The translations under genes and the position numbers were made by a program. 64,000 bases of DNA from Escherichia coli (GTDB taxonomy: Bacteria; Pseudomonadota; Gammaproteobacteria; Enterobacterales; Enterobacteriaceae). Shown piece after piece: positions 1 through 64,000 of this stretch. The notes under the pieces were generated by a model. It did no database searches. It was not told where the DNA came from and was given only the letters and a program-made list of their open reading frames with translations. Positions within the stretch are counted from its first letter, which is position 1; each line of letters starts with the position of its first letter. The stretch is taken from the NCBI RefSeq assembly GCF_044647545.1, contig NZ_CP172818.1; one strand, written 5' to 3'.

Positions 1-311
1 CGGACAAAATTTGCGGCATCCTGATGAAAAATATCGCCCGAGTTGAGAAACAACGCGAACTTGCCTTGTGCCATCGCAATGCCCTTGTTCATGGCGTCGT
101 AGATACCGTTATCTGGCTCGCTGACAAAGCGTAGGTTATAGATACCCTTGAGATTTTCCAGATACTCACGGGTACCGTCGTTGGAACCGCCATCGACAAC
201 AATCCATTCGAAGCTGATATCGTCCACCTGCGCTAGATGCGCCAGCGAGGCATGTGTTTTGACTATCCCTTCGAGGTTACGAAACGCGACAGTGATTATG
301 CTAAGCAACAT
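1..311 (-). CDS. wcaE: Colanic acid biosynthesis glycosyltransferase WcaE, 5' portion only (gene runs off the window start)
   Basis: Reverse-complement translation from 311 begins MLLSIIT...; ATG confirmed at 309-311 (cat on + strand); position directly downstream of wcaD in the colanic acid operon. Confidence 0.8.
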
Positions 312-321
312 GTTCTTATTC

Positions 322-1539
322 TTACCTCGTAATATTTAACGCTTTTCGCAAAATAAACGGACAGACGATTAAAAATGCATATTCCGGGCTAAATATCGAA
401 CCGGTAAAAAACAGCGATACCGGAGTAAAAAGATATAATTGCACGCGAAAATTGCGGTTATCACCAAAAGCGTTGATCATCATTTTTATCACTTTCCCCA
501 TGTACCACAGTGATAAAAACACTGCGAACCAGGAAAAATAAATAATCAGCAGATACAAACCATTGTCTATGGTTTTTCCGATATCCGCACCGTTAAATAT
601 TCCGAATGATGCGACATATTCATAAAGTGAGCCAAATCTGACTACACCGTCAATATGGGTCAAAGAATAACCGACCATCACCAGCGGACCGACAATACGA
701 TAATACGATGACGATCCTTCCGTGCCTAAATCCCCCAGACGGGTGGAAATATAAGGAAACGCGATTACCACACCAACCAGGAATACAGCCAGAGAAATCA
801 ATGCTAACGGTAACTTTTTCTTAATCGCCTCTTTATTCAGATATTGAAATGCCCACTCCAGCAAATAAAAAAGGATAAAGGTCATAACCCCTGAAAACGA
901 TCCGGATAATATTATCCCTGCGAGAATCATAGCATCGGTTTTAGGCGTTTTGATACCAAACTGTTTGATGCTGAGCCAAATTGAGATTAATGCCAGAGCG
1001 AAAAATGCCGGTTCGAAATAAAGTGCTGTCGTGCGCTTGCCGCCGAATTTGATGAAATTCAGCACATAGCTGTTGCTGTAAATCAGATATTTCGAAATCG
1101 ACTCCATAATACTGCTGCCACCGGTGAGGATAATTTGCGCCATCTCCACTGCCGCCAGCGCCACCACCAGCCCGACCACCAGATAAAAGAAACGTAATAT
1201 CTTGCGATGGTTGTGTGGCGAAATCGTTTTAAAGCGAATACTCCACACCATGCCAATAATGATCACAATATAGACAAACAGCATGGTTGAAGTGACGTAT
1301 TTACTGGCATCCAACGACTGACCAAACAGGTAGTTAAACGCCGTGAGTCCCGCGCCAATCCCTAAGGCAATCATCAATTTTTTAACGCTGATGCGTTCTA
1401 AAAACAGCAGTAACAAGACAGGTAAAAAAGTGACGATGGTGATGGGGAAACTTTCGCCAAGCTGGGCGATTTTGACGTTAACCAACAGGTAAATCAGCGG
1501 CAGCAGCAGGTAGCTACAGATTCTGATAGAAGTTGACAT
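322..1539 (-). CDS. wcaD: Colanic acid polymerase WcaD (polytopic membrane protein)
   Basis: ORF 322..1611; internal Met ([19 protein letters not shown]...) gives the 405-aa product expected for WcaD; ATG confirmed at 1537-1539; highly hydrophobic. Confidence 0.85.
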
Positions 1540-2731
1540 ACTCCTCCAGCATCTGTTGTCCACTGTAGGCGGCGCGGCTGCGCTGGCTGAACTCAGCCAG
1601 CGTGGTACCAAATATCGCCTGCGCGATTTCCGGTTTGCTTAACTGCACCAGTTGCAGCACGTCTTCTTCGCTGACGGTTTTACCACCGGATTTTTGCAAC
1701 ACTTCCCGCGCCGCGTCGCTATGGGTGGCAATCACCGGCACACCAATCGATAGCGCCTCACACAAAATCAGTGGGTAGTTATCGACGCGAGAACTAAATA
1801 CCAGCGCATCCATCTGATTGAGCGCGCTCATCAACTTGCGCTTGTCAGTTTCAAAGCCGTGATTAACCACGTTGCCAGCGGTGAACGGCGAGAACTTACC
1901 AAAGGTATGCAGTTCAATTTTGTCGCCCAGCGCCATCATCTCACGCACCAGTTGCTGGTTAGTCTTGCCGTCGTAACGCAGGTCATGCGCTACCACCGCG
2001 ATTTTCGGCTTGCCCTGAGTTTCGCGCACCGGAGGCAAGTCCACCAGAATCGCTTCGGTTGCCATATCAATGCCATTATTGATAATCCGGCAACGCCCTG
2101 GCCCGTACAGACTATTGAAAGCATCAGCCACATGCTGGCTGGGGGAAATAAACTGACAGCCCAGTGCCAGCATCTCACGGAATAACTGGCGTTTGCCCGC
2201 TACCAGCTGGTGTGCGCGATCAATCTTCACCGGCGGATAGTTATTTAAGGTCGGGCATTTCTGGCAGCCCGTTTTCCAGCCTTCGCAACCGTCGGTAAAA
2301 GCGCAGCGTCCGGTAACGCTCCAGTGGTCGTGCAGCGTCCAGACCAGAGTGACATCCGATTTGTGGTTTTTCACTTTTTCGCAAAAGCGCACCACGCTCT
2401 TAAGATTCAACCAGTAGCTGTGCAGCACATGAAAATGCAGGACCACCGGTCCCGGTGTGCGAGTAATGGTGCGATATAACTCATTGAAATTGCCGAACAG
2501 ATCGCGATTAAACAGACGAAACAGGGCAATGTTCGCCATCGCGGTCATCCGCGGCGTATGTTTGATGACCTGCGGATAGTTCTGATGGCTGACGCTCTCT
2601 TTGCCGCCTTTGCCGTAGCCGTAGACAAAATGTGACGCCAGCCCCTGTTGCAGCGCGCGCTGGTGGAGATCTAACGCCACACCTGCTGCCCCGCCTTCCG
2701 CCAGTCGCACATTGAATTGCAGAATATTCAT
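1514..2731 (-). CDS. wcaC: Colanic acid biosynthesis glycosyltransferase WcaC (GT4-like)
   Basis: 405-aa ORF (MNILQFNVRLAEGGAAGVALDLHQRALQQG...); overlaps wcaD start by 26 bp as in an operon. Confidence 0.9.
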   Translation of the reverse strand: MNILQFNVRLAEGGAAGVALDLHQRALQQGLASHFVYGYGKGGKESVSHQNYPQVIKHTPRMTAMANIALFRLFNRDLFGNFNELYRTITRTPGPVVLHFHVLHSYWLNLKSVVRFCEKVKNHKSDVTLVWTLHDHWSVTGRCAFTDGCEGWKTGCQKCPTLNNYPPVKIDRAHQLVAGKRQLFREMLALGCQFISPSQHVADAFNSLYGPGRCRIINNGIDMATEAILVDLPPVRETQGKPKIAVVAHDLRYDGKTNQQLVREMMALGDKIELHTFGKFSPFTAGNVVNHGFETDKRKLMSALNQMDALVFSSRVDNYPLILCEALSIGVPVIATHSDAAREVLQKSGGKTVSEEDVLQLVQLSKPEIAQAIFGTTLAEFSQRSRAAYSGQQMLEEYVNFYQNL

Positions 2732-3216
2732 TTAATTACCTTCACTCGCGCTTTTTCTCCCACCACCAGCGCGTTGTCCGGGACAGAGTCGAGCACCACG
2801 CTGCCCGCGCCCACGGTGACGTTGTTACCAAGCGTGATATCACCAAGAATAATGACGTTGGCACCGAGTTCGACGCCGTTGCCAATGTGTGGACATGCCA
2901 TGTTATCGGCACCACGATTGCCGATAGTGACGCCGTGGCGAATGGTGAAATCATCCCCCGCGACCACGTTTTTATTGATTACTACGGCGTAACCGTGATG
3001 GATAGTAAAGCGGCGGCCAATGGTCGCGGCAGCCTGGATTTCATAACCGAAAAAGCATTCGGTGATAATGCGATACAGCACCAGCAGCGGGGCCGCCCAC
3101 AGATTGTTGAGGACGTTCTTTTTGCGCCACACCGAACAAAAATGAGCGGCGCGATAGGCAAGAACCATGCAGCACGGGCGTAAACTCCAGCTGTTGGCGC
3201 GCAGATCTTCCAGCAT
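2728..3216 (-). CDS. wcaB: Colanic acid biosynthesis acetyltransferase WcaB (hexapeptide-repeat family)
   Basis: 162-aa ORF with left-handed beta-helix hexapeptide repeats (IGxxVxIxHGVTIGN...); 4-bp overlap with wcaC. Confidence 0.9.
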   Translation of the reverse strand: MLEDLRANSWSLRPCCMVLAYRAAHFCSVWRKKNVLNNLWAAPLLVLYRIITECFFGYEIQAAATIGRRFTIHHGYAVVINKNVVAGDDFTIRHGVTIGNRGADNMACPHIGNGVELGANVIILGDITLGNNVTVGAGSVVLDSVPDNALVVGEKARVKVIK

Positions 3217-3218
3217 CT

Positions 3219-4058
3219 TTAGCGCCCCCGAATACCATCAGCCAGACGTTTGCCGTTACGCACCGACAGCAGCGTCAGCAAAGTGCGCCAGGTCATGCGT
3301 TTATTGCGGATCTGGTAGAGGGTAAACAGCTGATATTTTTTGCTGGCGCGGTCGAATTTGTCTTTGTGCTTACGGTAAAAGTGGAAGTATCCGGAGAATT
3401 TTTTCGGTGACGAGGTGATCTGCATTTCGCCGTGATTGATATGCAGGATCTGCGTCGCCTCTTCCACTTTCCACGGTTCGCCATACTCCACCACCATCCG
3501 CAGGAAGATGTCGTAATCCTGTGCCGCTTTCAGTTCGGTATCAAACAAACACTCTTTGAAACGCCACGCCCAGGTAAAGACCTGATTGCCAATGATATTG
3601 CGTTTGTAGAACAGGCGGCGTGAATACGGCGATTTGGGATACAGCGGTAGGCTTGCCGGTTGGGAATAGACTTCGCCCTGGCAAACGTAGTCGTTAGCGT
3701 ACAAAAAGGCGTGAGTGACCAGTTGCTGTTTATGGGCGAGGAAGACGCTCAGGCGGTTGGGTGTCCATTCATCATCATCATCGATCCCGGTGATGTATTC
3801 CCCTTGCGCCAGCATAATCGCCTGGTTACGTACCGCGCACGCCCCGCTGTTAATGTCGTTGTGAATGTAAGTGATACGCGGATCGTTGAGGGCGGTGACG
3901 TACTGTTGTAGTTGTTCCCAGGAGGTGGAGCAATCATCCACGATGATCATCTCCCAGTTACTGTAGTCCTGGCGCAGGACCGATTTTATCGCCCGAATAG
4001 CCAGTTGTTGGCGGTTCCAGGTCGGCATATAGATTGAAATCAGCGGATTGTCTTTCAT
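3219..4058 (-). CDS. wcaA: Colanic acid biosynthesis glycosyltransferase WcaA (GT2)
   Basis: 279-aa ORF, N-terminal GT2 signature (ISIYMPTWNRQQLAIRAIKSVLRQDYSNWEMIIVDDCS). Confidence 0.9.
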   Translation of the reverse strand: MKDNPLISIYMPTWNRQQLAIRAIKSVLRQDYSNWEMIIVDDCSTSWEQLQQYVTALNDPRITYIHNDINSGACAVRNQAIMLAQGEYITGIDDDDEWTPNRLSVFLAHKQQLVTHAFLYANDYVCQGEVYSQPASLPLYPKSPYSRRLFYKRNIIGNQVFTWAWRFKECLFDTELKAAQDYDIFLRMVVEYGEPWKVEEATQILHINHGEMQITSSPKKFSGYFHFYRKHKDKFDRASKKYQLFTLYQIRNKRMTWRTLLTLLSVRNGKRLADGIRGR

Positions 4059-4092
4059 AGGTTGTTCTCCCGGCTTATGAGCTGGTTTGCTT

Positions 4093-4129
4093 GCCGGATG
4101 CGGCGTGAACGCCTTATTATCCGGCCTAC
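4093..4129. repeat. REP (repetitive extragenic palindrome) element between wcaA and wzc
   Basis: gccggatgcggcgtgaacgccttattatccggcctac matches the canonical E. coli REP consensus. Confidence 0.65.
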
Positions 4130-4153
4130 GGGGCGGTGCGAATGCAGGCGTCG

Positions 4154-6316
4154 TTATTTCGCATCCGACTTATATTCGTATTCGTAATAGCCATAATCCT
4201 GATACGCGCTGGCGCGGCGGAAGATGGAGTTCAGAATCACCCCTTTCACCGGAATACCGTTTTGCTCAAAGCGGCTCAGACTGGTTTCCACTTCTTTCAA
4301 TGTGTTGACCGCATAACGCGCCACCATTAATGTGGTTCCGACATGACGACCAACAATTGCCGCATCGGTCACTGCCAGAATCGGCGGCGTATCAATCAAC
4401 ACCAGGTCGTAGTTTTTACTCGCCCACTTCACCAGTTCGGCAAAGCGTTCGCTCATTAACAGTTCAGAAGGATTTGGCGGCACCTGACCGCGCGGGATCA
4501 GGTCAAATTTGGCAATAGAGGTCGGTTTAGCAGCGGTAGTAATATCGCCCTGTCCAATCAGAATTTCCGACAGGCCATTAACGTTATTAGTGCCCAACAG
4601 CTCGTGGGTGTAGCCTTTGCGCATATCGCAGTCGATCAACAACACCCGTTTATTGGTCTGGCTAATCACCGCCGCCAGGTTGGCGCAGACAAAGGTTTTA
4701 CCGATTGACGGGCTAACCCCGGTCATCATCAACACATTCTTCTGCGCCTGCATCATCGCGAAGTGCAGACTGGTACGCAGACTGCGGATGGCTTCAATCG
4801 CCAGATCGGTTGGATTCCCCACCGCCAGTAGCTGGCTCTGTTTATAGCGTTTAATCCCTTTGATGGTTTTGACGCTATCGCGCGCTTTCTGCCATTCCGA
4901 CAACGGGATGCTGGCATAGACACTGATACCGTGTTCTTCCAGCACCTGCGGGCTTTCGATGCCGCGATTAAACAACGAGCGCAGCAGCACACCCACGATA
5001 GAGAGCATCAGGCCAAGGATAATCGCGCCGAGGATAATCAGCCCTTTCTTCGGTTTTAGCACGCCAGGCTGGGTGATTGCCGGGTCAACAATGCGCACAT
5101 CGCCGACGGTGCTGGCTTCGGTGATTTTCAGCTCCTGCTCTTTATTCAGCAGTTGCATATAGACCTGTTGACCAGACTCGACATCGCGGGTCAGACGGAC
5201 AATTTCCTGCTGGGTTTTCGGCATCGCCGTTACGCGACCGTTAAGTTTGGCTTTTTCGTCTTCCAGCGCCTGCCGTTTCTCCAGCAGCGTGCGATACGCC
5301 GGGTGAACTTTGGTGTACAGCTTGGAGATTTCCGCTTCTTTAAAGGTCAGTTCGTTCAACTGCGCGTCGATGTTCACCATCGAATCGAGCACCGCTTTCG
5401 CTTCCAGCGGCAGATCAACTGAATCTTTATCCTGACGGAAGGTATTCAGTTTGTTTTCGGCAACATCAAGGCGGTTACGTACTTCCGGTAACTGTTGCGC
5501 GAGGAAAGCGAGGCTTTTCGACGCTTCCGCCGATTTGCGCTCAATATTTTGTTCCTGATAGTTACGAGCGATGCTGTTAAGAATGTCGCGGATCTGTTCG
5601 CGATCTTCACCGGTATAAGTCAGGCTCAGTACACCTGCGTCTTTGCCGTTCTCCGTTACCGTCAGGCTGTTTTGCAGTTGATTGATCATCCCCAGCGTGG
5701 AGTATTTGGTGACGGTAAACTCACTGCCCGGGCTGGCGTGAATGGCTTCAACCATCAGCGTGACGCCTTCTTTTTTCAGCATCTGGCCCGCTTGCCCACG
5801 GGCGCTAAAGCCGCCATCGCTGATCAGGGTGTAGTTTTTGTTGTCCAGCACATTAAGCGTAAACACCTGATCCGCCATCTCTTTCGGGCGGTTAAAGGTG
5901 GTCACTTTTACCGTCTCGTTCTGGCGTCCCATCAGGCGATCCCAGCCCGCACCGAAAATCGGGAACGTGTTTTTGCTCACTGCAATATCGAGGTCGAGAT
6001 CGTCCACCGTTTTACCAAGCACCAGACGCGAACGAATCAACTGGATCTCGGCGTCCGATGCAGGCGGTTTGTTGGCTAATGCCGATCCGATATCCTGCAC
6101 TAACGAATTGCCGCTGCTTTGCTCGATTTGTACCAGTGCGTCGGCGCTATAAATCGGCGTGGCAAAGAAGGTGTAAACCACGGCACAGAGGGCGAATACG
6201 GCGGTGATGCCAATCACCCACCAGCGCGCTTCAATGACGGTGCCGACCAGGCGACCAATATCGATTTCATCACTGCCCGTTACCGGAGCGGCATGTTGTT
6301 TTACTTTTTCTGTCAT
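4154..6316 (-). CDS. wzc: Tyrosine autokinase Wzc (polysaccharide co-polymerase)
   Basis: ORF 4154..6352; internal Met (MTEKVKQHAAPVTGSDEIDIG...) gives 720 aa; Walker A (GVSPSIGKT), C-terminal Tyr-rich tail (YQDYGYYEYEYKSDAK); ATG confirmed at 6314-6316. Confidence 0.9.
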   Translation of the reverse strand: MTEKVKQHAAPVTGSDEIDIGRLVGTVIEARWWVIGITAVFALCAVVYTFFATPIYSADALVQIEQSSGNSLVQDIGSALANKPPASDAEIQLIRSRLVLGKTVDDLDLDIAVSKNTFPIFGAGWDRLMGRQNETVKVTTFNRPKEMADQVFTLNVLDNKNYTLISDGGFSARGQAGQMLKKEGVTLMVEAIHASPGSEFTVTKYSTLGMINQLQNSLTVTENGKDAGVLSLTYTGEDREQIRDILNSIARNYQEQNIERKSAEASKSLAFLAQQLPEVRNRLDVAENKLNTFRQDKDSVDLPLEAKAVLDSMVNIDAQLNELTFKEAEISKLYTKVHPAYRTLLEKRQALEDEKAKLNGRVTAMPKTQQEIVRLTRDVESGQQVYMQLLNKEQELKITEASTVGDVRIVDPAITQPGVLKPKKGLIILGAIILGLMLSIVGVLLRSLFNRGIESPQVLEEHGISVYASIPLSEWQKARDSVKTIKGIKRYKQSQLLAVGNPTDLAIEAIRSLRTSLHFAMMQAQKNVLMMTGVSPSIGKTFVCANLAAVISQTNKRVLLIDCDMRKGYTHELLGTNNVNGLSEILIGQGDITTAAKPTSIAKFDLIPRGQVPPNPSELLMSERFAELVKWASKNYDLVLIDTPPILAVTDAAIVGRHVGTTLMVARYAVNTLKEVETSLSRFEQNGIPVKGVILNSIFRRASAYQDYGYYEYEYKSDAK

Positions 6317-6318
6317 TC

Positions 6319-6762
6319 TTATACCTGCTCTGCGTTCAATGCCTGCGCCCACTGGCGGGCAGACCGTTCAAGTAATGTGTACACCGCTGCAAACGTTTCC
6401 CGGCTTTTGCGATACGGATCGGGGATTTCACATTCGTTATCCCAGTGACCAAACAGCATCACTTTGCCGCGCATCTCAGGTGCCATCTCGCATAAGCGTT
6501 CGATATGGCGCTTTTCCATGGTCAAAATCAGGTCGTAGTTGCGACACAGGCGACGGCTGATTTGACGGGCACAGTGACCTTCCAGAGACAGTTGATGTTC
6601 TGCGGCGACGCTGATAGCAGTAGGGTCAGCGCCCTTACCGACCAGCGCGCCGAGTCCAGCGGACTCCACTTTCAGCTCCGGGTGATAACGTTGCAGTAAG
6701 CGTTCCGCCGTCGGGGAGCGGCAAATATTGCCGACACAGACAACTAAGATGTTGTTAAACAT
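6319..6762 (-). CDS. wzb: Low-molecular-weight phosphotyrosine phosphatase Wzb
   Basis: 147-aa ORF with CxGNxCRS P-loop (VCVGNICRSP). Confidence 0.9.
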   Translation of the reverse strand: MFNNILVVCVGNICRSPTAERLLQRYHPELKVESAGLGALVGKGADPTAISVAAEHQLSLEGHCARQISRRLCRNYDLILTMEKRHIERLCEMAPEMRGKVMLFGHWDNECEIPDPYRKSRETFAAVYTLLERSARQWAQALNAEQV

Positions 6763-6767
6763 GACAA

Positions 6768-7907
6768 TTACCAGTTATGAATGTCGCTGGCTGTATCCGT
6801 CATGTAACGGACACCGCTAATAGTTGGCAGCAACTGATTGATCAGACGGTTCCAGCGGGAAACCGGGGCGGTGGTGACATACACCACGTCATAAGGTTGC
6901 AGGCGGAATTCTGTCGCCATCACCAGCGACGTGGCATCGGACATATCCAGCTGGTAGATATTGGCAATCTTGCCGTTACGCCCGCCCTCGCCTTTCAGCG
7001 GACGAATGACAAAGATGCCGCTGGCGTTGGAGGTGGTCATGTCGATGCCTTCAGCATTGCCCAGGGCTTCAGTCAGGGTCATGCCGCTAAAGTCCATTTT
7101 CAGGGTGCTCTGTTTCTTCACTTCACCCATCACAAACACTTTCAGATCATCATTACGTGGCACGTAAAGAATATCGCCGGGGTAAAGCAGTCGGTTCTGA
7201 TTGAGGTCGCCGTTTTGCATCAGCGCCTGCAAAGAAATGCGTTCTTCACGACCATTGTGTGTTAGCACTACGTTGCGCCAGTCAGCGGTGTCGGTCAGGC
7301 CACCTGCGGCGTTGATGGCGTCGAGAATGGTCAGTGGCACGTTGGTAATCGCCTGTTGACCGGATTTATTCACCTGACCGGAGATATAGGCTTTTTGCGA
7401 GCGGAAGGCGGCGATATTAACGTCCACCTGCGGGTCAGCGATGTACGTCGCTAAGCGCCCGGTAATATCACTGCGGATTTCAGCGAGCGTTTTCCCCACG
7501 ACGTGAACCTTGCCGATATACGGGTAGAACATGGTGCCGTCAGGCTGTACCCAGTTGCCGGTGTCGCTGGAGCTGCGGTACTGACCGGCTGGCGTGGTGA
7601 GTTCCGGGTGATCCCAGACGGTGACATTAAGAACGTCTCCCGGCCCGACGCGATACTGATAATTCGCGATCTCACTTTCCAGCGTCATATTGGGGCGCGC
7701 TACATTCGGGCGTGGGCGTAATTGATCAATCAGGCGCGGGGTCAACGGATAAACATTCACCATTTTGTCGAGATCGAAATCAGCGTCCTGCTGTTTGATG
7801 ACGTCTTTCCCCATCGTCGACATATTGCTGCCCGGAAGTACTGTGCAACCGCTTATCAAGGTTACTGACACCAATAATGGCATCAATTTCATTTTGGATT
7901 TCATCAT
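6768..7907 (-). CDS. wza: Outer-membrane polysaccharide export lipoprotein Wza
   Basis: 379-aa ORF, lipoprotein signal with lipobox (LISGC), Wza/OPX family sequence. Confidence 0.9.
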
Positions 7908-8085
7908 TGTTTATTTATCACTTTGGCAGAGTAATTATCCTGTGCACTATTAATAGCAATGTCGCCATGCACATTTACCTTGCAGTTAATTGAATAAAAA
8001 TTTAACTGGCATCAGTCCTAAAAAAATTGATTTCATCCGCAGGCTATTGACAGAATAATTCAGACTGGTCTTTCAGGCATCCAGA

Positions 8086-8097
8086 CACGCTACCGCC
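8086..8097 (-). promoter_or_regulatory. ops element (RfaH recruitment site) within the JUMPstart sequence of the wza leader
   Basis: + strand cacgctaccgcc is the reverse complement of ops GGCGGTAGCGTG; lies about 180 nt upstream of the wza start codon on the transcribed strand. Confidence 0.75.
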
Positions 8098-8345
8098 CCT
8101 GGCTTTTTAGCTACCAATACACTGATTTAGCTTAATTTTTAAAACCCTCTCAACATACAGTCGTTGATGAGAAAGGGTTATTGCGGAAATTAACTTCCGA
8201 ATATAAGGTGACATTATGGTAATTGAATATTGGCTCTCCAATAATGCAGGAGGAAGTGTTACAGCTAACGGAATAGCAGGCAAGGTAACAATTCGGCAAT
8301 TGGCTATTTTTAAGAATTATATTAAGTGTCATTCAATATGGTTTT

Positions 8346-8359
8346 TAGGAGTTTCTTTA
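8346..8359 (-). promoter_or_regulatory. Candidate RcsAB box of the cps (wza) promoter (weak match)
   Basis: taggagtttcttta partly resembles the reverse complement of the RcsAB box consensus TaAGaatatTCctA; position is plausible but the match is poor. Confidence 0.25.
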
Positions 8360-8565
8360 GGTTGACAATATTTAATATAGTGTCTCCATATGAGATATTT
8401 CTTAAATAACGCTTTATTATTACCGCTTATAATTCGGGGATAATGTGAGGTTATAAACCTCAAATAATATGAGATAAATAGTGCTGCAACATTGCATTTT
8501 TGCCCCGATTTATCCATGATCGAATTGTGACATTTGTCATACAACGAATAGGTTTTGTACTTACT

Positions 8566-10149
8566 ATGGAATGGATTGCCGATCCGTCTATCTGGGCTGG
8601 ATTAATCACGCTGATTGTGATCGAACTGGTCCTCGGCATTGATAACCTGGTCTTTATTGCCATCCTCGCCGAAAAACTACCGCCGAAGCAGCGCGACCGC
8701 GCACGGGTTACCGGGCTGCTGCTGGCGATGTTAATGCGCCTGTTACTGCTGGCGTCAATCTCCTGGCTGGTCACCCTGACTCAACCGCTGTTCAGCTTCC
8801 GCTCGTTTACCTTTAGCGCCCGCGACTTAATCATGCTGTTTGGTGGTTTCTTCCTGCTGTTCAAAGCCACGATGGAGCTGAACGAACGGCTGGAAGGGAA
8901 AGACAGCAATAACCCCACGCAACGCAAAGGTGCGAAGTTCTGGGGGGTGGTGACACAAATTGTGGTACTGGACGCCATCTTCTCACTCGACTCGGTGATT
9001 ACCGCCGTCGGGATGGTCGACCATTTACTGGTCATGATGGCCGCCGTCGTTATCGCTATCAGCCTGATGTTGATGGCCAGCAAGCCGTTAACGCAATTTG
9101 TTAACAGTCACCCGACGATCGTTATTCTCTGCTTAAGCTTCCTGTTGATGATTGGCTTTAGCCTGGTGGCAGAAGGTTTCGGCTTCGTCATTCCGAAAGG
9201 CTACCTGTACGCTGCTATTGGTTTCTCGGTGATGATCGAGGCGCTCAATCAGTTGGCTATCTTTAACCGGCGACGTTTTCTTTCCGCTAACCAGACGCTG
9301 CGCCAGCGAACTACCGAAGCGGTAATGCGCCTGTTAAGCGGGCAAAAAGAAGATGCGGAACTGGATGCCGAAACCGCGTCTATGCTGGTGGATCATGATA
9401 ATCAGCAAATCTTTAATCCGCAGGAACGGCGGATGATTGAGCGGGTACTTAATCTTAACCAGCGTACCGTCAGCAGCATTATGACGTCGCGCCACGATAT
9501 TGAGCATATCGATCTCAACGCACCGGAAGAAGAAATCCGCCAGTTGCTGGAGCGAAATCAGCACACGCGACTGGTGGTTACTGATGGCGATGACGCGGAA
9601 GATTTGCTCGGTGTTGTTCACGTTATCGACCTGTTACAACAGTCACTGCGCGGCGAACCGCTCAACCTGCGGGTGTTGATTCGCCAGCCGCTGGTGTTCC
9701 CGGAAACCTTGCCGTTGTTACCTGCCCTGGAGCAGTTCCGTAATGCCCGCACACACTTTGCTTTTGTAGTGGATGAGTTTGGCTCGGTGGAAGGGATTGT
9801 GACATTAAGTGACGTCACAGAAACCATTGCCGGTAACTTACCGAATGAAGTGGAAGAGATCGACGCCCGCCATGATATTCAGAAGAATGCCGACGGTTCC
9901 TGGACGGCGAATGGTCATATGCCGCTGGAAGATCTGGTGCAATATGTGCCGCTGCCGCTGGATGAAAAACGTGAATATCACACCATTGCCGGGCTATTGA
10001 TGGAATATTTGCAGCGTATTCCAAAACCTGGCGAAGAAGTTCAGGTGGGGGATTATTTGCTTAAAACGTTGCAGGTGGAAAGCCATCGCGTGCAGAAGGT
10101 GCAAATTATTCCGCTACGTAAGGATGGCGAGATGGAGTACGAGGTGTGA
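8566..10149 (+). CDS. yegH: Inner membrane protein YegH (TerC-like membrane domain with CBS and CorC/HlyC domains)
   Basis: ORF 8500..10149; start taken at [16 protein letters not shown] (ATG 8566), 527 aa; N-terminal transmembrane segments, C-terminal CBS pair. Confidence 0.85.
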
Positions 10150-10348
10150 TGGTATCAGTCATTTTACCCGATAGCCGAAAGGAATAAGATGAGGGAACCG
10201 CGCCAGCGGCGATTTACCGCCGGGAACCCGGGTTGCCAGGGTGGTGGCGATTGAGCCACCCTGGCACGTTCACCGGCTTAAGCGTTCCATAGTAGCGAGG
10301 AACATCAAGTGAACGGAACAGCCTTCGATCTTACATATTCAGAATATA

Positions 10349-10531
10349 ATGGTGCCGCCCGCTCGCGATGCTGATGGGATCTATCACGTCATGTATGTCG
10401 CAAAATTTGAAGAAGCGGTTTACGTATTGCATTGTTTTCAAAAAAAAACACAAACTACCAGTCAATCGGAAATTGATTTAGCCAAACGACGCTATAAAAA
10501 ACTTGTTCAGGAGGGGAAAAATAAAAATTAA
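10349..10531 (+). pseudogene. C-terminal remnant of a RelE/ParE-superfamily (HigB/Gp49-like) toxin
   Basis: 60-aa ORF ...GIYHVMYVAKFEEAVYVLHCFQKKTQTTSQSEIDLAKRRYKKLVQE carries the YVLHxFQKK motif of this toxin family; a stop lies immediately upstream in frame and no intact N-terminus or antitoxin is present. Confidence 0.45.
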
Positions 10532-10800
10532 AACCTTTGATAGTGGGTGGGATACGGTGAAGGACCCCCCTGAAGGAGGGGAAAAATTGGGGTTCGCGCC
10601 GGGTTGTAAAGAATAATTAAAAATGGAATGGAAAAAAAAGGGTTAGACCGGGTCGGAGAAATTTTCTTTTGGGGGGGTCACACACCCCCGTATTTTAAAT
10701 TCGACAAGGGGAAATCTCAATTTTTTATATATAAATAAATATAATATTATGGGCGCATATGGAGGTTCATATAATAAATATAAAAAATTAAAATACACAT
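10532..10800. repeat. Low-complexity, homopolymer-rich block (probable sequence artifact or insertion)
   Basis: Runs such as gaaggacccccctgaaggaggggaaaaattgggg, tttgggggggtcacacacccccg and AT-only stretches; composition unlike flanking E. coli DNA; no coding or RNA signature. Confidence 0.6.
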
Positions 10801-10820
10801 AGGCTTTATAGTAATAAAAA

Positions 10821-10850
10821 CAGATGGCGACAAATTGACGCCGCCATCTG
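10821..10850 (-). terminator. Probable rho-independent terminator downstream of asmA
   Basis: Inverted repeat cagatggcg...cgccatctg followed by a T-run on the minus strand (+ strand aaaaa at 10816-10820). Confidence 0.5.
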
Positions 10851-10861
10851 CATAACTTGTC

Positions 10862-12715
10862 TTACATCTTCTCCAGCAACTTCTTCACATCTTTGCCATT
10901 GCGGGAATCTTTATTCCGCTCGGCCCAGTCATTCAGGCGACGTTTCGCTTCGTCCTGTAGATGTTTGCGCAGTAACTGATCCACTTGCAGGCTGTAATTG
11001 AGTTGCTGCCAGTTGCCATAAACCCGCAGCGGTACTGGCGTTTCTTTGAGGAAATCAATCAGTTTGCTTTCTCCGTTCCAGCCACCAATCACACGAATGT
11101 CAAACTGGGTGTCGCAGGTTTGATCTGCCAGATTCAACATGCCTTCCCCTGTCAGCGCCAGCACTGGCGATTGACCTTGCATGTCGTTTAACGTCACGAC
11201 GCCATCCTTCAACGTCAAATCGGTGGTAAAGCGGTCAAGACGCGTTACGTTATCGAAGTTTTCAGCGGCCTTCACATCACCACCATTACGTTCTACCGCT
11301 TGCTGAATCATCTGCTGGAAGTTCATCCCTTCCATGCGCGTGTCGGTCATTTCGACATGTGCCTGTCCTTGCCAGTTATGGCGGAATGCGTCGGCATCTA
11401 TGTCAGCACCGGAGAAATCACCAGCCAGTGACATCTTTCCGGTCAACGAAATCGGATAGTTAAACGCCTTCAGAATGGTACCAATCTCAACGTTTTCCAG
11501 CCGTGGCTGGAAGTTTATCCGCGGATTTATTGATGTCGCGTCCAGCGTGCCCGGCAGCGAAACCTGTCCACCGTTAAGCTTGCCCTGCAGTTGAGTAATT
11601 TCCAGCAAACCCGACTTGTTGGTCATTTGCGTGGCAACGTCTGTAAAATTCATTCCGCGCCAGCGCACGTTACTGGCCTGCAACAAAATATCAGCCGTAA
11701 AGCCTTGCAATCCCTGATAGGCCGGTTCATCAATACGCGAAGAAATGACCGGGCGCGGCAACGTGGATTGGCTCTGCCCTTGCTGCGCGGCACCGTTTTC
11801 ACCGTTCGCTGTTTCTTTAAGCGGGATGAGGTTGTCAAGATTCAGTTGCGGGAATTGCAGTCTCAGCTGCCATTCCGGTTTCTCTGTCAGCGTGACCTGT
11901 GCTTGCCCGCTCAGCGTACTGTCATTGGCGGTCAAACTAATTTGGTTAAATGAAAGGCGTTTATGTGACTCCTGCCACTGGGCCTGGAAACTCCCCTGCC
12001 CCTGAATACCTTGTTTTGGTAAATCTGCACCCTGCAACTGCCAGTTAATTTGTTCAATAGCCGCCGTTAAATCATGCGGATAATCAGAAGCATCTACCGT
12101 ACCGTTAAGGGATATCGTGAGATCGCGCTGATCGCGATTAACCCGCCCGGAGAACTCAAATGAGCCACGATGTTGGGGATCTTGTTCCATTTGCAGGCGG
12201 ATATTGCGGATTGTCACCTGCTCGTCATCTTCATGCTGGAACACCAGCACGCTGTCCGCCACCTTAAGACTGGATATATCAAACGACCATCCGCGCTCGT
12301 CTGACAGATCCGGCAAGGTATTGTCGCGCGGTGCAACCGGAGCGTCTTCACTGCGCACTGCTTCCGTCTGCGGCGTCAGTTGGATCACTGCCCCTTTTAG
12401 CATCACCTGCTTAACGCTCAGTTGATGACTCAGTAGTGGTAAAAGCGCCACGTCCAGACGCATGTTGTCGGCGCGAACCAGTGGCTGGCTTGCGCCCTGG
12501 GCGGTGAGAGACATTCGCCCGGAGAGGATACTAAGCTGCGGCCAGACGTGCCAACGCAGTGGCCCGTCGAGCTGCAATTGATAACCGCTACGTGCAGCAA
12601 CTTGCTTGACCATATAGTCGCGGAAATCATTCGGATTCACCAGCAACACTAACGCAGATAACCCGGCCACCAGCACGACCAGGAGTATCATCAGCGTCGT
12701 CAGAAATCGTCTCAT
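10862..12715 (-). CDS. asmA: Outer membrane assembly protein AsmA
   Basis: 617-aa ORF with N-terminal membrane anchor (MRRFLTTLMILLVVLVAGLSALVLLVNPNDFRDY...). Confidence 0.9.
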   Translation of the reverse strand: MRRFLTTLMILLVVLVAGLSALVLLVNPNDFRDYMVKQVAARSGYQLQLDGPLRWHVWPQLSILSGRMSLTAQGASQPLVRADNMRLDVALLPLLSHQLSVKQVMLKGAVIQLTPQTEAVRSEDAPVAPRDNTLPDLSDERGWSFDISSLKVADSVLVFQHEDDEQVTIRNIRLQMEQDPQHRGSFEFSGRVNRDQRDLTISLNGTVDASDYPHDLTAAIEQINWQLQGADLPKQGIQGQGSFQAQWQESHKRLSFNQISLTANDSTLSGQAQVTLTEKPEWQLRLQFPQLNLDNLIPLKETANGENGAAQQGQSQSTLPRPVISSRIDEPAYQGLQGFTADILLQASNVRWRGMNFTDVATQMTNKSGLLEITQLQGKLNGGQVSLPGTLDATSINPRINFQPRLENVEIGTILKAFNYPISLTGKMSLAGDFSGADIDADAFRHNWQGQAHVEMTDTRMEGMNFQQMIQQAVERNGGDVKAAENFDNVTRLDRFTTDLTLKDGVVTLNDMQGQSPVLALTGEGMLNLADQTCDTQFDIRVIGGWNGESKLIDFLKETPVPLRVYGNWQQLNYSLQVDQLLRKHLQDEAKRRLNDWAERNKDSRNGKDVKKLLEKM

Positions 12716-12736
12716 GGTATCCTCAATGGGCCTGAA

Positions 12737-13318
12737 TTAGTCTTTATCGATTCGGCTGGCTACCGCGCCCTGCTGGTTGCGATATTTCGCATCTTCACGG
12801 CGGTTGTAAGGTCGCGCCGCCGGGCCGGAAAGCGGCTCAAAGCTCAGCGCACCAATTAACATGCCCGGACGCAGCGCCAGCGGCAGCTTACCGGAGTTGT
12901 AGAACTCCAGCACAATGCAGCCAGACCAGCCCGGATCGATGCGGTGCGCGGTGACGTGCACCATCAGCCCCAGACGCGCCAATGAGGAACGCCCGTCCAG
13001 CCATCCCACCAGATCGGCTGGCAGCGTCACCGACTCCAGCGTCACCGCCAGCGCCAGCTCTCCTGGATGAAGATAGAACGCCTCGCTTTCATCGAGAACG
13101 ATCTCATCGCTCATCACGCGGTCAAGCGCGGCGCTCACTTCATCTTTGGGACCGCTCAGATCGATAAACGCTGCCGTGTGACCACGGAAGGTACGAAATT
13201 TATTGCCCAGGCGCACATCCACCGTCGCGCCATTAATACGCTCCACTGGCGGACGTGGGTTGATCGACAAACGGCCTTCATCAAGCCAGGCTTCAATATC
13301 TCGGTCACACAGACGCAT
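12737..13318 (-). CDS. dcd: dCTP deaminase
   Basis: 193-aa [47 protein letters not shown]... Confidence 0.95.
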
Positions 13319-13409
13319 GGCATTTTCTCCTTTCGTGCATCACTCCCTTAACGCCAATTACGTCAAGGGCATACCAGGTTATCACTGAACGGTACACAAT
13401 TTATCAAGC

Positions 13410-14051
13410 TTATTCAAAGAACTGACTTATTTTCGCTTTCAATATATCGATCGCGATGCGGTTTTTCCCGCCGCGCGGCACGATAATGTCCGCATATTGT
13501 TTAGAAGGCTCAATGAATTGCAGGAACATCGGGCGCACGGTTTTTTGATATTGCGCCATCACTGAATCCATTGAACGCCCACGCTCGTTAACGTCACGCT
13601 TGATGCGGCGCATCAGGCAGATATCCAGCGGGGTATCAACGAAAATGGAGAAGTTAAGTTCGTCACGCAAACGCGCATCTGTCAGCAACAAAATGCCTTC
13701 GAGAATGATGACCTTCTTCGGCTCAACCGTCACCGTTTCTTTCATACGCGTATGTTCAACATAGCTGTAAACCGGCAGGTCAATTGCCGAGCCGCGTTTC
13801 AACGCTTGTAAATGCTCAAGCAGCAGGCTGTGATCCATCGCGCTGGGATGGTCGTAGTTGGTCTTAACGCGTTCTTCCATCGACAGATGGCTTTGATCTT
13901 TGTAATAGCAGTCTTCGGGAATTACGCCGATGTGTTCATCACCGACTTGCTCACGTAATTCACGATAAAGGGTACTGGCAATAAGACTCTTGCCGGAAGC
14001 CGATGCGCCAGCGATACCGATAATGACGCACTGATGAGACTGATCAGTCAT
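13410..14051 (-). CDS. udk: Uridine/cytidine kinase
   Basis: ORF 13410..14114; start taken at [23 protein letters not shown] (Walker A), 213 aa; ATG confirmed at 14049-14051. Confidence 0.9.
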
Positions 14052-14368
14052 ATATTTAGCGACCTGATTAACCTGGATGTTAGGAAGGGGGCGACGAAGC
14101 GCCAAACGCGGCAATTATAGGGATTTCATCCGCCTGATACCAGTCGAATAGCGTTGCCGCGCGCTCAGAGTTAATTGTTGACGAAGAATTCCCGGTGGCA
14201 AATTACGTTGATCAGTTTTATACAAGGTAAAAATTGTTATACGCAGTTGCGCAAATTATCCGCCTTTACGTCACTTTATGAGCAATTCGCATATAAAATG
14301 TAAAACTTTTGTACTAGCATAAACACAGAAACGAATACTGGCGACCTGGCCTTGCGGATAAAGCGGTA

Positions 14369-17300
14369 ATGAGCAAACAATCACAGCATGTATTAATTGC
14401 CCTGCCCCACCCGCTGCTTCACCTGGTCAGTTTAGGTTTAGTCTCGTTTATCTTCACCCTTTTCTCACTTGAGCTTTCGCAGTTTGGCACCCAACTCGCC
14501 CCACTGTGGTTCCCGACGTCCATCATGATGGTGGCGTTTTATCGCCATGCCGGGCGCATGTGGCCGGGGATTGCGCTGAGCTGCTCGCTGGGAAATATCG
14601 CCGCATCCATCCTGCTTTTTTCCACCAGCTCGCTGAACATGACCTGGACGACCATCAATATTGTTGAAGCCGTGGTCGGGGCAGTGCTACTGCGTAAATT
14701 GCTGCCGTGGTATAACCCATTGCAAAATCTGGCTGACTGGCTGCGTCTGGCACTCGGCAGCGCCATTGTTCCACCTCTGTTAGGGGGTGTTCTGGTTATC
14801 CTGCTGACGCCCGGAGACGATCCTCTCAGGGCATTTTTGATATGGGTACTGTCAGAATCCATCGGCGCACTGGCACTGGTGCCGCTGGGATTGTTATTTA
14901 AACCACACTATCTGCTGCGCCATCGCAACCCACGGTTGCTTTTTGAGTCGCTGCTCACGTTAGCCATCACACTGACGTTAAGCTGGCTTTCGATGCTGTA
15001 TCTGCCGTGGCCTTTTACTTTCATTATTGTGCTGTTGATGTGGAGCGCCGTGCGCCTGCCACGAATGGAAGCCTTTTTGATCTTCCTTACCACGGTGATG
15101 ATGGTGTCACTGATGATGGCCGCTGATCCCTCCCTGCTTGCTACGCCGCGTACATACCTGATGAGCCATATGCCGTGGCTACCGTTTTTGCTGATCCTGC
15201 TGCCCGCCAACATCATGACCATGGTGATGTATGCCTTTCGTGCGGAACGCAAACACATTTCCGAAAGCGAAACCCGTTTTCGTAATGCCATGGAATATTC
15301 CGCCATCGGCATGGCATTAGTGGGCACCGAGGGGCAATGGCTGCAATCCAACAAAGCACTCTGCCAGTTTCTCGGTTACAGTCAGGAAGAACTGCGCGGA
15401 CTCACCTTTCAGCAACTGACCTGGCCGGAGGATCTCAATAAAGATCTGCAACAGGTTGAAAAGCTGATCAGCGGTGAAATAAACACCTATTCAATGGAAA
15501 AACGCTACTACAACCGCAATGGCGATGTTGTCTGGGCGTTGCTTGCCGTCTCACTGGTGCGCCACACCGATGGTACGCCGCTCTATTTTATCGCTCAGAT
15601 TGAAGACATTAACGAGCTAAAACGCACCGAACAGGTGAATCAGCAACTGATGGAGCGCATCACGCTGGCTAACGAAGCGGGCGGGATTGGCATCTGGGAG
15701 TGGGAGCTTAAGCCGAATATTTTTAGCTGGGATAAGCGGATGTTCGAGCTGTATGAAATTCCTCCGCATATCAAACCGAACTGGCAGGTGTGGTACGAGT
15801 GCGTGCTGCCGGAAGATCGCCAGCATGCCGAAAAAGTGATTCGCGATTCATTGCAATCGCGCTCTCCCTTTAAACTGGAATTTCGCATTGCCGTGAAAGA
15901 TGGCATCCGCCATATCCGCGCCCTCGCCAACCGGGTACTGAATAAAGAAGGCGAAGTCGAACGTCTGCTCGGCATTAATATGGATATGACCGAGGTTAAA
16001 CAGCTTAACGAGGCATTGTTTCAGGAAAAAGAGCGCCTGCACATTACGCTTGATTCCATCGGTGAAGCCGTGGTCTGTATTGATATGGCGATGAAAATTA
16101 CCTTTATGAATCCGGTGGCGGAGAAGATGAGCGGCTGGACGCAGGAAGAAGCGTTAGGTGTTCCACTCCTGACGGTGTTGCATATTACTTTTGGCGACAA
16201 CGGACCATTAATGGAGAACATTTACAGTGCCGACACCTCACGTTCCGCGATTGAACAAGATGTGGTGTTGCACTGCCGAAGCGGCGGCAGCTACGACGTG
16301 CATTACAGTATTACGCCGTTAAGTACTCTGGATGGCAGCAATATTGGTTCGGTTCTGGTGATTCAGGACGTCACCGAATCGCGCAAAATGCTGCGCCAGC
16401 TGAGCTACAGCGCCTCCCATGATGCACTGACGCATCTCGCCAATCGAGCCAGTTTTGAGAAGCAACTACGCATCCTGCTGCAAACGGTAAACAGTACACA
16501 TCAGCGACATGCACTGGTGTTTATCGATCTTGATCGCTTTAAAGCGGTGAATGACAGCGCCGGGCACGCCGCTGGCGACGCTTTACTGCGCGAACTGGCG
16601 TCATTGATGCTGAGTATGCTGCGCTCCAGCGACGTGCTGGCGCGACTCGGTGGCGATGAATTTGGTCTGCTGCTGCCAGATTGTAATGTCGAAAGTGCGC
16701 GTTTTATCGCTACACGCATTATCAGCGCCGTGAATGACTATCACTTTATCTGGGAAGGACGAGTACATCGGGTAGGTGCCAGTGCCGGGATTACCTTGAT
16801 TGATGACAACAATCATCAGGCGGCTGAAGTGATGTCGCAGGCTGATATCGCCTGTTATGCCTCCAAAAATGGTGGACGGGGCCGGGTGACGGTTTACGAA
16901 CCGCAGCAAGCTGCCACAAATAGCGAACGGGCGGTGATGTCGCTTGATGAACAGTGGCGGATGATTAAAGAGAATCAGTTGATGATGATCGCCCACGGTG
17001 TCGCTTCGCCGCGGATCCCGCAAGCGCGTAATTTGTGGCTGATTTCACTTAAGCTCTGGAGTTGCGAAGGCGAGATTATTGATGAACAAACATTTCGTCG
17101 TAGCTTCAGCGATCCGGCACTTAGCCATGCTCTTGACCGACGGGTATTCCACGATTTTTTCCAGCAGACCGCAAAAGCGATTGCCAGTAAAGGCTTAAGC
17201 ATCGCCCTCCCCCTTTCCGTTGCCGGTTTGAGTAGCGCCACGCTGGTGAATGAACTACTTGAGCAGCTGGAAAATAGCCCTCTACCACCACGGTTATTAC

Positions 17301-17686
17301 ATCTGATTATTCCGGCAGACGCGATTTTAGATCACGCAGAAAGCGTGCAAAAACTGCGGCTGGCGGGATGTCGGATCGTATTCAGTCAGGTGGGCCGCGA
17401 TCTGCAAATCTTCAACTCGTTGAAAGCAAATATGGCAGATTACCTGCTACTTGATGGTGAGTTATGCGCCAACGTGCAGGGAAATTTGATGGATGAGATG
17501 CTGATTACGATCATTCAGGGGCACGCTCAGCGACTCGGGATGAAAACCATCGCCGGGCCAGTCGTTTTACCCTTAGTGATGGATACGCTTTCTGGCATCG
17601 GCGTCGATCTGATTTATGGCGATGTGATTGCCGATGCCCAACCGCTGGATTTGCTGGTGAATAGCAGTTATTTCGCGATTAACTAA
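14369..17686 (+). CDS. dgcE: Diguanylate cyclase DgcE (YegE): membrane MASE1 domain, PAS domains, GGDEF, degenerate EAL
   Basis: 1105-aa ORF; hydrophobic N-terminus, PAS-like repeats, GGDEF motif (RLGGDEFGLLL), C-terminal EAL-like region. Confidence 0.9.
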   Translation: MSKQSQHVLIALPHPLLHLVSLGLVSFIFTLFSLELSQFGTQLAPLWFPTSIMMVAFYRHAGRMWPGIALSCSLGNIAASILLFSTSSLNMTWTTINIVEAVVGAVLLRKLLPWYNPLQNLADWLRLALGSAIVPPLLGGVLVILLTPGDDPLRAFLIWVLSESIGALALVPLGLLFKPHYLLRHRNPRLLFESLLTLAITLTLSWLSMLYLPWPFTFIIVLLMWSAVRLPRMEAFLIFLTTVMMVSLMMAADPSLLATPRTYLMSHMPWLPFLLILLPANIMTMVMYAFRAERKHISESETRFRNAMEYSAIGMALVGTEGQWLQSNKALCQFLGYSQEELRGLTFQQLTWPEDLNKDLQQVEKLISGEINTYSMEKRYYNRNGDVVWALLAVSLVRHTDGTPLYFIAQIEDINELKRTEQVNQQLMERITLANEAGGIGIWEWELKPNIFSWDKRMFELYEIPPHIKPNWQVWYECVLPEDRQHAEKVIRDSLQSRSPFKLEFRIAVKDGIRHIRALANRVLNKEGEVERLLGINMDMTEVKQLNEALFQEKERLHITLDSIGEAVVCIDMAMKITFMNPVAEKMSGWTQEEALGVPLLTVLHITFGDNGPLMENIYSADTSRSAIEQDVVLHCRSGGSYDVHYSITPLSTLDGSNIGSVLVIQDVTESRKMLRQLSYSASHDALTHLANRASFEKQLRILLQTVNSTHQRHALVFIDLDRFKAVNDSAGHAAGDALLRELASLMLSMLRSSDVLARLGGDEFGLLLPDCNVESARFIATRIISAVNDYHFIWEGRVHRVGASAGITLIDDNNHQAAEVMSQADIACYASKNGGRGRVTVYEPQQAATNSERAVMSLDEQWRMIKENQLMMIAHGVASPRIPQARNLWLISLKLWSCEGEIIDEQTFRRSFSDPALSHALDRRVFHDFFQQTAKAIASKGLSIALPLSVAGLSSATLVNELLEQLENSPLPPRLLHLIIPADAILDHAESVQKLRLAGCRIVFSQVGRDLQIFNSLKANMADYLLLDGELCANVQGNLMDEMLITIIQGHAQRLGMKTIAGPVVLPLVMDTLSGIGVDLIYGDVIADAQPLDLLVNSSYFAIN

Positions 17687-17702
17687 GGCGTGCTTCCCCA
17701 TC

Positions 17703-17723
17703 GCCTGATGCGACGTATCAGGC
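17703..17723. terminator. Hairpin / REP-like palindrome between convergent dgcE and alkA (possible bidirectional terminator)
   Basis: gcctgatgcgacgtatcaggc forms a perfect 8-bp stem around a short loop; sits in the 37-bp gap between the two stop codons. Confidence 0.45.
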
Positions 17724-18578
17724 CTACAATTCGGCTTCGTCTGGTTGCCAGCCTTCCGTATACCAGATATGCAACAGCGCATAAGAACGCCAGGGCTTCC
17801 AGCGTTCGGCATAACGGCGGATTTGTGCCGGTGTCATTCCCGGAAATCGCTGTTTAATCAGATAATCATCCGGCAGGAAAACATCTTTCGCCTGCCAGCC
17901 GCGCAAGGCGAAATAATTCGCCGTCCAGCGCCCGATACCCGGAAAAGTTTGAAGCGTTTTCATCGCTTGCTCTACGTCGCCCGGAATTGTCATTGATAAG
18001 GTGCCCTCCAGCGCCGCATTTGCCAGATGAATCAGTGCCTCTGCCCGTTTCAACGGCATACCTAACGCTTTTAATGCCTGCGGGTCGGCTGCAGCCAGCC
18101 GCTGAGGCGTGGGGAAGCAGACATAATCCGGAAAATCATCCAGCCGTTCGCCATAAAGCTGTGCCACTCTGGCGGTCAATTTTGCCGCCATCGCCACGCT
18201 CACCAGTTGGCCTAAAATCGCCCGCACGCCCTGCTCAAAAACATCAACACAACCAGGTAAACGCAATCCGGGCCGCGCTGCGCCTAACTCGCCCAACGCC
18301 CCATTAACAATCTGCGGGTTACATTGCAGATCAAACAGGCGGCTCATTTTCGCCAGACACTCAGCGGCAACAGGTTCTAAACCTGCACTTAAATTTATGT
18401 GCAGAGTATGGCTGGCTATATCCGGAATAGCAGTCACCACGCCGCGATATTCGCCCACCGCCAGACTACGGGCATAATAATCGTCAGCGACCGTTTCCAC
18501 ACCGTTCACCGCACGGGCGGCGAGAAATCCCAACATCCACGACCAGTCATATGGCGGCTGCCAGTTCAGGGTATACAT
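17724..18578 (-). CDS. alkA: 3-methyladenine DNA glycosylase II
   Basis: 284-aa ORF MYTLNWQPPYDWSWMLGFLAARAV... with helix-hairpin-helix glycosylase core. Confidence 0.9.
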   Translation of the reverse strand: MYTLNWQPPYDWSWMLGFLAARAVNGVETVADDYYARSLAVGEYRGVVTAIPDIASHTLHINLSAGLEPVAAECLAKMSRLFDLQCNPQIVNGALGELGAARPGLRLPGCVDVFEQGVRAILGQLVSVAMAAKLTARVAQLYGERLDDFPDYVCFPTPQRLAAADPQALKALGMPLKRAEALIHLANAALEGTLSMTIPGDVEQAMKTLQTFPGIGRWTANYFALRGWQAKDVFLPDDYLIKQRFPGMTPAQIRRYAERWKPWRSYALLHIWYTEGWQPDEAEL

Positions 18579-18627
18579 CGCATCTCCTTTTTAATCCGCT
18601 TTCAGCATAAACGTTATTCAGACGCTA

Positions 18628-18640
18628 CGCTTTGCTTTCA
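18628..18640 (-). promoter_or_regulatory. Probable Ada box of the alkA promoter
   Basis: Minus-strand GAAAGCAAAGCG upstream of alkA resembles the Ada-binding AAAGC(A/G)AA motif. Confidence 0.45.
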
Positions 18641-18711
18641 TATTCCGGTTGTCGCGACGGCAACATTTCGCTAAAGTCTCGCCCCTTCTTCACCGGCATG
18701 GGGATTATTTC

Positions 18712-20064
18712 GTGTTTATTGGTTTTGATTACGGTACAGCAAACTGTTCAGTGGCGGTCATGCGCGACGGTAAGCCGCAATTACTGAAAATGGAAAACGA
18801 CAGCACGCTGCTGCCTTCAATGCTTTGCGCGCCAACGCGTGAAGCGGTAAGCGAATGGCTGTACCGCTATCATGATGTTCCGGCAGACGACGATGAAACG
18901 CAGGCGCTGCTGCGTCGGGCGATTCGTTATAACCGCGAAGAAGATATCGATGTTACGGCGAAAAGCGTGCAGTTCGGTCTTTCCTCACTGGCACAGTACA
19001 TTGATGATCCAGAAGAAGTGTGGTTTGTGAAATCACCAAAATCGTTCCTCGGTGCCAGCGGCTTAAAACCGCAGCAGGTAGCGCTGTTTGAGGATCTGGT
19101 CTGCGCAATGATGTTGCACATTCGCCAGCAGGCACAGGCGCAATTGCCAGAAGCGATTACCCAGGCGGTGATTGGTCGCCCGATCAACTTCCAGGGGCTG
19201 GGCGGCGATGAAGCAAACGCCCAGGCACAAGGGATTCTGGAGCGCGCAGCGAAGCGTGCCGGGTTTAAGGACGTGGTATTCCAGTACGAGCCGGTGGCGG
19301 CTGGGCTGGATTACGAAGCCACCTTGCAGGAAGAAAAACGGGTGCTGGTGGTGGATATTGGTGGTGGTACGACTGACTGTTCTTTACTGCTAATGGGGCC
19401 ACAGTGGCGTTCGCGCCTCGATCGTGAAGCCAGCCTGCTGGGTCACAGTGGTTGCCGTATTGGCGGTAACGATCTGGATATCGCACTGGCGTTTAAAAAC
19501 CTGATGCCGTTACTGGGCATGGGTGGCGAAACCGAAAAAGGCATCGCCCTGCCGATTCTGCCGTGGTGGAATGCGGTTGCCATCAACGACGTCCCTGCGC
19601 AAAGTGATTTCTACAGTAGTGCCAATGGTCGTCTGCTTAACGATCTGGTACGCGATGCCCGCGAACCGGAAAAAGTGGCCCTGTTACAGAAAGTCTGGCG
19701 TCAGCGTTTAAGCTATCGCCTGGTGCGCAGCGCGGAAGAGAGCAAAATCGCCCTTTCCAGCGCAGCGGAAACCCGCGCATCGCTGCCGTTTATCAGCGAT
19801 GAACTGGCAACGCTGATTAGCCAACAGGGGCTGGAAAACGCCCTCAGTCAGCCGCTGGCGCGAATTCTGGAACAGGTGCAACTGGCGCTGGATAACGCCC
19901 AGGAAAAACCGGATGTCATCTATCTGACTGGTGGTAGCGCCCGATCGCCGCTGATTAAAAAAGCGCTGGCAGAACAGTTGCCGGGCATTCCGATTGCAGG
20001 CGGCGATGACTTTGGCTCCGTCACCGCCGGGCTGGCACGCTGGGCGGAAGTGGTATTTCGTTAA
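18712..20064 (+). CDS. yegD: Hsp70-family (actin-like ATPase) protein YegD
   Basis: ORF 18649..20064; GTG start at 18712 (VFIGFDYGTANCSVAV...) gives the expected 450 aa; DxG phosphate-1 motif of the Hsp70/actin fold. Confidence 0.85.
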   Translation: MFIGFDYGTANCSVAVMRDGKPQLLKMENDSTLLPSMLCAPTREAVSEWLYRYHDVPADDDETQALLRRAIRYNREEDIDVTAKSVQFGLSSLAQYIDDPEEVWFVKSPKSFLGASGLKPQQVALFEDLVCAMMLHIRQQAQAQLPEAITQAVIGRPINFQGLGGDEANAQAQGILERAAKRAGFKDVVFQYEPVAAGLDYEATLQEEKRVLVVDIGGGTTDCSLLLMGPQWRSRLDREASLLGHSGCRIGGNDLDIALAFKNLMPLLGMGGETEKGIALPILPWWNAVAINDVPAQSDFYSSANGRLLNDLVRDAREPEKVALLQKVWRQRLSYRLVRSAEESKIALSSAAETRASLPFISDELATLISQQGLENALSQPLARILEQVQLALDNAQEKPDVIYLTGGSARSPLIKKALAEQLPGIPIAGGDDFGSVTAGLARWAEVVFR

Positions 20065-20076
20065 TTGAAAAATGGC

Positions 20077-22017
20077 TCAGCAGCGGCTTAAATCAGCCTG
20101 CGCCTGAGCCAGTTTTTCTGCCGCCTGACGTAACGGTTCCATCAACGGCATGGTCCGTGCTGGAGCTTGAAGGCGGAATCGCTGCAACTCTGTCGCGCCG
20201 ACAGTCAACGTCGATTCCAGCCGATGTCGTTTGGCGGCCATTTTAGTCAGTACCGCTTGTCTGTCTGCAGGCGTTACCGCTTCGTTCGGCCTGAAAACAA
20301 AACGGCGTTCGCAACTCGCTTTCCAGTCGATAACCGCCTGGGTCAGATGATCACCAAAACCTTTTACTTGCTTAACGCTCCGTCGGGTAACGTCTGCCGC
20401 CGTTTCAATACCAAAGGACCGTAACGCCGCTTTACGCGCAGGGCCAACGCCGGGAATAGAGGCAACATCAATAAAAAATCCCTCCAGAAACTTCTGCTTC
20501 TGCCGTTCCCTTGCGGTGTCCTGAAGTGCTGCCAGATCGCGCTTTTCTTCTTCCGGTAACCCAAGAATTTCGTCCTTCATTTTTTCGAGCATCGTCCGTT
20601 TGGCGATAAAACCTTCCAGCCCGCCCAACTGTTGGATCTGGCTGACTAAATGGTCATAGTCCATTTTTGCGCGATTAAAAGCCTCTCTTCGTTGCTGGAT
20701 TTCTGCTTTGTACGCTTTGCTTGTCAGGCTGCCAATAATCCAGATAGCCGACAGCACAGGAACCAAAATAATATAACGTGGTTCTGTCTGAAGGCCGCAA
20801 AGCAACAGCGATAACGCTGACAGTGCGATCTCAATCAGAATGATGTATTCACGCCTTAACAGGCCTAAAGGAAGCGGCCTGCCAGTCGGTTGGAAATGAT
20901 CGGGTAATGGCAGTTGCAATGCTGGCGGTGCTACTGACGCCATCACCATCGCCCAGACTTTCGCCAGCACAAAATCACCGCTGGTGGTAATGACCTCTTC
21001 GCCGAGATCAATAAAATAGATAACGCCTTGATTATCCAGAGCACACCACGGGCAGTCAGCCAAATGACCGGGATAAACATGCATTGCCGAAACGGTACAT
21101 TTCTTTAACTGTTGGCGTAGTAAATCAAGTGCCGCTACCCACGCTTTTGCCGTCGGACGCCCGGTTGCCACGCCACTTTCCGTGAATGCCTGCTGAAACA
21201 TGGCTTCAACATCGCCCGGTAACATCGACAGCGGAATAGATCGTGGCGGCGGTTTTAAACCACGTCGCTGATTATCTGACGCGTAGGCATAACGGAAATG
21301 GGCAATATCCGTCTCCAGCGCATTACCCGCATCAGAGATAAGCGGTACACCGGAATAAGGATGCCGACCACCAAACAAGACGTGAAAAATCAGCAACGCA
21401 AGGCCAAAATTATCGTGATTCGCGGTGCGTTCAAAGCCAACAAATGACGACAAGGTTTGCAGCTCTGGCGACGTAAAATGCGACACGCCCACTTCGCATA
21501 AATGCAGCGTTCCATTGGCGTTAATCTGAAAGGAGTCGCTATCAATCAACACCACTTTGCTGTCACGGCCTACCATAAAGCTGTTCTGGTTTACGTCACC
21601 CACGACGTGCCCGTGCTCGTGAATCGTAGCAAAAGATGAAGCAATATTGCGCGCAACATAGAGTAGAAAATCCCACGCACAATGAGGGTAACGTTGACGA
21701 CGATGTGCCGGGCTATAGATCATATGAATCGGTTCTTTACCAGAAACTTTTGGCATCATAAAACCGATAACCTTTCCGCCTCGTCCACCGTGAAGCGTTG
21801 CCTGCGGCCAGGCGACATAATTCAACAATTGCGCGTCAGCTGTCGCAGCCATAAAGGCAAGTTTGTCCTGTTTTAAGGCGGGTGGCGGCGTGTGATAAAT
21901 CTTGGCGACGCTATCGACAAACTCCTCGATATCATAAACCGCACCTTCGCCGCCTTTGCCCAGTTCACGGCCAGGCGTAACGCACTCACCAGTAGCAGTA
22001 TATAAAGTGGGTTTCAT
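20077..22017 (-). CDS. yegI: Protein kinase-like protein YegI (N-terminal kinase-like domain, C-terminal membrane-associated region)
   Basis: ORF 20077..22053; start taken at [30 protein letters not shown] (glycine-rich loop); ATG confirmed at 22015-22017; start choice uncertain. Confidence 0.8.
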   Translation of the reverse strand: MKPTLYTATGECVTPGRELGKGGEGAVYDIEEFVDSVAKIYHTPPPALKQDKLAFMAATADAQLLNYVAWPQATLHGGRGGKVIGFMMPKVSGKEPIHMIYSPAHRRQRYPHCAWDFLLYVARNIASSFATIHEHGHVVGDVNQNSFMVGRDSKVVLIDSDSFQINANGTLHLCEVGVSHFTSPELQTLSSFVGFERTANHDNFGLALLIFHVLFGGRHPYSGVPLISDAGNALETDIAHFRYAYASDNQRRGLKPPPRSIPLSMLPGDVEAMFQQAFTESGVATGRPTAKAWVAALDLLRQQLKKCTVSAMHVYPGHLADCPWCALDNQGVIYFIDLGEEVITTSGDFVLAKVWAMVMASVAPPALQLPLPDHFQPTGRPLPLGLLRREYIILIEIALSALSLLLCGLQTEPRYIILVPVLSAIWIIGSLTSKAYKAEIQQRREAFNRAKMDYDHLVSQIQQLGGLEGFIAKRTMLEKMKDEILGLPEEEKRDLAALQDTARERQKQKFLEGFFIDVASIPGVGPARKAALRSFGIETAADVTRRSVKQVKGFGDHLTQAVIDWKASCERRFVFRPNEAVTPADRQAVLTKMAAKRHRLESTLTVGATELQRFRLQAPARTMPLMEPLRQAAEKLAQAQADLSRC

Positions 22018-22774
22018 GGTACCACAGCGCCAGTGCCAACGTTTTATCATCATCGGTACGCTCGTTTACCGCCGGGCTGGACAAAAACTGCTTTAACAAT
22101 TCAGGTAATAAATCGAGTTGTTCCTGCGTTGCTGACGCCAGTCCATTGAAAAACGGGGTAAAGAAAGGCACATGCGGAGAATTATCCAGCATATTTAACG
22201 CCAGTCGCTGAATACCATCCGTAAATGCTGCAACTTTATGCGCACGCTCAGTACTGGTGTAAGTTTCCAGTCTGGAAACAGCATCGTCATCGGTAATGAA
22301 GTGCGTCATATTGGCATATTCCCCCACCATCGGCGTGAGCGGCAGTTGCAAACCGTGACCCAAATCTACCACCACGCCGCCATCGCCAATCTGCATAATC
22401 AAGGTGCCATTAGCTGATGAAATCAATCCCAAAAACGTGCAGGCAAAATCGCGAACCGCTAATTCTTTGGCTTCCGCCTCGGCAAAAAGTCGCTGACGAA
22501 TGGTCAGCACAATGTCCGTTGCGAGGACATCATTAAGCCCCAATTCCCCGCCCTGCACTTTTTGCGACATATAAGCCATCGCTTCATTGACGGCGAGCAT
22601 CGCACCTTCGCCACCCTGCGAGACGCTGCCTGCGCCATCAGCGACAAATACCGACAATAATGGCTGCTGGTCTTCTAACCAGGCAACCTGCATCTGGCAG
22701 GCATCCTGGCAAGACAAGTCAGCGCTGATGTGCGACGTTCCAACGGTTGATGCATAGACCAGACGCCAGCTCAC
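21986..22774 (-). CDS. yegK: PP2C-type Ser/Thr protein phosphatase YegK (PphC)
   Basis: 262-aa ORF with PP2C-like acidic motifs (VFVADGAGS..., IGDGGVVV); 4-bp overlap with yegL and 32-bp overlap with the yegI start as called. Confidence 0.8.
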
Positions 22775-23430
22775 ACTGACGTCCAGCCTTTTGGCGCTTC
22801 CAGCACAACTTCCGTTCCCGGCGTGGAGCGGGAAACCGAACGCAGCGAACTGGATAACCAGCTAAACAGTTCACGGAATTGTAATCCCTGCAGTGGCAAA
22901 GGCTGACGAACGCTGATTTGTGCCAAAGTCTTCATATCCGCCCCCTGAACACCGATGGAAAAGAAGGCAAACTTCTTATCTTCTTCCCCCTGAAACACTT
23001 TGTTGGCGGCAGCCTGCCACTCATCGGTTGGAGCGCCATCGGTGATCAGGAAAATCCACGGGCGATAATAGGAAATACCATTGGCGCGATACTCACGTTT
23101 GCGCTCCTCAACCATATCCAGGGCTTTGGTAATGGCAGCGCCCATTGGTGTATCGCCCTGGGCAAACAGGATGGGCGGGAAAAAATTAGCGGCGCTGGTA
23201 AAGGGTTGTTCCACATGCACCGGGCCGAACGTCACAATACCGAGTTCCACTCTTTTTAAGGCCAGCGAATCGGCAAGCAGCTCATCGCGAAAGGTAACCA
23301 ATCCGGCGTTAAGTTCATTAATAGGTCTACCGTTCATAGAACCAGAAACATCCAGCAGCAAAATGCAGGGACAACGTGGTTCCGGGTTACTGGCAAAATC
23401 GCTGGTGGCAAACGTGATTTGTTCGCTCAT
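22771..23430 (-). CDS. yegL: von Willebrand factor A (vWA) domain protein YegL
   Basis: 219-aa ORF with MIDAS motif (LLLDVSGSM) typical of vWA domains. Confidence 0.85.
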
Positions 23431-23611
23431 AAGAAATCCTTTCTTAGAGAATTATTGAGGTCCGGTATCATACCGATTGCAATAATGAAATAAGAGCAAA
23501 CGAAGAAACTTTCAGAATTAGGCCCGGCGGCGCAGAAAATTTTGCTATTCGCCTCGCAAGAACGGAGAGCCGTCGATTGACACTAAGGGCGGAGTGACAT
23601 AATTTCAGGAG

Positions 23612-23755
23612 TGAGGGTTAGGGAGAGGTTTCCCCCCTCCCCCTGGTGTTCTTAGTAAGCCTGGAAGCTAATCACTAAGAGTATCACCAGTATGATGACG
23701 TGCTTCATCATAACCCTTTCCTTATTAAAAGCCCTCTTCTCCGGGAGAGGGTTTC
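23612..23755 (+). ncRNA. sibA: SibA antisense sRNA (type I antitoxin of ibsA)
   Basis: Strong promoter ttgaca-N17-taattt at 23577-23605; transcript fully antisense to ibsA; terminator hairpin ccctcttctccgggagaggg + ttt at 23732-23754; ~144 nt. Confidence 0.6.
23652..23711 (-). CDS. ibsA: Type I toxin IbsA (19-aa hydrophobic peptide)
   Basis: Minus-strand ORF atgatgaagcacgtcatcatactggtgatactcttagtgattagcttccaggcttactaa = MMKHVIILVILLVISFQAY. Confidence 0.7.
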   Translation of the reverse strand: MMKHVIILVILLVISFQAY

Positions 23756-23947
23756 CCGTTTCAGCGTCCCGCTGAAATCGTCGGCTTACCTCCTTTCGCC
23801 CTGAATGCAGTCTATCGCTAACGCGTGAACAAAATAGTTTCCCCTGTGATTATTGCGTAACGTCTCGCAAAGAATATTTGCTCGCAGGATCGCAGACTAC
23901 AAAGCCTGCGGATTGACAATCTGATTGTGAAGGCATACTTTCAGGAG

Positions 23948-24083
23948 TGAGGGTAGAGCGGGGTTTCCCCCGCCCTGGTAGTCTTAGTATGCTGGCCAGC
24001 TAATCACTAAGAGCACCACGATGATGATCCACTTCATCATGACCCTTTCCTTATTTAAGGCCCCTTCCTCGGGAGGGGCTTTC
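23948..24083 (+). ncRNA. sibB: SibB antisense sRNA (type I antitoxin of ibsB)
   Basis: Promoter ttgaca-N17-tacttt at 23913-23941; antisense to ibsB; terminator hairpin ccccttcctcgggagggg at 24061-24078; ~136 nt. Confidence 0.6.
23984..24040 (-). CDS. ibsB: Type I toxin IbsB (18-aa hydrophobic peptide)
   Basis: Minus-strand ORF translating to MMKWIIIVVLLVISWPAY, paralogous to ibsA. Confidence 0.65.
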   Translation of the reverse strand: MMKWIIIVVLLVISWPAY

Positions 24084-24247
24084 CCGTTTCAGCGTCCCGC
24101 TGAAATCGGCGGCCTACCTCCTTTTGCCCTGAATGCAGTCTATCGCTAACGCGTAGATAAAATAGTTTCCTGTGTTATTACTGGATGCGTGCTCGCAAAT
24201 GCGCCCGTCATTCAGACGATTCCCGACAGTGTTTCATAATTCCTCCA

Positions 24248-24265
24248 TTTTTCTCCCTTATTGGC
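24248..24265 (+). promoter_or_regulatory. BaeR box in the mdtA promoter
   Basis: tttttctcccttattggc matches the BaeR-binding consensus TTTTTCTCCATDATTGGC at 17 of 18 positions, ~55 bp upstream of the mdtA start. Confidence 0.6.
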
Positions 24266-24318
24266 TGGCTACACTAGTATCATTCCGCGAAACGTTTCAG
24301 GAAGAGAAACTCTTAACG

Positions 24319-25566
24319 ATGAAAGGCAGTTATAAATCCCGTTGGGTAATCGTAATCGTGGTGGTTATCGCCGCCATCGCCGCATTCTGGTTCTGGCAAG
24401 GCCGCAATGACTCCCGGAGTGCAGCCCCAGGGGCGACGAAACAAGCGCAGCAATCGCCAGCGGGTAGTCGCCGTGGTATGCGTGCCGGTCCATTAGCCCC
24501 GGTTCAGGCAGCGACCGCCGTAGAACAAGCTGTGCCACGTTATCTCACCGGGCTTGGCACCATTACCGCCGCTAATACTGTTACGGTGCGCAGCCGCGTG
24601 GACGGTCAACTGATGGCGTTGCATTTCCAGGAAGGCCAGCAGGTCAAAGCAGGCGATTTACTGGCAGAAATTGACCCCAGCCAGTTCAAAGTTGCATTAG
24701 CACAAGCCCAGGGCCAACTGGCAAAAGATAAAGCCACGCTTGCCAACGCCCGCCGTGATCTGGCGCGTTATCAACAACTGGTAAAAACCAATCTCGTATC
24801 TCGTCAGGAGCTGGATGCCCAACAGGCGCTGGTCAGTGAAACCGAAGGCACCATTAAGGCTGATGAAGCAAGCGTCGCCAGCGCACAGCTGCAACTCGAC
24901 TGGAGCCGCATCACCGCACCAGTCGATGGTCGCGTTGGTCTCAAGCAGGTTGATGTTGGTAACCAAATCTCCAGTGGTGATACCACCGGGATTGTGGTGA
25001 TCACCCAGACGCATCCTATCGATTTGCTCTTTACCCTGCCGGAAAGCGATATCGCTACCGTAGTACAGGCGCAAAAAACCGGAAAACCGCTGGTTGTTGA
25101 AGCCTGGGATCGCACCAACTCGAAGAAATTAAGTGAAGGCACGCTGTTAAGTCTCGATAACCAAATCGATGCCACTACCGGTACGATTAAAGTGAAAGCA
25201 CGCTTTAATAATCAGGATGATGCGCTGTTTCCCAATCAGTTTGTTAACGCGCGTATGTTAGTCGACACCGAACAAAACGCCGTGGTGATCCCCACCGCCG
25301 CCCTGCAAATGGGCAATGAAGGCCATTTTGTCTGGGTGCTGAATAGCGAAAACAAGGTCAGCAAACATCTGGTGACGCCGGGCATTCAGGACAGTCAGAA
25401 AGTGGTGATCCGCGCAGGTATTTCTGCGGGCGATCGCGTGGTGACGGATGGCATTGATCGCCTGACCGAAGGGGCGAAAGTGGAAGTAGTGGAAGCCCAG
25501 AGCGCCACCACTTCGGAAGAGAAAGCCACCAGCCGCGAATACGCGAAAAAAGGAGCACGCTCCTGA
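24319..25566 (+). CDS. mdtA: Multidrug efflux periplasmic adaptor (membrane fusion protein) MdtA
   Basis: ORF 24172..25566; start taken at [26 protein letters not shown] (ATG 24319), 415 aa; stop overlaps the mdtB start (TGATG). Confidence 0.9.
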
Positions 25567-28500
25567 TGCAGGTGTTACCCCCGAGCAGCACAGGCGGCCC
25601 GTCGCGCCTGTTTATTATGCGTCCTGTCGCCACCACGCTGCTGATGGTGGCGATCTTACTCGCCGGGATTATCGGTTATCGTGCCCTGCCCGTTTCGGCG
25701 CTGCCGGAAGTGGACTATCCAACCATTCAGGTGGTCACCCTCTACCCAGGTGCCAGCCCGGATGTCATGACCTCTGCCGTTACCGCGCCGCTCGAACGCC
25801 AGTTCGGGCAGATGTCCGGCCTGAAACAGATGTCGTCGCAAAGTTCCGGCGGTGCGTCAGTTATCACTTTGCAGTTCCAGCTAACATTACCGCTCGATGT
25901 CGCCGAGCAGGAAGTGCAGGCCGCGATTAACGCTGCGACCAACTTGTTGCCGAGCGATCTGCCTAACCCGCCGGTTTACAGCAAAGTGAACCCGGCAGAT
26001 CCGCCAATCATGACGCTCGCTGTCACCTCAACCGCCATGCCGATGACCCAGGTGGAAGATATGGTGGAAACCCGCGTCGCGCAAAAAATCTCGCAGATTT
26101 CCGGCGTCGGCCTGGTGACGCTTTCCGGCGGCCAGCGTCCGGCTGTTCGCGTCAAACTTAACGCCCAGGCGATTGCCGCCCTCGGCCTGACCAGCGAAAC
26201 CGTGCGCACCGCTATTACCGGCGCTAACGTTAACTCGGCAAAAGGTAGCCTCGACGGCCCTTCCCGTGCGGTCACACTTTCCGCGAACGACCAGATGCAA
26301 TCCGCCGAAGAGTATCGCCAGCTGATCATCGCCTACCAGAACGGCGCGCCGATTCGTCTGGGCGATGTCGCAACCGTAGAGCAAGGAGCAGAAAACAGCT
26401 GGCTCGGCGCGTGGGCGAACAAAGAACAGGCCATTGTGATGAATGTTCAGCGCCAGCCCGGTGCTAACATTATCTCCACCGCCGACAGCATCCGGCAGAT
26501 GCTGCCACAACTCACCGAGAGTTTGCCGAAATCGGTGAAGGTGACAGTACTTTCTGACCGTACCACCAATATTCGCGCATCCGTCGATGATACTCAGTTT
26601 GAATTAATGATGGCTATCGCGCTGGTAGTCATGATTATCTACCTGTTTTTGCGCAATATTCCGGCGACCATTATTCCTGGCGTCGCAGTGCCGCTGTCGT
26701 TAATCGGCACCTTCGCAGTCATGGTGTTTCTCGATTTTTCGATCAATAACCTGACGCTGATGGCATTAACTATCGCCACCGGATTCGTGGTCGATGACGC
26801 CATCGTGGTGATCGAGAACATTTCGCGCTATATCGAAAAAGGCGAAAAACCGCTGGCGGCGGCGCTCAAGGGCGCGGGTGAAATCGGTTTTACCATTATC
26901 TCGCTGACCTTCTCGCTGATTGCAGTGCTGATCCCGCTACTGTTTATGGGCGATATCGTCGGGCGACTGTTCCGCGAGTTTGCCATTACCCTGGCGGTAG
27001 CAATTTTGATCTCCGCCGTGGTGTCGCTGACTCTGACGCCGATGATGTGCGCGCGGATGCTCAGCCAGGAGTCGCTGCGTAAACAGAATCGCTTCTCCCG
27101 AGCCTCGGAGAAAATGTTCGACAGGATAATCGCCGCCTATGGTCGTGGACTTGCGAAAGTGCTGAATCATCCGTGGCTGACCTTAAGCGTGGCGCTCAGC
27201 ACGCTGCTGCTTAGCGTGCTGTTGTGGGTGTTCATTCCGAAAGGTTTCTTCCCGGTACAGGACAACGGCATTATTCAGGGCACTTTGCAGGCACCGCAAT
27301 CCAGCTCCTTTACCAATATGGCCCAGCGGCAACGCCAGGTCGCGGATGTGATTTTGCAGGATCCGGCAGTGCAAAGTCTGACCTCGTTTGTTGGCGTTGA
27401 TGGCACTAACCCGTCGCTGAACAGTGCGCGTTTACAAATCAACCTCAAACCGCTGGATGAACGAGATGACCGGGTGCAAAAAGTCATCGCCCGTCTGCAA
27501 ACGGCGGTCGATAAAGTGCCGGGCGTCGATCTCTTCCTGCAACCAACGCAGGACCTGACCATCGATACTCAGGTCAGCCGCACCCAGTACCAGTTTACCT
27601 TGCAGGCCACGTCACTGGATGCGCTCAGTACCTGGGTGCCACAGTTGATGGAAAAACTCCAGCAGCTGCCACAGCTTTCTGATGTCTCCAGCGACTGGCA
27701 GGACAAAGGGCTGGTGGCGTATGTCAATGTCGACAGGGACAGCGCCAGCCGTCTGGGGATCAGCATGGCGGATGTCGATAACGCCCTGTACAACGCGTTT
27801 GGTCAGCGGCTGATTTCCACTATTTATACTCAGGCCAACCAGTATCGCGTGGTGCTGGAACACAACACCGAAAATACCCCAGGCCTCGCGGCGCTGGATA
27901 CCATTCGCCTGACCAGCAGCGACGGCGGCGTGGTGCCGCTAAGCTCAATTGCCAAAATTGAGCAGCGTTTTGCGCCGCTCTCCATCAACCATCTGGATCA
28001 GTTCCCGGTAACGACCATCTCCTTTAACGTGCCGGATAACTATTCGCTGGGCGATGCGGTGCAGGCGATTATGGACACCGAAAAGACGCTGAATCTGCCG
28101 GTGGATATCACCACGCAGTTCCAGGGCAGCACCCTCGCCTTCCAGTCGGCGCTGGGCAGCACTGTCTGGCTGATTGTCGCGGCGGTGGTGGCGATGTATA
28201 TCGTGCTCGGCATTCTGTACGAGAGCTTTATTCACCCGATCACCATTCTCTCGACGCTACCCACGGCAGGGGTTGGCGCACTGCTGGCGTTAATGATTGC
28301 CGGTAGCGAACTGGATGTGATTGCAATTATCGGCATTATTTTGCTGATCGGTATCGTGAAGAAGAACGCCATCATGATGATCGACTTCGCGCTGGCTGCT
28401 GAGCGCGAGCAAGGCATGTCGCCGCGCGATGCAATCTACCAGGCTTGTCTGTTGCGTTTTCGTCCGATCCTGATGACCACCCTGGCGGCTCTGCTCGGCG

Positions 28501-28688
28501 CGCTACCGCTGATGTTGAGTACCGGGGTCGGCGCGGAACTGCGTCGTCCGTTAGGTATCGGCATGGTCGGCGGTCTGATTGTCAGCCAGGTGCTGACGCT
28601 GTTTACCACGCCGGTGATTTATCTGCTGTTCGACCGTCTGGCATTGTGGACCAAAAGCCGCTTTGCCCGTCATGAAGAGGAGGCGTAA
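25566..28688 (+). CDS. mdtB: RND multidrug efflux transporter MdtB
   Basis: 1040-aa ORF with 12-TMS RND architecture and large periplasmic loops. Confidence 0.95.
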
Positions 28689-31600
28689 GTGAAGTTTTTT
28701 GCCCTCTTCATTTACCGCCCGGTGGCGACGATTTTACTGTCGGTCGCCATTACCCTGTGCGGTATACTGGGTTTCCGTATGCTGCCAGTCGCCCCGCTGC
28801 CGCAGGTCGATTTTCCGGTGATCATGGTCAGCGCCTCGCTGCCCGGTGCGTCACCAGAAACAATGGCGTCTTCCGTTGCCACGCCGCTGGAGCGCTCACT
28901 TGGGCGCATTGCCGGAGTCAGCGAAATGACCTCCAGCAGTTCGCTCGGCAGCACGCGCATTATTTTGCAGTTTGATTTTGACCGGGATATCAACGGCGCA
29001 GCGCGCGATGTGCAGGCGGCGATCAACGCCGCGCAAAGTCTGCTACCCAGCGGGATGCCCAGCCGTCCGACCTATCGCAAAGCGAACCCATCGGATGCGC
29101 CAATTATGATCCTCACGCTGACATCCGATACTTATTCGCAGGGTGAACTGTACGATTTCGCCTCGACACAGCTGGCTCCGACGATTTCGCAAATCGACGG
29201 TGTCGGTGATGTCGATGTTGGCGGCAGCTCGCTGCCCGCCGTACGCGTCGGGCTGAATCCGCAGGCGCTGTTTAATCAGGGCGTCTCGCTGGACGATGTG
29301 CGCACTGCCATCAGCAATGCCAACGTGCGTAAACCGCAGGGGGCGCTGGAAGATGGCACTCACCGCTGGCAGATCCAGACTAACGATGAACTAAAAACCG
29401 CAGCCGAATACCAGCCGCTGATTGTTCACTACAACAACGGCGGCGCGGTTCGTGTGGGTGATGTAGCAACGGTAACCGACTCGGTGCAGGATGTGCGCAA
29501 CGCCGGGATGACCAACGCCAAACCGGCTATTCTGCTGATGATCCGCAAGCTGCCGGAAGCCAATATTATCCAGACGGTTGACAGCATCCGGGCAAAATTA
29601 CCGGAGTTGCAGGAGACCATTCCGGCGGCGATTGATCTGCAAATTGCCCAGGATCGCTCCCCCACCATTCGCGCCTCGCTGGAGGAAGTCGAGCAAACGT
29701 TGATTATCTCGGTGGCGCTGGTGATTCTGGTGGTGTTTTTATTCCTGCGCTCGGGTCGCGCCACTATTATTCCCGCCGTTGCGGTGCCGGTTTCGCTGAT
29801 TGGTACGTTTGCGGCGATGTACCTGTGCGGTTTCAGTCTCAATAATCTTTCGTTAATGGCGCTGACCATCGCTACAGGCTTTGTGGTGGATGACGCCATC
29901 GTGGTGCTGGAAAACATTGCCCGTCATCTGGAAGCGGGAATGAAACCGTTGCAAGCCGCGCTGCAAGGTACTCGCGAAGTCGGCTTTACGGTGCTGTCGA
30001 TGAGTCTGTCACTGGTGGCGGTGTTCCTGCCGCTGCTGTTGATGGGCGGATTACCAGGACGCCTGTTACGCGAGTTTGCCGTGACGCTTTCTGTCGCCAT
30101 TGGTATTTCGTTGCTGGTTTCCCTGACGTTAACGCCGATGATGTGCGGCTGGATGCTAAAAGCCAGCAAGCCGCGCGAGCAAAAGCGTCTGCGTGGTTTT
30201 GGTCGCATGTTGGTAGCCCTGCAACAAAGCTACGGCAAGTCGCTAAAATGGGTGCTCAATCATACCCGTCTGGTGGGCGTGGTGCTGCTTGGCACCATTG
30301 CGCTGAATATCTGGCTGTATATCTCGATCCCGAAAACCTTCTTCCCGGAGCAGGACACCGGCGTGTTGATGGGCGGGATACAGGCGGATCAGAGTATTTC
30401 GTTTCAGGCGATGCGCGGTAAGTTGCAGGATTTTATGAAAATTATCCGTGACGATCCGGCAGTGGATAATGTCACCGGATTTACCGGCGGTTCGCGGGTG
30501 AACAGCGGGATGATGTTTATCACCCTCAAGCCACGCGGCGAACGCAGCGAAACGGCGCAGCAAATTATCGACCGTCTGCGGGTGAAGCTGGCGAAAGAAC
30601 CGGGGGCGAATCTGTTCCTGATGGCGGTACAGGATATTCGCGTTGGCGGACGTCAGTCGAACGCCAGCTATCAGTACACGTTGTTATCCGACGACCTGGC
30701 GGCACTGCGCGAATGGGAGCCGAAAATCCGCAAAAAACTGGCGACATTGCCGGAACTGGCGGACGTGAACTCCGACCAGCAGGATAACGGCGCGGAGATG
30801 AATCTGGTTTACGACCGCGACACCATGGCACGGCTGGGAATCGACGTGCAGGCCGCCAACAGCCTGTTAAATAACGCCTTCGGTCAGCGGCAAATCTCGA
30901 CCATTTACCAGCCGATGAACCAGTATAAAGTGGTGATGGAAGTGGATCCGCGCTATACCCAGGACATCAGTGCGCTGGAAAAAATGTTCGTTATCAATAA
31001 CGAAGGCAAAGCGATCCCGCTGTCGTATTTCGCTAAATGGCAACCGGCGAATGCCCCACTATCGGTGAATCATCAGGGATTATCGGCGGCCTCGACCATC
31101 TCGTTCAACCTGCCGACCGGGAAATCGCTCTCGGACGCCAGTGCGGCGATCGATCGCGCAATGACCCAGCTTGGCGTGCCTTCGACGGTGCGCGGTAGTT
31201 TTGCCGGCACGGCGCAGGTGTTCCAGGAGACGATGAACTCGCAGGTGATCCTGATTATCGCCGCCATCGCCACGGTGTATATCGTGCTGGGTATCCTTTA
31301 CGAGAGTTACGTACATCCGCTGACGATTCTCTCCACCCTGCCCTCGGCGGGCGTTGGAGCGCTGTTGGCGCTGGAGCTGTTCAATGCCCCGTTCAGCCTA
31401 ATCGCCCTGATAGGGATCATGCTATTAATCGGCATCGTGAAGAAAAACGCCATTATGATGGTCGATTTTGCGCTTGAAGCCCAACGGCACGGTAACCTCA
31501 CGCCGCAGGAAGCTATTTTCCAGGCCTGTCTGCTGCGTTTTCGCCCGATTATGATGACTACCCTGGCGGCGCTGTTTGGTGCGCTGCCGTTGGTATTGTC

Positions 31601-31766
31601 GGGCGGTGACGGCTCAGAGCTGCGGCAACCCCTGGGGATCACCATTGTCGGCGGTCTGGTAATGAGCCAGCTCCTGACGCTGTATACCACGCCGGTGGTG
31701 TATCTCTTTTTCGACCGTCTGCGGCTGCGTTTTTCGCGTAAACCTAAACAAACGGTAACCGAGTAA
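28689..31766 (+). CDS. mdtC: RND multidrug efflux transporter MdtC
   Basis: 1025-aa ORF starting with GTG directly after the mdtB stop ([23 protein letters not shown]...). Confidence 0.95.
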
Positions 31767-33182
31767 ATGACAGATCTTCCCGACAGCACCCGCTGGCAAT
31801 TGTGGATTGTGGCTTTCGGCTTCTTTATGCAGTCACTGGACACCACCATCGTTAACACCGCGCTTCCCTCAATGGCGCAAAGCCTCGGGGAAAGCCCGCT
31901 GAATATGCACATGGTCATTGTCTCTTATGTACTGACCGTGGCGGTGATGCTGCCCGCCAGCGGCTGGCTGGCGGACAAAGTCGGCGTACGCAATATCTTC
32001 TTTACCGCCATCGTGCTGTTTACCCTCGGTTCGCTGTTTTGCGCACTTTCCGCCACGTTAAACGAACTGTTGCTTGCTCGCGCGTTACAGGGCGTTGGCG
32101 GCGCGATGATGGTGCCGGTCGGCAGGTTAACAGTGATGAAAATTGTTCCGCGTGAGCAATATATGGCGGCGATGACCTTTGTTACGCTGCCCGGTCAGGT
32201 CGGCCCACTATTGGGTCCGGCGCTCGGCGGCCTGCTGGTGGAATACGCGTCCTGGCACTGGATCTTTTTGATCAACATACCGGTAGGGATTATCGGTGCG
32301 ATTGCCACGCTGATGTTAATGCCAAACTACACCATGCAGACGCGGCGTTTCGATCTCTCCGGTTTTTTGTTGCTGGCGGTCGGCATGGCGGTATTAACGC
32401 TGGCGCTGGATGGCAGTAAAGGCACGGGACTTTCACCGCTGGCGATTGCCGGACTGGCAGCGATTGGCGTGGTGGCACTGGTGCTTTATCTGCTGCACGC
32501 CAGAAATAACAACCGCGCCCTGTTCAGCCTGAAACTGTTCCGCACCCGTACCTTTTCGCTGGGCCTGGCGGGGAGCTTTGCCGGACGTATCGGCAGTGGC
32601 ATGTTGCCCTTTATGACACCGGTTTTCTTACAGATTGGCCTCGGTTTCTCGCCGTTCCATGCCGGACTGATGATGATCCCGATGGTGCTCGGCAGCATGG
32701 GAATGAAGCGAATTGTAGTGCAGGTGGTGAATCGCTTTGGCTACCGTCGGGTACTGGTGGCGACCACGCTGGGCCTGTCGCTGGTCACCCTGCTGTTTAT
32801 GACTACCGCGCTGCTGGGCTGGTACTATGTTTTGCCGTTCGTCCTGTTTTTACAAGGGATGGTCAACTCGACGCGTTTCTCCTCCATGAACACCCTGACG
32901 CTGAAAGATCTCCCGGACAATCTGGCGAGCAGCGGCAACAGCCTGCTATCGATGATTATGCAATTGTCGATGAGTATCGGCGTCACTATCGCCGGGCTGT
33001 TGCTGGGACTTTTTGGTTCACAGCATGTCAGCGTCGACAGCGGCACCACACAAACCGTCTTTATGTACACCTGGCTTAGCATGGCGTTTATCATCGCCCT
33101 TCCGGCGTTCATCTTTGCCAGAGTGTCGAACGATACGCATCAAAATGTCGCTATTTCGCGGCGAAAAAGGAGCGCGCAATGA
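31767..33182 (+). CDS. mdtD: MFS transporter MdtD
   Basis: 471-aa ORF, 14-TMS-type MFS sequence; starts 1 bp after the mdtC stop. Confidence 0.9.
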
Positions 33183-34582
33183 AGTTCTGGCGACCCGGTA
33201 TTACCGGCAAACTGTTTCTGGCGATTTTCGCCACCTGCATTGTCTTGCTGATCAGTATGCACTGGGCGGTGCGTATCAGTTTTGAGCGTGGCTTTATTGA
33301 TTACATCAAGCATGGTAATGAACAACGGCTGCAAATGCTCGGCGATGCGCTTGGTGAGCAGTACGCCCAGCACGGGAACTGGCGCTTCCTGCGTAATAAC
33401 GATCGCTTTGTATTTCAGATCCTACGTTCGCTGGAGCATGATAACAACGAAGATAAGCCCGGCCCCGGTATGCCGCCACACGGCTGGCGCACGCAATTCT
33501 GGGTGGTTGATCAAAACAACAAAGTGCTGGTTGGCCCGCGAGCACCGATTCCACCAGACGGCACACGGCGGCCCATTATGGTCAATGGGGCGGAAGTGGG
33601 TGCGGTGATCGCCTCCCCTGTTGAACGACTGACCCGCAATACCGATATCAATTTTGACAGACAACAGAGGCAAACCAGTTGGCTGATTGTCGCTTTATCT
33701 ACCTTGTTAGCGGCGCTGGCGACATTCCCACTGGCGCGCGGTTTGCTGGCTCCGGTCAAACGACTGGTGGACGGTACACACAAACTGGCAGCGGGCGATT
33801 TCACTACTCGCGTGACGCCCACCAGTGAAGATGAATTGGGCAAACTGGCGCAAGACTTCAACCAGCTCGCCAGCACCCTGGAGAAAAACCAACAGATGCG
33901 CCGCGATTTTATGGCCGATATCTCCCACGAGCTGCGCACGCCTTTAGCGGTACTGCGCGGCGAACTGGAAGCTATTCAGGATGGCGTGCGTAAATTCACG
34001 CCGGAGACGGTGGCGTCTTTACAGGCGGAAGTCGGTACACTGACCAAACTGGTTGACGATCTCCATCAGTTGTCGATGTCTGATGAAGGCGCTCTCGCCT
34101 ATCAAAAAGCACCGGTAGATTTGATCCCACTGCTGGAAGTGGCGGGCGGCGCATTTCGCGAACGATTCGCCAGCCGTGGCCTGAAACTGCAATTTTCCCT
34201 GCCAGACAGTATTACCGTATTTGGCGATCGCGACCGTTTAATGCAGTTATTCAATAACTTACTGGAAAACAGCCTGCGCTACACTGACAGCGGCGGTAGC
34301 CTGAAAATCTCTGCCGAGCAGCACGACAAAACGGTGCGCCTGACCTTTGCCGACAGCGCGCCGGGCGTCAGTGACGATCAGCTACAAAAATTGTTTGAAC
34401 GTTTTTATCGCACCGAAGGCTCCCGCAACCGAGCCAGCGGCGGTTCCGGGCTGGGGCTGGCGATTTGCCTGAACATTGTTGAAGCACATAATGGTCGCAT
34501 TATTGCTGCCCATTCGCCTTTTGGCGGGGTAAGCATTACAGTAGAGTTACCGCTGGAACGGGATTTACAGAGAGAAGTATGA
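33179..34582 (+). CDS. baeS: Envelope-stress sensor histidine kinase BaeS
   Basis: 467-aa ORF; HAMP region, H-box ([21 protein letters not shown]), HATPase_c G-boxes; 4-bp overlap with mdtD. Confidence 0.9.
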
Positions 34583-35301
34583 CCGAGTTACCAATCGACG
34601 AAAACACGCCACGTATTTTGATCGTGGAAGATGAACCGAAGCTGGGGCAGTTACTCATTGATTATCTGCGTGCTGCGAGCTATGCGCCGACGCTTATCAG
34701 CCACGGCGATCAGGTACTGCCATATGTGCGCCAGACACCACCGGATCTGATCCTGTTGGATCTGATGCTCCCTGGCACCGATGGCCTGACGTTGTGTCGG
34801 GAGATTCGTCGTTTTTCTGACATTCCGATCGTGATGGTGACAGCAAAAATCGAAGAGATCGACCGCCTGCTCGGGCTGGAGATTGGCGCAGATGACTACA
34901 TCTGCAAACCGTACAGCCCACGGGAAGTGGTAGCGCGCGTCAAAACCATTTTGCGCCGTTGCAAACCGCAGCGTGAGTTGCAGCAACAGGATGCTGAAAG
35001 CCCGTTGATTATCGACGAAGGTCGTTTTCAGGCTTCATGGCGCGGAAAAATGCTTGACCTGACGCCTGCGGAATTTCGTCTGCTGAAAACGCTCTCTCAT
35101 GAACCAGGAAAAGTGTTCTCCCGCGAGCAGTTGCTGAACCATCTTTATGACGACTACCGCGTAGTAACCGACCGCACCATCGACAGCCACATTAAAAACC
35201 TGCGCCGCAAGCTGGAATCTCTCGACGCCGAACAGTCATTTATCCGCGCCGTTTACGGCGTCGGTTACCGCTGGGAAGCCGACGCCTGCCGCATCGTTTA
35301 A
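34579..35301 (+). CDS. baeR: OmpR-family response regulator BaeR
   Basis: 240-aa ORF; receiver domain ([11 protein letters not shown]..., conserved Asp in [10 protein letters not shown]) and winged-helix C-terminus. Confidence 0.9.
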
Positions 35302-35480
35302 CATTTTTACCTGCCGGAGAAGGCATTCACGCCACATCCGGCAGCATTATCCCGCGCATTGTCGGCTATCTGACATTATCTCTCCGCCCTGGCAAGCACC
35401 TGAAAATCGCTCATACTTTAATCGGCAAACAGTCCTTTTAGATGCTGTTTTCGATACGCAATTTCAATCAAGGAGTCATT

Positions 35481-35813
35481 ATGGCTGGTTGGTTTGAACT
35501 CAGTAAGAGCAGTGATAATCAATTCCGGTTTGTGCTAAAAGCGGGCAATGGTGAGACTATCCTCACCAGCGAGCTGTATACCTCAAAAGCCTCTGCGGAA
35601 AAGGGCATCGCGTCGGTACGTAGCAACAGCCCGCAAGAAGAACGCTATGAGAAAAAAACGGCAAGCAACGGCAAATTCTATTTCAATCTGAAAGCCGCCA
35701 ATCATCAAATTATCGGCTCCAGCCAGATGTACGCCACCGCGCAATCTCGTGAAACCGGAATTGCCTCCGTTAAAGCCAATGGCACAAGCCAGACGGTAAA
35801 AGATAATACGTAA
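35481..35813 (+). CDS. yegP: UPF0339/DUF1508 family protein YegP (tandem repeat protein)
   Basis: ORF 35442..35813; start at MAGWFELSKSSDNQFRFVLKAGNGE (ATG 35481); two internal repeats (FRFVLKAGNGE.../FYFNLKAANHQ...). Confidence 0.85.
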   Translation: MAGWFELSKSSDNQFRFVLKAGNGETILTSELYTSKASAEKGIASVRSNSPQEERYEKKTASNGKFYFNLKAANHQIIGSSQMYATAQSRETGIASVKANGTSQTVKDNT

Positions 35814-36044
35814 TGACGATGCCGGGCGTGGGTTGTTGGCGTCCGGCTTTATATCAAAACAACTCTTATTTATTGATAATTAAGATTAACCTCCGCCATT
35901 AAAATATGGGCACTGACGAGCACTCGTTTCTTTCTTTTTTACCATCCCATACTTATCTTCCTGAATATGTTCATATGCCAAAATATCTTCTAATACTTTC
36001 GACCTACCGGTTTATGAAATACACTGATGAAGATTTTTACTTAC

Positions 36045-36545
<501 letters not shown>

Positions 36546-36653
36546 AGCTAAACCCGCCGATTGCGCTACAATGCCCGCCCTTAAAGTGGGGGCACTCCCC
36601 TAACCGCTTCATCAGGTGAAGCGGATCTGACCTGTCATCAGAACGAGAGAATT

Positions 36654-38015
36654 ATGTTTAAACCGGAACTCCTTTCCCCGGCGGGAACGCTGAAAAATAT
36701 GCGTTACGCTTTCGCTTATGGCGCAGATGCTGTTTATGCGGGCCAGCCGCGTTACTCCCTGCGTGTGCGCAACAACGAATTCAACCACGAAAATCTTCAG
36801 CTCGGCATCAATGAAGCCCACGCGCTGGGGAAAAAGTTTTATGTCGTGGTCAACATTGCACCGCACAACGCCAAGCTGAAAACCTTTATCCGTGACCTGA
36901 AACCGGTGGTGGAGATGGGGCCGGATGCGCTGATTATGTCCGATCCAGGGCTGATTATGCTGGTGCGCGAGCACTTCCCTGAAATGCCGATCCACCTCTC
37001 GGTGCAGGCTAACGCCGTGAACTGGGCGACGGTGAAATTCTGGCAGCAAATGGGACTGACCCGCGTGATCCTCTCTCGCGAGCTGTCGCTGGAAGAGATT
37101 GAAGAGATCCGTAATCAGGTGCCGGATATGGAGATCGAGATCTTCGTTCACGGTGCGCTGTGCATGGCCTACTCCGGTCGCTGCCTGCTCTCTGGCTATA
37201 TCAACAAGCGCGACCCGAACCAGGGCACCTGCACCAACGCCTGCCGCTGGGAGTACAACGTCCAGGAAGGGAAAGAAGATGACGTTGGCAACATCGTGCA
37301 CAAGTACGAGCCGATTCCGGTGCAAAATGTTGAGCCGACGCTGGGCATCGGCGCGCCAACCGACAAAGTGTTTATGATCGAAGAAGCTCAGCGTCCGGGC
37401 GAGTATATGACTGCGTTTGAAGATGAGCACGGCACTTACATCATGAACTCGAAAGATCTGCGCGCTATCGCCCACGTTGAACGCCTGACCAAAATGGGCG
37501 TGCATTCGCTGAAAATCGAAGGTCGTACAAAATCTTTCTACTATTGCGCACGCACCGCGCAGGTTTACCGTAAAGCTATCGATGACGCAGCTGCGGGAAA
37601 ACCATTCGATACCAGCCTGCTGGAAACTCTGGAAGGTCTGGCGCATCGTGGCTATACCGAAGGTTTCCTGCGTCGTCATACTCACGACGATTATCAGAAC
37701 TACGAATACGGTTATTCAGTTTCTGACCGCCAGCAGTTTGTTGGTGAGTTTACCGGTGAGCGCAAGGGCGACCTCGCGGCGGTAGCGGTGAAAAATAAAT
37801 TCTCCGTTGGCGACAGCCTTGAGCTGATGACGCCGCAAGGGAACATTAACTTTACCCTTGAGCATATGGAAAACGCCAAAGGCGAAGCAATGCCGGTCGC
37901 ACCGGGCGATGGTTATACTGTGTGGATCCCGGTCCCGCAGGATCTTGAGCTAAATTACGCGCTGCTGATGCGTAATTTCTCCGGGGAAACCACGCGTAAC
38001 CCCCACGGTAAGTGA
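36654..38015 (+). CDS. yegQ: Peptidase U32-family protein YegQ (TrhP-type tRNA modification enzyme family)
   Basis: 453-aa ORF MFKPELLSPAGTLKNMRYAFAYGADAVYAGQPRYSLRVRNNEF... with U32-family core and conserved Cys cluster. Confidence 0.9.
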   Translation: MFKPELLSPAGTLKNMRYAFAYGADAVYAGQPRYSLRVRNNEFNHENLQLGINEAHALGKKFYVVVNIAPHNAKLKTFIRDLKPVVEMGPDALIMSDPGLIMLVREHFPEMPIHLSVQANAVNWATVKFWQQMGLTRVILSRELSLEEIEEIRNQVPDMEIEIFVHGALCMAYSGRCLLSGYINKRDPNQGTCTNACRWEYNVQEGKEDDVGNIVHKYEPIPVQNVEPTLGIGAPTDKVFMIEEAQRPGEYMTAFEDEHGTYIMNSKDLRAIAHVERLTKMGVHSLKIEGRTKSFYYCARTAQVYRKAIDDAAAGKPFDTSLLETLEGLAHRGYTEGFLRRHTHDDYQNYEYGYSVSDRQQFVGEFTGERKGDLAAVAVKNKFSVGDSLELMTPQGNINFTLEHMENAKGEAMPVAPGDGYTVWIPVPQDLELNYALLMRNFSGETTRNPHGK

Positions 38016-38099
38016 TTAATTTCGATTATTTTTCCCGGATGGAAAATTCTTAGAAACCGATCACATACAGCTGCATTTATTAAGGTTATCATCCGTTTC

Positions 38100-38190
38100 G
38101 CTGAAAAACATAACCCATAAAATGCTAGCTGTACCAGGAACCACCTCCTTAGCCTGTGTAATCTCCCTTACACACACGGGCTTATTTTTT
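38100..38190 (+). ncRNA. cyaR: CyaR (RyeE) Hfq-dependent sRNA
   Basis: gctgaaaaacataacccataaaatgctagctgtaccaggaaccacctccttagcctgtgtaatctccc...gggcttatttttt matches CyaR as I recall it, including the terminator hairpin and U-tail. Confidence 0.8.
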
Positions 38191-38348
38191 ATGCATAAGC
38201 CCTATCTCTGGTAACCGTCTTCCATTGACCACATCGATAGAATCCTCCTTCATAGCACGATGCCTTTCACTTATCGGCATCGTGCTCCCACAGGTTCCGG
38301 CTACGCACAGCCAGAACGCGCATGTTTGACGCTTACCAAAAAATATTC

Positions 38349-38666
38349 TCACTCTCCACATTTGAATGTCAGACGAGCGACGCCATGTAATCCTGCACCT
38401 TCTGTCTTCAGGTCAACTATCTGCATTTTTTTTCCCTGAGTAACACAGAAATGAGCTGCATCATTTTTTACTATATTTTCTGCACCAGAAATTCTGCCCC
38501 TGGCTAAAGAAGCTTCGGCTTCGGTGTAGTATTGGTTATCGAGTTTACGCTGAATATTACTTTTATATGCAAGGCCAAATTTACCGATACTTGTCTCATC
38601 ATTATGCACAGCACAACCAGACATAAGAAAAACACTAATTAATGATATAGCAGCTATCTTTTTCAT
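38349..38666 (-). CDS. yegR: Small secreted/lipoprotein-like protein YegR
   Basis: ORF 38349..38726; start at MKKIAAISLISVFLMSGCAVHNDE (signal peptide with lipobox), 105 aa; ATG confirmed at 38664-38666. Confidence 0.8.
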   Translation of the reverse strand: MKKIAAISLISVFLMSGCAVHNDETSIGKFGLAYKSNIQRKLDNQYYTEAEASLARGRISGAENIVKNDAAHFCVTQGKKMQIVDLKTEGAGLHGVARLTFKCGE

Positions 38667-39080
38667 CTTACCTTCCCCCATTAAATACCAACGACACGCT
38701 CTGGTGTTTAAATATAATAATGGCATGATTATTATATTTGAATAGGATTATAATAAATGTTCTGTACAACATTTCCTACATAAGTAGGAATTACAGACAC
38801 GGATGCCCTTCCGGGTAACCCCATGGGGGGGTTAATATATTTTTAATAGTATATTGAAGATGCCACTGTTTAGTTGAATATTAGGTATATGCTCTTTTTT
38901 GAAATTTATCGGTGGCTGCCGTTAGTATTCGCTGTCCCCATTGCAAGCTCCTGGTGGTAACCACTGAATCTTCCATACTTGAACTGACTTTTTATCCTCC
39001 GACTTTCATCCTGTTCTGACTCTACCTTTTCTTTTCTGCTCTACACTATCTACAGACCAATCATAAAGGCACATACGATC

Positions 39081-39980
39081 ATGGCAGAATTTCCCGCCAG
39101 CTTACTGATTCTTAATGGCAAAAGTACTGACAATCTACCCCTGCGCGAAGCAATTATGCTGTTGCGTGAGGAAGGAATGACGATCCATGTGCGGGTCACC
39201 TGGGAGAAAGGCGATGCCGCACGATATGTAGAGGAGGCCCGGAAGTTGGGCGTCGCAACGGTGATTGCCGGTGGTGGCGATGGCACCATTAATGAAGTTT
39301 CTACGGCGTTGATTCAGTGTGAGGGGGATGACATACCCGTGCTGGGAATTTTGCCATTAGGAACCGCCAATGATTTTGCCACCAGTGTAGGGATTCCTGA
39401 GGCACTGGATAAGGCGCTGAAACTGGCAATTGCCGGTAACGCCATTGCGATAGATATAGCGCAGGTCAACAAACAAACCTGTTTTATTAATATGGCGACA
39501 GGCGGATTTGGGACGCGTATTACCACAGAAACGCCGGAAAAATTAAAAGCCGCGCTGGGTGGCGTCTCTTACATCATTCATGGCTTAATGCGCATGGATA
39601 CTCTGCAACCGGACCGTTGTGAAATCCGCGGTGAAAACTTTCACTGGCAAGGTGACGCCCTGGTCATTGGTATTGGTAACGGGCGTCAGGCCGGTGGCGG
39701 TCAACAATTGTGCCCGAACGCGTTAATTAACGATGGCTTGCTGCAACTGCGCATTTTTACCGGCGATGAAATTCTTCCGGCTCTCGTATCAACCTTAAAA
39801 TCTGACGAAGATAACCCGAATATTATCGAAGGCGCTTCGTCGTGGTTTGATATACAAGCCCCACACGAAATCACTTTTAATCTTGATGGCGAACCGTTGA
39901 GCGGACAAAACTTTCATATTGAAATACTTCCGGCGGCGTTGCGTTGTCGATTACCACCGGATTGTCCATTATTGCGTTAA
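39081..39980 (+). CDS. yegS: Lipid kinase YegS (diacylglycerol kinase catalytic-domain family)
   Basis: 299-aa ORF with DAGK_cat GGDGT motif ([13 protein letters not shown]). Confidence 0.9.
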
Positions 39981-40018
39981 TCAAACTATTCTCTCTTGAA
40001 CCAGGGAAAATCCGTAAT

Positions 40019-40052
40019 GCCGGATGCGGTGTAAACAACTTATCCGGCATAC
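40019..40052. repeat. REP-like element between yegS and gatR
   Basis: gccggatgcggtgtaaacaacttatccggcatac resembles the REP consensus. Confidence 0.5.
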
Positions 40053-40061
40053 AGAACAATA

Positions 40062-40841
40062 CTACACCGTAATTAATTTCACTCGTGTCTTCTGCAATGC
40101 CAGTTTATCCACCTCTGACACAGCATCGTCGGTAATAATAATGTCAATTTTTTCGATTGGCAGTACCTGATTAAAACCGCGACGATTAAATTTCGATGAA
40201 TCGAGAACGGCAATCACTTTATTTGCGGCTGTGACCATCGCCCCGCTAATCGAATAGCCTTCATTAAAGGTCGTAATACCATTAACCGCATCAATACCAT
40301 CAGCACCGACAAACATTAAATCGGCATTAATATCCTGCAATGAACGCTCAGCAATGGAGCCATGCATCGAGCGCGTTTTATGGCGGACCGTGCCACCGCA
40401 GACGACCAGAGTAATGTCTTTATTTTCGGAAAGGGCAAATGCTGCCGGGAGACTGTTGGTAATCACCGTGATATTTTTGGCGGTCATTAATCCTTCGGCG
40501 ATAAGCATTGTCGTACTTCCGCTGTCGAGAATAACGGTCATCCCTTCGTGGATCATTTTGACTGCCGCCTGCGCTATTCTGTTTTTTGGCGCGCTGGCGA
40601 GCTGAAATCGCTCTTTAAACCCGACTTCCTGGGTCTCGGTTTCACTATTACCGGACATTATTTTCGCCGCACCGCCATGAAAGCGCGTAACCACGCCTTT
40701 TTGTTCGAGAAAGCGCAAATCGGCACGGATTGTCGCTTCCGAGGCAGCAAATACTCCCGCCAGATCCTGAACAAGCACGGTTCCCTGTTCATTCACTAAT
40801 TGGATGATCTTATTCCTTCGCTCGAATGAATTCATCGTCAT
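40062..40841 (-). CDS. gatR: DeoR-family galactitol operon repressor GatR (uninterrupted)
   Basis: 259-aa continuous ORF; N-terminal DeoR HTH (RRNKIIQLVNEQGTVLVQDLAGVFAASEATIRADLRFLEQKG), C-terminal sugar-phosphate-binding domain. Confidence 0.85.
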   Translation of the reverse strand: MTMNSFERRNKIIQLVNEQGTVLVQDLAGVFAASEATIRADLRFLEQKGVVTRFHGGAAKIMSGNSETETQEVGFKERFQLASAPKNRIAQAAVKMIHEGMTVILDSGSTTMLIAEGLMTAKNITVITNSLPAAFALSENKDITLVVCGGTVRHKTRSMHGSIAERSLQDINADLMFVGADGIDAVNGITTFNEGYSISGAMVTAANKVIAVLDSSKFNRRGFNQVLPIEKIDIIITDDAVSEVDKLALQKTRVKLITV

Positions 40842-40940
40842 TTACCCATATTCAATTGTGGCTAGTGTAAACGAAGGGGGACCATTGGTGAATGATCTGT
40901 TTTGCACAATACCGGGCCAGCATCACGCTGGCCCGCGGTT

Positions 40941-41981
40941 TCAGGGAATGAGCAACACTTTGCCCGGCATAGCATTACGAGCGATGTCACGCACCGCCTG
41001 GGCGAAGCTTTCAAAGCTTCCACGGTGAGCGATTAATGGCTCCAGGCTTAACTTACGTTCTGTCAGCAACCGGCTCGCCGTTTCCCACTCCTGCCCCGGC
41101 CAAGGGCTGGAGTAGTTCATCCAACTGCCGATAACCGTCAGCTCTTTACGCAATATTTTGCCAAACGTTGCCGATGTTAAATGCAGATCCTGATGCAACG
41201 TGCCCACCAGCGCCAGCTGGGCATGAGGCCCGGCAATCTCTACCGCCAGTTCGACGGTTTGCGGGACGCCAGCCGTCTCGAGGATAAGCTGATTAAAGCG
41301 CAGCTCGCGTAAAACGCCCTGCATTTGCGGCGCGCTCATTTCAAGGCTGTTAAATGTTTGCATCGCACCGAAAGATTTTGCCAGTGCCAGTTTTTCTGAG
41401 CTAATGTCGATAGCCGTCACACTCTTTGCTCCCAGCGCGACAGCGCACTGAATGGCCAGCAGGCCAATGGTTCCGGCACCAATAATAATAACGTTTTTAT
41501 TCTCACAACCTTGCGCTAAATGAAAAGCATGCAGGCCAACGGTAATCGGTTCAATAAAAGCCCCTTCCTCAATAGGCATATCCGCAGGTAGAGCAAAGAC
41601 ATTTTTCCGCTTAACGACAATATATTCGGCAACCCCACCATCACGCCGTGAGCCAATAAAATCATATTTTGCGCACTGGGAATAAAACCCTTTCAGACAC
41701 TCTGGACAAGTAAAACAGGGTAATAACGGCACACAGGCAACCGCATCGCCAGGATGTAAATCATCAACACCGGATCCCACCGCATCAATATAGCCGCTAA
41801 ATTCATGGCCTAACGTTATTGGATAATAATGTGCACCATTTTTAAATATCCTGGGTAAATCGGAACCACATACGCCCGAGCTGGCAATTTTTACCCGCAC
41901 CTCATCCTGATGATTAATTTCAGGAATGACTCGTTCTTCAACGCGCACGATACCATCAGTATCATTCACCACTGATTTCAT
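40941..41981 (-). CDS. gatD: Galactitol-1-phosphate 5-dehydrogenase (Zn-dependent MDR family)
   Basis: 346-aa ORF with Zn-ligand Cys/His pattern (GVCGSDL, GHEFSG) and Rossmann GxGxxG (IIGAGTIG). Confidence 0.9.
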   Translation of the reverse strand: MKSVVNDTDGIVRVEERVIPEINHQDEVRVKIASSGVCGSDLPRIFKNGAHYYPITLGHEFSGYIDAVGSGVDDLHPGDAVACVPLLPCFTCPECLKGFYSQCAKYDFIGSRRDGGVAEYIVVKRKNVFALPADMPIEEGAFIEPITVGLHAFHLAQGCENKNVIIIGAGTIGLLAIQCAVALGAKSVTAIDISSEKLALAKSFGAMQTFNSLEMSAPQMQGVLRELRFNQLILETAGVPQTVELAVEIAGPHAQLALVGTLHQDLHLTSATFGKILRKELTVIGSWMNYSSPWPGQEWETASRLLTERKLSLEPLIAHRGSFESFAQAVRDIARNAMPGKVLLIP

Positions 41982-42029
41982 AAAAACTCCTGATTGGTTA
42001 AGGGGGATATTCTCCCCCTCAGGTAAAAA

Positions 42030-43385
42030 TTATTCTGCGAGAACGGCTTTCTCTTGTTTGGTAAAGCCGCGCGCTCTACGCCAGGTCATGAAAATACCGG
42101 TGAGATAAATGACGCCGATAATAATGAAACCGGGAATATTTTGCGGGGAGAAAACCTGAATCAGTAACCAGGTAATAGGAGAACCGCCCTGATCCATTGA
42201 AGCCACCATACCCCCGGCTTTTAACGCCCCAGCATTAGCCGCCAGTTGGGTGTGCAAACCAATAGTTTGCGTCGCGATCCACAGGGTGATGCTCATAATG
42301 ATGACACCCGAGATTAAGGTGCGGAACAGATTTCCACGATGCACCGCGACCGCCATCGCCACGAAGAAGCCGATAGTTGCAAGATCGCCAAACGGCAGCA
42401 CCTGATTACCCGGAACACAAACAGCAATTAAAATGGTGAGAGGGATAAAAATCAGGCTTGCCGATACCACCGCCGTATGCCCCAGCAACAACGCCGGATC
42501 AAGGCCAATCAGGAACTCCTGACCGCCGAACTTCGCCTGTAAACGACTACGGGCCTGCTTAGCGATGGGCGTTAAACCATCCATGATAGGTTTAATCACC
42601 CGTGGCATCAGCAGCATAACTGCCGCCGTTTTTACCGCCAGCTGCAATACACCTTTGACATCGTAACCCGCAAGGATGCCGATAATCAGCCCCATCACAA
42701 AACCCACGGTGACCGGTTCGCCAAAAGGGCCAAATTTGCGCTGAATATCATCGGCGCTAAATTTAATTCGGTTAACGCCTGGGATTTTCTCGATGATAGC
42801 ATCGACCAGCACCGCAATCGGCCCCATATACGCCGACGTACCGTGCGGAATAGCAATGCCTTCCAGCTCAAAGAAATTTCGGGTATCGCGGGCAAACCAG
42901 TCGCCGAGCTTATAAACAAACGCCGCGTGAATTACCACACCCGCCATCCCTATCATCCATGAACCGGTTGCCAGATGCAGCAACGCGCCGGTGAAGGTCA
43001 TATGCCAGATATTCCAGATATCAACATTTACCACCCGCGTCATACGGGTCAGTAACATCGCCACGTTAACCAGAATCGCAATCGGAATCGCCACCAGCGC
43101 AATTTGCGACGCCCAGGTCATGGGTGAAGAGCCCGGCCAGCCGACATCGACCACATGCAGATTCAGGTCGAAATTTTCCGCCATCGCTTTCGCCGCCGGA
43201 CCAATGGAATCCAGCATTAAGCCAATCACAAGGCCAATGCCAACAAAGCCAATCCCGATATGCAGACCCGCTTTAAAGCAATCGCCTGCCTTCATGCCTA
43301 ATATTTTAGAAAAAATAATGATGACAATCGGCAGCATCACCGTAGGGCCGAGGTCGAGAATATAACGCATGACTTCTGAAAACAT
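42030..43385 (-). CDS. gatC: PTS galactitol-specific EIIC component
   Basis: 451-aa polytopic membrane ORF. Confidence 0.9.
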   Translation of the reverse strand: MFSEVMRYILDLGPTVMLPIVIIIFSKILGMKAGDCFKAGLHIGIGFVGIGLVIGLMLDSIGPAAKAMAENFDLNLHVVDVGWPGSSPMTWASQIALVAIPIAILVNVAMLLTRMTRVVNVDIWNIWHMTFTGALLHLATGSWMIGMAGVVIHAAFVYKLGDWFARDTRNFFELEGIAIPHGTSAYMGPIAVLVDAIIEKIPGVNRIKFSADDIQRKFGPFGEPVTVGFVMGLIIGILAGYDVKGVLQLAVKTAAVMLLMPRVIKPIMDGLTPIAKQARSRLQAKFGGQEFLIGLDPALLLGHTAVVSASLIFIPLTILIAVCVPGNQVLPFGDLATIGFFVAMAVAVHRGNLFRTLISGVIIMSITLWIATQTIGLHTQLAANAGALKAGGMVASMDQGGSPITWLLIQVFSPQNIPGFIIIGVIYLTGIFMTWRRARGFTKQEKAVLAE

Positions 43386-43388
43386 AGG

Positions 43389-43673
43389 TCACCCCTGTAA
43401 GATAGTCAGAATTTTATTTTGTAATGCTTCGATACCGACACCAGAAACAAAAGGCATGCCGTGAACTAACGGAATATTGCCAAAACTACGATCCACCCTG
43501 GCAGTGGTGCATATCAAATGCACGCCATCCATATAGGTTTCTATTTCATTAACCCGACACTGGATTAATTCAACCGGAATATTATGACTCTGACACAACT
43601 CTTTAATTTCTTCCGCCGCCATCGTAGAGGTCGCAACCGCACCTCCGCAAGCGACAATAATTTTGCGTTTCAT
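43389..43673 (-). CDS. gatB: PTS galactitol-specific EIIB component
   Basis: 94-aa [33 protein letters not shown]... with the active-site Cys near the N-terminus. Confidence 0.9.
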
Positions 43674-43703
43674 AAATAGTCCTTTTCATTGTTACAGAGG
43701 GAT

Positions 43704-44156
43704 TTATTCGTCTGAATCTAAAACATACTTTGTGAAGTATTCCTTTAACTGGGTTTCAGGAAGAGTGATTAGTGTCTCGACGATATAGGGCTGTTGTAAC
43801 TTGCCAAATAAACAGCGTAAAAGTTTCAATTGCTGCTGCGGATTTTCCACAATCAACGCAATAACCAACGATACCGCCACGTCGTTATCATCATCCGCTT
43901 GCTGAAAATGAACTTTATTTGTTGGCCTTAACAGATAAATGGCTGACGACTTAGCATGAATCGCCTCACAATGCGGTATTGCAATGGCGTGCTGCTCAAG
44001 CATTATCCCGGTAGGGAATTCTGCTTCTCTGGCAATTAATGCCTGTGGCCAGGTATCATGAACCACACCTTTCGCGAGCATCTCATTACCGATATGGGTT
44101 AAAACTTCGCTACGATCGACAAAAGAAATTCCGCTACGAACAAACAGGTTAGTCAT
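43704..44156 (-). CDS. gatA: PTS galactitol-specific EIIA component
   Basis: 150-aa ORF, EIIA(Ntr/Mtl-like) fold with active-site His (IAIPHC). Confidence 0.9.
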   Translation of the reverse strand: MTNLFVRSGISFVDRSEVLTHIGNEMLAKGVVHDTWPQALIAREAEFPTGIMLEQHAIAIPHCEAIHAKSSAIYLLRPTNKVHFQQADDDNDVAVSLVIALIVENPQQQLKLLRCLFGKLQQPYIVETLITLPETQLKEYFTKYVLDSDE

Positions 44157-44165
44157 ATATCGTCC

Positions 44166-46365
<2,200 letters not shown>

Positions 46366-46425
46366 TCAAATGTCGAGATAACGATCACAAAAACGACAAT
46401 GTGAAAATTAATCAGAATGACAGGC

Positions 46426-46453
46426 AAAAAAAACGGCCTCCCGGGGAAGCCGT
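46426..46453 (-). terminator. Rho-independent terminator downstream of fbaB
   Basis: Minus-strand hairpin cggcttccccgggaggccg followed by T8 (+ strand aaaaaaaa at 46426-46433). Confidence 0.55.
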
Positions 46454-46536
46454 AACGAAGTGCGCGTGTTTTTATGCCGGATGCAACGTAAACGCCTTTT
46501 CTGTCCTACGGGGTGGTGCTGTTCATATGAGGCGCA

Positions 46537-47589
46537 TCAGGCGATAGTAATTTTGCTATCGAGATAAACGTCCTGTACGGCGTTAATCAGTTTCACGCCG
46601 TCAGCCATCGATTTCTTGAAGGCCTTACGTCCAAGAATCAGCCCCATTCCGCCTGCGCGTTTGTTGATAACCGCAGTACGCACTGCATCGCTGAGGTCAG
46701 TTTCACCGCCTGCAGCACCGCCGGAGTTTATCAACCCGGCCCGGCCCATATAGCAGTTAGCTAACTGATAACGCACCAGGTCAATCGGGTTTTCACTGGT
46801 CAGTTTGCTGTAGACTCGATCGTCGGTATAACCGTAATTAATCGCTTTATAGCCGCCGTTATTTTCCGCCATTTTTTGTTTGACGATATCTGCACCTATG
46901 GTTGCCGCCAGATGGTTCGCCTGACCAGTCAGGTCGGCGGAAACATGGTAATCAACGCCATCTTTCTTAAAGGCGGAGTTACGCAAATAGGCCCACAGCA
47001 CTGTCACCATGCCCAGCTCGTGCGCACGTTCAAAAGCCGCAGAAATTTCTTCAATCTGGCGACGTGACTCTTCCGAGCCAAAATAGATAGTCGCCCCAAC
47101 CGCCACCGCGCCCATATTGAACGCCTGCTCCACGCTGGCATACAGCGTTTGATCGTAGGTATTCGGGTAACTTAGCGTCTCGTTGTGATTAAGTTTGACG
47201 AGGAATGGAATGCGATGCGCGTAACGCCGCGATACCGATGCCAGCACGCCGTAAGTTGACGCCACACAGTTACAGCCCGCTTCGATCGCCAGTTCAACAA
47301 TGTTTTTCGGGTCAAAGTAGAGCGGGTTAGCGGCAAATGAAGCTCCGGCAGAATGCTCAACGCCCTGGTCAACCGGCAGAATAGAAAGATATCCTGTGCC
47401 AGCCAGACGCCCGGTGTTGTACAACGTCTGCATATTACGTAACACCGCTGGCGGGCGATTATTGTCAATCATCACGCGGTCTACGTAGTCATGTCCGGGG
47501 AGATAAAGCTGGTCAGAAGGAATAGTCATACAACGGTGCTGTAAAAGGTTGTCGGCGTCTTTGCCAAGCAACTGCGCAATATCTGTCAT
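46537..47589 (-). CDS. fbaB: Fructose-bisphosphate aldolase class I
   Basis: ORF 46537..47661; start at [24 protein letters not shown] (ATG 47587-47589), 350 aa. Confidence 0.9.
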
Positions 47590-47845
47590 TACTATGCTCC
47601 CGTAAATTCCGATTGGATATCGGCTATGGATTGTCCTGGCCCGCCTTTTGCGGGCAATCATAATCCTGGTCGTTACGGGCGAGTTTTTCCATCTTTTGGA
47701 TGTTTTTTCAGCGTTTTCTGTTGGCTCGATTCATCAGAAAAAATGTTACCGCGGTCAAGTTTTCACCGCAAAGGTATTTGAAAGGTATTATTAAGTGGTA
47801 TTGTCATCGCGTACCTTACATTACCTGTCATGAAGGAATTAAAAG

Positions 47846-49123
47846 ATGAAAACAACAGCAAAGCTGTCGTTCATGATGTTTGTTGAATGGTTTATCTGGG
47901 GCGCGTGGTTTGTGCCATTGTGGTTGTGGTTAAGTAAAAGCGGTTTTAGTGCCGGAGAAATTGGCTGGTCGTATGCCTGTACCGCCATTGCGGCGATCCT
48001 GTCGCCGATTCTGGTTGGCTCCATCACTGACCGCTTTTTCTCGGCACAGAAAGTGCTGGCGGTATTGATGTTCGCTGGTGCGGTGCTGATGTATTTCGCC
48101 GCGCAACAGACCACTTTTGCCGGGTTCTTCCCGTTACTGCTGGCCTACTCGCTAACCTATATGCCGACCATTGCGCTGACTAACAGTATCGCTTTTGCCA
48201 ACGTGCCGGATGTGGAGCGTGATTTCCCACGCATTCGTGTGATGGGGACTATCGGCTGGATTGCCTCTGGTCTGGCATGTGGATTCTTGCCGCAAATGCT
48301 GGGTTATGCCGATATCTCACCGACGAACATCCCGCTGCTGATTACTGCCGGAAGTTCTGCTCTGCTTGGTGTGTTTGCGTTTTTTCTGCCCGACACGCCA
48401 CCAAAAAGCACCGGCAAAATGGATATTAAAGTCATGCTCGGCCTGGATGCGCTGATCCTGCTGCGCGATAAGAACTTCCTCGTATTTTTCTTCTGTTCAT
48501 TCCTGTTTGCGATGCCACTGGCGTTCTATTACATCTTTGCCAACGGTTATCTGACCGAAGTTGGCATGAAAAACGCCACTGGCTGGATGACGCTCGGCCA
48601 GTTCTCTGAAATCTTCTTTATGCTGGCATTGCCGTTTTTCACTAAACGCTTTGGTATCAAAAAGGTATTGTTGCTTGGTCTAGTCACCGCTGCGATCCGC
48701 TATGGCTTCTTTATTTACGGTAGTGCGGATGAATATTTCACCTACGCGTTACTGTTCCTCGGTATTTTGCTGCACGGCGTAAGTTACGATTTTTACTACG
48801 TTACCGCTTACATCTATGTCGATAAAAAAGCTCCCGTGCATATGCGTACCGCCGCGCAGGGGCTGATCACGCTCTGCTGCCAGGGCTTCGGCAGTTTGCT
48901 CGGCTATCGTCTTGGCGGTGTGATGATGGAAAAGATGTTCGCTTATCAGGAACCGGTAAACGGACTGACTTTCAACTGGGCCGGGATGTGGACTTTCGGC
49001 GCGGTGATGATTGCCATTATCGCCGTGCTGTTCATGATTTTTTTCCGCGAATCCGACAACGAAATTACGGCTATCAAGGTCGATGATCGCGATATTGCGT
49101 TGACACAAGGGGAAGTTAAATGA
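47846..49123 (+). CDS. yegT: MFS nucleoside:H+ symporter-family transporter YegT
   Basis: 425-aa polytopic membrane ORF resembling NupG/XapB-type transporters. Confidence 0.85.
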   Translation: MKTTAKLSFMMFVEWFIWGAWFVPLWLWLSKSGFSAGEIGWSYACTAIAAILSPILVGSITDRFFSAQKVLAVLMFAGAVLMYFAAQQTTFAGFFPLLLAYSLTYMPTIALTNSIAFANVPDVERDFPRIRVMGTIGWIASGLACGFLPQMLGYADISPTNIPLLITAGSSALLGVFAFFLPDTPPKSTGKMDIKVMLGLDALILLRDKNFLVFFFCSFLFAMPLAFYYIFANGYLTEVGMKNATGWMTLGQFSEIFFMLALPFFTKRFGIKKVLLLGLVTAAIRYGFFIYGSADEYFTYALLFLGILLHGVSYDFYYVTAYIYVDKKAPVHMRTAAQGLITLCCQGFGSLLGYRLGGVMMEKMFAYQEPVNGLTFNWAGMWTFGAVMIAIIAVLFMIFFRESDNEITAIKVDDRDIALTQGEVK

Positions 49124-50124
49124 AAACAGAACGTATTCTCGGTGCTCTTTATGGGCAGGCGTTAGGGGATGCGATGGGGATGCCCTCCGAGCTTTGGCCA
49201 CGCAGCCGCGTTAAAGCACACTTTGGCTGGATTGATCATTTTCTGCCTGGACCAAAGGAGAATAACGCGGCCTGTTATTTTAACCGCGCCGAATTCACCG
49301 ACGATACCTCGATGGCGCTGTGTCTGGCGGATGCGTTACTGGAACGTAAAGGCAAGATCGATCCGGATCTGATTGGGCGTAATATTCTCGACTGGGCGCT
49401 GCGTTTCGACGCCTTTAACAAAAACGTACTAGGTCCGACCTCGAAGATTGCGCTTAACGCCATTCGCGACGGTAAACCCGTTGCTGAACTGGAAAATAAC
49501 GGCGTGACCAACGGCGCAGCGATGCGCGTCTCGCCATTAGGTTGTTTGCTTCCGGCGCACGATATTGACTCTTTTATTGATGATGTGGCGCTGGCCTCCA
49601 GCCCGACACATAAATCCGATCTGGCGGTTGCGGGGGCGGTAGTCATCGCATGGGCGATTTCTCGTGCCATTGACGGAGAAAGCTGGTCAGCGATTGTTGA
49701 TTCACTGCCTTCAATTGCGCGACATGCTCAACAAAAACGCATCACTACCTTCAGCGCCTCACTGGCAGCACGTCTGGAGATTGCGCTGAAAATTGTGCGC
49801 AATGCCGATGGCACCGAATCCGCCAGCGAACAGCTTTACCAGGTCGTTGGCGCAGGTACCAGCACTATTGAGTCCGTTCCGTGCGCCATTGCGCTGGTTG
49901 AACTGGCACAAACCGACCCGAACCGTTGCGCCGTCCTGTGCGCTAACCTTGGCGGCGACACAGACACCATCGGTGCTATGGCGACGGCAATTTGTGGCGC
50001 GTTGCATGGCGTTAACGCTATCGATCCTGCGTTAAAGGCGGAACTGGATGCAGTAAATCAGCTTGATTTCAACCGCTATGCCACGGCGCTGGCGAAGTAT
50101 CGCCAACAACGGGAGGCGATATGA
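49120..50124 (+). CDS. yegU: ADP-ribosylglycohydrolase-family protein YegU
   Basis: 334-aa ORF (MKTERILGALYGQALGDAMGMPSELW...DDTSM...) typical of the ADP-ribosylglycohydrolase fold; 4-bp overlap with yegT. Confidence 0.85.
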   Translation: MKTERILGALYGQALGDAMGMPSELWPRSRVKAHFGWIDHFLPGPKENNAACYFNRAEFTDDTSMALCLADALLERKGKIDPDLIGRNILDWALRFDAFNKNVLGPTSKIALNAIRDGKPVAELENNGVTNGAAMRVSPLGCLLPAHDIDSFIDDVALASSPTHKSDLAVAGAVVIAWAISRAIDGESWSAIVDSLPSIARHAQQKRITTFSASLAARLEIALKIVRNADGTESASEQLYQVVGAGTSTIESVPCAIALVELAQTDPNRCAVLCANLGGDTDTIGAMATAICGALHGVNAIDPALKAELDAVNQLDFNRYATALAKYRQQREAI

Positions 50125-51086
50125 GCGGCGCTCGATTACACACGCTGCTGCCTGAATTAGCCACGCGTCAGCCGGTGATGGTCGTCGGCGCGGCGGTCAT
50201 TGATGTGATCGCCGACGCTTATGCCCTCCCCTGGCGTGGGTGCGATATCGAACTGAAACAGCAGAGCGTTAACGTTGGCGGCTGTGCACTGAATATTGCC
50301 GTGGCATTAAAGCGCCTCGGCATCGAAGCGGGTAATGCCTTGCCGCTCGGTCAGGGGGTGTGGGCGGAGATTATTCGCAACCGGATGGCAAAAGAGGACT
50401 TAATCAGCCTGATCGATAACGCCGAAGGTGATAACGGCTGGTGTCTGGCGCTGGTTGAGCCGGATGGCGAACGCACTTTTATGTCATTCAGCGGTGTGGA
50501 AAATCAGTGGAATCGCCAGTGGCTGGCGCGATTAACCGTTGCGCCTGGCAGCCTGCTCTATTTTTCCGGTTATCAACTGGCCTCGCCCTGCGGCGAATTG
50601 TTAGTGGAATGGCTGGAAGAGCTGCAAGACGTGACGCCATTTATCGATTTTGGCCCACGTATTGGCGATATCCCGGATGCATTACTGGCGCGGATCATGG
50701 CCTGTCGACCTTTAGTGTCACTCAATCGTCAGGAGGCTGAGATTGCCGCCGAACGTTTTGCTTTATCCGCAGAGATAACAACACTAGGCAAGCAATGGCA
50801 GGAGAAATTTGCTGCGCCGTTGATCGTTCGTCTCGATAAAGAGGGCGCATGGTATTTCAGCAACGACGCTTCTGGCTGCATTCCGGCATTTCCAACGCAA
50901 GTTGTAGACACCATTGGGGCGGGCGACAGTCATGCCGGCGGCGTACTTGCCGGGCTGGCCTCTGGTCTGCCACTGGCGGATGCCGTATTACTGGGCAATG
51001 CAGTGGCGTCGTGGGTTGTCGGGCATCGGGGCGGTGATTGTGCGCCAACGCGCGAGGAACTACTCCTCGCACACAAAAACGTATAG
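50121..51086 (+). CDS. yegV: PfkB-family carbohydrate/nucleoside kinase YegV
   Basis: 321-aa ORF with ribokinase-like motifs (DTIGAGDSHAGGVLAGL near the C-terminus); 4-bp overlap with yegU. Confidence 0.85.
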   Translation: MSGARLHTLLPELATRQPVMVVGAAVIDVIADAYALPWRGCDIELKQQSVNVGGCALNIAVALKRLGIEAGNALPLGQGVWAEIIRNRMAKEDLISLIDNAEGDNGWCLALVEPDGERTFMSFSGVENQWNRQWLARLTVAPGSLLYFSGYQLASPCGELLVEWLEELQDVTPFIDFGPRIGDIPDALLARIMACRPLVSLNRQEAEIAAERFALSAEITTLGKQWQEKFAAPLIVRLDKEGAWYFSNDASGCIPAFPTQVVDTIGAGDSHAGGVLAGLASGLPLADAVLLGNAVASWVVGHRGGDCAPTREELLLAHKNV

Positions 51087-51806
51087 ATCGCTGCGACAGT
51101 GGCTGATGCTGTACTCAATAGGCCGTTGCTGTTGGTCAAGCGCCACTTGCTTGATCACCAGCACCGGTACTTTGCTATCTAACTGAATATGTGACTGAAA
51201 CTCGGCATCCGGCATCCGGGCGCTAACGCGGGAACGCGTACGTTGTGGGTAAATGTGCTGGCTGCGGAAGTAGTCATAAAGAGAAATTCCGATGGCATCA
51301 ACATCATGAATTAAATGCGCCGGAACCCACGATTCCTCAATCGATACCGCTTCTTCATCGACATAGCGAATACGCTTAAGCAAAAAGACATCACTTCCCG
51401 CTTCGACCGCCAGCTGCTGCGCAACTTCTTCGGGACATTTCACGACACGCTTGTTAACCCATAGCGTATCGGGCTTTTTCCCGCGCAATACCACCTGCTG
51501 AGAAAAACCTCGCGCTTCTTTCAACGAGTATTCGAAGATGTTGTTGATCTGCGTACCGTAACCACGCGAACGCGTCACCACGCCCTCTTCTTCCAGCGCC
51601 TGCATCGCCTTGCGCACCGTAATGCGCGAAACGCCGGTTAACTGACTTAAATCACGCTCACCGGGCAAAATATTGCCATGCTCCAGCACCCCGCTGCGCA
51701 CGGCATTTTTTACCGTTTCGGCAAACTTAATATAAAGCGGCGTGTTATCCGCCGCTAAAATACGTTCGTTCAGTTGGGCAATCAGCTGGGTATGCGCTTG
51801 TTCCAT
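51060..51806 (-). CDS. yegW: GntR/HutC-family transcriptional regulator YegW
   Basis: 248-aa ORF with N-terminal GntR HTH (LPGERDLSQLTGVSRITVRKAMQALEEEGVV) and UTRA-type C-terminus; 27-bp convergent overlap with yegV. Confidence 0.85.
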   Translation of the reverse strand: MEQAHTQLIAQLNERILAADNTPLYIKFAETVKNAVRSGVLEHGNILPGERDLSQLTGVSRITVRKAMQALEEEGVVTRSRGYGTQINNIFEYSLKEARGFSQQVVLRGKKPDTLWVNKRVVKCPEEVAQQLAVEAGSDVFLLKRIRYVDEEAVSIEESWVPAHLIHDVDAIGISLYDYFRSQHIYPQRTRSRVSARMPDAEFQSHIQLDSKVPVLVIKQVALDQQQRPIEYSISHCRSDLYVFVCEE

Positions 51807-51857
51807 TTGTCTTTTTCCTGCCGGGGAGTCTGGTGGGAGTATATCACTGCTTCTTAT

Positions 51858-52685
51858 TTAAGGCGTTTCTTTAATCCCATCAACGAATCCCTGCAACTCC
51901 TCCTCTGTGCCATTAAACACATTAAAATCCACCGGACCATTAATGCCATCTACCTGCCCACGGTCGGAATGCTGCCAGAAGCGCCAGGCCATGCCGTCAT
52001 TGTCCGGACGACGTTGATAGTAGTGAGCCACCCACCACGGATATTCATTGAAATAGCCCGCCAGATTCGTGTGATAAAAAACGGCTCCTGAGTAAATAAT
52101 CGGCTTTTTCCCCGTACTTTTTTCGACCATTTTTAGCCACTGACTTACCCGCTTGCGTAATTCTTTTGCCGATAATTTTCCCCGTTCTTCTACGTCCAGC
52201 ACGGCAGGGAAATCGCCTTGTGAGAAATCCACCGTTTGCAGAAATAATCTCGCCTGAACTGAAGCGGATACCGACGGGGAAAAATAATGATACGCCCCGC
52301 GCAGCAGGCCATTTTCGCGGCTTAGTTGCCAGTTACGCGAAAAATAGGGGTCCACCAGCTTTTCGCCTTCCGTCGCCTTAATAAAAGCAAACTGTAAGCG
52401 GATACCGTTGTCGCGCATTTTTGCCACCCGCTGCCAGTCGATCCGCTCCTGCCAGCGCGAAACATCTATTCCGTGAATGGTGTAACTGGCAGGAATGCGA
52501 ATAGCAAAAGATTTGACTGGACGATAACCGTAGAAGTGGATGTAGTCTTTAATCTGAATTGCTGTCGAGTAGAAAAAATTCACCGTCTGACGCGGATAAA
52601 TTGCAACGATGGAAATTAGCCCAAGAGCGCATAATAAAGCGGTGAATTTTTTTCGACTGGTGATTCTCAGCTGCATTGGTTTCAT
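51858..52685 (-). CDS. yegX: Glycoside hydrolase family 25 (lysozyme-like) protein YegX
   Basis: 275-aa ORF with N-terminal membrane anchor and GH25 core (HGIDVSRWQERIDWQRV...FIKATEG). Confidence 0.85.
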   Translation of the reverse strand: MKPMQLRITSRKKFTALLCALGLISIVAIYPRQTVNFFYSTAIQIKDYIHFYGYRPVKSFAIRIPASYTIHGIDVSRWQERIDWQRVAKMRDNGIRLQFAFIKATEGEKLVDPYFSRNWQLSRENGLLRGAYHYFSPSVSASVQARLFLQTVDFSQGDFPAVLDVEERGKLSAKELRKRVSQWLKMVEKSTGKKPIIYSGAVFYHTNLAGYFNEYPWWVAHYYQRRPDNDGMAWRFWQHSDRGQVDGINGPVDFNVFNGTEEELQGFVDGIKETP

Positions 52686-52740
52686 CCCTGAATGTCAGCG
52701 CCAAAGGCTGACAATAACCAAAGCAGCTATAGTACGGTGC

Positions 52741-53541
52741 TCACCACCAGGCGTGGAAGTGGTGAACCGGACCAATACCGTGACCAACTTCCAGCGTGTC
52801 GGCCTGGGCTAACGCCGATGAAAGCCAGCTTTTTGCCTCCTGTACGGTGTCAGCCCAGTTTGTATGGCGCGGGCGCAGTGCAGCCAACGCCGCAGAGAGC
52901 GTACAACCAGTGCCGTGAGTGTTTTTGGTCATAATGCGCGGTGCGGTAAACCGTTGTTCCCCCTCACGAGTAAACAGCCAGTCCGGGCTTTGCCCATCAT
53001 CCAGATGACCACCTTTCATTAGCACTGCGCCACAGCCCATCGCCAACAGCGATCGCCCTTGTTCCAGCATTTCCTGTTCGGTGCGCGCGTGTGGCGCGTC
53101 GAGCAAGGCGGCTGCTTCGGGCAAGTTTGGCGTTATTAATGAAACCTGTGGCAATAATCGACTGCGCAGCGTAGCAACCGCCGAAGGTGAAAGCAGCGGG
53201 TCGCCGCTTTTTGCCAGCATAACGGTGTCGAGTACCACGTTTTGGATCTGATAACGTTGCAACCGTTCTGCCACCGCTTCAACAATATCGGTTTCCGCCA
53301 ACATACCGATTTTAGTGGTGTCGATTCGCACATCACTGAACACCGAATCGAGCTGGGCGGCGACAAAATCAGGCTCAATGCGATACACCGACTGTACGCC
53401 ACGGGTATTTTGCGCCACCAGTGCAGTAATAACTGAGCAACCATAAGCGCCAAGTGCCGAGAAGGTTTTAAGATCGGCCTGAATCCCCGCACCACCACTC
53501 GGATCAGTACCGGCAATCGTCAGAGCGTTAATTCGTTTCAT
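52741..53541 (-). CDS. thiD: Hydroxymethylpyrimidine/phosphomethylpyrimidine kinase
   Basis: 266-aa [37 protein letters not shown]...; 4-bp overlap with thiM. Confidence 0.9.
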
Positions 53542-54326
53542 GCCTGCACCTCCTGCGTCAATTGCCAGAGCGCATCAAGGAAATGTGGAACAAAACTGCC
53601 TGGCCCCTCGCTTCTGGCAACTGCGCGTTCTCCGGCTTGTTTCATCCAGTGACAGGCAGATGCGATATTTTCCAACGTATCGCCTGGTAGCGCACAACAG
53701 GCAGCGACAACCGCCGATAATGCACAGCCAGTTCCTACCACTTTGGTCATTAGCGGATCGCCACCGTGAATGCCAACGATACGATGTCCATCGGTAACAT
53801 AATCCACCTCGCCAGTGACCACGACGATTGCGCCAGTTTCCCGTGCCAGTGTTTGTGCAGCAGGTATCGCGTTAGCTGCGGCATCAGTGGTATCCACTCC
53901 CCGTCCGCCATTAGCAACGCCAGCTAATGCCATGATTTCCGAAGCATTACCACGTATGGCGGTTGGCTTATGAGACAGAAGTTCCAGACAAAAACGGCGG
54001 CGATAATCGAGTGCACCCACCGCTACTGGATCAAGCGTCCAGGGTGTTTGAGAGCGTTTTGCCTGTTCAACGGCGGCACGCATCGCCTGTGCGCGTGGCT
54101 GCGTCAGCGTGCCAACGTTAATCAGCAACGCACTGGCGATTGCCGCAAACTGACTGGCCTCTTCGGTTTCGATGACCATCGCTGGCGATGCACCGAGCGC
54201 CAGTAAGGTATTGGCAGTAAAGGTTTGCACCACATCATTGGTCATACAGTGCACAAGGGGGGAATGTTTGTGAAAAAGATGTAACGCGTGCGCAGATTGC
54301 GCGGAACTCAGCAGGTCGACTTGCAT
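53538..54326 (-). CDS. thiM: Hydroxyethylthiazole kinase
   Basis: 262-aa [42 protein letters not shown]... Confidence 0.9.
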
Positions 54327-54334
54327 AGTTTGCT

Positions 54335-54470
54335 CCTGCCATAACGTGAAGAAGCAATGACCTGGTGGTCCGTGACTTCCCTACGCTGGCATTATCCAGA
54401 TCAGGTGATACGGGTATTTCTCAGCCTTCACGCAGAAGGGCACCCCGAGTCGTTTGGTTGCGATAATAAA
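54335..54470 (-). promoter_or_regulatory. TPP (thi-box) riboswitch in the thiM leader
   Basis: + strand 54374-54446 is the reverse complement of GGGGTGCCCTTCTGCGTGAAGGCTGAGAAATACCCGTATCACCTGATCTGGATAATGCCAGCGTAGGGAAGTC, the thiM aptamer with its CUGAGA element. Confidence 0.8.
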
Positions 54471-54548
54471 TCGCAGAGGAGGATGGTAATGTCCAGCGCA
54501 CGCGTTGTAAACGGGGAAAAACGGCGGTATTACAATAACGTTGTGAAA

Positions 54549-54821
54549 TTATTTGATATAAGAATCCAGCACCTTCAGAACGACATCCAGATCTTCTTCA
54601 CGTTTTAGCTCATCCCCCTGGTGAACGATGTGTTCCGTCAGATGGCCTTTAATCACTTCCCGCATCAGACCGTTTACCGCGCCACGGATAGCAGCAATCT
54701 GTTGTAAAACTGCAGCGCATTCGTGCGGCTCGTCGAGCATTTTCTTGAGCGCCACGACCTGGCCCTGAATCTTACTGGCACGCGCTTTCAGTTTCTGTTT
54801 ATCACGGATGGTATGAGACAT
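54549..54821 (-). CDS. rcnR: Ni/Co-responsive transcriptional repressor RcnR (CsoR/RcnR family)
   Basis: 90-aa [55 protein letters not shown]... Confidence 0.9.
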
Positions 54822-54869
54822 GGCAACACCTGGTTAACAAGAATATGAAAAATCATAGCACTATTAATC

Positions 54870-54904
54870 TACTGGGGGGTAGTATCAGGTACTGGGGGGG
54901 AGTA
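54870..54904. promoter_or_regulatory. Two RcnR operator sites (TACT-G6-N-AGTA) in the rcnR-rcnA intergenic region
   Basis: tactggggggtagta at 54870-54884 and tactgggggggagta at 54890-54904. Confidence 0.7.
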
Positions 54905-54941
54905 GAATCAGATTGCCGAATTAATACTAAGAATTATTATC

Positions 54942-55745
54942 ATGACCGAATTTACCACTCTTCTTCAGCAAGGAAATGCCTGGTTCTTCATCCCCAGCGC
55001 CATCTTACTTGGTGCGCTTCATGGCCTGGAACCAGGGCACTCAAAAACGATGATGGCGGCGTTTATCATCGCCATCAAAGGCACCATTAAACAGGCGGTG
55101 ATGCTCGGACTGGCAGCAACCATTTCGCATACCGCGGTGGTCTGGTTGATTGCCTTTGGCGGGATGGTAATCAGCAAACGTTTTACTGCTCAATCTGCAG
55201 AACCGTGGCTCCAGTTGATTTCCGCGGTGATCATTATTGGCACCGCGTTCTGGATGTTCTGGCGTACCTGGCGCGGCGAACGCAACTGGCTGGAGAATAT
55301 GCACGAGCACGAGCACGAGCACGAGCATGATCATGAGCATCATCACCATCACGAACATGGCGAGTATCAGGATGCCCATGCACGAGCCCATTCCAATGAC
55401 ATTAAAAGACGATTTGATGGTAGAGAGGTCACCAACTGGCAAATTTTGTTATTTGGCTTAACCGGTGGCCTTATCCCCTGCCCGGCAGCAATTACCGTGC
55501 TGTTGATTTGCATTCAGTTGAAAGCCCTGACACTGGGCGCAACACTGGTCGTCAGTTTTAGCATTGGCCTGGCGTTAACGCTTGTCACCGTAGGCGTTGG
55601 CGCAGCAATCAGCGTTCAGCAGGTCGCAAAACGCTGGAGCGGATTTAACACTCTCGCTAAACGCGCCCCCTATTTTTCCAGTCTGTTGATTGGCTTAGTT
55701 GGTGTGTATATGGGCGTACATGGCTTCATGGGCATAATGCGATAA
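54942..55745 (+). CDS. rcnA: Nickel/cobalt efflux protein RcnA
   Basis: 267-aa membrane ORF with His-rich cytoplasmic loop (HEHEHEHEHDHEHHHHHEHGEY). Confidence 0.9.
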   Translation: MTEFTTLLQQGNAWFFIPSAILLGALHGLEPGHSKTMMAAFIIAIKGTIKQAVMLGLAATISHTAVVWLIAFGGMVISKRFTAQSAEPWLQLISAVIIIGTAFWMFWRTWRGERNWLENMHEHEHEHEHDHEHHHHHEHGEYQDAHARAHSNDIKRRFDGREVTNWQILLFGLTGGLIPCPAAITVLLICIQLKALTLGATLVVSFSIGLALTLVTVGVGAAISVQQVAKRWSGFNTLAKRAPYFSSLLIGLVGVYMGVHGFMGIMR

Positions 55746-55963
55746 CTCAATCCTTTAGGCTTGCATGTTATCTTCAGCCCAGGATGATTCTTAAATCAGC
55801 TATTTCCGCTGACTCTCTGCTCGCTAAGGATGCTTTTAGAGCATCCTTTCATTTACACTTTTTACGAAATCATGGGATCACTAACAAAATATCGCTTGTC
55901 AGTTATATTGTATGGCAGGAAAGATATGCGACTGATATTACAGATCCCCAAAGTGGAGAGTTT

Positions 55964-64000: not shown

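Follow-up and report, generated by a model that had tools for sequence, protein, structure and literature searches.

CyaR (RyeE) is a small RNA of Escherichia coli whose transcription is activated by cAMP-CRP and which acts as an Hfq-dependent repressor of ompX, nadE, luxS, yqaE, yobF, and hdeD (PMC5861431). The U-rich tail of CyaR is tied to Hfq in a second report (PMC9765468), in which 41% readthrough is reported at the wild-type terminator; i.e., the terminator is already leaky. The gene has also been described from the side of the phages that use it, with ryeE already in the literature as a phage target (PMC3603311) and with the phage copy known to restore an RNA gene after integration into its 3' end (PMC3603311, PMC3333887, PMC3448106). 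In the K-12 reference, cyaR is b4438, an annotated ncRNA of 87 nt (NC_000913.3, 2167114-2167200). In the record of phage P2 (NC_001895), attP spans 24356-24382 and a binding feature for Int, named "attP core", spans 24356-24383; the overlap between the cyaR 3' end and this core is already known.

Here, we set against these descriptions the cyaR locus of one 64,000-nt stretch of E. coli DNA (hereafter, the window). The window is of an ST648-like E. coli, and its positions 1-10172 are identical (100%) to IMT16316, a genome of the nearest lineage that served as a main point of comparison alongside K-12 MG1655.

The cyaR gene and its neighborhood

The window carries the ordinary, already characterized E. 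coli cyaR where it normally lies. Scanned in full with Rfam, the window matched RF00112 (CyaR_RyeE) at 38098-38187 (+) over the full model (1-85), with 86.8 bits (E = 1.7e-15) against a gathering score of 47 bits, and alignment of 38100-38190 recovered 87/87 bases of MG1655 cyaR together with a 4-base insert. The first-pass annotation had put cyaR just after yegQ, and this is borne out by the RF00112 score, by the complete match to b4438, and by synteny: 84 nt separate the end of yegQ/trhP (38015) from the CyaR 5' end, the position after yegQ/trhP is that seen in MG1655 and in ST648-like genomes, and the gene order runs yegQ-cyaR-yegR-yegS-gatR, followed by the gat operon. The elements of the gene and its flanks are as follows.

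36654-38015, + strand: yegQ/trhP coding sequence, 453 aa (open reading frame; homologue annotated in IMT16316 and four near-identical genomes)
38050-38065, + strand: candidate CRP half-site pair TTAGAAACCGATCACA (read from the sequence; putative assignment)
38087-38092, + strand: likely -10 hexamer TATCAT (putative, from the sequence), its last base 8 nt before the CyaR 5' end
38100-38190, + strand: cyaR (ryeE) sRNA gene, 91 nt here and 87 nt in K-12
38136-38149, + strand: first hairpin, its loop bearing the target-pairing sequence AGGAACCACCUCCU (anti-Shine-Dalgarno-like); paired in the Rfam consensus and in the minimum-free-energy fold
38183-38190, + strand: U-rich tail UAUUUUUU at the CyaR 3' end, same as in K-12; expected Hfq-binding tail
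38349-38666, - strand: yegR, downstream neighbor (open reading frame; homologous 318-nt gene annotated in relatives)

Upstream of the RNA, the 80 nt 5' of cyaR are identical in the window, K-12, and IMT16316, so control of this copy by cAMP-CRP and Hfq would be expected to be the same as in K-12. The center of the candidate CRP site TTAGAAACCGATCACA lies ~42 nt 5' of the CyaR start, which is a class II-like position. A generic sigma-70 scan of the window made no call at the cyaR TATCAT, as one would expect of a promoter that depends on an activator and lacks a good -35 element. Within the RNA, the first hairpin and its C-rich pairing sequence (GGAACCACCUCCUU) match both the Rfam consensus and MG1655 exactly, and the loop of this hairpin is what we take to be the CyaR pairing region. 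CyaR represses its target mRNAs by base pairing, and in the window its pairing loop, 5' part, and promoter region are all those of K-12.

The ACAC duplication and the predicted terminator

That the window differs from K-12 by extra CA bases in the terminator had been suspected from the sequence. The difference is real in the window: alignment to b4438 yields four added bases, in the context CCCTT-ACAC-ACACGGGC and with both flanks perfect relative to MG1655. The gene belongs to the CyaR/RyeE family in Rfam and is not identical to its K-12 counterpart. IMT16316 carries the K-12 form of cyaR, without the insert. Two features describe the altered region.

38151-38182, + strand: altered terminator hairpin with 8-9 outer pairs, (A)GCCUGUGU/ACACGGGC(U), and a 14-nt loop (from folds)
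38170-38177, + strand: (AC)4, formed by tandem duplication of ACAC (from alignments and a repeat listing; either half may be the insert)

The same annotation had supposed that the added bases would lengthen the stem without disrupting its pairing, and this part of the claim is refuted. The change is confined to the 3' arm of the hairpin and leaves the 5' arm unchanged; with one arm alone altered, the stem cannot lengthen. In ViennaRNA, the wild-type hairpin (GCCUGUGUAA/UUACACGGGC) forms 10 bp around a 6-nt loop at -15.0 kcal/mol, whereas that of the window forms 8 bp around a 14-nt loop at -11.3 kcal/mol, two inner A-U pairs having gone. Folds of the window copy that keep 10 pairs need a 4-nt bulge and are worse still, at -8.8 to -9.5 kcal/mol. 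The insert would therefore be expected either to remove two inner pairs or to force a bulge, and it is predicted to weaken the CyaR terminator hairpin by about 3.7 kcal/mol. The family model agrees in direction: MG1655 cyaR scores 100.7 bits against RF00112 and the window copy 13.9 bits lower, with the 4 nt placed in the Rfam alignment as an insertion that interrupts an 11-pair consensus helix. With a simple terminator scan, a hairpin is called in the wild-type copy of IMT16316 (11 pairs, loop of 6, T-tail) and none in the window copy.

The window copy nonetheless keeps its U-tail and the 8 G+C-rich base pairs of the outer stem, whose predicted pairing probabilities are 0.78-1.0. Since these parts remain, a degree of termination and of binding to Hfq would be expected to persist, and a weaker but functional terminator is conceivable from the fold. 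Were the duplication real, leakier termination and a less stable CyaR 3' end would be the expected consequences.

Two inverted repeats occur near the 3' end of the gene. One (GGGCTTAT...ATAAGCCC, 38178-38202) brackets the T-run at the cyaR 3' end, and the 3' arm of the terminator can thus also pair with downstream DNA; the other, of 11 bp (AGCACGATGCC...GGCATCGTGCT, 38255-38287), lies ~60 nt beyond the stop codon of yegR. IMT16316 and the right junction in K-12 share both.

Overlap with the phage P2 attachment core

Wild-type cyaR ends in 27 nt, AATCTCCCTTACACGGGCTTATTTTTT, that are identical to the P2 attP core (NC_001895, 24356-24382). The core and the signs of sequence corruption described below had both gone unnoticed in the first-pass annotation. 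In the window, the counterpart of the core is a single feature.

38160-38190, no strand assigned: counterpart of the P2 attachment core (attB, locI-type), AATCTCCCTT-ACAC-ACACGGGCTTATTTTTT, empty and split by the insert

MG1655 and IMT16316 match the P2 core at 27/27 positions; in the window, the 27 matching bases are spread over 31. Because ACAC lies within it, the core of the window is no longer identical to P2 attP. The insert sits near the center, between CCC and GGG elements, and the symmetry of CCC...GGG suggests that it falls in the spacer between Int half-sites; a core split in this manner would be expected to abolish recombination by Int. In the window the site is empty, with no prophage between cyaR and yegR. 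In K-12, the ogrK/D' remnant of P2 ("cryptic prophage PR-X") is joined exactly here, starting inside cyaR. In the genome search, about 860 complete genomes align only as far as the terminator, and such truncated matches in many genomes are consistent with prophages inserted at this point.

Occurrence of the duplication in sequence collections

The ACAC insert was found in 0/5,423 complete E. coli genomes that have the locus, nor was any intermediate length found among them; the best full-length alignments in this set were 217/221 and 84/88. A variable-gap pattern allowing an insert of 1-12 nt at the ACAC position likewise matched 0 metagenome contigs, and the control pattern with zero insert matched 88, all of them wild type. 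Of 78 complete metagenome copies, 70 are identical to K-12 CyaR. Among viral sequences, IMG/VR holds 0 cores with a 1-12-nt insert versus >120 wild-type cores, and all matches to P2-like phages in INPHARED align with a 4-nt gap and thus have no insert.

Across about 100,000 GTDB species representatives, no relevant match to the insert pattern was obtained. One 21-nt match in a Bacteroidales metagenome-assembled genome among these representatives was rejected as a chance hit, since ~6 chance matches are expected for 20 specified bases, 298 Gb, and 12 gap lengths.

Private indels and aberrant stretches in the window

Relative to strain DFL.5, the window has 0 SNPs and 5 indels over 15004-64000 (49 kb, with two aberrant patches excluded), and five close relatives all disagree with the window at the five indels, again with perfect flanks. 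Normal divergence does not leave such a pattern, in which 49 kb hold five private indels and no SNP. The indels are the following.

17734: deletion of TCC at the 3' end of alkA; seen in no other complete genome
22022: deletion of A in the pphC/yegI overlap; both open reading frame ends altered, with YegI of 658 aa instead of the natural 646 aa
38174: insertion of ACAC, the cyaR insert
46447: deletion of G in a G5 run between gatY and fbaB
59579: deletion of C (C7 to C6), splitting yehB into open reading frames of 693 aa and 164 aa; also in 1 of 5,266 genomes

In an exact look-up against a protein collection, the 658-aa YegI of the window had no record, whereas the natural 646-aa form, which served as the positive control, was listed in 3,446 of the collection's blocks.

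Closer to cyaR, 1.6 kb upstream of it and between yegP and yegQ, ~450 bases (36090-36545) consist of poly-G/poly-A junk with extreme homopolymers.

36214-36240: run of G27
36303-36330: run of A28
36514-36531: run of A18

Five near-identical genomes have a ParD antitoxin and RelE/ParE toxin pair where the window has this junk. Similarity to the relatives fades gradually from about 35907 and is abruptly 100% again at 36546, and a 119-aa open reading frame inside the patch has no exact record in the protein collection. The interval 35907-36545 is not natural sequence. A second gradual decay, with dense SNPs, 1-2-nt indels, and A/T/G-rich runs, occupies 10360-10820, over a RelE-pseudogene/HTH locus beside asmA, with perfect identity back at about 10820. 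At this same locus, IMT16316 has an IS110 element and the window has none.

A further discontinuity concerns a fimbrial gene.

56384-57418, - strand: yehA fimbrial adhesin open reading frame, 344 aa

Here, a patch at 56467-57444 is 100% the K-12 MG1655 allele, flanked by sequence without SNPs relative to the ST648-like genomes, and those genomes carry a very different yehA allele. Such a patch may reflect either recombination or a composite window. The damage may stem from poor assembly, from a patched consensus, or from generated or edited sequence. Small private peculiarities anywhere in this window are suspect as biology.

Other elements of the window are ordinary for their places. Two Sib antitoxin RNAs (RF00113) at 23577-23726 and 23913-24055 (+), with 147.5 and 136.8 bits, respectively, lie opposite ibs toxin genes, as is usual for the mdtA-yegL interval; in a C-run at 23637, IMT16316 differs by one C and four other relatives agree with the window. 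A TPP riboswitch (RF00059, 71.2 bits; 54361-54457, -) precedes thiMD, and a JUMPstart element (RF01707, 57.3 bits; 8086-8124, -) lies close to where the colanic-acid (wza) cluster begins, both being expected features.

Discussion

We hold with considerable confidence that the locus is known CyaR, that the insert in it is probably artefactual, and that the terminator would be weakened by the insert were it real. The ACAC duplication would most likely be a production error (of assembly, consensus, or generation) as opposed to a natural allele, because it occurs in no other searched sequence and because the window that contains it has other private indels and degenerate stretches. The sequence by itself does not prove an artefact, and a 4-bp tandem duplication is plausible as a real mutation. 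Counter to the artefact reading, the C7-to-C6 change in yehB is shared with one other genome, and not all of the indels need be errors.

The principal rival, which we consider unlikely, is that ACAC represents a genuine and very rare natural allele, one with leakier termination and a destroyed primary P2 site, having arisen by replication slippage or tandem duplication and being tolerated thanks to the remaining U-tail and outer 8 bp. The form of the change would suit this account: the tandem duplication is clean and its flanks are perfect, the outer stem retains its high pairing probabilities, and the P2 site is unoccupied in the window. Some slack in termination may also be tolerated, given that the CyaR terminator is leaky anyway, with 41% readthrough reported (PMC9765468). 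Against it stand the absence of the allele from the 5,423 complete genomes, the 88 metagenome contigs, and the viral collections; a window whose 0 private SNPs, 5 private indels, and junk stretches are unlike real divergence; and the lack of any record for the other window-variant proteins as well.

Two more elaborate origins would make the insert a product of phage traffic or of programmed variation, and both appear far less probable still. The position of the insert, within the 27-nt P2 core, invites the idea of a scar or import, whereby a P2-like phage with a variant attP core integrated, excised, and left its own core behind; integration plus excision can indeed swap core sequence, and P2-like prophages use the site in many genomes, with a remnant in K-12. 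We regard this as highly improbable. Tyrosine recombinases are conservative and leave no duplications, wild-type attB would be an unlikely partner for an attP whose spacer is longer, and neither IMG/VR (0 versus >120 wild-type cores) nor the INPHARED matches contain an insert-bearing core; a phage-derived variant core was rejected on the grounds that no phage in these collections carries one. The least credible of the accounts sees in (AC)n a phase-variable (contingency) microsatellite by which CyaR termination is tuned. The tract is a dinucleotide repeat, and its length differs between the window and all others; however, (AC)2 is the only form elsewhere, with no (AC)3 or (AC)5 in thousands of genomes, and two to four repeat units are far below the lengths that slip at useful rates. 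With no other repeat length in the data, a phase-variable repeat was likewise rejected. A production error remains our preferred explanation.

If the duplication were nonetheless real, it would change the level or 3' end of CyaR, and hence Hfq-dependent regulation, and at the same time the site would be lost as a P2 integration target, with P2-type phages forced to secondary sites. A single mutation would then link sRNA termination to the loss of a phage site, which would be of modest interest. Nothing here is new in kind, as CyaR, its location, and the P2 core overlap are all established. The biological weight of the locus is therefore small, and the useful results are negative and practical ones; i.e., that the hairpin is predicted to be weakened, that the variant is unique among many thousands of sequences, and that the window is suspect.

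Comparison with described systems

Ultimately, the closest described system is CyaR of K-12, with which the window copy shares 87 positions, the promoter region, the first hairpin with its CCACCUCC loop, the U-tail, and the genomic place. It differs in the extra ACAC of the terminator 3' arm, which costs 13.9 bits in Rfam and, by prediction, converts a hairpin of 10 pairs and a 6-nt loop into one of 8 pairs and a 14-nt loop that is 3.7 kcal/mol weaker. With respect to P2 attP, the likeness lies in the 27-nt AATCTCCCTTACACGGGCTTATTTTTT being the cyaR 3' end in wild-type E. coli, where P2-type prophages and remnants are joined, and the difference lies in the site of the window being empty and its core split by 4 bases. 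The same principle, that of an sRNA terminator end serving as an integrase target, holds for sdsR/ryeB (in Salmonella) and ssrA, with different genes and different phages.

Follow-up and report, generated by a model that had tools for sequence, protein, structure and literature searches.

The locus analysed here lies within a 64,000-nucleotide stretch of Escherichia coli DNA (contig NZ_CP172818.1), referred to below as the window, and comprises three genes in series and a convergent regulatory gene:

yegT, 47846-49123, plus strand: 425 aa; NHS-family MFS proton symporter, putative riboside importer (ORF list, Pfam)
yegU, 49120-50124, plus strand: 334 aa; ARH-fold metal-dependent glycohydrolase, proposed ribosyl-5-phosphate glycosidase
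yegV, 50121-51086, plus strand: 321 aa; PfkB/ribokinase-superfamily kinase, proposed riboside 5'-kinase
yegW (ggaR), 51060-51806, minus strand: 248 aa; GntR/HutC repressor with UTRA effector domain
yegV/yegW convergent overlap, 51060-51086, no strand assigned: 27 bp of coding ends, tail to tail

The limits of the four genes given in the original prediction match the list of open reading frames exactly, and the two 4-bp same-strand overlaps it described, yegT/yegU and yegU/yegV, are both ATGA start/stop junctions. Each junction is preceded by a Shine-Dalgarno-like run (GGGGAAG for yegU and GGGAGG for yegV), and the overlaps suggest that yegTUV is translationally coupled. The yegU/yegV overlap is recurrent, being shared by Enterobacterales and by seven loci of Firmicutes and beta-proteobacteria. 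The locus has 100% identical counterparts in several RefSeq E. coli chromosomes, whose genes bear the same yeg names, and 5416 of 5426 complete E. coli genomes contain it at >=80% coverage; the yegTUV-yegW locus belongs to the E. coli core genome.

The predicted convergence of yegW on yegV with a 27-bp overlap is borne out at 51060-51086, and 23 loci of Enterobacteriaceae and Pectobacterium show an overlap of exactly this length. A sequence scan found no terminator-like site between yegV and yegW, and with two overlapping genes this forces antisense transcription, an arrangement known as an 'excludon'. Yeg genes V and W fit the excludon definition as convergent, overlapping transcription units, and the pair figures in the excludome of E. 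coli MG1655 that was derived from RNA-seq (PMC12288877).

Together with its repressor YegW (GgaR), yegTUV is an already known, normally silent E. coli operon and not a new one. YegW was renamed GgaR upon its characterisation as a single-target repressor of yegTUV exerting ~30-fold repression, and gel shift assays have shown its release from DNA in vitro by ADP-glucose at 10-100 µM (Saito et al. 2024, PMC10819704). The same work detected yegTUV by Northern blot as one 3.3-kb mRNA (PMC10819704), so the co-expression of yegT, yegU and yegV on which the original prediction depended holds. The GgaR characterisation, the ADP-glucose effector with its glycogen phenotype and the YegT structure 8ZOJ had been absent from that prediction.

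The family assignments proposed for all four genes are upheld by Pfam matches far beyond chance. YegT matches the Pfam family Nuc_H_symport (E = 1.3e-183) and the NCBIfam model TIGR00889 (653 bits, the cut-off being 446), and its crystal structure is on record (8ZOJ). It carries the marks of an NHS nucleoside:H+ symporter, combining the profile match with the GXXXD motif in TM10, where G311-D315 aligns to G319-D323 of NupG, and with the NupG ribose contacts R136, T140 and E264, which are kept in the alignment as R131, T135 and E255 while the base-contact residues are altered (PMC8042404). The 12-TM MFS fold, the TM10 GXXXD motif and the ribose-contact triad are thus shared with NupG and XapB (PMC11979927), at 27% identity to NupG. 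Unlike these two transporters, YegT neither binds nor transports the nucleosides assayed: ITC with U, A, C and G gave no binding signal (PMC11979927), and none of U, C, xanthosine and gemcitabine was taken up (PMC11241209).

YegU aligns to the Pfam family ADP_ribosyl_GH (PF03747) over profile positions 1-285 of 287 (E = 1.6e-66, 225 bits, the cut-off being 26.2), and its AlphaFold2 model (pLDDT 97.7, pTM 0.96) confidently predicts an all-helical ARH fold. The closest solved structures are MJ1187 (Foldseek TM 0.81), DraG and ARH3 (0.75-0.78), which at 20-27% identity have in common with YegU the fold (TM 0.75-0.81), the residues of the binuclear metal site and the catalytic Glu. MJ1187, the nearest of them, is deposited as 'Hypothetical protein MJ1187', with no function listed. 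In the alignment with human ARH3, residues E24, T60-D61-D62 and D280/D282/T283 of YegU correspond to E41, T76-D77-D78 and D314/D316/T317, and the complete ARH metal and catalytic set, whose absence would have spoken against the predicted glycohydrolase, is therefore present. Among 50 homologues D61 and D282 are invariant and the other metal and catalytic positions are at least 90% conserved, save for the catalytic E24, which is Glu in only 35 of the 50.

Two features set YegU apart from characterised members of the family. ARH3 F143 and Y149, which we take to be the adenine-stacking residues for the adenosine part of ADP-ribose, are replaced by N126 and V129, next to a deletion of 3 residues, and position 126 is mostly K or R in the YegU family; this comparison, made on an alignment at about 22% identity, is suggestive only, and hints that YegU is without ARH3-type adenosine recognition residues. 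YegU also passes no NCBIfam equivalog model, scoring 81 bits against 337 for DraG and 70 against 490 for Tri1. The substrates of the ARH enzymes known so far are alpha-linked conjugates of ADP-ribose, and no member is known to accept a mononucleotide-like one. Our search of the literature found no enzyme biochemistry for YegU or YegV.

YegV matches Pfam PfkB (PF00294; E = 1.3e-55, 189 bits) and bears the marks of the PfkB/ribokinase superfamily (profile, GG dipeptide and catalytic GAGD Asp), with D28, G53, G54, N58 and D269 invariant among 58 family members. The ribokinase features that it keeps are the ribofuranose-diol Asp, the GG motif, the Asn and the catalytic Asp. Its best NCBIfam match is ribokinase TIGR02152, at 81 bits against a cut-off of 299.65, and of the RbsK ribose-contact set (N14, D16, K43, N46, E143) only D16 and N46 are kept, N14 being V or another hydrophobic residue across the family, K43 being Cys in 55 of the 58 members and E143 being A in E. 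coli YegV. By both the score cut-off and the ribose-contact set, YegV falls outside the RbsK equivalog.

The regulator YegW combines an N-terminal winged helix (GntR PF00392, E = 3.1e-16, 59 bits) with a C-terminal UTRA domain (PF07702, E = 1.8e-36, 125.5 bits), as in the HutC subfamily of the GntR family. Its closest solved relative is NagR/YvoA, whose residues R133, R135, S165 and Y167, at positions presumed to be phosphate-binding, are conserved in YegW as R145, R147, S175 and Y177. Scanning of the window yielded the following candidate regulatory sites:

candidate sigma-70 promoter of yegTUV, 47762..47791, plus strand: TTCACC, 18-nt spacer, TATTAT (consensus scan)
candidate primary YegW/GgaR operator O1, 47773..47817, plus strand: GGTATTTGAAAGGTATTATTAAGTGGTATT...GTACC
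candidate secondary operator O2, inside yegT, 48653..48690, plus strand: GGTATCAAAAAGGTATTGTTGCTTGGTCTAGTCACCGC; ORF nt 808-845

The promoter consensus scan was overall at chance level (5 sites seen, 4.8 expected), and the site at 47762..47791, which may be the yegTUV promoter, deserves attention only on account of its -10 hexamer, which falls within a conserved operator repeat. In O1, direct GGTAT repeats with an 11-bp spacing precede a third GGTAT and an inverted GTACC, and the site lies inside the 190-bp region upstream of yegT that GgaR bound in gel shift and ChIP-chip experiments (PMC10819704). O2 shares 74% identity with O1 across 38 nt and is contained in the published probe 5 (nt 571-869), to which GgaR bound when more protein was supplied (PMC10819704). 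GGTAT-N6-GGTAT occurs only twice on both strands of the 64-kb window (~0.01 expected), and both occurrences coincide with published GgaR-binding regions. A relaxed form, GGTAY-N6-GGTAY, precedes the operon in 33 loci of gamma-proteobacteria ranging from Escherichia to Vibrio, and 12 of 31 orthologues (0.11 expected) retain the O2 core GGTAT-N6-GGTATT by their use of synonymous codons; O2 did not stand out in a 12-codon sliding test of synonymous conservation. No GgaR binding motif is defined in PMC10819704, and we put forward GGTAT-N6-GGTAT as a candidate YegW operator motif. YegW resembles NagR/YvoA and other HutC repressors in its winged helix and UTRA domain, in its local repression of a single operon, in the GGT-containing half-sites of its candidate operator and in the conserved pocket residues, but differs in that the core of its candidate operator is a pair of direct GGTAT repeats and not a single palindromic dre-type site, in having a second candidate site within the first structural gene, and in its reported effector, ADP-glucose.

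The association of hydrolase and kinase extends well beyond E. coli. Among 69 loci with YegU homologues, spanning gamma- and beta-proteobacteria, Firmicutes and Chloroflexi, 60 encode a YegV-like PfkB kinase within three genes of the hydrolase, and in 48 a GntR/UTRA regulator adjoins it. Of ten long YegU homologues, nine prove to be fusions of ARH and PfkB domains, and both orders of the two domains occur. The permease next to the pair belongs to the NHS family in 30 loci, to NCS1 in 16 and to the PnuC family in 11, and contigs encoding fusions carry ECF and binding-protein-dependent ABC systems; the pair goes with interchangeable importers (NHS, NCS1, PnuC, ECF and ABC). Characterised substrates of these importer families include nucleosides, nucleobases, vitamins or their ribosides. 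Edwardsiella, Brenneria and Serratia have the hydrolase and a regulator without an adjacent kinase or permease.

The reading that we favour, with a probability of about one half, is that yegTUV directs the repressor-controlled import and processing of a non-canonical riboside, in which the kinase acts before an ARH-type cleavage. The riboside would enter through YegT by proton symport and be trapped in the cell by phosphorylation of its 5'-OH by YegV; YegU, as a metal-dependent hydrolase, would then cut the bond at ribose C1, yielding the aglycone and ribose-5-phosphate, the latter destined for the pentose-phosphate pathway. YegW would bind tandem GGTAT repeats with 11-bp spacing, the first set over the promoter and the other 880 bp further downstream within yegT, and would keep the operon silent until freed by a phosphate-bearing effector. 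Transcription that runs on from the induced operon into overlapping yegW may further reduce repressor synthesis. We infer the order of the two enzyme steps, the 5'-phosphate intermediate, the promoter occlusion and the antisense feedback.

The first proposal, that an unusual ribosylated compound is taken up and catabolised, gains strength from the conserved synteny, the fusions and the swapping of transporters, and also fits the published negative results with the canonical nucleosides assayed (PMC11979927, PMC11241209). Of the substrate types first suggested, an ADP-ribose-like molecule is the least supported; candidate substrates are ribosides of nicotinamide or nicotinate type, imidazole type or alpha-ribazole type, and modified nucleosides. 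Placing the kinase first is favoured because PnuC-type uptake depends on phosphorylation of the transported molecule, because NagR, the nearest solved relative of YegW, senses sugar phosphates and its pocket residues are conserved, and because the known YegW effector, ADP-glucose, bears phosphate. This riboside pathway accounts only indirectly for ADP-glucose, the sole effector shown, and for the glycogen phenotype, likewise the sole one. Also counting against it are the Edwardsiella, Brenneria and Serratia loci, the variation at the catalytic Glu, the substrate range of known ARH enzymes, the outcome of the sliding test for O2 and, as regards the order of steps, the ribose-utilisation loci of Bacteroidetes taken up below.

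Were the hydrolase to act first, YegU would cut an imported riboside or ribosyl conjugate into free ribose and aglycone, and YegV would follow as a dedicated ribokinase. We consider this order unlikely: YegV finds its best NCBIfam and PDB matches among ribokinases, and synteny and fusions are equally compatible with either order, but the ribokinase score of YegV, 81 bits, is far below the 300-bit cut-off, and the hydrophobic residue at RbsK N14 and the Cys at K43 across its family also speak against this role. E. coli already has RbsK, and PnuC-type importers require a kinase acting on the imported molecule itself. Moreover, the NagR phosphate-binding residues kept in the YegW pocket point to a phosphorylated pathway intermediate; ribose-5-phosphate would be an unspecific signal. 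The hydrolase-first logic does find a parallel in Bacteroidetes ribose-utilisation loci, which combine true ribokinases, a permease and sometimes ARH-family genes (bioRxiv 10.1101/574913).

Saito et al. (2024) offer a different account, in which YegW senses ADP-glucose and YegTUV directly supplies or handles it, promoting glycogen accumulation. YegW came off DNA with 10-100 µM ADP-glucose and not with glucose or ADP, yegW deletion raised yegTUV about 30-fold and glycogen 2-3x, and yegV deletion was among the low-glycogen mutants (PMC10819704). However, the ligands tried on YegW were these three alone, with no ADP-ribose, AMP, NMN or riboside phosphate among them; a rise in glucose from 0.25% to 1% brings only about 3-fold induction of the operon, whereas deleting yegW brings 30-fold; and the hydrolase-kinase pair is found with PnuC, NCS1 and ECF importers in several phyla. 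Transport of nucleotide sugars is not known for such importers, nor is any ARH or PfkB reaction known that would form or split a glucosyl-pyrophosphate. The glycogen effect could also be indirect, for instance through AMP or ribose-5-phosphate pools acting on GlgC, and we regard a dedicated ADP-glucose function as quite improbable. Still more doubtful, to the point of being hardly credible, is that YegU reverses protein or nucleic-acid ADP-ribosylation like DraG, ARH3 and Tri1: Pfam membership, the ARH fold, the complete catalytic site and the weak NCBIfam similarity to DraG and Tri1 are in keeping with such a role, but both scores fall far under the equivalog cut-offs, the ARH3 adenine-stacking residues are not kept, no ADP-ribosyltransferase was seen in the recurrent neighbourhood of YegU homologues, and yegU is linked, even fused, to a small-molecule kinase beside importers. 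The context of YegU is one of small-molecule uptake and not of a transferase/hydrolase pair, which distinguishes it from its structural relatives.

The riboside pathway proposed for yegTUV has precedents. The E. coli psuT (yeiM), psuK (yeiC) and psuG (yeiN) genes encode a pseudouridine permease, a PfkB 5'-kinase and a glycosidase that releases ribose-5-phosphate and the base. The logic proposed for yegTUV would be the same, its step order being deduced, but the glycosidase has the PsuG fold in psu and the ARH fold (PF03747) in yegTUV, and the permease is CNT in the former and NHS in the latter. Salmonella STM4065-4066-4067, with STM4068 presumably as its GntR regulator, is a locus separate from and paralogous to yegTUV, and Salmonella also has a true yegU orthologue (83% identity). 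A PDB search with YegV at E <= 1e-5 did not bring up the aminoimidazole riboside kinase, although its structure is solved. PsuT, for its part, is mentioned in PMC11241209. Like yegTUV, STM4065-4066-4067 joins a permease, a PfkB kinase and an ARH-family gene in one operon, and its kinase takes a small-heterocycle riboside, aminoimidazole riboside (PMC3161100). An STM4067 mutant is attenuated in the pig gut, where the ARH gene matters for persistence (PMC3161100).

The yegTUV-yegW locus is organized as the original prediction had it from sequence alone: the four open reading frames (ORF) of the ORF list fall exactly where it placed them, and Pfam bears out its assignment of a permease, an ADP-ribosylglycohydrolase (ARH) family hydrolase, a PfkB kinase and a GntR regulator:

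47846-49123, + strand: yegT, Nuc_H_symport (Pfam, E = 1.3e-183)
49120-50124, + strand: yegU, ADP_ribosyl_GH (Pfam, E = 1.6e-66)
50121-51086, + strand: yegV, PfkB (Pfam, E = 1.3e-55)
51060-51806, - strand: yegW, GntR and UTRA (Pfam)

The proposed overlaps are present as well. The yegT/yegU and yegU/yegV junctions are both ATGA overlaps with a purine-rich, Shine-Dalgarno-like run on their 5′ side, and the 3′ ends of yegV and yegW share 27 bp, an overlap kept exactly in 23 loci. Several RefSeq E. coli chromosomes match the segment at 100% identity and give its genes these same names, and 5416 of 5426 complete E. coli genomes contain it. The predicted cluster is thus real and was correctly read, and the operon is one already known, annotated and partly characterized. 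To this operon and its known repression by YegW we add a candidate operator, residue-level signatures, Rosetta-stone evidence from gene fusions and neighborhoods, and a testable pathway model.

The operon is flanked by the divergent fbaB on one side and by yegX, thiD and thiM on the other. Membership of fbaB and thiD in the system was rejected on account of an adjacency limited to Enterobacteriaceae, and that of yegX on account of an adjacency limited to Escherichia; fbaB, which is unaffected by yegW deletion, is also ruled out by this absence of YegW regulation (PMC10819704). The longest fbaB ORF (374 aa) spans 46537-47661 (-), but the spacer to yegT is 256 bp, not 184 bp, because the RefSeq version starts later (350 aa, 46537-47589). 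A GH25 lysozyme-like protein is encoded by yegX (51858-52685, -), which separates yegW from thiD in Escherichia loci alone (the window and L002, a homologous locus); thiD directly follows yegW in Citrobacter, Kluyvera, Enterobacter and others, and yegX looks like a lineage-specific insertion outside the yeg module. An Rfam scan of positions 45000-56000 returned as its sole match the TPP riboswitch upstream of thiM (54361-54457, -; 71 bits, gathering score 54), with no riboswitch or other Rfam family upstream of yegT.

Published ChIP-chip data indicate that YegW, renamed GgaR, binds this locus only across the genome, in the 190-bp region upstream of yegT and, less strongly, within nucleotides 571-869 of yegT (Saito et al. 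2024, PMC10819704). A single 3.3-kb mRNA covers yegTUV; it is undetectable in wild type and approximately 30-fold derepressed in a yegW deletion, in which glycogen is 2-3 times higher (PMC10819704). In gel shifts YegW was released by 10-100 uM ADP-glucose, and not by glucose or ADP; no operator motif is defined in that study (PMC10819704). The yegV-yegW pair is also among the 165 convergent excludons derived from RNA-seq in MG1655 (PMC12288877).

A candidate operator emerges from a 38-nt stretch upstream of yegT (47773-47810) that recurs with 74% identity inside the gene (48653-48690), the internal copy corresponding to nucleotides 808-845 of the ORF and lying within the published second binding fragment. 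The common core of both copies, GGTAT-N6-GGTAT, consists of direct repeats one helical turn apart, and occurs exactly twice on both strands of the 64-kb window, both times at these sites, against an expectation of roughly 0.01. In relaxed form (GGTAY-N6-GGTAY), the upstream copy is kept in 33 gamma-proteobacterial loci, encompassing Escherichia, Citrobacter, Enterobacter, Pectobacterium, Budvicia, Tatumella, Rahnella, Hafnia and Vibrio, and in most cases a third GGTAT and an inverted GTACC come after it. In Brenneria and Edwardsiella, where yegT is absent, the motif stands in front of the YegU homologue as well. It was not found in the Firmicutes, Actinobacteria and Chloroflexi loci scanned, and is therefore lineage-specific. 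Within yegT, synonymous codon choice holds the core (GGT-ATY-AAR-AAG-GTA-TTR) in 12 of 31 orthologues, against 0.11 expected from each gene's own codon usage when the non-independence of orthologues through phylogeny is ignored. Significance for the internal operator is confined to this focused test on the 6-codon core, a 12-codon sliding test of synonymous sites having ranked it 273 of 409 without flagging it. Overlapping the upstream repeat is a promoter-like -10 hexamer (TATTAT), a tentative assignment because the promoter/terminator scan as a whole performed at chance level. Repression could involve promoter occlusion, perhaps with a DNA loop that reaches the internal site, 880 bp distant. 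Once induced, yegTUV transcription would run antisense into yegW through the 27-bp overlap, which might establish positive feedback.

The association between hydrolase and kinase extends well beyond this lineage. A search for close homologues of YegU returned Enterobacteriaceae orthologues only, with no informative names; fusions and distant relatives were reached by an exhaustive representative search, which yielded 6978 homologues at E <= 0.001, of which 236 had E <= 1e-30. Lengths of 600-760 aa are frequent among them, and nine of the ten long homologues examined are fusions of ARH and PfkB domains (five ARH-first, four PfkB-first), the other being a tandem ARH-ARH protein of 692 aa (P0158). 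Gene neighborhoods were scanned in one genome per species (79 loci) using a simple ORF caller, and counts cover the 69 loci in which the YegU homologue was called; the 10 loci left out, several from high-GC Actinobacteria, had their homologue missed by the caller. Within three genes of the YegU homologue, a YegV-like kinase is present in 60 of these 69 loci and a YegW-like GntR/UTRA regulator in 48, both across phyla. At the same distance, a YegT-like NHS permease appears in 30/69 loci, all gamma-proteobacterial, an NCS1 permease in 16/69 (Bacilli, Lactobacillaceae, Dialister, Sutterellaceae, Aeromonas, Chloroflexi) and a PnuC-family transporter in 11/69 (Lachnospiraceae and relatives). Permease families were confirmed by Pfam, and the PnuC-like protein scores above the TIGR01528 cut-off. 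On contigs encoding fusions, ECF transporters adjoin the GntR/UTRA gene (L082-L084, L086), a binding-protein-dependent ABC system is accompanied by a second ARH gene (L085), or an NCS1 permease and an isochorismatase-family gene accompany the fusion (L081). It follows from these counts and contexts that hydrolase and kinase form the invariant core, usually with a HutC-type repressor and with whichever importer the lineage has. Nucleosides, nucleobases, and vitamins or their ribosides are among the characterized substrates of these importer families, none of which is known to carry nucleotide sugars.

At the residue level, the metal ligands on which the predicted glycohydrolase activity depends are present in YegU. 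Its E24, T60-D61-D62 and D280/D282/T283 align with E41, T76-D77-D78 and D314/D316/T317 of human ARH3; D61, D282 and H164 are invariant in 50 homologues (31-70% identity), and every other metal ligand reaches a conservation of 90% or more in the same set, the catalytic E24 being Glu in 35 of the 50. AlphaFold2 models YegU with very high confidence (pLDDT 97.7), and the structure nearest to this model is MJ1187 (TM 0.81), ahead of DraG and ARH3. F143 and Y149, the adenine-stacking residues of ARH3, align with N126 and V129 of YegU beside a 3-residue deletion, and Lys or Arg predominates at family position 126. Because these equivalents differ, the alignment, at 22% identity, is suggestive of a YegU that does not bind an adenosine moiety in the manner of ARH3. 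YegW is closest to the sugar-phosphate sensor NagR/YvoA, and keeps NagR R133, R135, S165 and Y167, presumably phosphate-binding positions, as R145, R147, S175 and Y177. YegV aligns end to end with E. coli ribokinase (RbsK), and equivalents of RbsK D16, G41, G42, N46 and D255 are invariant across 58 family members; in the same 58, the N14 position is always hydrophobic and K43 is replaced by Cys in 55. With a ribokinase score of 81 bits against a 300-bit cut-off, YegV looks from its sequence like a kinase for a ribofuranosyl compound other than free ribose.

No NCBIfam equivalog model (June 2026) is passed by YegU, YegV or YegW, and a literature search, including a query with Blattner numbers b2098-b2101, found no biochemistry for YegU or YegV; the latter was still cited in mid-2025 as an uncharacterized sugar kinase (PMC12506659). 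YegT has a crystal structure at 3.1 A (PDB 8ZOJ; Xiao et al. 2025, PMC11979927), gave no isothermal titration calorimetry signal with uridine, adenosine, cytidine or guanosine (PMC11979927), and did not transport uridine, cytidine, xanthosine or gemcitabine (PMC11241209). Residues docked to ribose in NupG are kept (R136 as R131, T140 as T135, E264 as E255), and those on the base side are changed (Q225 to A226, N228 to Y229, Y318 to H310, F143 to W138, F322 to Y314; NupG docking from PMC8042404).

The evidence best supports a silent, inducible pathway for a non-canonical riboside, which YegT would import, YegV would phosphorylate at the 5′-position and YegU would cleave at C1′ into ribose-5-phosphate and an aglycone. 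We infer that the kinase acts first because uptake of the PnuC type requires the transported molecule to be phosphorylated, the YegV family mismatches ribokinase at the N14 and K43 positions, YegW has a phosphate-type effector pocket, and the sole effector known so far, ADP-glucose, carries phosphate. The opposite order, with a hydrolase feeding a ribose kinase, follows the logic proposed for Bacteroidetes ribose-utilization systems, some of which have ARH genes, and we deem it less likely here. Even less probable is the ADP-glucose/glycogen model of Saito et al. 2024, which has direct experimental support (PMC10819704) but draws on a panel of three ligands and on a 3-fold induction in vivo, compared to 30-fold derepression in the yegW deletion, and is hard to square with the chemistry of both enzyme families and with transporter swapping. 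ADP-glucose may instead mimic the true phosphorylated inducer and, more speculatively, AMP or ribose-5-phosphate pools may act on GlgC and thereby change glycogen indirectly. Genomic context also makes it unlikely that YegU removes ADP-ribose from macromolecules.

To the riboside pathway in its full form we assign a probability of about 0.4. In it, YegU and its relatives would be a new class of ARH-fold small-molecule phosphoribohydrolases, possibly with the preference for alpha-anomers typical of the fold, acting on a riboside-5′-phosphate from a dedicated PfkB riboside kinase; the pair would constitute a widespread salvage route common in gut bacteria, with interchangeable NHS, NCS1, PnuC, ECF or ABC importers and a vitamin-like or host- or diet-derived riboside as substrate, and the effects of ADP-glucose and on glycogen would reflect mimicry and a side effect, respectively. 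Pseudouridine catabolism obeys the same logic with a different glycosidase fold. A precedent is Salmonella STM4065-67, which combines a permease, a PfkB kinase acting on aminoimidazole riboside and an ARH gene that is needed for persistence in the pig gut (PMC3161100).

The yegTUV-yegW operon is among the remaining E. coli K-12 core operons without known biochemistry, its hydrolase-kinase pair is spread over Proteobacteria, Firmicutes and Chloroflexi, many hosts are gut organisms, and a paralogous Salmonella gene influences intestinal persistence. Knowing the substrate would extend gut-microbe metabolism by a nutrient or salvage route, reveal a first small-molecule catabolic role for the ADP-ribosylglycohydrolase fold and explain the change in glycogen storage upon derepression; interest would grow if the enzyme proved to be a small-molecule phosphoribohydrolase. 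The operator motif and residue signatures make questions of substrate and activity directly testable.

Several loci depart from the common arrangement. A YegU homologue (61-65% identity) lacks adjacent yegT or yegV in Brenneria (L028), Edwardsiella (L030, L032) and Serratia (L038); a YegW-like regulator (36-40% identity) adjoins it in the latter three, and GGTAT-N6-GGTAY lies just upstream in L028, L030 and L032. In these loci the hydrolase appears to be alone under this type of control, which sits somewhat uneasily with the idea that a kinase partner is obligatory. The isochorismatase-family gene of L081 (1555-2136) overlaps the NCS1 permease and ARH-PfkB fusion genes by 4 bp each and, because its fold family includes nicotinamidase, gives a weak hint of a nicotinamide-type aglycone in that organism. 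Metagenome contigs L082 and L083 have a larger island for pentose and nucleoside catabolism: after the PfkB-ARH fusion come genes for a phosphopentomutase-like metalloenzyme, an NCS1 permease and a DeoC aldolase, and the GntR/UTRA regulator gene has a His_Phos_1 phosphatase gene immediately upstream, on the opposite strand. In two Vibrio loci (L025, L026), yegW is co-directional with yegV and separated from it by an additional MFS_1 permease gene, so that two different MFS permeases are present and the convergent overlap is missing. Besides the engineered K267A, YegT in the window differs from the crystallized K-12 protein (8ZOJ) by V80L, M151I and A380S, which are ordinary strain polymorphisms.

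Follow-up and report, generated by a model that had tools for sequence, protein, structure and literature searches.

A TPP riboswitch with a Shine-Dalgarno-sequestering platform in the thiM leader of Escherichia coli

The stretch of Escherichia coli DNA analysed here, 64,000 nucleotides long and referred to below as the window, carries a TPP riboswitch in the leader of the thiMD mRNA. The reading reached, with a probability of about 97%, is that this riboswitch is a translational OFF switch located in the approximately 150-nt 5′ UTR. It qualifies as a full member of the TPP riboswitch family (RF00059, THI element) with a translational platform that sequesters the Shine-Dalgarno sequence (SD), and it is an already known and ordinary riboswitch that presents nothing new biologically. 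The basis for this reading was the match to the aptamer model, the identity with E. coli K-12, the two mutually exclusive pairings obtained by folding and the lack of any intrinsic terminator; no evidence contradicting it was found. TPP binding, repression in vivo and the Rho step come from published work on the identical sequence; binding and repression would be expected in this strain as well, and the Rho step is probable.

An Rfam 15 scan of the whole window at gathering thresholds returned a single match to the TPP model RF00059, located on the minus strand at 54457..54361, with a score of 71.2 bits (E = 5.1e-12) against a gathering score of 54.3. The match covered model positions 1-105 of 105, was not truncated and scored 17 bits above the curated threshold. 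The preliminary description had placed a minus-strand thi-box aptamer in the thiM leader and had named a scan with the Rfam TPP covariance model as the way to check it; the scan was run and clearly passed, and the aptamer is real. A 48-nt degenerate pattern for the conserved thi-box core (CUGAGA ... ACCUGAUCUGGAUAAUGCCAGCGUAGGGAA) also matched the window only once, at 54377-54424 on the minus strand and with 0 mismatches, and both the CUGAGA junction and the ACCUGAUCUGGAUAAUGCCAGCG pyrophosphate-sensor arm required of a thi-box were present in this exact match. None of 100 dinucleotide-preserving shuffles contained the pattern, even when 3 mismatches were permitted. In a 100%-identical E. coli genome (FDAARGOS_497) the NCBI PGAP pipeline annotated a 'TPP riboswitch' at exactly 54457..54361, and the same annotation was found at the corresponding coordinates in a K-12-like genome. 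Unlike these PGAP-annotated genomes, the RefSeq record of K-12 MG1655 (NC_000913.3 2184000-2188000) lists no thiM riboswitch in its feature table; the discrepancy is one of annotation and not of biology.

The RF00059 match spans 35-131 nt upstream of the thiM ATG. Its P1-closed aptamer core (54373..54452, minus strand) lies 47-126 nt upstream of the A of this codon, which is near the 50-120 nt estimated earlier. From the Rfam alignment, P1 is formed by 54451-54448 with 54374-54377, P2 by 54447-54444 and 54442 with 54411-54414 and 54417, and P4/P5 by 54405-54402 and 54399-54396 with 54380-54383 and 54386-54389. P3 consists of 54441-54439 and 54437-54435 with 54424-54429, with C54438 bulged, in a register corrected by the compensatory changes in homologues described below. 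In the Rfam register, 21 of the 23 modelled pairs around the three-way junction (P1, P2, P3 and P4/P5) were canonical, and all six tested pairs of P3 became canonical once C54438 was bulged. The optional P3a hairpin is absent from the thiM aptamer, model positions 41-51 being deleted in the Rfam alignment, and the model allows this absence. Upstream of the aptamer, at the extreme 5′-end of the transcript, a hairpin with a 6-bp stem and a 5-nt loop (CUGCGAU...AUCGCAG-like; 54459..54475, minus strand) appeared in every fold; stabilisation of the 5′-end is one possible role.

The regulated gene thiM, encoding hydroxyethylthiazole kinase, occupies 53538..54326 on the minus strand with its ATG at 54326-54324, as given by the ORF list and by the RefSeq annotation of the identical genome. 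It is directly followed on the same strand by thiD (52741..53541; ORF list and annotation), which overlaps it by 4 nt, and both genes encode thiamine salvage kinases. Upstream of thiM the ORF list holds rcnR on the same strand (54549..54821, minus strand), and rcnA is divergent from rcnR; the gene arrangement is rcnR-thiM-thiD. A consensus scan detected a putative sigma-70-like promoter at 54483..54511 on the minus strand (TTTACA, a 17-nt spacer and TACCAT; 9/12 matches), which probably functions as the thiM promoter, its position fitting a transcription start at 54476. This start was inferred from the numbering of mutants in K-12 thiM, where a mutant of the ribosome-binding site is designated G142C and a start-codon mutant U152A (PMC5499598). 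With +1 of the thiMD mRNA at 54476 (minus strand), G142 is the second G of AGGAG (54335) and U152 is the U of AUG (54325), and because the published numbering falls exactly on these two bases the +1 was placed there. The interval 54327-54480, which the preliminary description had singled out, is therefore essentially the whole 150-nt 5′ UTR.

On the strand that it shares with thiM, rcnR ends just 38 nt ahead of the thiM −35 element (gap 54512-54548), and a simple consensus scan revealed no terminator between rcnR and thiM. Given this layout, thiM could be expressed to a substantial extent by read-through from rcnR (which ends at 54549), and thiamine salvage would then be tied to nickel/cobalt status, with the riboswitch residing on a longer transcript. 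We regard this as very unlikely: a promoter-like site is present where the published +1 would require one, the terminator scan behind the idea is a simple consensus scan, and no data for read-through were found. The mechanism of the riboswitch would be unchanged even if such read-through took place.

To describe the switch itself, the RNA from +1 to +187 was folded twice, once unconstrained and once with the aptamer pairs imposed to mimic the TPP-bound state. Under this constraint, the minimum free energy (MFE) structure paired the anti-SD UUGCUUCU (54350..54357, minus strand) in 8/8 positions with AGGAGCAA (54330..54337, minus strand), which as read from the sequence comprises the Shine-Dalgarno AGGAG (54337-54333) followed by CAA and forms the 3′ strand of the sequestering helix; the mean P(unpaired) of the SD was 0.007. 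In the unconstrained MFE fold, positions 54356-54349 of the anti-SD region paired with the anti-anti-SD at 54373..54381 (minus strand), the 3′ strand of P4/P1. The SD core was then open, with a P(unpaired) of 0.36, and the value was 0.54-0.55 on a shorter construct. The linker hairpin GACC-ACCA-GGUC (54359..54370, minus strand), located between P1 and the anti-SD, was formed in both states. Mutually exclusive pairings of the anti-SD, with either the SD or the aptamer strand, were in this way obtained in silico, as a translational platform requires. They agree with the model built on chemical and enzymatic probing data for K-12, where the anti-SD is held by the 3′ strand of the aptamer without TPP and sequesters the SD in helix P8 with TPP; the linker hairpin was probed as single-stranded in its ACCA loop (PMC1920254). 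The earlier suggestion that the aptamer can sequester the ribosome-binding site was thus right in that the SD is masked in the aptamer-enforced fold, but the masking strand is the separate anti-SD (54357-54350) and not the aptamer.

As a whole the leader was not unusually stable. The MFE of 54300-54480 had a z-score of −1.28, and 24 of 200 shuffles folded at least equally well; this is unsurprising because the RNA is bistable, and the z-score carries little weight. In the MFE structure of 54300-54480 a pairing between the 5′-end and the SD was seen, but it was rejected as an artefact of the arbitrary 5′ boundary, and the fold from the assigned +1 was used instead.

The proposed mechanism is as follows: When TPP is scarce, the anti-SD (54356-54349) would be held by the 3′ strand of P4 and P1 in the aptamer (54381-54373), and AGGAG (54337-54333) would be left open, allowing thiM to be translated. 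When TPP is bound, helices P1-P5 would lock and the anti-SD would be freed. The freed anti-SD and the SD region would then form an 8-bp helix (54357-54350 with 54337-54330) by which binding of the 30S subunit would be blocked. As a secondary layer, the untranslated 5′ coding region of thiM would expose a C-rich rut, and Rho would terminate transcription within approximately the first 40 codons, leaving less thiMD mRNA.

A region of the window suited to this secondary layer by base composition is a C-rich, G-poor stretch at 54242..54286 (minus strand), covering approximately codons 14-28 of thiM and matching the published rut region. In 25-nt windows from +191 to +235 the C fraction was 0.28-0.36 and the G fraction 0.04-0.16, and the region contains several substitutions relative to K-12. 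In K-12, Rho protects approximately +201 to +210 and termination occurs at +231, +237 and +262, while repression at the mRNA level depends on codons 20-34 of thiM and is lost with bicyclomycin (PMC5499598). Transferred to the window, the protected positions are 54276-54267 and the termination positions 54246, 54240 and 54215. The Rho layer, transferred as it is from K-12 to a gene with 8 substitutions in its first 125 nt, is probable in this strain.

That TPP lowers thiMD mRNA, that Rho termination sites occur at +231 to +262 (PMC5499598) and that the C-rich, G-poor tract is present at 54286-54242 could also be taken to mean that control is mainly transcriptional, TPP directly triggering premature termination at an intrinsic terminator or at a directly controlled Rho site instead of masking the SD. 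There is little probability in this. A simple consensus scan found no intrinsic terminator-like site (hairpin followed by a U-tract) in 54200-54950, and an intrinsic-terminator mechanism was rejected on this ground. In K-12, translational fusions of six codons are repressed by TPP, whereas transcriptional fusions of 6-20 codons are not (PMC5499598), and the repression of a short translational fusion is reported to persist with bicyclomycin or in a rho mutant. Furthermore, the thiM rut segment gives ligand control to the unrelated btuB riboswitch, and Rho termination is therefore a consequence of blocked translation (PMC5499598). The 8-bp helix between anti-SD and SD that forms in the fold with the closed aptamer also argues for masking of the SD as the primary step.

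Compared to K-12 MG1655 (NC_000913.3), the 5′ UTR contained a single difference, a T instead of a C at 54465, in the loop of the 5′ hairpin and outside both the aptamer and the SD switch. The aptamer, the linker hairpin, the anti-SD, the SD and the start codon were base-for-base identical. Since the UTR is identical save for this one position outside the aptamer and the SD switch, the biochemistry of K-12 thiM applies directly (PMC1920254, PMC5499598). Eight further differences were all located upstream of the −35 element, the promoter itself being identical to that of K-12, and the first 41 codons of thiM (125 nt) showed 8 substitutions and 2 amino-acid changes. The differences from K-12 thus amount to strain-level polymorphism only, and the genomic position (rcnR-thiM-thiD) and the two-state pairing scheme are the same (PMC1920254). 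Judged by its sequence, the aptamer with its expression platform is the same molecule that has already been studied by crystallography, probing and genetics, and the preliminary description was justified in calling it well known. The aptamer in the window would be expected to bind TPP directly, as published for the identical K-12 RNA (PMC1920254).

Among 5,426 complete E. coli genomes, a megablast search with 54200-54620 gave a match in 5,424. The 153-nt leader alone was present at ≥99% identity in 3,812 of these 5,426 genomes and at 95-99% identity in 1,575. A chance or decayed thi-box look-alike without regulatory role, for which only the unremarkable overall folding energy could speak, is extremely improbable in view of the E-value of 5e-12 at 17 bits over the curated threshold, the lack of any match in the shuffles, the identity of the aptamer with the functional K-12 one, its presence in 5424/5426 E. 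coli genomes and the demonstrations of TPP binding and regulation that exist for the identical K-12 sequence.

A scan with the thi-box pattern of plain DNA from contigs representing one genome per species yielded at least 120 loci. A thiM homologue was located downstream in 70 of the 120 matches listed, with ThiM identities of 57-94% and a start mostly 47-58 nt after the pattern. These thiM-linked loci span Escherichia, Citrobacter, Enterobacter, Kluyvera, Pantoea, Erwinia, Serratia, Pectobacterium, Edwardsiella, Hafnia and others. The remaining 50 of the 120 matches listed, which are matches to the short-P3a thi-box core, had no detectable thiM within 400 nt downstream, and some of these loci end too early to tell. 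Genomes of Providencia, Proteus, Photorhabdus, Xenorhabdus, Thermus, Nitrospira and Zixiibacteriota are among those with thiM-less matches.

An alignment of 68 sequences was made with MAFFT from the window and 67 homologous leaders, all from Enterobacterales and all retrieved by the core pattern. For the whole structure, 90.9% of the cells were paired in the 68 sequences, compared to 36-59% when the 3′ partners were slid by 1-3 columns. In P3, 99.8% of the cells were paired, and three of its pairs displayed compensatory double changes (U-A to C-G, U-A to A-U and C-G to U-A) in 6-7 of the 68 sequences each. These changes fix the register of P3 with C54438 bulged and not with a C·A mismatch. The Rfam register of upper P3, which contains this mismatch, was replaced by the bulged register, which was canonical and covarying in the pair counts of the homologues. 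The pairs of P2 and P4/P5 and four of the five pairs of P1 never varied in the 68 leaders, which is neutral evidence and stems partly from retrieval by the core pattern. The thi-box core was likewise invariant in the 68 enterobacterial thiM leaders, partly because these were selected by the pattern. Because most of the aptamer pairs are invariant in homologues selected in this way, there was no independent covariation apart from that in P3.

Outside the aptamer, the CUUCU core of the anti-SD was conserved in the 68 leaders. At the linker position a hairpin was kept in homologues with different sequences, with weak pair counts in a gapped alignment. Covariation of the ligand-free helix between the anti-SD and P1/P4, and of the linker hairpin, was in the MAFFT alignment no better than in shuffled or slid controls. 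The weak covariation of the helices formed by the anti-SD with the SD and with P1 was attributed to the gaps in the alignment and to the sequence constraints on SD and anti-SD. When each sequence was folded individually under constraint, enforcing the aptamer reduced the accessibility of the SD in 57 of the 68 leaders (median 0.20 vs 0.35; Wilcoxon p = 2.6e-8). The thermodynamic switch was strong in the Escherichia sequences shown (the window and leader L007), and many of the remaining leaders showed it only modestly or not at all.

The leader was split or only partially present, with a coverage below 80%, in 87 of the 5,424 E. coli genomes. In strains ExPEC and ECONIH5 it extends from the promoter to ...GCCAGCGUAG and then gives way to foreign DNA that bears a truncated integrase gene together with an IS3 element. 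The insert in ECONIH5 consists of a decayed integrase and an IS3 remnant, and thiM is found approximately 2.3 kb beyond the junction; the junction in ExPEC is identical. In strain FCI56 the insert is a prophage, whose capsid and tail genes adjoin ...AGAAAUACCCGUAUCACC..., after which the remaining leader and thiM follow. A 41-bp segment, AGAAATACCCGTAT(C/T)ACCTGATCTGGATAATGCCAGCGTAG, is common to both types of junction (junction regions L123 3001-3764, L124 2900-3100 and L126 475-2850). It is equivalent to positions 54421-54381 of the window, where the site is unoccupied, and constitutes the invariant heart of the thi-box.

The exact integrase-side junction was detected in 15 genomes. It had no match among the phages of the phage collection searched, and no description of prophage integration at thiM/rcnR was found in the literature searched. 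The junctions look like the outcome of site-specific integration into the aptamer core. On this evidence we lean slightly towards the view that the 41-bp segment may act as an attachment site on the chromosome, used in a small minority of E. coli genomes by a prophage or integrative element that bears an integrase.

Further RNAs were identified by Rfam in the window. The tandem Sib antitoxin sRNA genes were located at 23577-23726 and 23913-24055 on the plus strand (147.5 and 136.8 bits, respectively), and CyaR/RyeE at 38098-38187, also on the plus strand (86.8 bits); the annotation of a related genome has Ibs toxin genes at the place corresponding to the Sib genes. In addition, the JUMPstart element (RF01707), a cis-acting leader element, was detected at 8086-8124 on the minus strand (57.3 bits; gathering score, 35). 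Both Sib and CyaR genes had been noted before, and Rfam bears them out, but the riboswitch had at the same time been called the only clear cis-regulatory RNA besides these genes, and this has to be corrected in light of the JUMPstart element.

The TPP riboswitch of E. coli thiM was reportedly first described by Winkler, Nahvi and Breaker in 2002, and crystal structures of the thiM aptamer date from 2006. In Gram-positive bacteria, the thi-box riboswitches of Bacillus subtilis tenA and thiC share the TPP aptamer fold and the thi-box, and are built on an intrinsic terminator/antiterminator platform, which is absent from the thiM leader. Within E. coli, the riboswitches of thiC (thiCEFSGH) and tbpA/thiB have the same aptamer family, ligand and thi-box core as thiM, but are found at other loci and with other expression platforms. 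These are also SD-masking platforms and have Rho or pausing layers (PMC5234074, PMC11487190).

As a characterised cis-regulatory RNA that was recognised from raw sequence with nearly exact boundaries, the thiM leader serves as a positive control for the scan. The thiM TPP riboswitch counts among the founding riboswitches and among those studied best; pyrithiamine targets it, and it is a common chassis for synthetic switches. The riboswitch itself is not novel, and the mobile elements inserted in the aptamer core are an only mildly new thread. If the 41-bp segment is indeed an attachment site, an element integrating there would interrupt the aptamer and cut thiMD off from its promoter and from control by TPP, and would thereby constitute a natural knockout of that control in the E. 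coli strains concerned.

Follow-up and report, generated by a model that had tools for sequence, protein, structure and literature searches.

The window, which is the whole stretch of 64,000 nucleotides analyzed here, contains an rcnR-rcnA locus whose 120-bp gap (54822-54941) is bounded exactly by the start codon of rcnR, which lies on the complementary strand and ends at 54821, and by the ATG of rcnA at 54942. The rcnR coding sequence (54549-54821, minus strand) encodes a repressor of 90 aa that responds to Ni(II)/Co(II) and belongs to the CsoR/RcnR family; it was identified from its open reading frame, from profile matches, and from the RefSeq annotation of K-12. The protein matched the NCBIfam equivalog NF011613 with 197 bits (cut-off 138) as well as Pfam PF02583. 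Its translation shows the metal ligand positions His3, Cys35, His60, and His64, together with a RASK motif (residues 14-17) that is presented in the account of PMC3902906 as the counterpart of the DNA-binding RLXR motif of CsoR. The regulated target, rcnA (54942-55745, plus strand), was identified from its open reading frame and profile matches as a 267-aa Ni/Co efflux pump, with 540 bits on the nickel/cobalt efflux model NF007454 and a match to Pfam NicO. Downstream of it lies rcnB (55964-56302, plus strand), which encodes an accessory periplasmic protein of 112 aa (Pfam PF11776 RcnB, 67.8 bits). The RefSeq annotation of K-12 C600 gives the gene order thiD, thiM, TPP riboswitch, rcnR, rcnA, rcnB, and yehA, which is the same as in the window, with rcnB in the same position.

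Several features of the neighborhood were recorded alongside. The TPP riboswitch upstream of thiM was located at 54361-54457 on the minus strand, and it is annotated at the equivalent place in K-12 C600 and other strains. In O157:H7, two other small genes stand in place of thiMD on the left side of rcnR. The yehA gene (56384-57418, minus strand) is an intact open reading frame of 344 aa here, versus an annotated frameshift in K-12 C600.

Two sites are arranged in tandem on the plus strand of the gap. Site 1, TACTGGGGGGTAGTA (54870-54884), reads TACT-G6-T-AGTA, and site 2, TACTGGGGGGGAGTA (54890-54904), reads TACT-G7-AGTA, which corresponds to G6 with N = G; both are exact matches to the consensus TACT-G6-N-AGTA. 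The 5-bp spacer between them (54885-54889) sets a start-to-start distance of 20 bp, or about two helical turns, so that the two sites fall on the same face of the helix. A scan with TACTGGGGGGNAGTA over both strands of the whole 64 kb, with up to 2 mismatches allowed, returned sites 1 and 2 alone. The number of matches expected from 100 dinucleotide-preserving shuffles was 0.11 against the 2 observed, and none of the 100 shuffles reached 2. The first-pass annotation had placed two sites of this architecture between rcnR and rcnA, and both strings were indeed found there as the sole matches in 64 kb, with the gene identities and the tandem layout borne out by the profile matches and the exact coordinates of the gap. 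The observed pair of G-tract sites is real, rightly located, and not a product of chance.

The intergenic region is identical at 120 of 120 bases to that of K-12 C600, K-12 being the background for which binding by RcnR has been described. The motif, the number of sites, their spacing, and the flanking genes are also the same, and the operator itself shows no difference. Of 5,426 complete E. coli genomes, 5,361 contain the gap with an identity of at least 95%, which rules out the absence of the tracts from reference strains, an outcome that the first-pass annotation had named as one that would refute its reading. One of the copies found in the E. coli genome search sits on a plasmid record and not on a chromosome. 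Outside the operator, a comparison of 686 positions of flanking coding DNA (54549-55300) with 13 sampled E. coli strains, K-12 included, gave 15-17 differences for every strain. At this rate about 2.8 differences would be expected in the gap, and its complete identity with K-12 is only weakly suggestive of constraint. The window also differs from K-12 in a shorter His-rich loop of RcnA. This loop, near residue 120, is polymorphic in length; the protein has 267 aa here (HEHEHEHEHDHEHHHHHEH) and 274 aa in K-12, O111, and O121, and it reaches 285 and 291 aa in two O157:H7 strains, which have (DH)n repeats.

The motif is not new. In three papers, PMC3902906 and PMC7105576 among them, the sequence TACT-G6-N-AGTA and its occurrence twice in the rcnR-rcnA gap are credited to Iwig & Chivers 2009 (J Mol Biol 393:514). 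A shared operator that represses both rcnA and rcnR was described by Blaha et al. 2011 (Biochimie 93:434), as reported by a paper that cites it. According to the relevant statements of PMC7105576, RcnR prevents the transcription of RcnA and RcnB, the operator moved behind a foreign promoter gave RcnR- and cobalt-dependent control, and it has already been used in synthetic cobalt-inducible circuits. Together, the K-12-identical gap and the literature on the same motif support the RcnR operator reading proposed by the first-pass annotation. The G-runs are the already published tandem RcnR operator. The finding is correct, ordinary, and already known, and it is extended here in one small respect alone, namely that a few percent of E. 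coli strains have a second G-run of another length.

Promoters and the mode of repression

Experimentally determined start sites were taken from a K-12 data set (Kim et al. 2012, PMC3415461, supplementary file 2, Table S1) that gives 51-nt upstream sequences. Three of these 51-mers matched the window exactly; one puts a start site at 54844 on the minus strand, and the other two correspond to 54915 and 54894. The data set is genome-wide and was obtained under non-inducing conditions, with low read counts of 11, 12, and 25. The rcnR start site at 54844 (K-12 position 2183841, 11 reads) leaves a leader of 23 nt, and the main rcnA start site at 54915 on the plus strand (K-12 position 2183912, 25 reads) leaves one of 27 nt. 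A minor rcnA start site was assigned to 54894 on the plus strand (K-12 position 2183891, 12 reads).

Relative to these start sites, the putative extended -10 element of the rcnR promoter, TGCTATGAT, lies at 54852-54860 on the minus strand, with its hexamer at -13 to -8. It is partly conserved, and TGCTATAAT was found in some Citrobacter loci (e.g., L013, L026, and L031). The -10 hexamer of the main rcnA promoter, TAGAAT (54903-54908, plus strand), occupies -12 to -7 and overlaps the AGTA arm of site 2. From the start site and this -10 hexamer, a -35-like element would be TAGTAT (54880-54885, plus strand), which lies 17 bp upstream of the hexamer and shares some bases with the right arm of site 1; it resembles TTGACA only weakly. 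A consensus promoter scan had also returned TTGCCG-16-TATTAT at 54913-54940. This candidate was rejected, since it conflicts with the mapped start sites and leaves no leader before the ATG at 54942, and since TTGCCG is not conserved across other genera.

The operator overlaps both promoters. Site 1 covers -45 to -31 of the main rcnA promoter and -40 to -26 of the rcnR promoter, and site 2 covers -25 to -11 and -60 to -46, respectively. The pair as a whole thereby spans -45 to -11 relative to the rcnA start site and -60 to -26 relative to that of rcnR.

The arrangement is very probably that of a tandem "type 1" RcnR operator between back-to-back divergent promoters, which represses rcnA(B) and rcnR until RcnR is released by Ni(II)/Co(II). 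The sequence, its uniqueness in the window, the identity with K-12, the gene identities, the conservation across genera, and the overlap with mapped start sites come from this analysis; binding, stoichiometry, groove contacts, and metal release are taken from secondary citations; and we infer that occlusion is steric and which hexamer serves as the -35. Each site presents a G6 or G7 tract between the 4-bp inverted repeat arms TACT and AGTA. Metal-free RcnR is reported to bind each site with 1:1 stoichiometry and to grip the TACT/AGTA arms in the minor groove, with the unbroken G tract lending the DNA an A-form-like shape open to indirect readout, as the account in PMC3902906 relates from Iwig & Chivers 2009. 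Since both -35 regions are covered by site 1, and the rcnA spacer and half of the rcnA -10 hexamer by site 2, RNA polymerase should be kept off rcnA(B) and rcnR alike while RcnR is bound. Steric exclusion of the polymerase by this geometry would explain how one operator pair can repress both genes. Binding of Ni(II) or Co(II) would then free RcnR from the DNA and allow both genes to be transcribed, in line with what the literature cited here relates.

A type 1 CsoR/RcnR operator, as described in the same source, has one G/C tract, 3-8 bp long, with AT-rich inverted repeats on either side and arms 6-9 bp apart (PMC3902906). The sites in the window have a single unbroken G6 or G7 between TACT and AGTA, with arms 7 bp apart and in tandem, and they do not differ from this class, of which the rcnR-rcnA locus is the defining example. 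Type 2 CsoR operators, such as those of Streptomyces lividans and of B. subtilis CsoR, are likewise G-tract pseudo-palindromes with GTA-type dyads and recognition of an A-form-like shape. By the description in PMC3902906, however, type 2 sites take two tetramers, whereas one unbroken tract binds RcnR 1:1 at the RcnR sites.

These sequences might be read not by RcnR but by another protein, such as FrmR, a paralogous repressor that likewise recognizes G/C-tract sites. Such an assignment could draw on the use of G/C-tract pseudo-palindromes by the whole family, as outlined in PMC3902906, and on the 76.5 bits that the RcnR sequence scores on the FrmR model, a value below the cut-off of 133. Yet the sites accompany rcnR in every locus retrieved with the RcnR query, and the literature assigns them to RcnR. 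We consider recognition by FrmR or another such protein extremely improbable and continue with RcnR as the cognate repressor.

Conservation of the operator across genera

Species-representative genomes were scanned once with the RcnR protein, which yielded 80 loci from Escherichia, Citrobacter, Salmonella, Raoultella, Kosakonia, Rahnella, Hafnia, Erwinia, Edwardsiella, Morganella, and one Vibrio. An element of the site 2 type, TACT[A/G]GGGGGGAGTA, was present upstream of rcnR in 72 of the 80 species loci. Both sites were kept in most of them, and the start-to-start distance of 20 bp was unchanged in nearly all two-site loci. In an alignment of 67 non-Escherichia loci anchored on site 2, site 1 carried 1.62 bits per column, compared with 0.96 for the 5-bp spacer and 0.17-0.46 for the flanks, the latter values being somewhat depressed by the ungapped anchoring. 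For site 2 itself the information content is circular, as this site served as the anchor, and the fraction of loci with site 2 is the meaningful figure. The GAGTAGAAT at the right edge of site 2 is conserved across genera, and so is a TATAGCA/TATACCA element to the left of site 1.

The pattern of conservation also bears on whether the G runs act through non-B DNA, that is, as a G-quadruplex or a cruciform, and not as a protein operator. Two G-rich runs on one strand in the company of short inverted repeats could invite such a reading. An intramolecular quadruplex, however, needs four G runs where there are just two, the inverted-repeat arms are merely 4 bp long, and the conserved features are the arms and their exact spacing, as is typical of a protein site. 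A structural role of this kind is hardly credible next to that of an RcnR operator.

The number of sites varies between loci. A third G7 element with altered arms, AACTGGGGGGGAGTT, was seen on the rcnR side of site 1, some 20 bp away, in L052, L055, L056, L059-L061, L066, L067, and L072, which suggests that a three-site operator may exist in a clade of Kosakonia, Phytobacter, and some Enterobacter. Site 2 alone was intact in L054, L075, L076, and L079-L083 (Enterobacter sp. CC120223-11, Erwinia psidii, Edwardsiella anguillarum, and Morganella), where site 1 is either missing or degenerate; Morganella, for instance, has ACAAAGAGGTAGTG. Judged by this distribution, it seems to be site 2 that forms the indispensable core of the operator. 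In the Escherichia whittamii locus (L011), the start codon of rcnR abuts sequence from within rcnA, and the intergenic operator appears to have been deleted together with the 5' end of rcnA.

Operator G tracts and degraded-looking blocks of the window

The first-pass annotation had set the short G tracts of the operator against an anomalous poly-G block at 36.2 kb, and this contrast held up. The block is part of a low-complexity stretch (36040-36470) with long poly-A runs, a C9 run, and G27 at 36214-36240. When a 1.8-kb query spanning it was searched, 5,423 of the 5,426 E. coli genomes gave a match, in no case one that reached 80% of the query. At best, 77% was covered, in two pieces that span 1,866 nt of the yegQ, yegP, and RelE/ParD region. 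Since the query was never matched at full length and its matches were split in two, the block replaces real sequence, and its appearance is that of corrupted or degraded sequence and not of a biological feature. The G27 and poly-A block has no counterpart in any of the 5,426 genomes, whereas the G6-G7 tracts of the operator are conserved.

A second degraded-looking stretch was noticed at 10420-10800, with AT-rich filler, poly-A runs, and a G7 at 10671; within it, the 80 nt from 10634 to 10713 matched none of the 5,426 E. coli genomes.

The G6-G7 runs at 54.9 kb can serve as an internal positive control for the window, being real, conserved, and functional short G-runs. As a textbook metal-sensor site, the operator has no novelty value of its own, and it confirms ordinary E. 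coli sequence in this part of the window.

Length variants of the G tracts in E. coli

The tracts were typed with queries of 79-81 nt for which exact matches were counted, any single difference falling outside the identity band of at least 99%. The haplotype with G6 at site 1 and G7 at site 2, shared by the window and K-12, accounted for 4,387 exact matches among 5,342 matching genomes, and a further 367 genomes had these tracts plus a C-to-A change at 54909, a position that is not part of the operator. The variants were G8 at site 2 (at least 93 genomes), G6 at site 2 (at least 118), G7 at site 1 (at least 36), and G5 at site 1 (at least 26). Together these six haplotypes account for 5,027 of about 5,342 genomes, and the other 315 or so carry further haplotypes, which include a spacer C-to-T variant, G8 combined with the C-to-A change at 54909, and duplications. 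The canonical G6/G7 pair is present in at least 4,754 of about 5,342 genomes (at least 89%), and in at most about 95% given the 273 variants counted; each ±1 tract allele makes up 0.5%-2.2% of genomes. In this survey of 5,426 complete E. coli genomes, the suggestion of the first-pass annotation that the G-tract length varies between strains proves correct at low frequency. No report of a tract polymorphism, or of an effect of tract length on rcnA, emerged from a search of the literature for homopolymeric tracts in connection with this gene, the one match being an unrelated paper on Salmonella pseudogenes.

Three operator sites were found in 6 of the 5,426 genomes, on various backgrounds. A 20-bp tandem duplication of site 1 and the spacer occurs in N47, N39, EC26, O157:H7 NE 1092-2, and O111:H8 8E; it was read directly in the intergenic sequence of N47 (L090), and its presence in the other four was deduced from full-length matches of 99%-100% to a query with the duplication built in. 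In WW2 (L002) the duplication is 23 bp long. In both N47 and WW2 the region concerned is equivalent to 54870-54912.

The variation is partly inherited, because G8 is common to three O121 isolates and G6 to two O111 isolates. The three O121 isolates were sequenced separately and come from US creek sediment, Canadian flour, and a Canadian patient, with identical flanks; the two O111 strains, 11128 and RM9322, likewise share identical flanks. APEC O2-211 also has G8, and its flanks differ from those of the O121 strains at 8 of 686 positions. O157:H7 EC4115 and UPEC 26-1 also have G6, and they differ from the O111 strains at 10 and 8 of 686 positions, respectively. In other genera, G6 was found in Citrobacter sp. 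R56, and G8 was found in Enterobacter sp. R1 and Morganella morganii Mm1. The recurrence of the same alleles on other backgrounds and in other genera points to recurrent slippage as their likely source.

Some of the ±1 cases are probably assembly errors. The suspected ones are BE2-5 and PE15, in which rcnA is also frameshifted; O157:H7 EC4115, which has G6 where PV15-279 has G7 with identical flanks; and the K-12 derivative ER2683, which shows G6. For comparison, a non-operator G7 run in the yegR-yegS gap (38825-38831) was inspected. The region around it matched 663 genomes, 93 of them exactly, and about a third of the sampled rows were 1 nt shorter, with G6 verified in one strain. This tract is consistent with a freer drift of non-operator G7 runs, as a loose control that offers no clean comparison of rates. 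The G7 at 10671 was unusable as a control tract, since the surrounding stretch has no match in any E. coli genome.

Homopolymeric or repeat tracts within promoter spacers underlie phase variation in several bacteria, as in the poly-C tract of Bordetella fim, the TA repeats of Haemophilus hif, and the poly-C tract of Neisseria opc. The rcn tract is like these in that a homopolymer of strain-variable length lies between the -35 and -10 elements. On that analogy the G runs would mainly be slippage-prone promoter spacers that set the -35/-10 distance of rcnA, with repressor binding as a secondary matter. Two facts would fit: the site 2 tract falls within the spacer of 17 bp in the main rcnA promoter, and G6 and G8 occur on several haplotype backgrounds, with the recurrent slippage that this implies. 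Unlike the phase-variable promoters, however, the rcn tract is short (6-8 bases), has one length in about nine of ten genomes, and is conserved across genera, and there is no evidence of on/off switching. A contingency locus is expected to be highly variable within and between close strains, which is not what was found: at least 89% of E. coli genomes are exactly G6/G7, and the tract lengths are conserved together with the TACT/AGTA arms over many genera, the opposite of such a locus. The spacer reading also leaves the conservation of the arms unexplained, and direct binding of RcnR has been reported in the literature. We judge it very unlikely, and the strong conservation of G6/G7 in E. coli and across genera argues against a role in phase variation. 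The tandem RcnR operator remains the preferred reading of the G runs.

Within that reading, the length of the second tract may still have consequences. As the tract lies within the spacer of the main rcnA promoter, G6 and G8 change both the spacing of the RcnR half-sites (6, 7, and 8 bp for G6, G7, and G8) and the promoter spacer (16, 17, and 18 bp), and an effect on basal rcnA expression or on the induction threshold is plausible. The carriers of the inherited G6 allele are the O111 lineage, some O157:H7, and UPEC 26-1, and those of G8 are the O121:H19 lineage, APEC O2-211, and others. As a tentative and rather doubtful proposal, the site 2 tract could be a mildly hypermutable "tuning" element, in which G6 and G8 would set lineage-specific basal levels or induction thresholds of Ni/Co efflux. 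The rare duplications of 20 or 23 bp, which add a third site, would have the opposite effect, namely tighter repression. The survey of tract alleles is a modest new datum, and it would matter only if G6 or G8 measurably shifts the set-points of Ni/Co efflux in pathogenic lineages such as O111 and O121.

Follow-up and report, generated by a model that had tools for sequence, protein, structure and literature searches.

Background

Salmonella carries in yohM a repeat named STTR5, SENTR5 or SE-5, with the unit CACGAC, which is a standard fast-changing variable number tandem repeat (VNTR) and which gains or loses single units when strains are passaged in the laboratory (PMC5183578, PMC2430564, PMC1781188). 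A raised mutation rate was reported for STTR5 alleles of 15 and 26 units (PMC5183578). The gene yohM is the Salmonella orthologue of rcnA, and STTR5 is a hexanucleotide repeat of histidine codons described as lying between the two domains of the protein. Here its orthology with the E. coli tract is taken from the gene name yohM, and its position from published descriptions rather than from an aligned Salmonella sequence. Compared on that footing, STTR5 has a median of 10 units, reaches 26 and is much more mutable, whereas the E. coli tract analysed below has 4 units.

Two typing loci of E. coli itself bear on the same gene. CVN007 is a locus of the generic E. coli MLVA scheme of Lindstedt, dating from 2007. 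Its alleles are numbered by the formula (PS-314)/18 (PMC8143711), and allele 3 was found in 87% of isolates, with allele 2 in ST648 profiles (PMC3407997). VNTR-19, also called TR7 or O157-19, belongs to the PulseNet scheme for O157:H7. It lies in the open reading frame Z3274 and has a 6-bp unit present in 3-11 repeats, with 9 alleles in 202 O157 strains (PMC3321953), and 5-7 repeats are typical (PMC10062581). The VNTR reading frames are listed as hypothetical proteins or proteins of unknown function (PMC3321953). VNTR-25 was also considered as the O157 locus in rcnA and was rejected, as it is intergenic in Table 1 of PMC3321953 and Z3274 holds VNTR-19.

Length changes in this protein are known outside these schemes as well. 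In-frame His/Asp insertions were described in Klebsiella pneumoniae RcnA (PMC11445613), and the RcnA loop, which is 67 aa long in E. coli, measures 100-123 aa in cable bacteria (PMC11247825). Proteins of the CDF family (plant MTP1, ZnT) and the RcnA of cable bacteria both have a flexible His-rich loop of very variable length between transmembrane helices, although the CDF proteins are a different family from RcnA. The His-rich loops of CDF exporters have a functional role. The literature searched reports no RcnA loop mutants.

The window, which is the whole 64,000-nucleotide stretch of E. coli DNA that was analysed, contains an rcnA gene with a short hexanucleotide tract. We are highly confident that this tract is a hexanucleotide VNTR which encodes the central His-rich loop of RcnA within an rcnR-rcnA-rcnB locus, that its length variants most likely came from slippage and direct-repeat events, and that the loop is probably flexible and tolerant of them. 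This reading joins direct observations (the identity of the gene, its polymorphism, the restriction of the polymorphism to the loop, the allelic series and the identity with published typing loci) to a proposed mechanism and a proposed loop behaviour.

The rcnA locus in the window

The gene rcnA occupies 54942..55745 on the plus strand and encodes the Ni/Co efflux permease RcnA, formerly YohM, of 267 aa, as assigned from its open reading frame and from profile matches. Pfam NicO (PF03824) matched residues 13-266 with 226.1 bits (cut-off 27.7), and NCBIfam NF007454, "nickel/cobalt efflux transporter", matched residues 1-267 with 540.1 bits (cut-off 195). These full-length matches above curated cut-offs place the protein in the RcnA family. 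The gene is 100% identical to the annotated rcnA of FDAARGOS_497, and the protein is RefSeq WP_022645861.1. According to papers that cite the 2005 work of Rodrigue, the K-12 allele of RcnA reportedly confers efflux of Ni(II) and Co(II) and resistance to them.

The neighbouring features are those of a metal-responsive efflux locus. Divergent from rcnA, on the minus strand at 54549..54821, is rcnR, which encodes the Ni/Co-responsive repressor of rcnA and was recognised from its open reading frame, from Pfam Trns_repr_metal and from its annotation in all related loci. Downstream, on the plus strand at 55964..56302, is rcnB, which matches Pfam RcnB and has an annotated counterpart at the same place in related loci; its product is a periplasmic protein accessory to the efflux system. 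The intergenic region between rcnR and rcnA holds two RcnR operator sites on the plus strand, at 54870-54884 and 54890-54904, which match the consensus TACT-G6-N-AGTA (PMC7055735); 2 matches were found in this region against 0 expected by chance. The two sites are 20 nt apart, as the literature describes, and one has a G run a base longer than the other: the first site has G6 and then T, the second G7. The gene order rcnR-rcnA-rcnB is annotated in 16 of the 16 related rcnA loci that were fetched, and the setting expected of RcnA, with rcnR, operators and rcnB, is present in the window.

Three further features of the region were noted. An open reading frame antisense to rcnA, at 55041-55442 on the minus strand, was considered as a gene and rejected, being a mirror image of the repeat without supporting evidence. 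In related genomes, the annotation places a TPP riboswitch upstream of thiM, and by offset from a related locus this riboswitch would fall at about 54361-54457 on the minus strand of the window. That place beside rcnR is taken in O157:H7 genomes by a gene with the annotation "outer membrane protein" instead.

The repeat and the loop it encodes

A reading made from the sequence alone had pointed to an imperfect CAC/GAG codon repeat in the RcnA histidine-rich loop and had placed its start at 55300. The 57-nt string that it gave is present and in frame, at 55302-55358, so its start is 55302 rather than 55300, and its in-frame translation is HEHEHEHEHDHEHHHHHEH. The string begins with a perfect (CACGAG)4 at 55302..55325 on the plus strand, which encodes (His-Glu)4, was located by Tandem Repeats Finder and a regex scan, and varies in copy number within its allele family. 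A listing of the loop codons shows that the repeat goes on in degenerate form, as CATGAT CATGAG (His-Asp, His-Glu), at 55326..55337 on the same strand. Next, at 55338..55346, is the 9-mer CATCATCAC, of which the window has one copy and the 274-aa alleles have two, 39 nt apart.

Tandem Repeats Finder reported an array of period 6 (6.5 copies, 90% matches) at 55301-55339, and the tract thus has the head-to-tail short units of a VNTR. In the regex scan of the 64-kb window, no perfect hexanucleotide repeat of 3 or more copies was found other than (CACGAG)4. Tandem Repeats Finder also reported a 12-nt repeat elsewhere, CCAGCCCCACCA, with 2.3 copies at 1155-1182.

One codon pair is used by all 4 His-Glu units. 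Given the codon usage of the window itself, such agreement has a probability of about 0.03 if any single pair is allowed, and of 4e-4 if the pair must be CAC-GAG. Four units with an identical codon pair suggest that the units were duplicated at the DNA level, and are not the product of peptide selection alone.

The core of the His-rich loop runs from M120 to G140 (55299..55361, plus strand), with the sequence MHEHEHEHEHDHEHHHHHEHG, and its 21 residues include 12 His, 6 Glu and 1 Asp. A Kyte-Doolittle scan placed it in a hydrophilic stretch at about residues 111-165 (about 55 residues), with Arg/Lys-rich edges and hydrophobic segments on either side; the scan is crude, its helices overlap and are poorly resolved, and it is usable only for the hydrophilic centre and the Arg/Lys-rich flanks. 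The protein therefore has the arrangement expected of RcnA, a central hydrophilic loop rich in His, Asp and Glu between hydrophobic halves. By the positive-inside rule the Arg/Lys-rich flanks suggest that the loop is cytoplasmic, and the loop of a distant RcnA homologue was likewise predicted to be cytoplasmic (PMC11247825). A search for a solved structure of RcnA returned none, the only matches being spurious ones of the His tract to His-rich tails or tags, for example in cobaltochelatase.

Correspondence with published typing loci

The primers of CVN007, taken from Table 1 of PMC8143711, have sites in the window with 0 mismatches, the forward one at 55202..55222 on the plus strand and the reverse one at 55529..55549 on the minus strand. 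They flank the tract, and CVN007 is the same locus as the window tract. The amplicon in the window is 348 bp, which corresponds to allele 2, while the K-12 length corresponds to allele 3. The published frequency of 87% for allele 3 agrees with the share of about 88% for K-12-length genomes found here, and the published allele 2 in ST648 profiles agrees with the presence of the window allele in a strain named ST648 (both published values from PMC3407997). The CVN007 scheme uses an 18-bp unit and fragment size only, so that 6-nt units and sequence classes of the loop are left unseparated.

The primers of VNTR-19, taken from Table A1 of PMC3321953, land on the rcnA gene of an O157:H7 genome, around the tract. 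Their homologous sites in the window are at 55224..55259 on the plus strand for the forward primer (3 mismatches, against 0 in an O157:H7 genome) and at 55456..55484 on the minus strand for the reverse primer (3 mismatches, against 1 in an O157:H7 genome). By primer placement, then, both CVN007 and VNTR-19 are the locus studied here. VNTR-19 shares with the window tract its gene, its loop and its 6-bp unit, and the 4-10 units found in complete O157:H7 genomes compare with the published range of 3-11. The sequences of the two tracts differ. The O157 allele has the unit GACCAC (Asp-His), a loop of 37-39 codons at 5-6 units and an extra Asp-Asn-Glu after the tract, whereas the window allele has the unit CACGAG (His-Glu) in only 4 copies.

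The length variation of the rcnA loop has thus long been known and already serves as a strain-typing marker, and the finding is correct but ordinary. It has little importance beyond correct annotation, because the coding VNTR is already in use as CVN007, as VNTR-19/TR7 and, in Salmonella, as STTR5. A literature search under the name rcnA for indels, polymorphism or slippage returned nothing relevant, and the link was made only through the old name yohM and through primer mapping. The typing literature searched does not give a gene name for CVN007, nor does it connect these typing loci with the His-rich loop of a metal exporter. That the CVN007 and VNTR-19 typing loci are such a loop is worth recording.

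Length variation across E. coli

Of the 5,426 complete E. coli genomes searched, 5,365 have a match to rcnA and about 61 have none. The sequence-only reading had put the K-12 protein at about 274 aa, against the 267 aa seen here, and had proposed a polymorphism of loop length. That K-12 length is right: K-12 rcnA has 825 nt and encodes 274 aa, not 267. Nor is one loop length common to all strains, since the fetched coding sequences encode proteins of 262, 267, 269, 273, 274, 276, 278, 281, 282, 283 and 285 aa. Match lengths imply further alleles of up to about 293 aa, which gives an overall span of 262 to about 293 aa, and the differences lie in the loop as had been proposed.

Restriction of the variation to the loop was established from a protein alignment of 13 alleles and from codon-by-codon listings of the loop. 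Allele lengths differ only in the loop segment, except that two alleles lack a residue at the C-terminus, and the transmembrane parts are nearly invariant across the aligned alleles. The differences are of whole units between conserved flanks, as expected of a VNTR.

Allele classes were counted by matching queries made of the loop and about 60 nt on each side against the 5,426 complete genomes. The K-12 length class holds 4,706 of 5,363 genomes (88%), made up of 1,458 at 99% identity or more and 3,248 at 95-99%; its length was checked in 52 sampled rows from both identity bands, and 52 of the 52 had the K-12 length. The loop DNA of this type is an interrupted tract without a pure repeat. Window-type alleles, (CACGAG)n, account for 140 genomes at all copy numbers together. 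Within them, (CACGAG)4, the window allele, is found in 82 genomes (1.5%), including the strain named ST648, while (CACGAG)5 is found in 40 and (CACGAG)3 in about 14, including IAI39 and CE10. The rcnA genes of the window (4 units) and LWY24 (5 units) are otherwise near-identical. O157-type alleles, (GACCAC)n with the extra Asp-Asn-Glu, were found in 287 genomes, where match lengths imply 4-10 units and about 281-293 aa. The counts for (CACGAG)3 and for the O157 copy numbers come from BLAST match lengths and identity bands and are not a full tabulation.

The number of histidines in the loop core varies along with its length. It is 8 in PK8276, the shortest allele fetched, 12 in the window, 17 in K-12, 21 in O157 alleles of 6 units and about 25 in those of 10 units.

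At 3-5 copies (CACGAG)n may be fairly stable. Among the 82 genomes with 4 units, in all of which the loop region is at least 99% identical and of equal length, about 77 show no difference anywhere in the 183 nt, a pattern that fits descent in a single lineage better than frequent change. A few alleles of 4 units carry a flanking SNP otherwise seen with 5 units, so that one copy number occurs on two flank backgrounds. This hints that, in the window-type family, the number of units has changed repeatedly or alleles have recombined.

The same counts bear on whether the 267-aa allele might be a sequencing or assembly artefact, a repetitive tract collapsed in this one assembly. The window does hold a clearly corrupted stretch, at 36040-36545. 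However, the whole rcnA gene is 100% identical to that of FDAARGOS_497, the loop is at least 99% identical and equal in length in 82 independently assembled complete genomes, RefSeq carries the 267-aa protein as WP_022645861.1, and fragment sizing by MLVA found CVN007 allele 2 in ST648 isolates. An artefact is thus extremely improbable, and rcnA is unaffected by the corruption at 36040-36545, as the 82 independent genomes corroborate.

The corrupted stretch itself is about 500 nt of abnormally low complexity, including a G run of about 44 and an A run of about 65. A recognisable parD drifts into homopolymers there, and normal sequence resumes abruptly at 36546. None of the complete E. coli genomes covers 36040-36545, and at its position the related strain IMT16316 has a parD/parE toxin-antitoxin pair between yegP and yegQ. 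The stretch is most likely an artefact of assembly or base calling.

How the alleles may have arisen

The window allele was compared with the 274-aa allele of AR_0162. It lacks 39 nt between two direct repeats of CATCATCAC and has 3 additional CACGAG units, for a net difference of -21 nt. The shortfall of 7 residues against the common allele is therefore not one contraction of a shared repeat. On parsimony, the loss of 39 nt at CATCATCAC is inferred to have been a deletion between direct repeats. The 262-aa allele of PK8276 equals a K-12-type allele minus 36 nt between two CACGAACAT repeats, and the alleles of 278-288 codons have duplications of 15-18 nt.

Two kinds of event would together produce such alleles. 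Slipped-strand mispairing may act at runs of identical 6-nt units, CACGAG in the window and GACCAC in O157:H7, and deletion or duplication may act between short direct repeats of 9-18 nt within the segment rich in His, Asp and Glu codons. Judging from the allele sequences, slippage together with direct-repeat deletion and duplication is most likely the source of the length variants. The suggestion that the tract is prone to in-frame expansion and contraction agrees with the series found, (CACGAG)3, 4 and 5 in the window family and (GACCAC)4-10 within O157:H7. How readily a tract mutates appears to depend on its purity and its number of copies: the K-12-type tract, which is interrupted, has one length in about 88% of genomes, whereas pure tracts form allelic series, even inside the O157:H7 clone. 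Microsatellites behave in this way.

Loop length and function

The best-supported view of the loop's function is that it would be a length-tolerant, flexible metal-binding loop. The RcnA loop is probably a flexible cytoplasmic metal-binding segment which tolerates large changes in length and histidine count, and we infer from the spread of alleles that such changes are functionally tolerated.

An alternative is that selection within each lineage sets the length of the loop and its number of histidines, to suit Ni/Co efflux capacity, metal selectivity or cytoplasmic metal buffering. Consistent with it, the loop His count spans about 8 to 25 across alleles, all alleles are in frame and rich in His, Asp and Glu, and the loop of cable-bacteria RcnA is greatly expanded. 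PMC5183578 and PMC11445613 both raise the idea that length has an effect, and do so, like PMC11247825, as explicit speculation. The suggestion of the sequence-only reading that loop length could tune metal binding is likewise speculative. The alleles are also associated with lineages (O157, and a window-type family with IAI39, CE10 and the strain named ST648), but this association is equally predicted by neutral inheritance. Moreover, a single length is common to about 88% of genomes, which come from many sources, and a 6-nt unit alone guarantees that the frame is retained. Selection of loop length by lineage is therefore unlikely, and tolerance of length change is preferred. If lineages were so selected, the 267-aa allele with 12 histidines and the O157 alleles with 20-25 would differ measurably in Ni/Co efflux, metal selectivity or cytoplasmic metal buffering, and a repeat used for routine typing would prove to have a tuning function. 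For probing the role of the loop, natural variation already offers alleles with 8 to about 25 histidines in it.

Reading frame and damaged copies

Tandem repeats within a coding sequence are the usual substrate of on/off phase variation, in which repeat changes would switch rcnA expression as in contingency loci. Here the repeat unit is two codons long, so that gain or loss of a unit stays in frame; a 6-nt unit never shifts the frame, and every loop indel seen, in all the alleles examined, is a multiple of 3 nt. The lone frameshifted rcnA that was met, in 2017.06.05CC, breaks upstream of the loop, near codon 46, and its loop is in frame with 126 nt. No switch of frame or promoter spacing, which would mark a phase-variable contingency locus, was found at this locus. 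The in-frame loop indels and the frameshift upstream of the loop rule out on/off phase variation for practical purposes, and the length variation is again best read as that of an in-frame coding VNTR.

Some other copies of rcnA are damaged or displaced. The gene of 2017.06.05CC, having lost its frame near codon 46, is a pseudogene, another rcnA adjoins or is interrupted by an IS3-family transposase, and some genomes have partial matches only. One rcnA copy is plasmid-borne.
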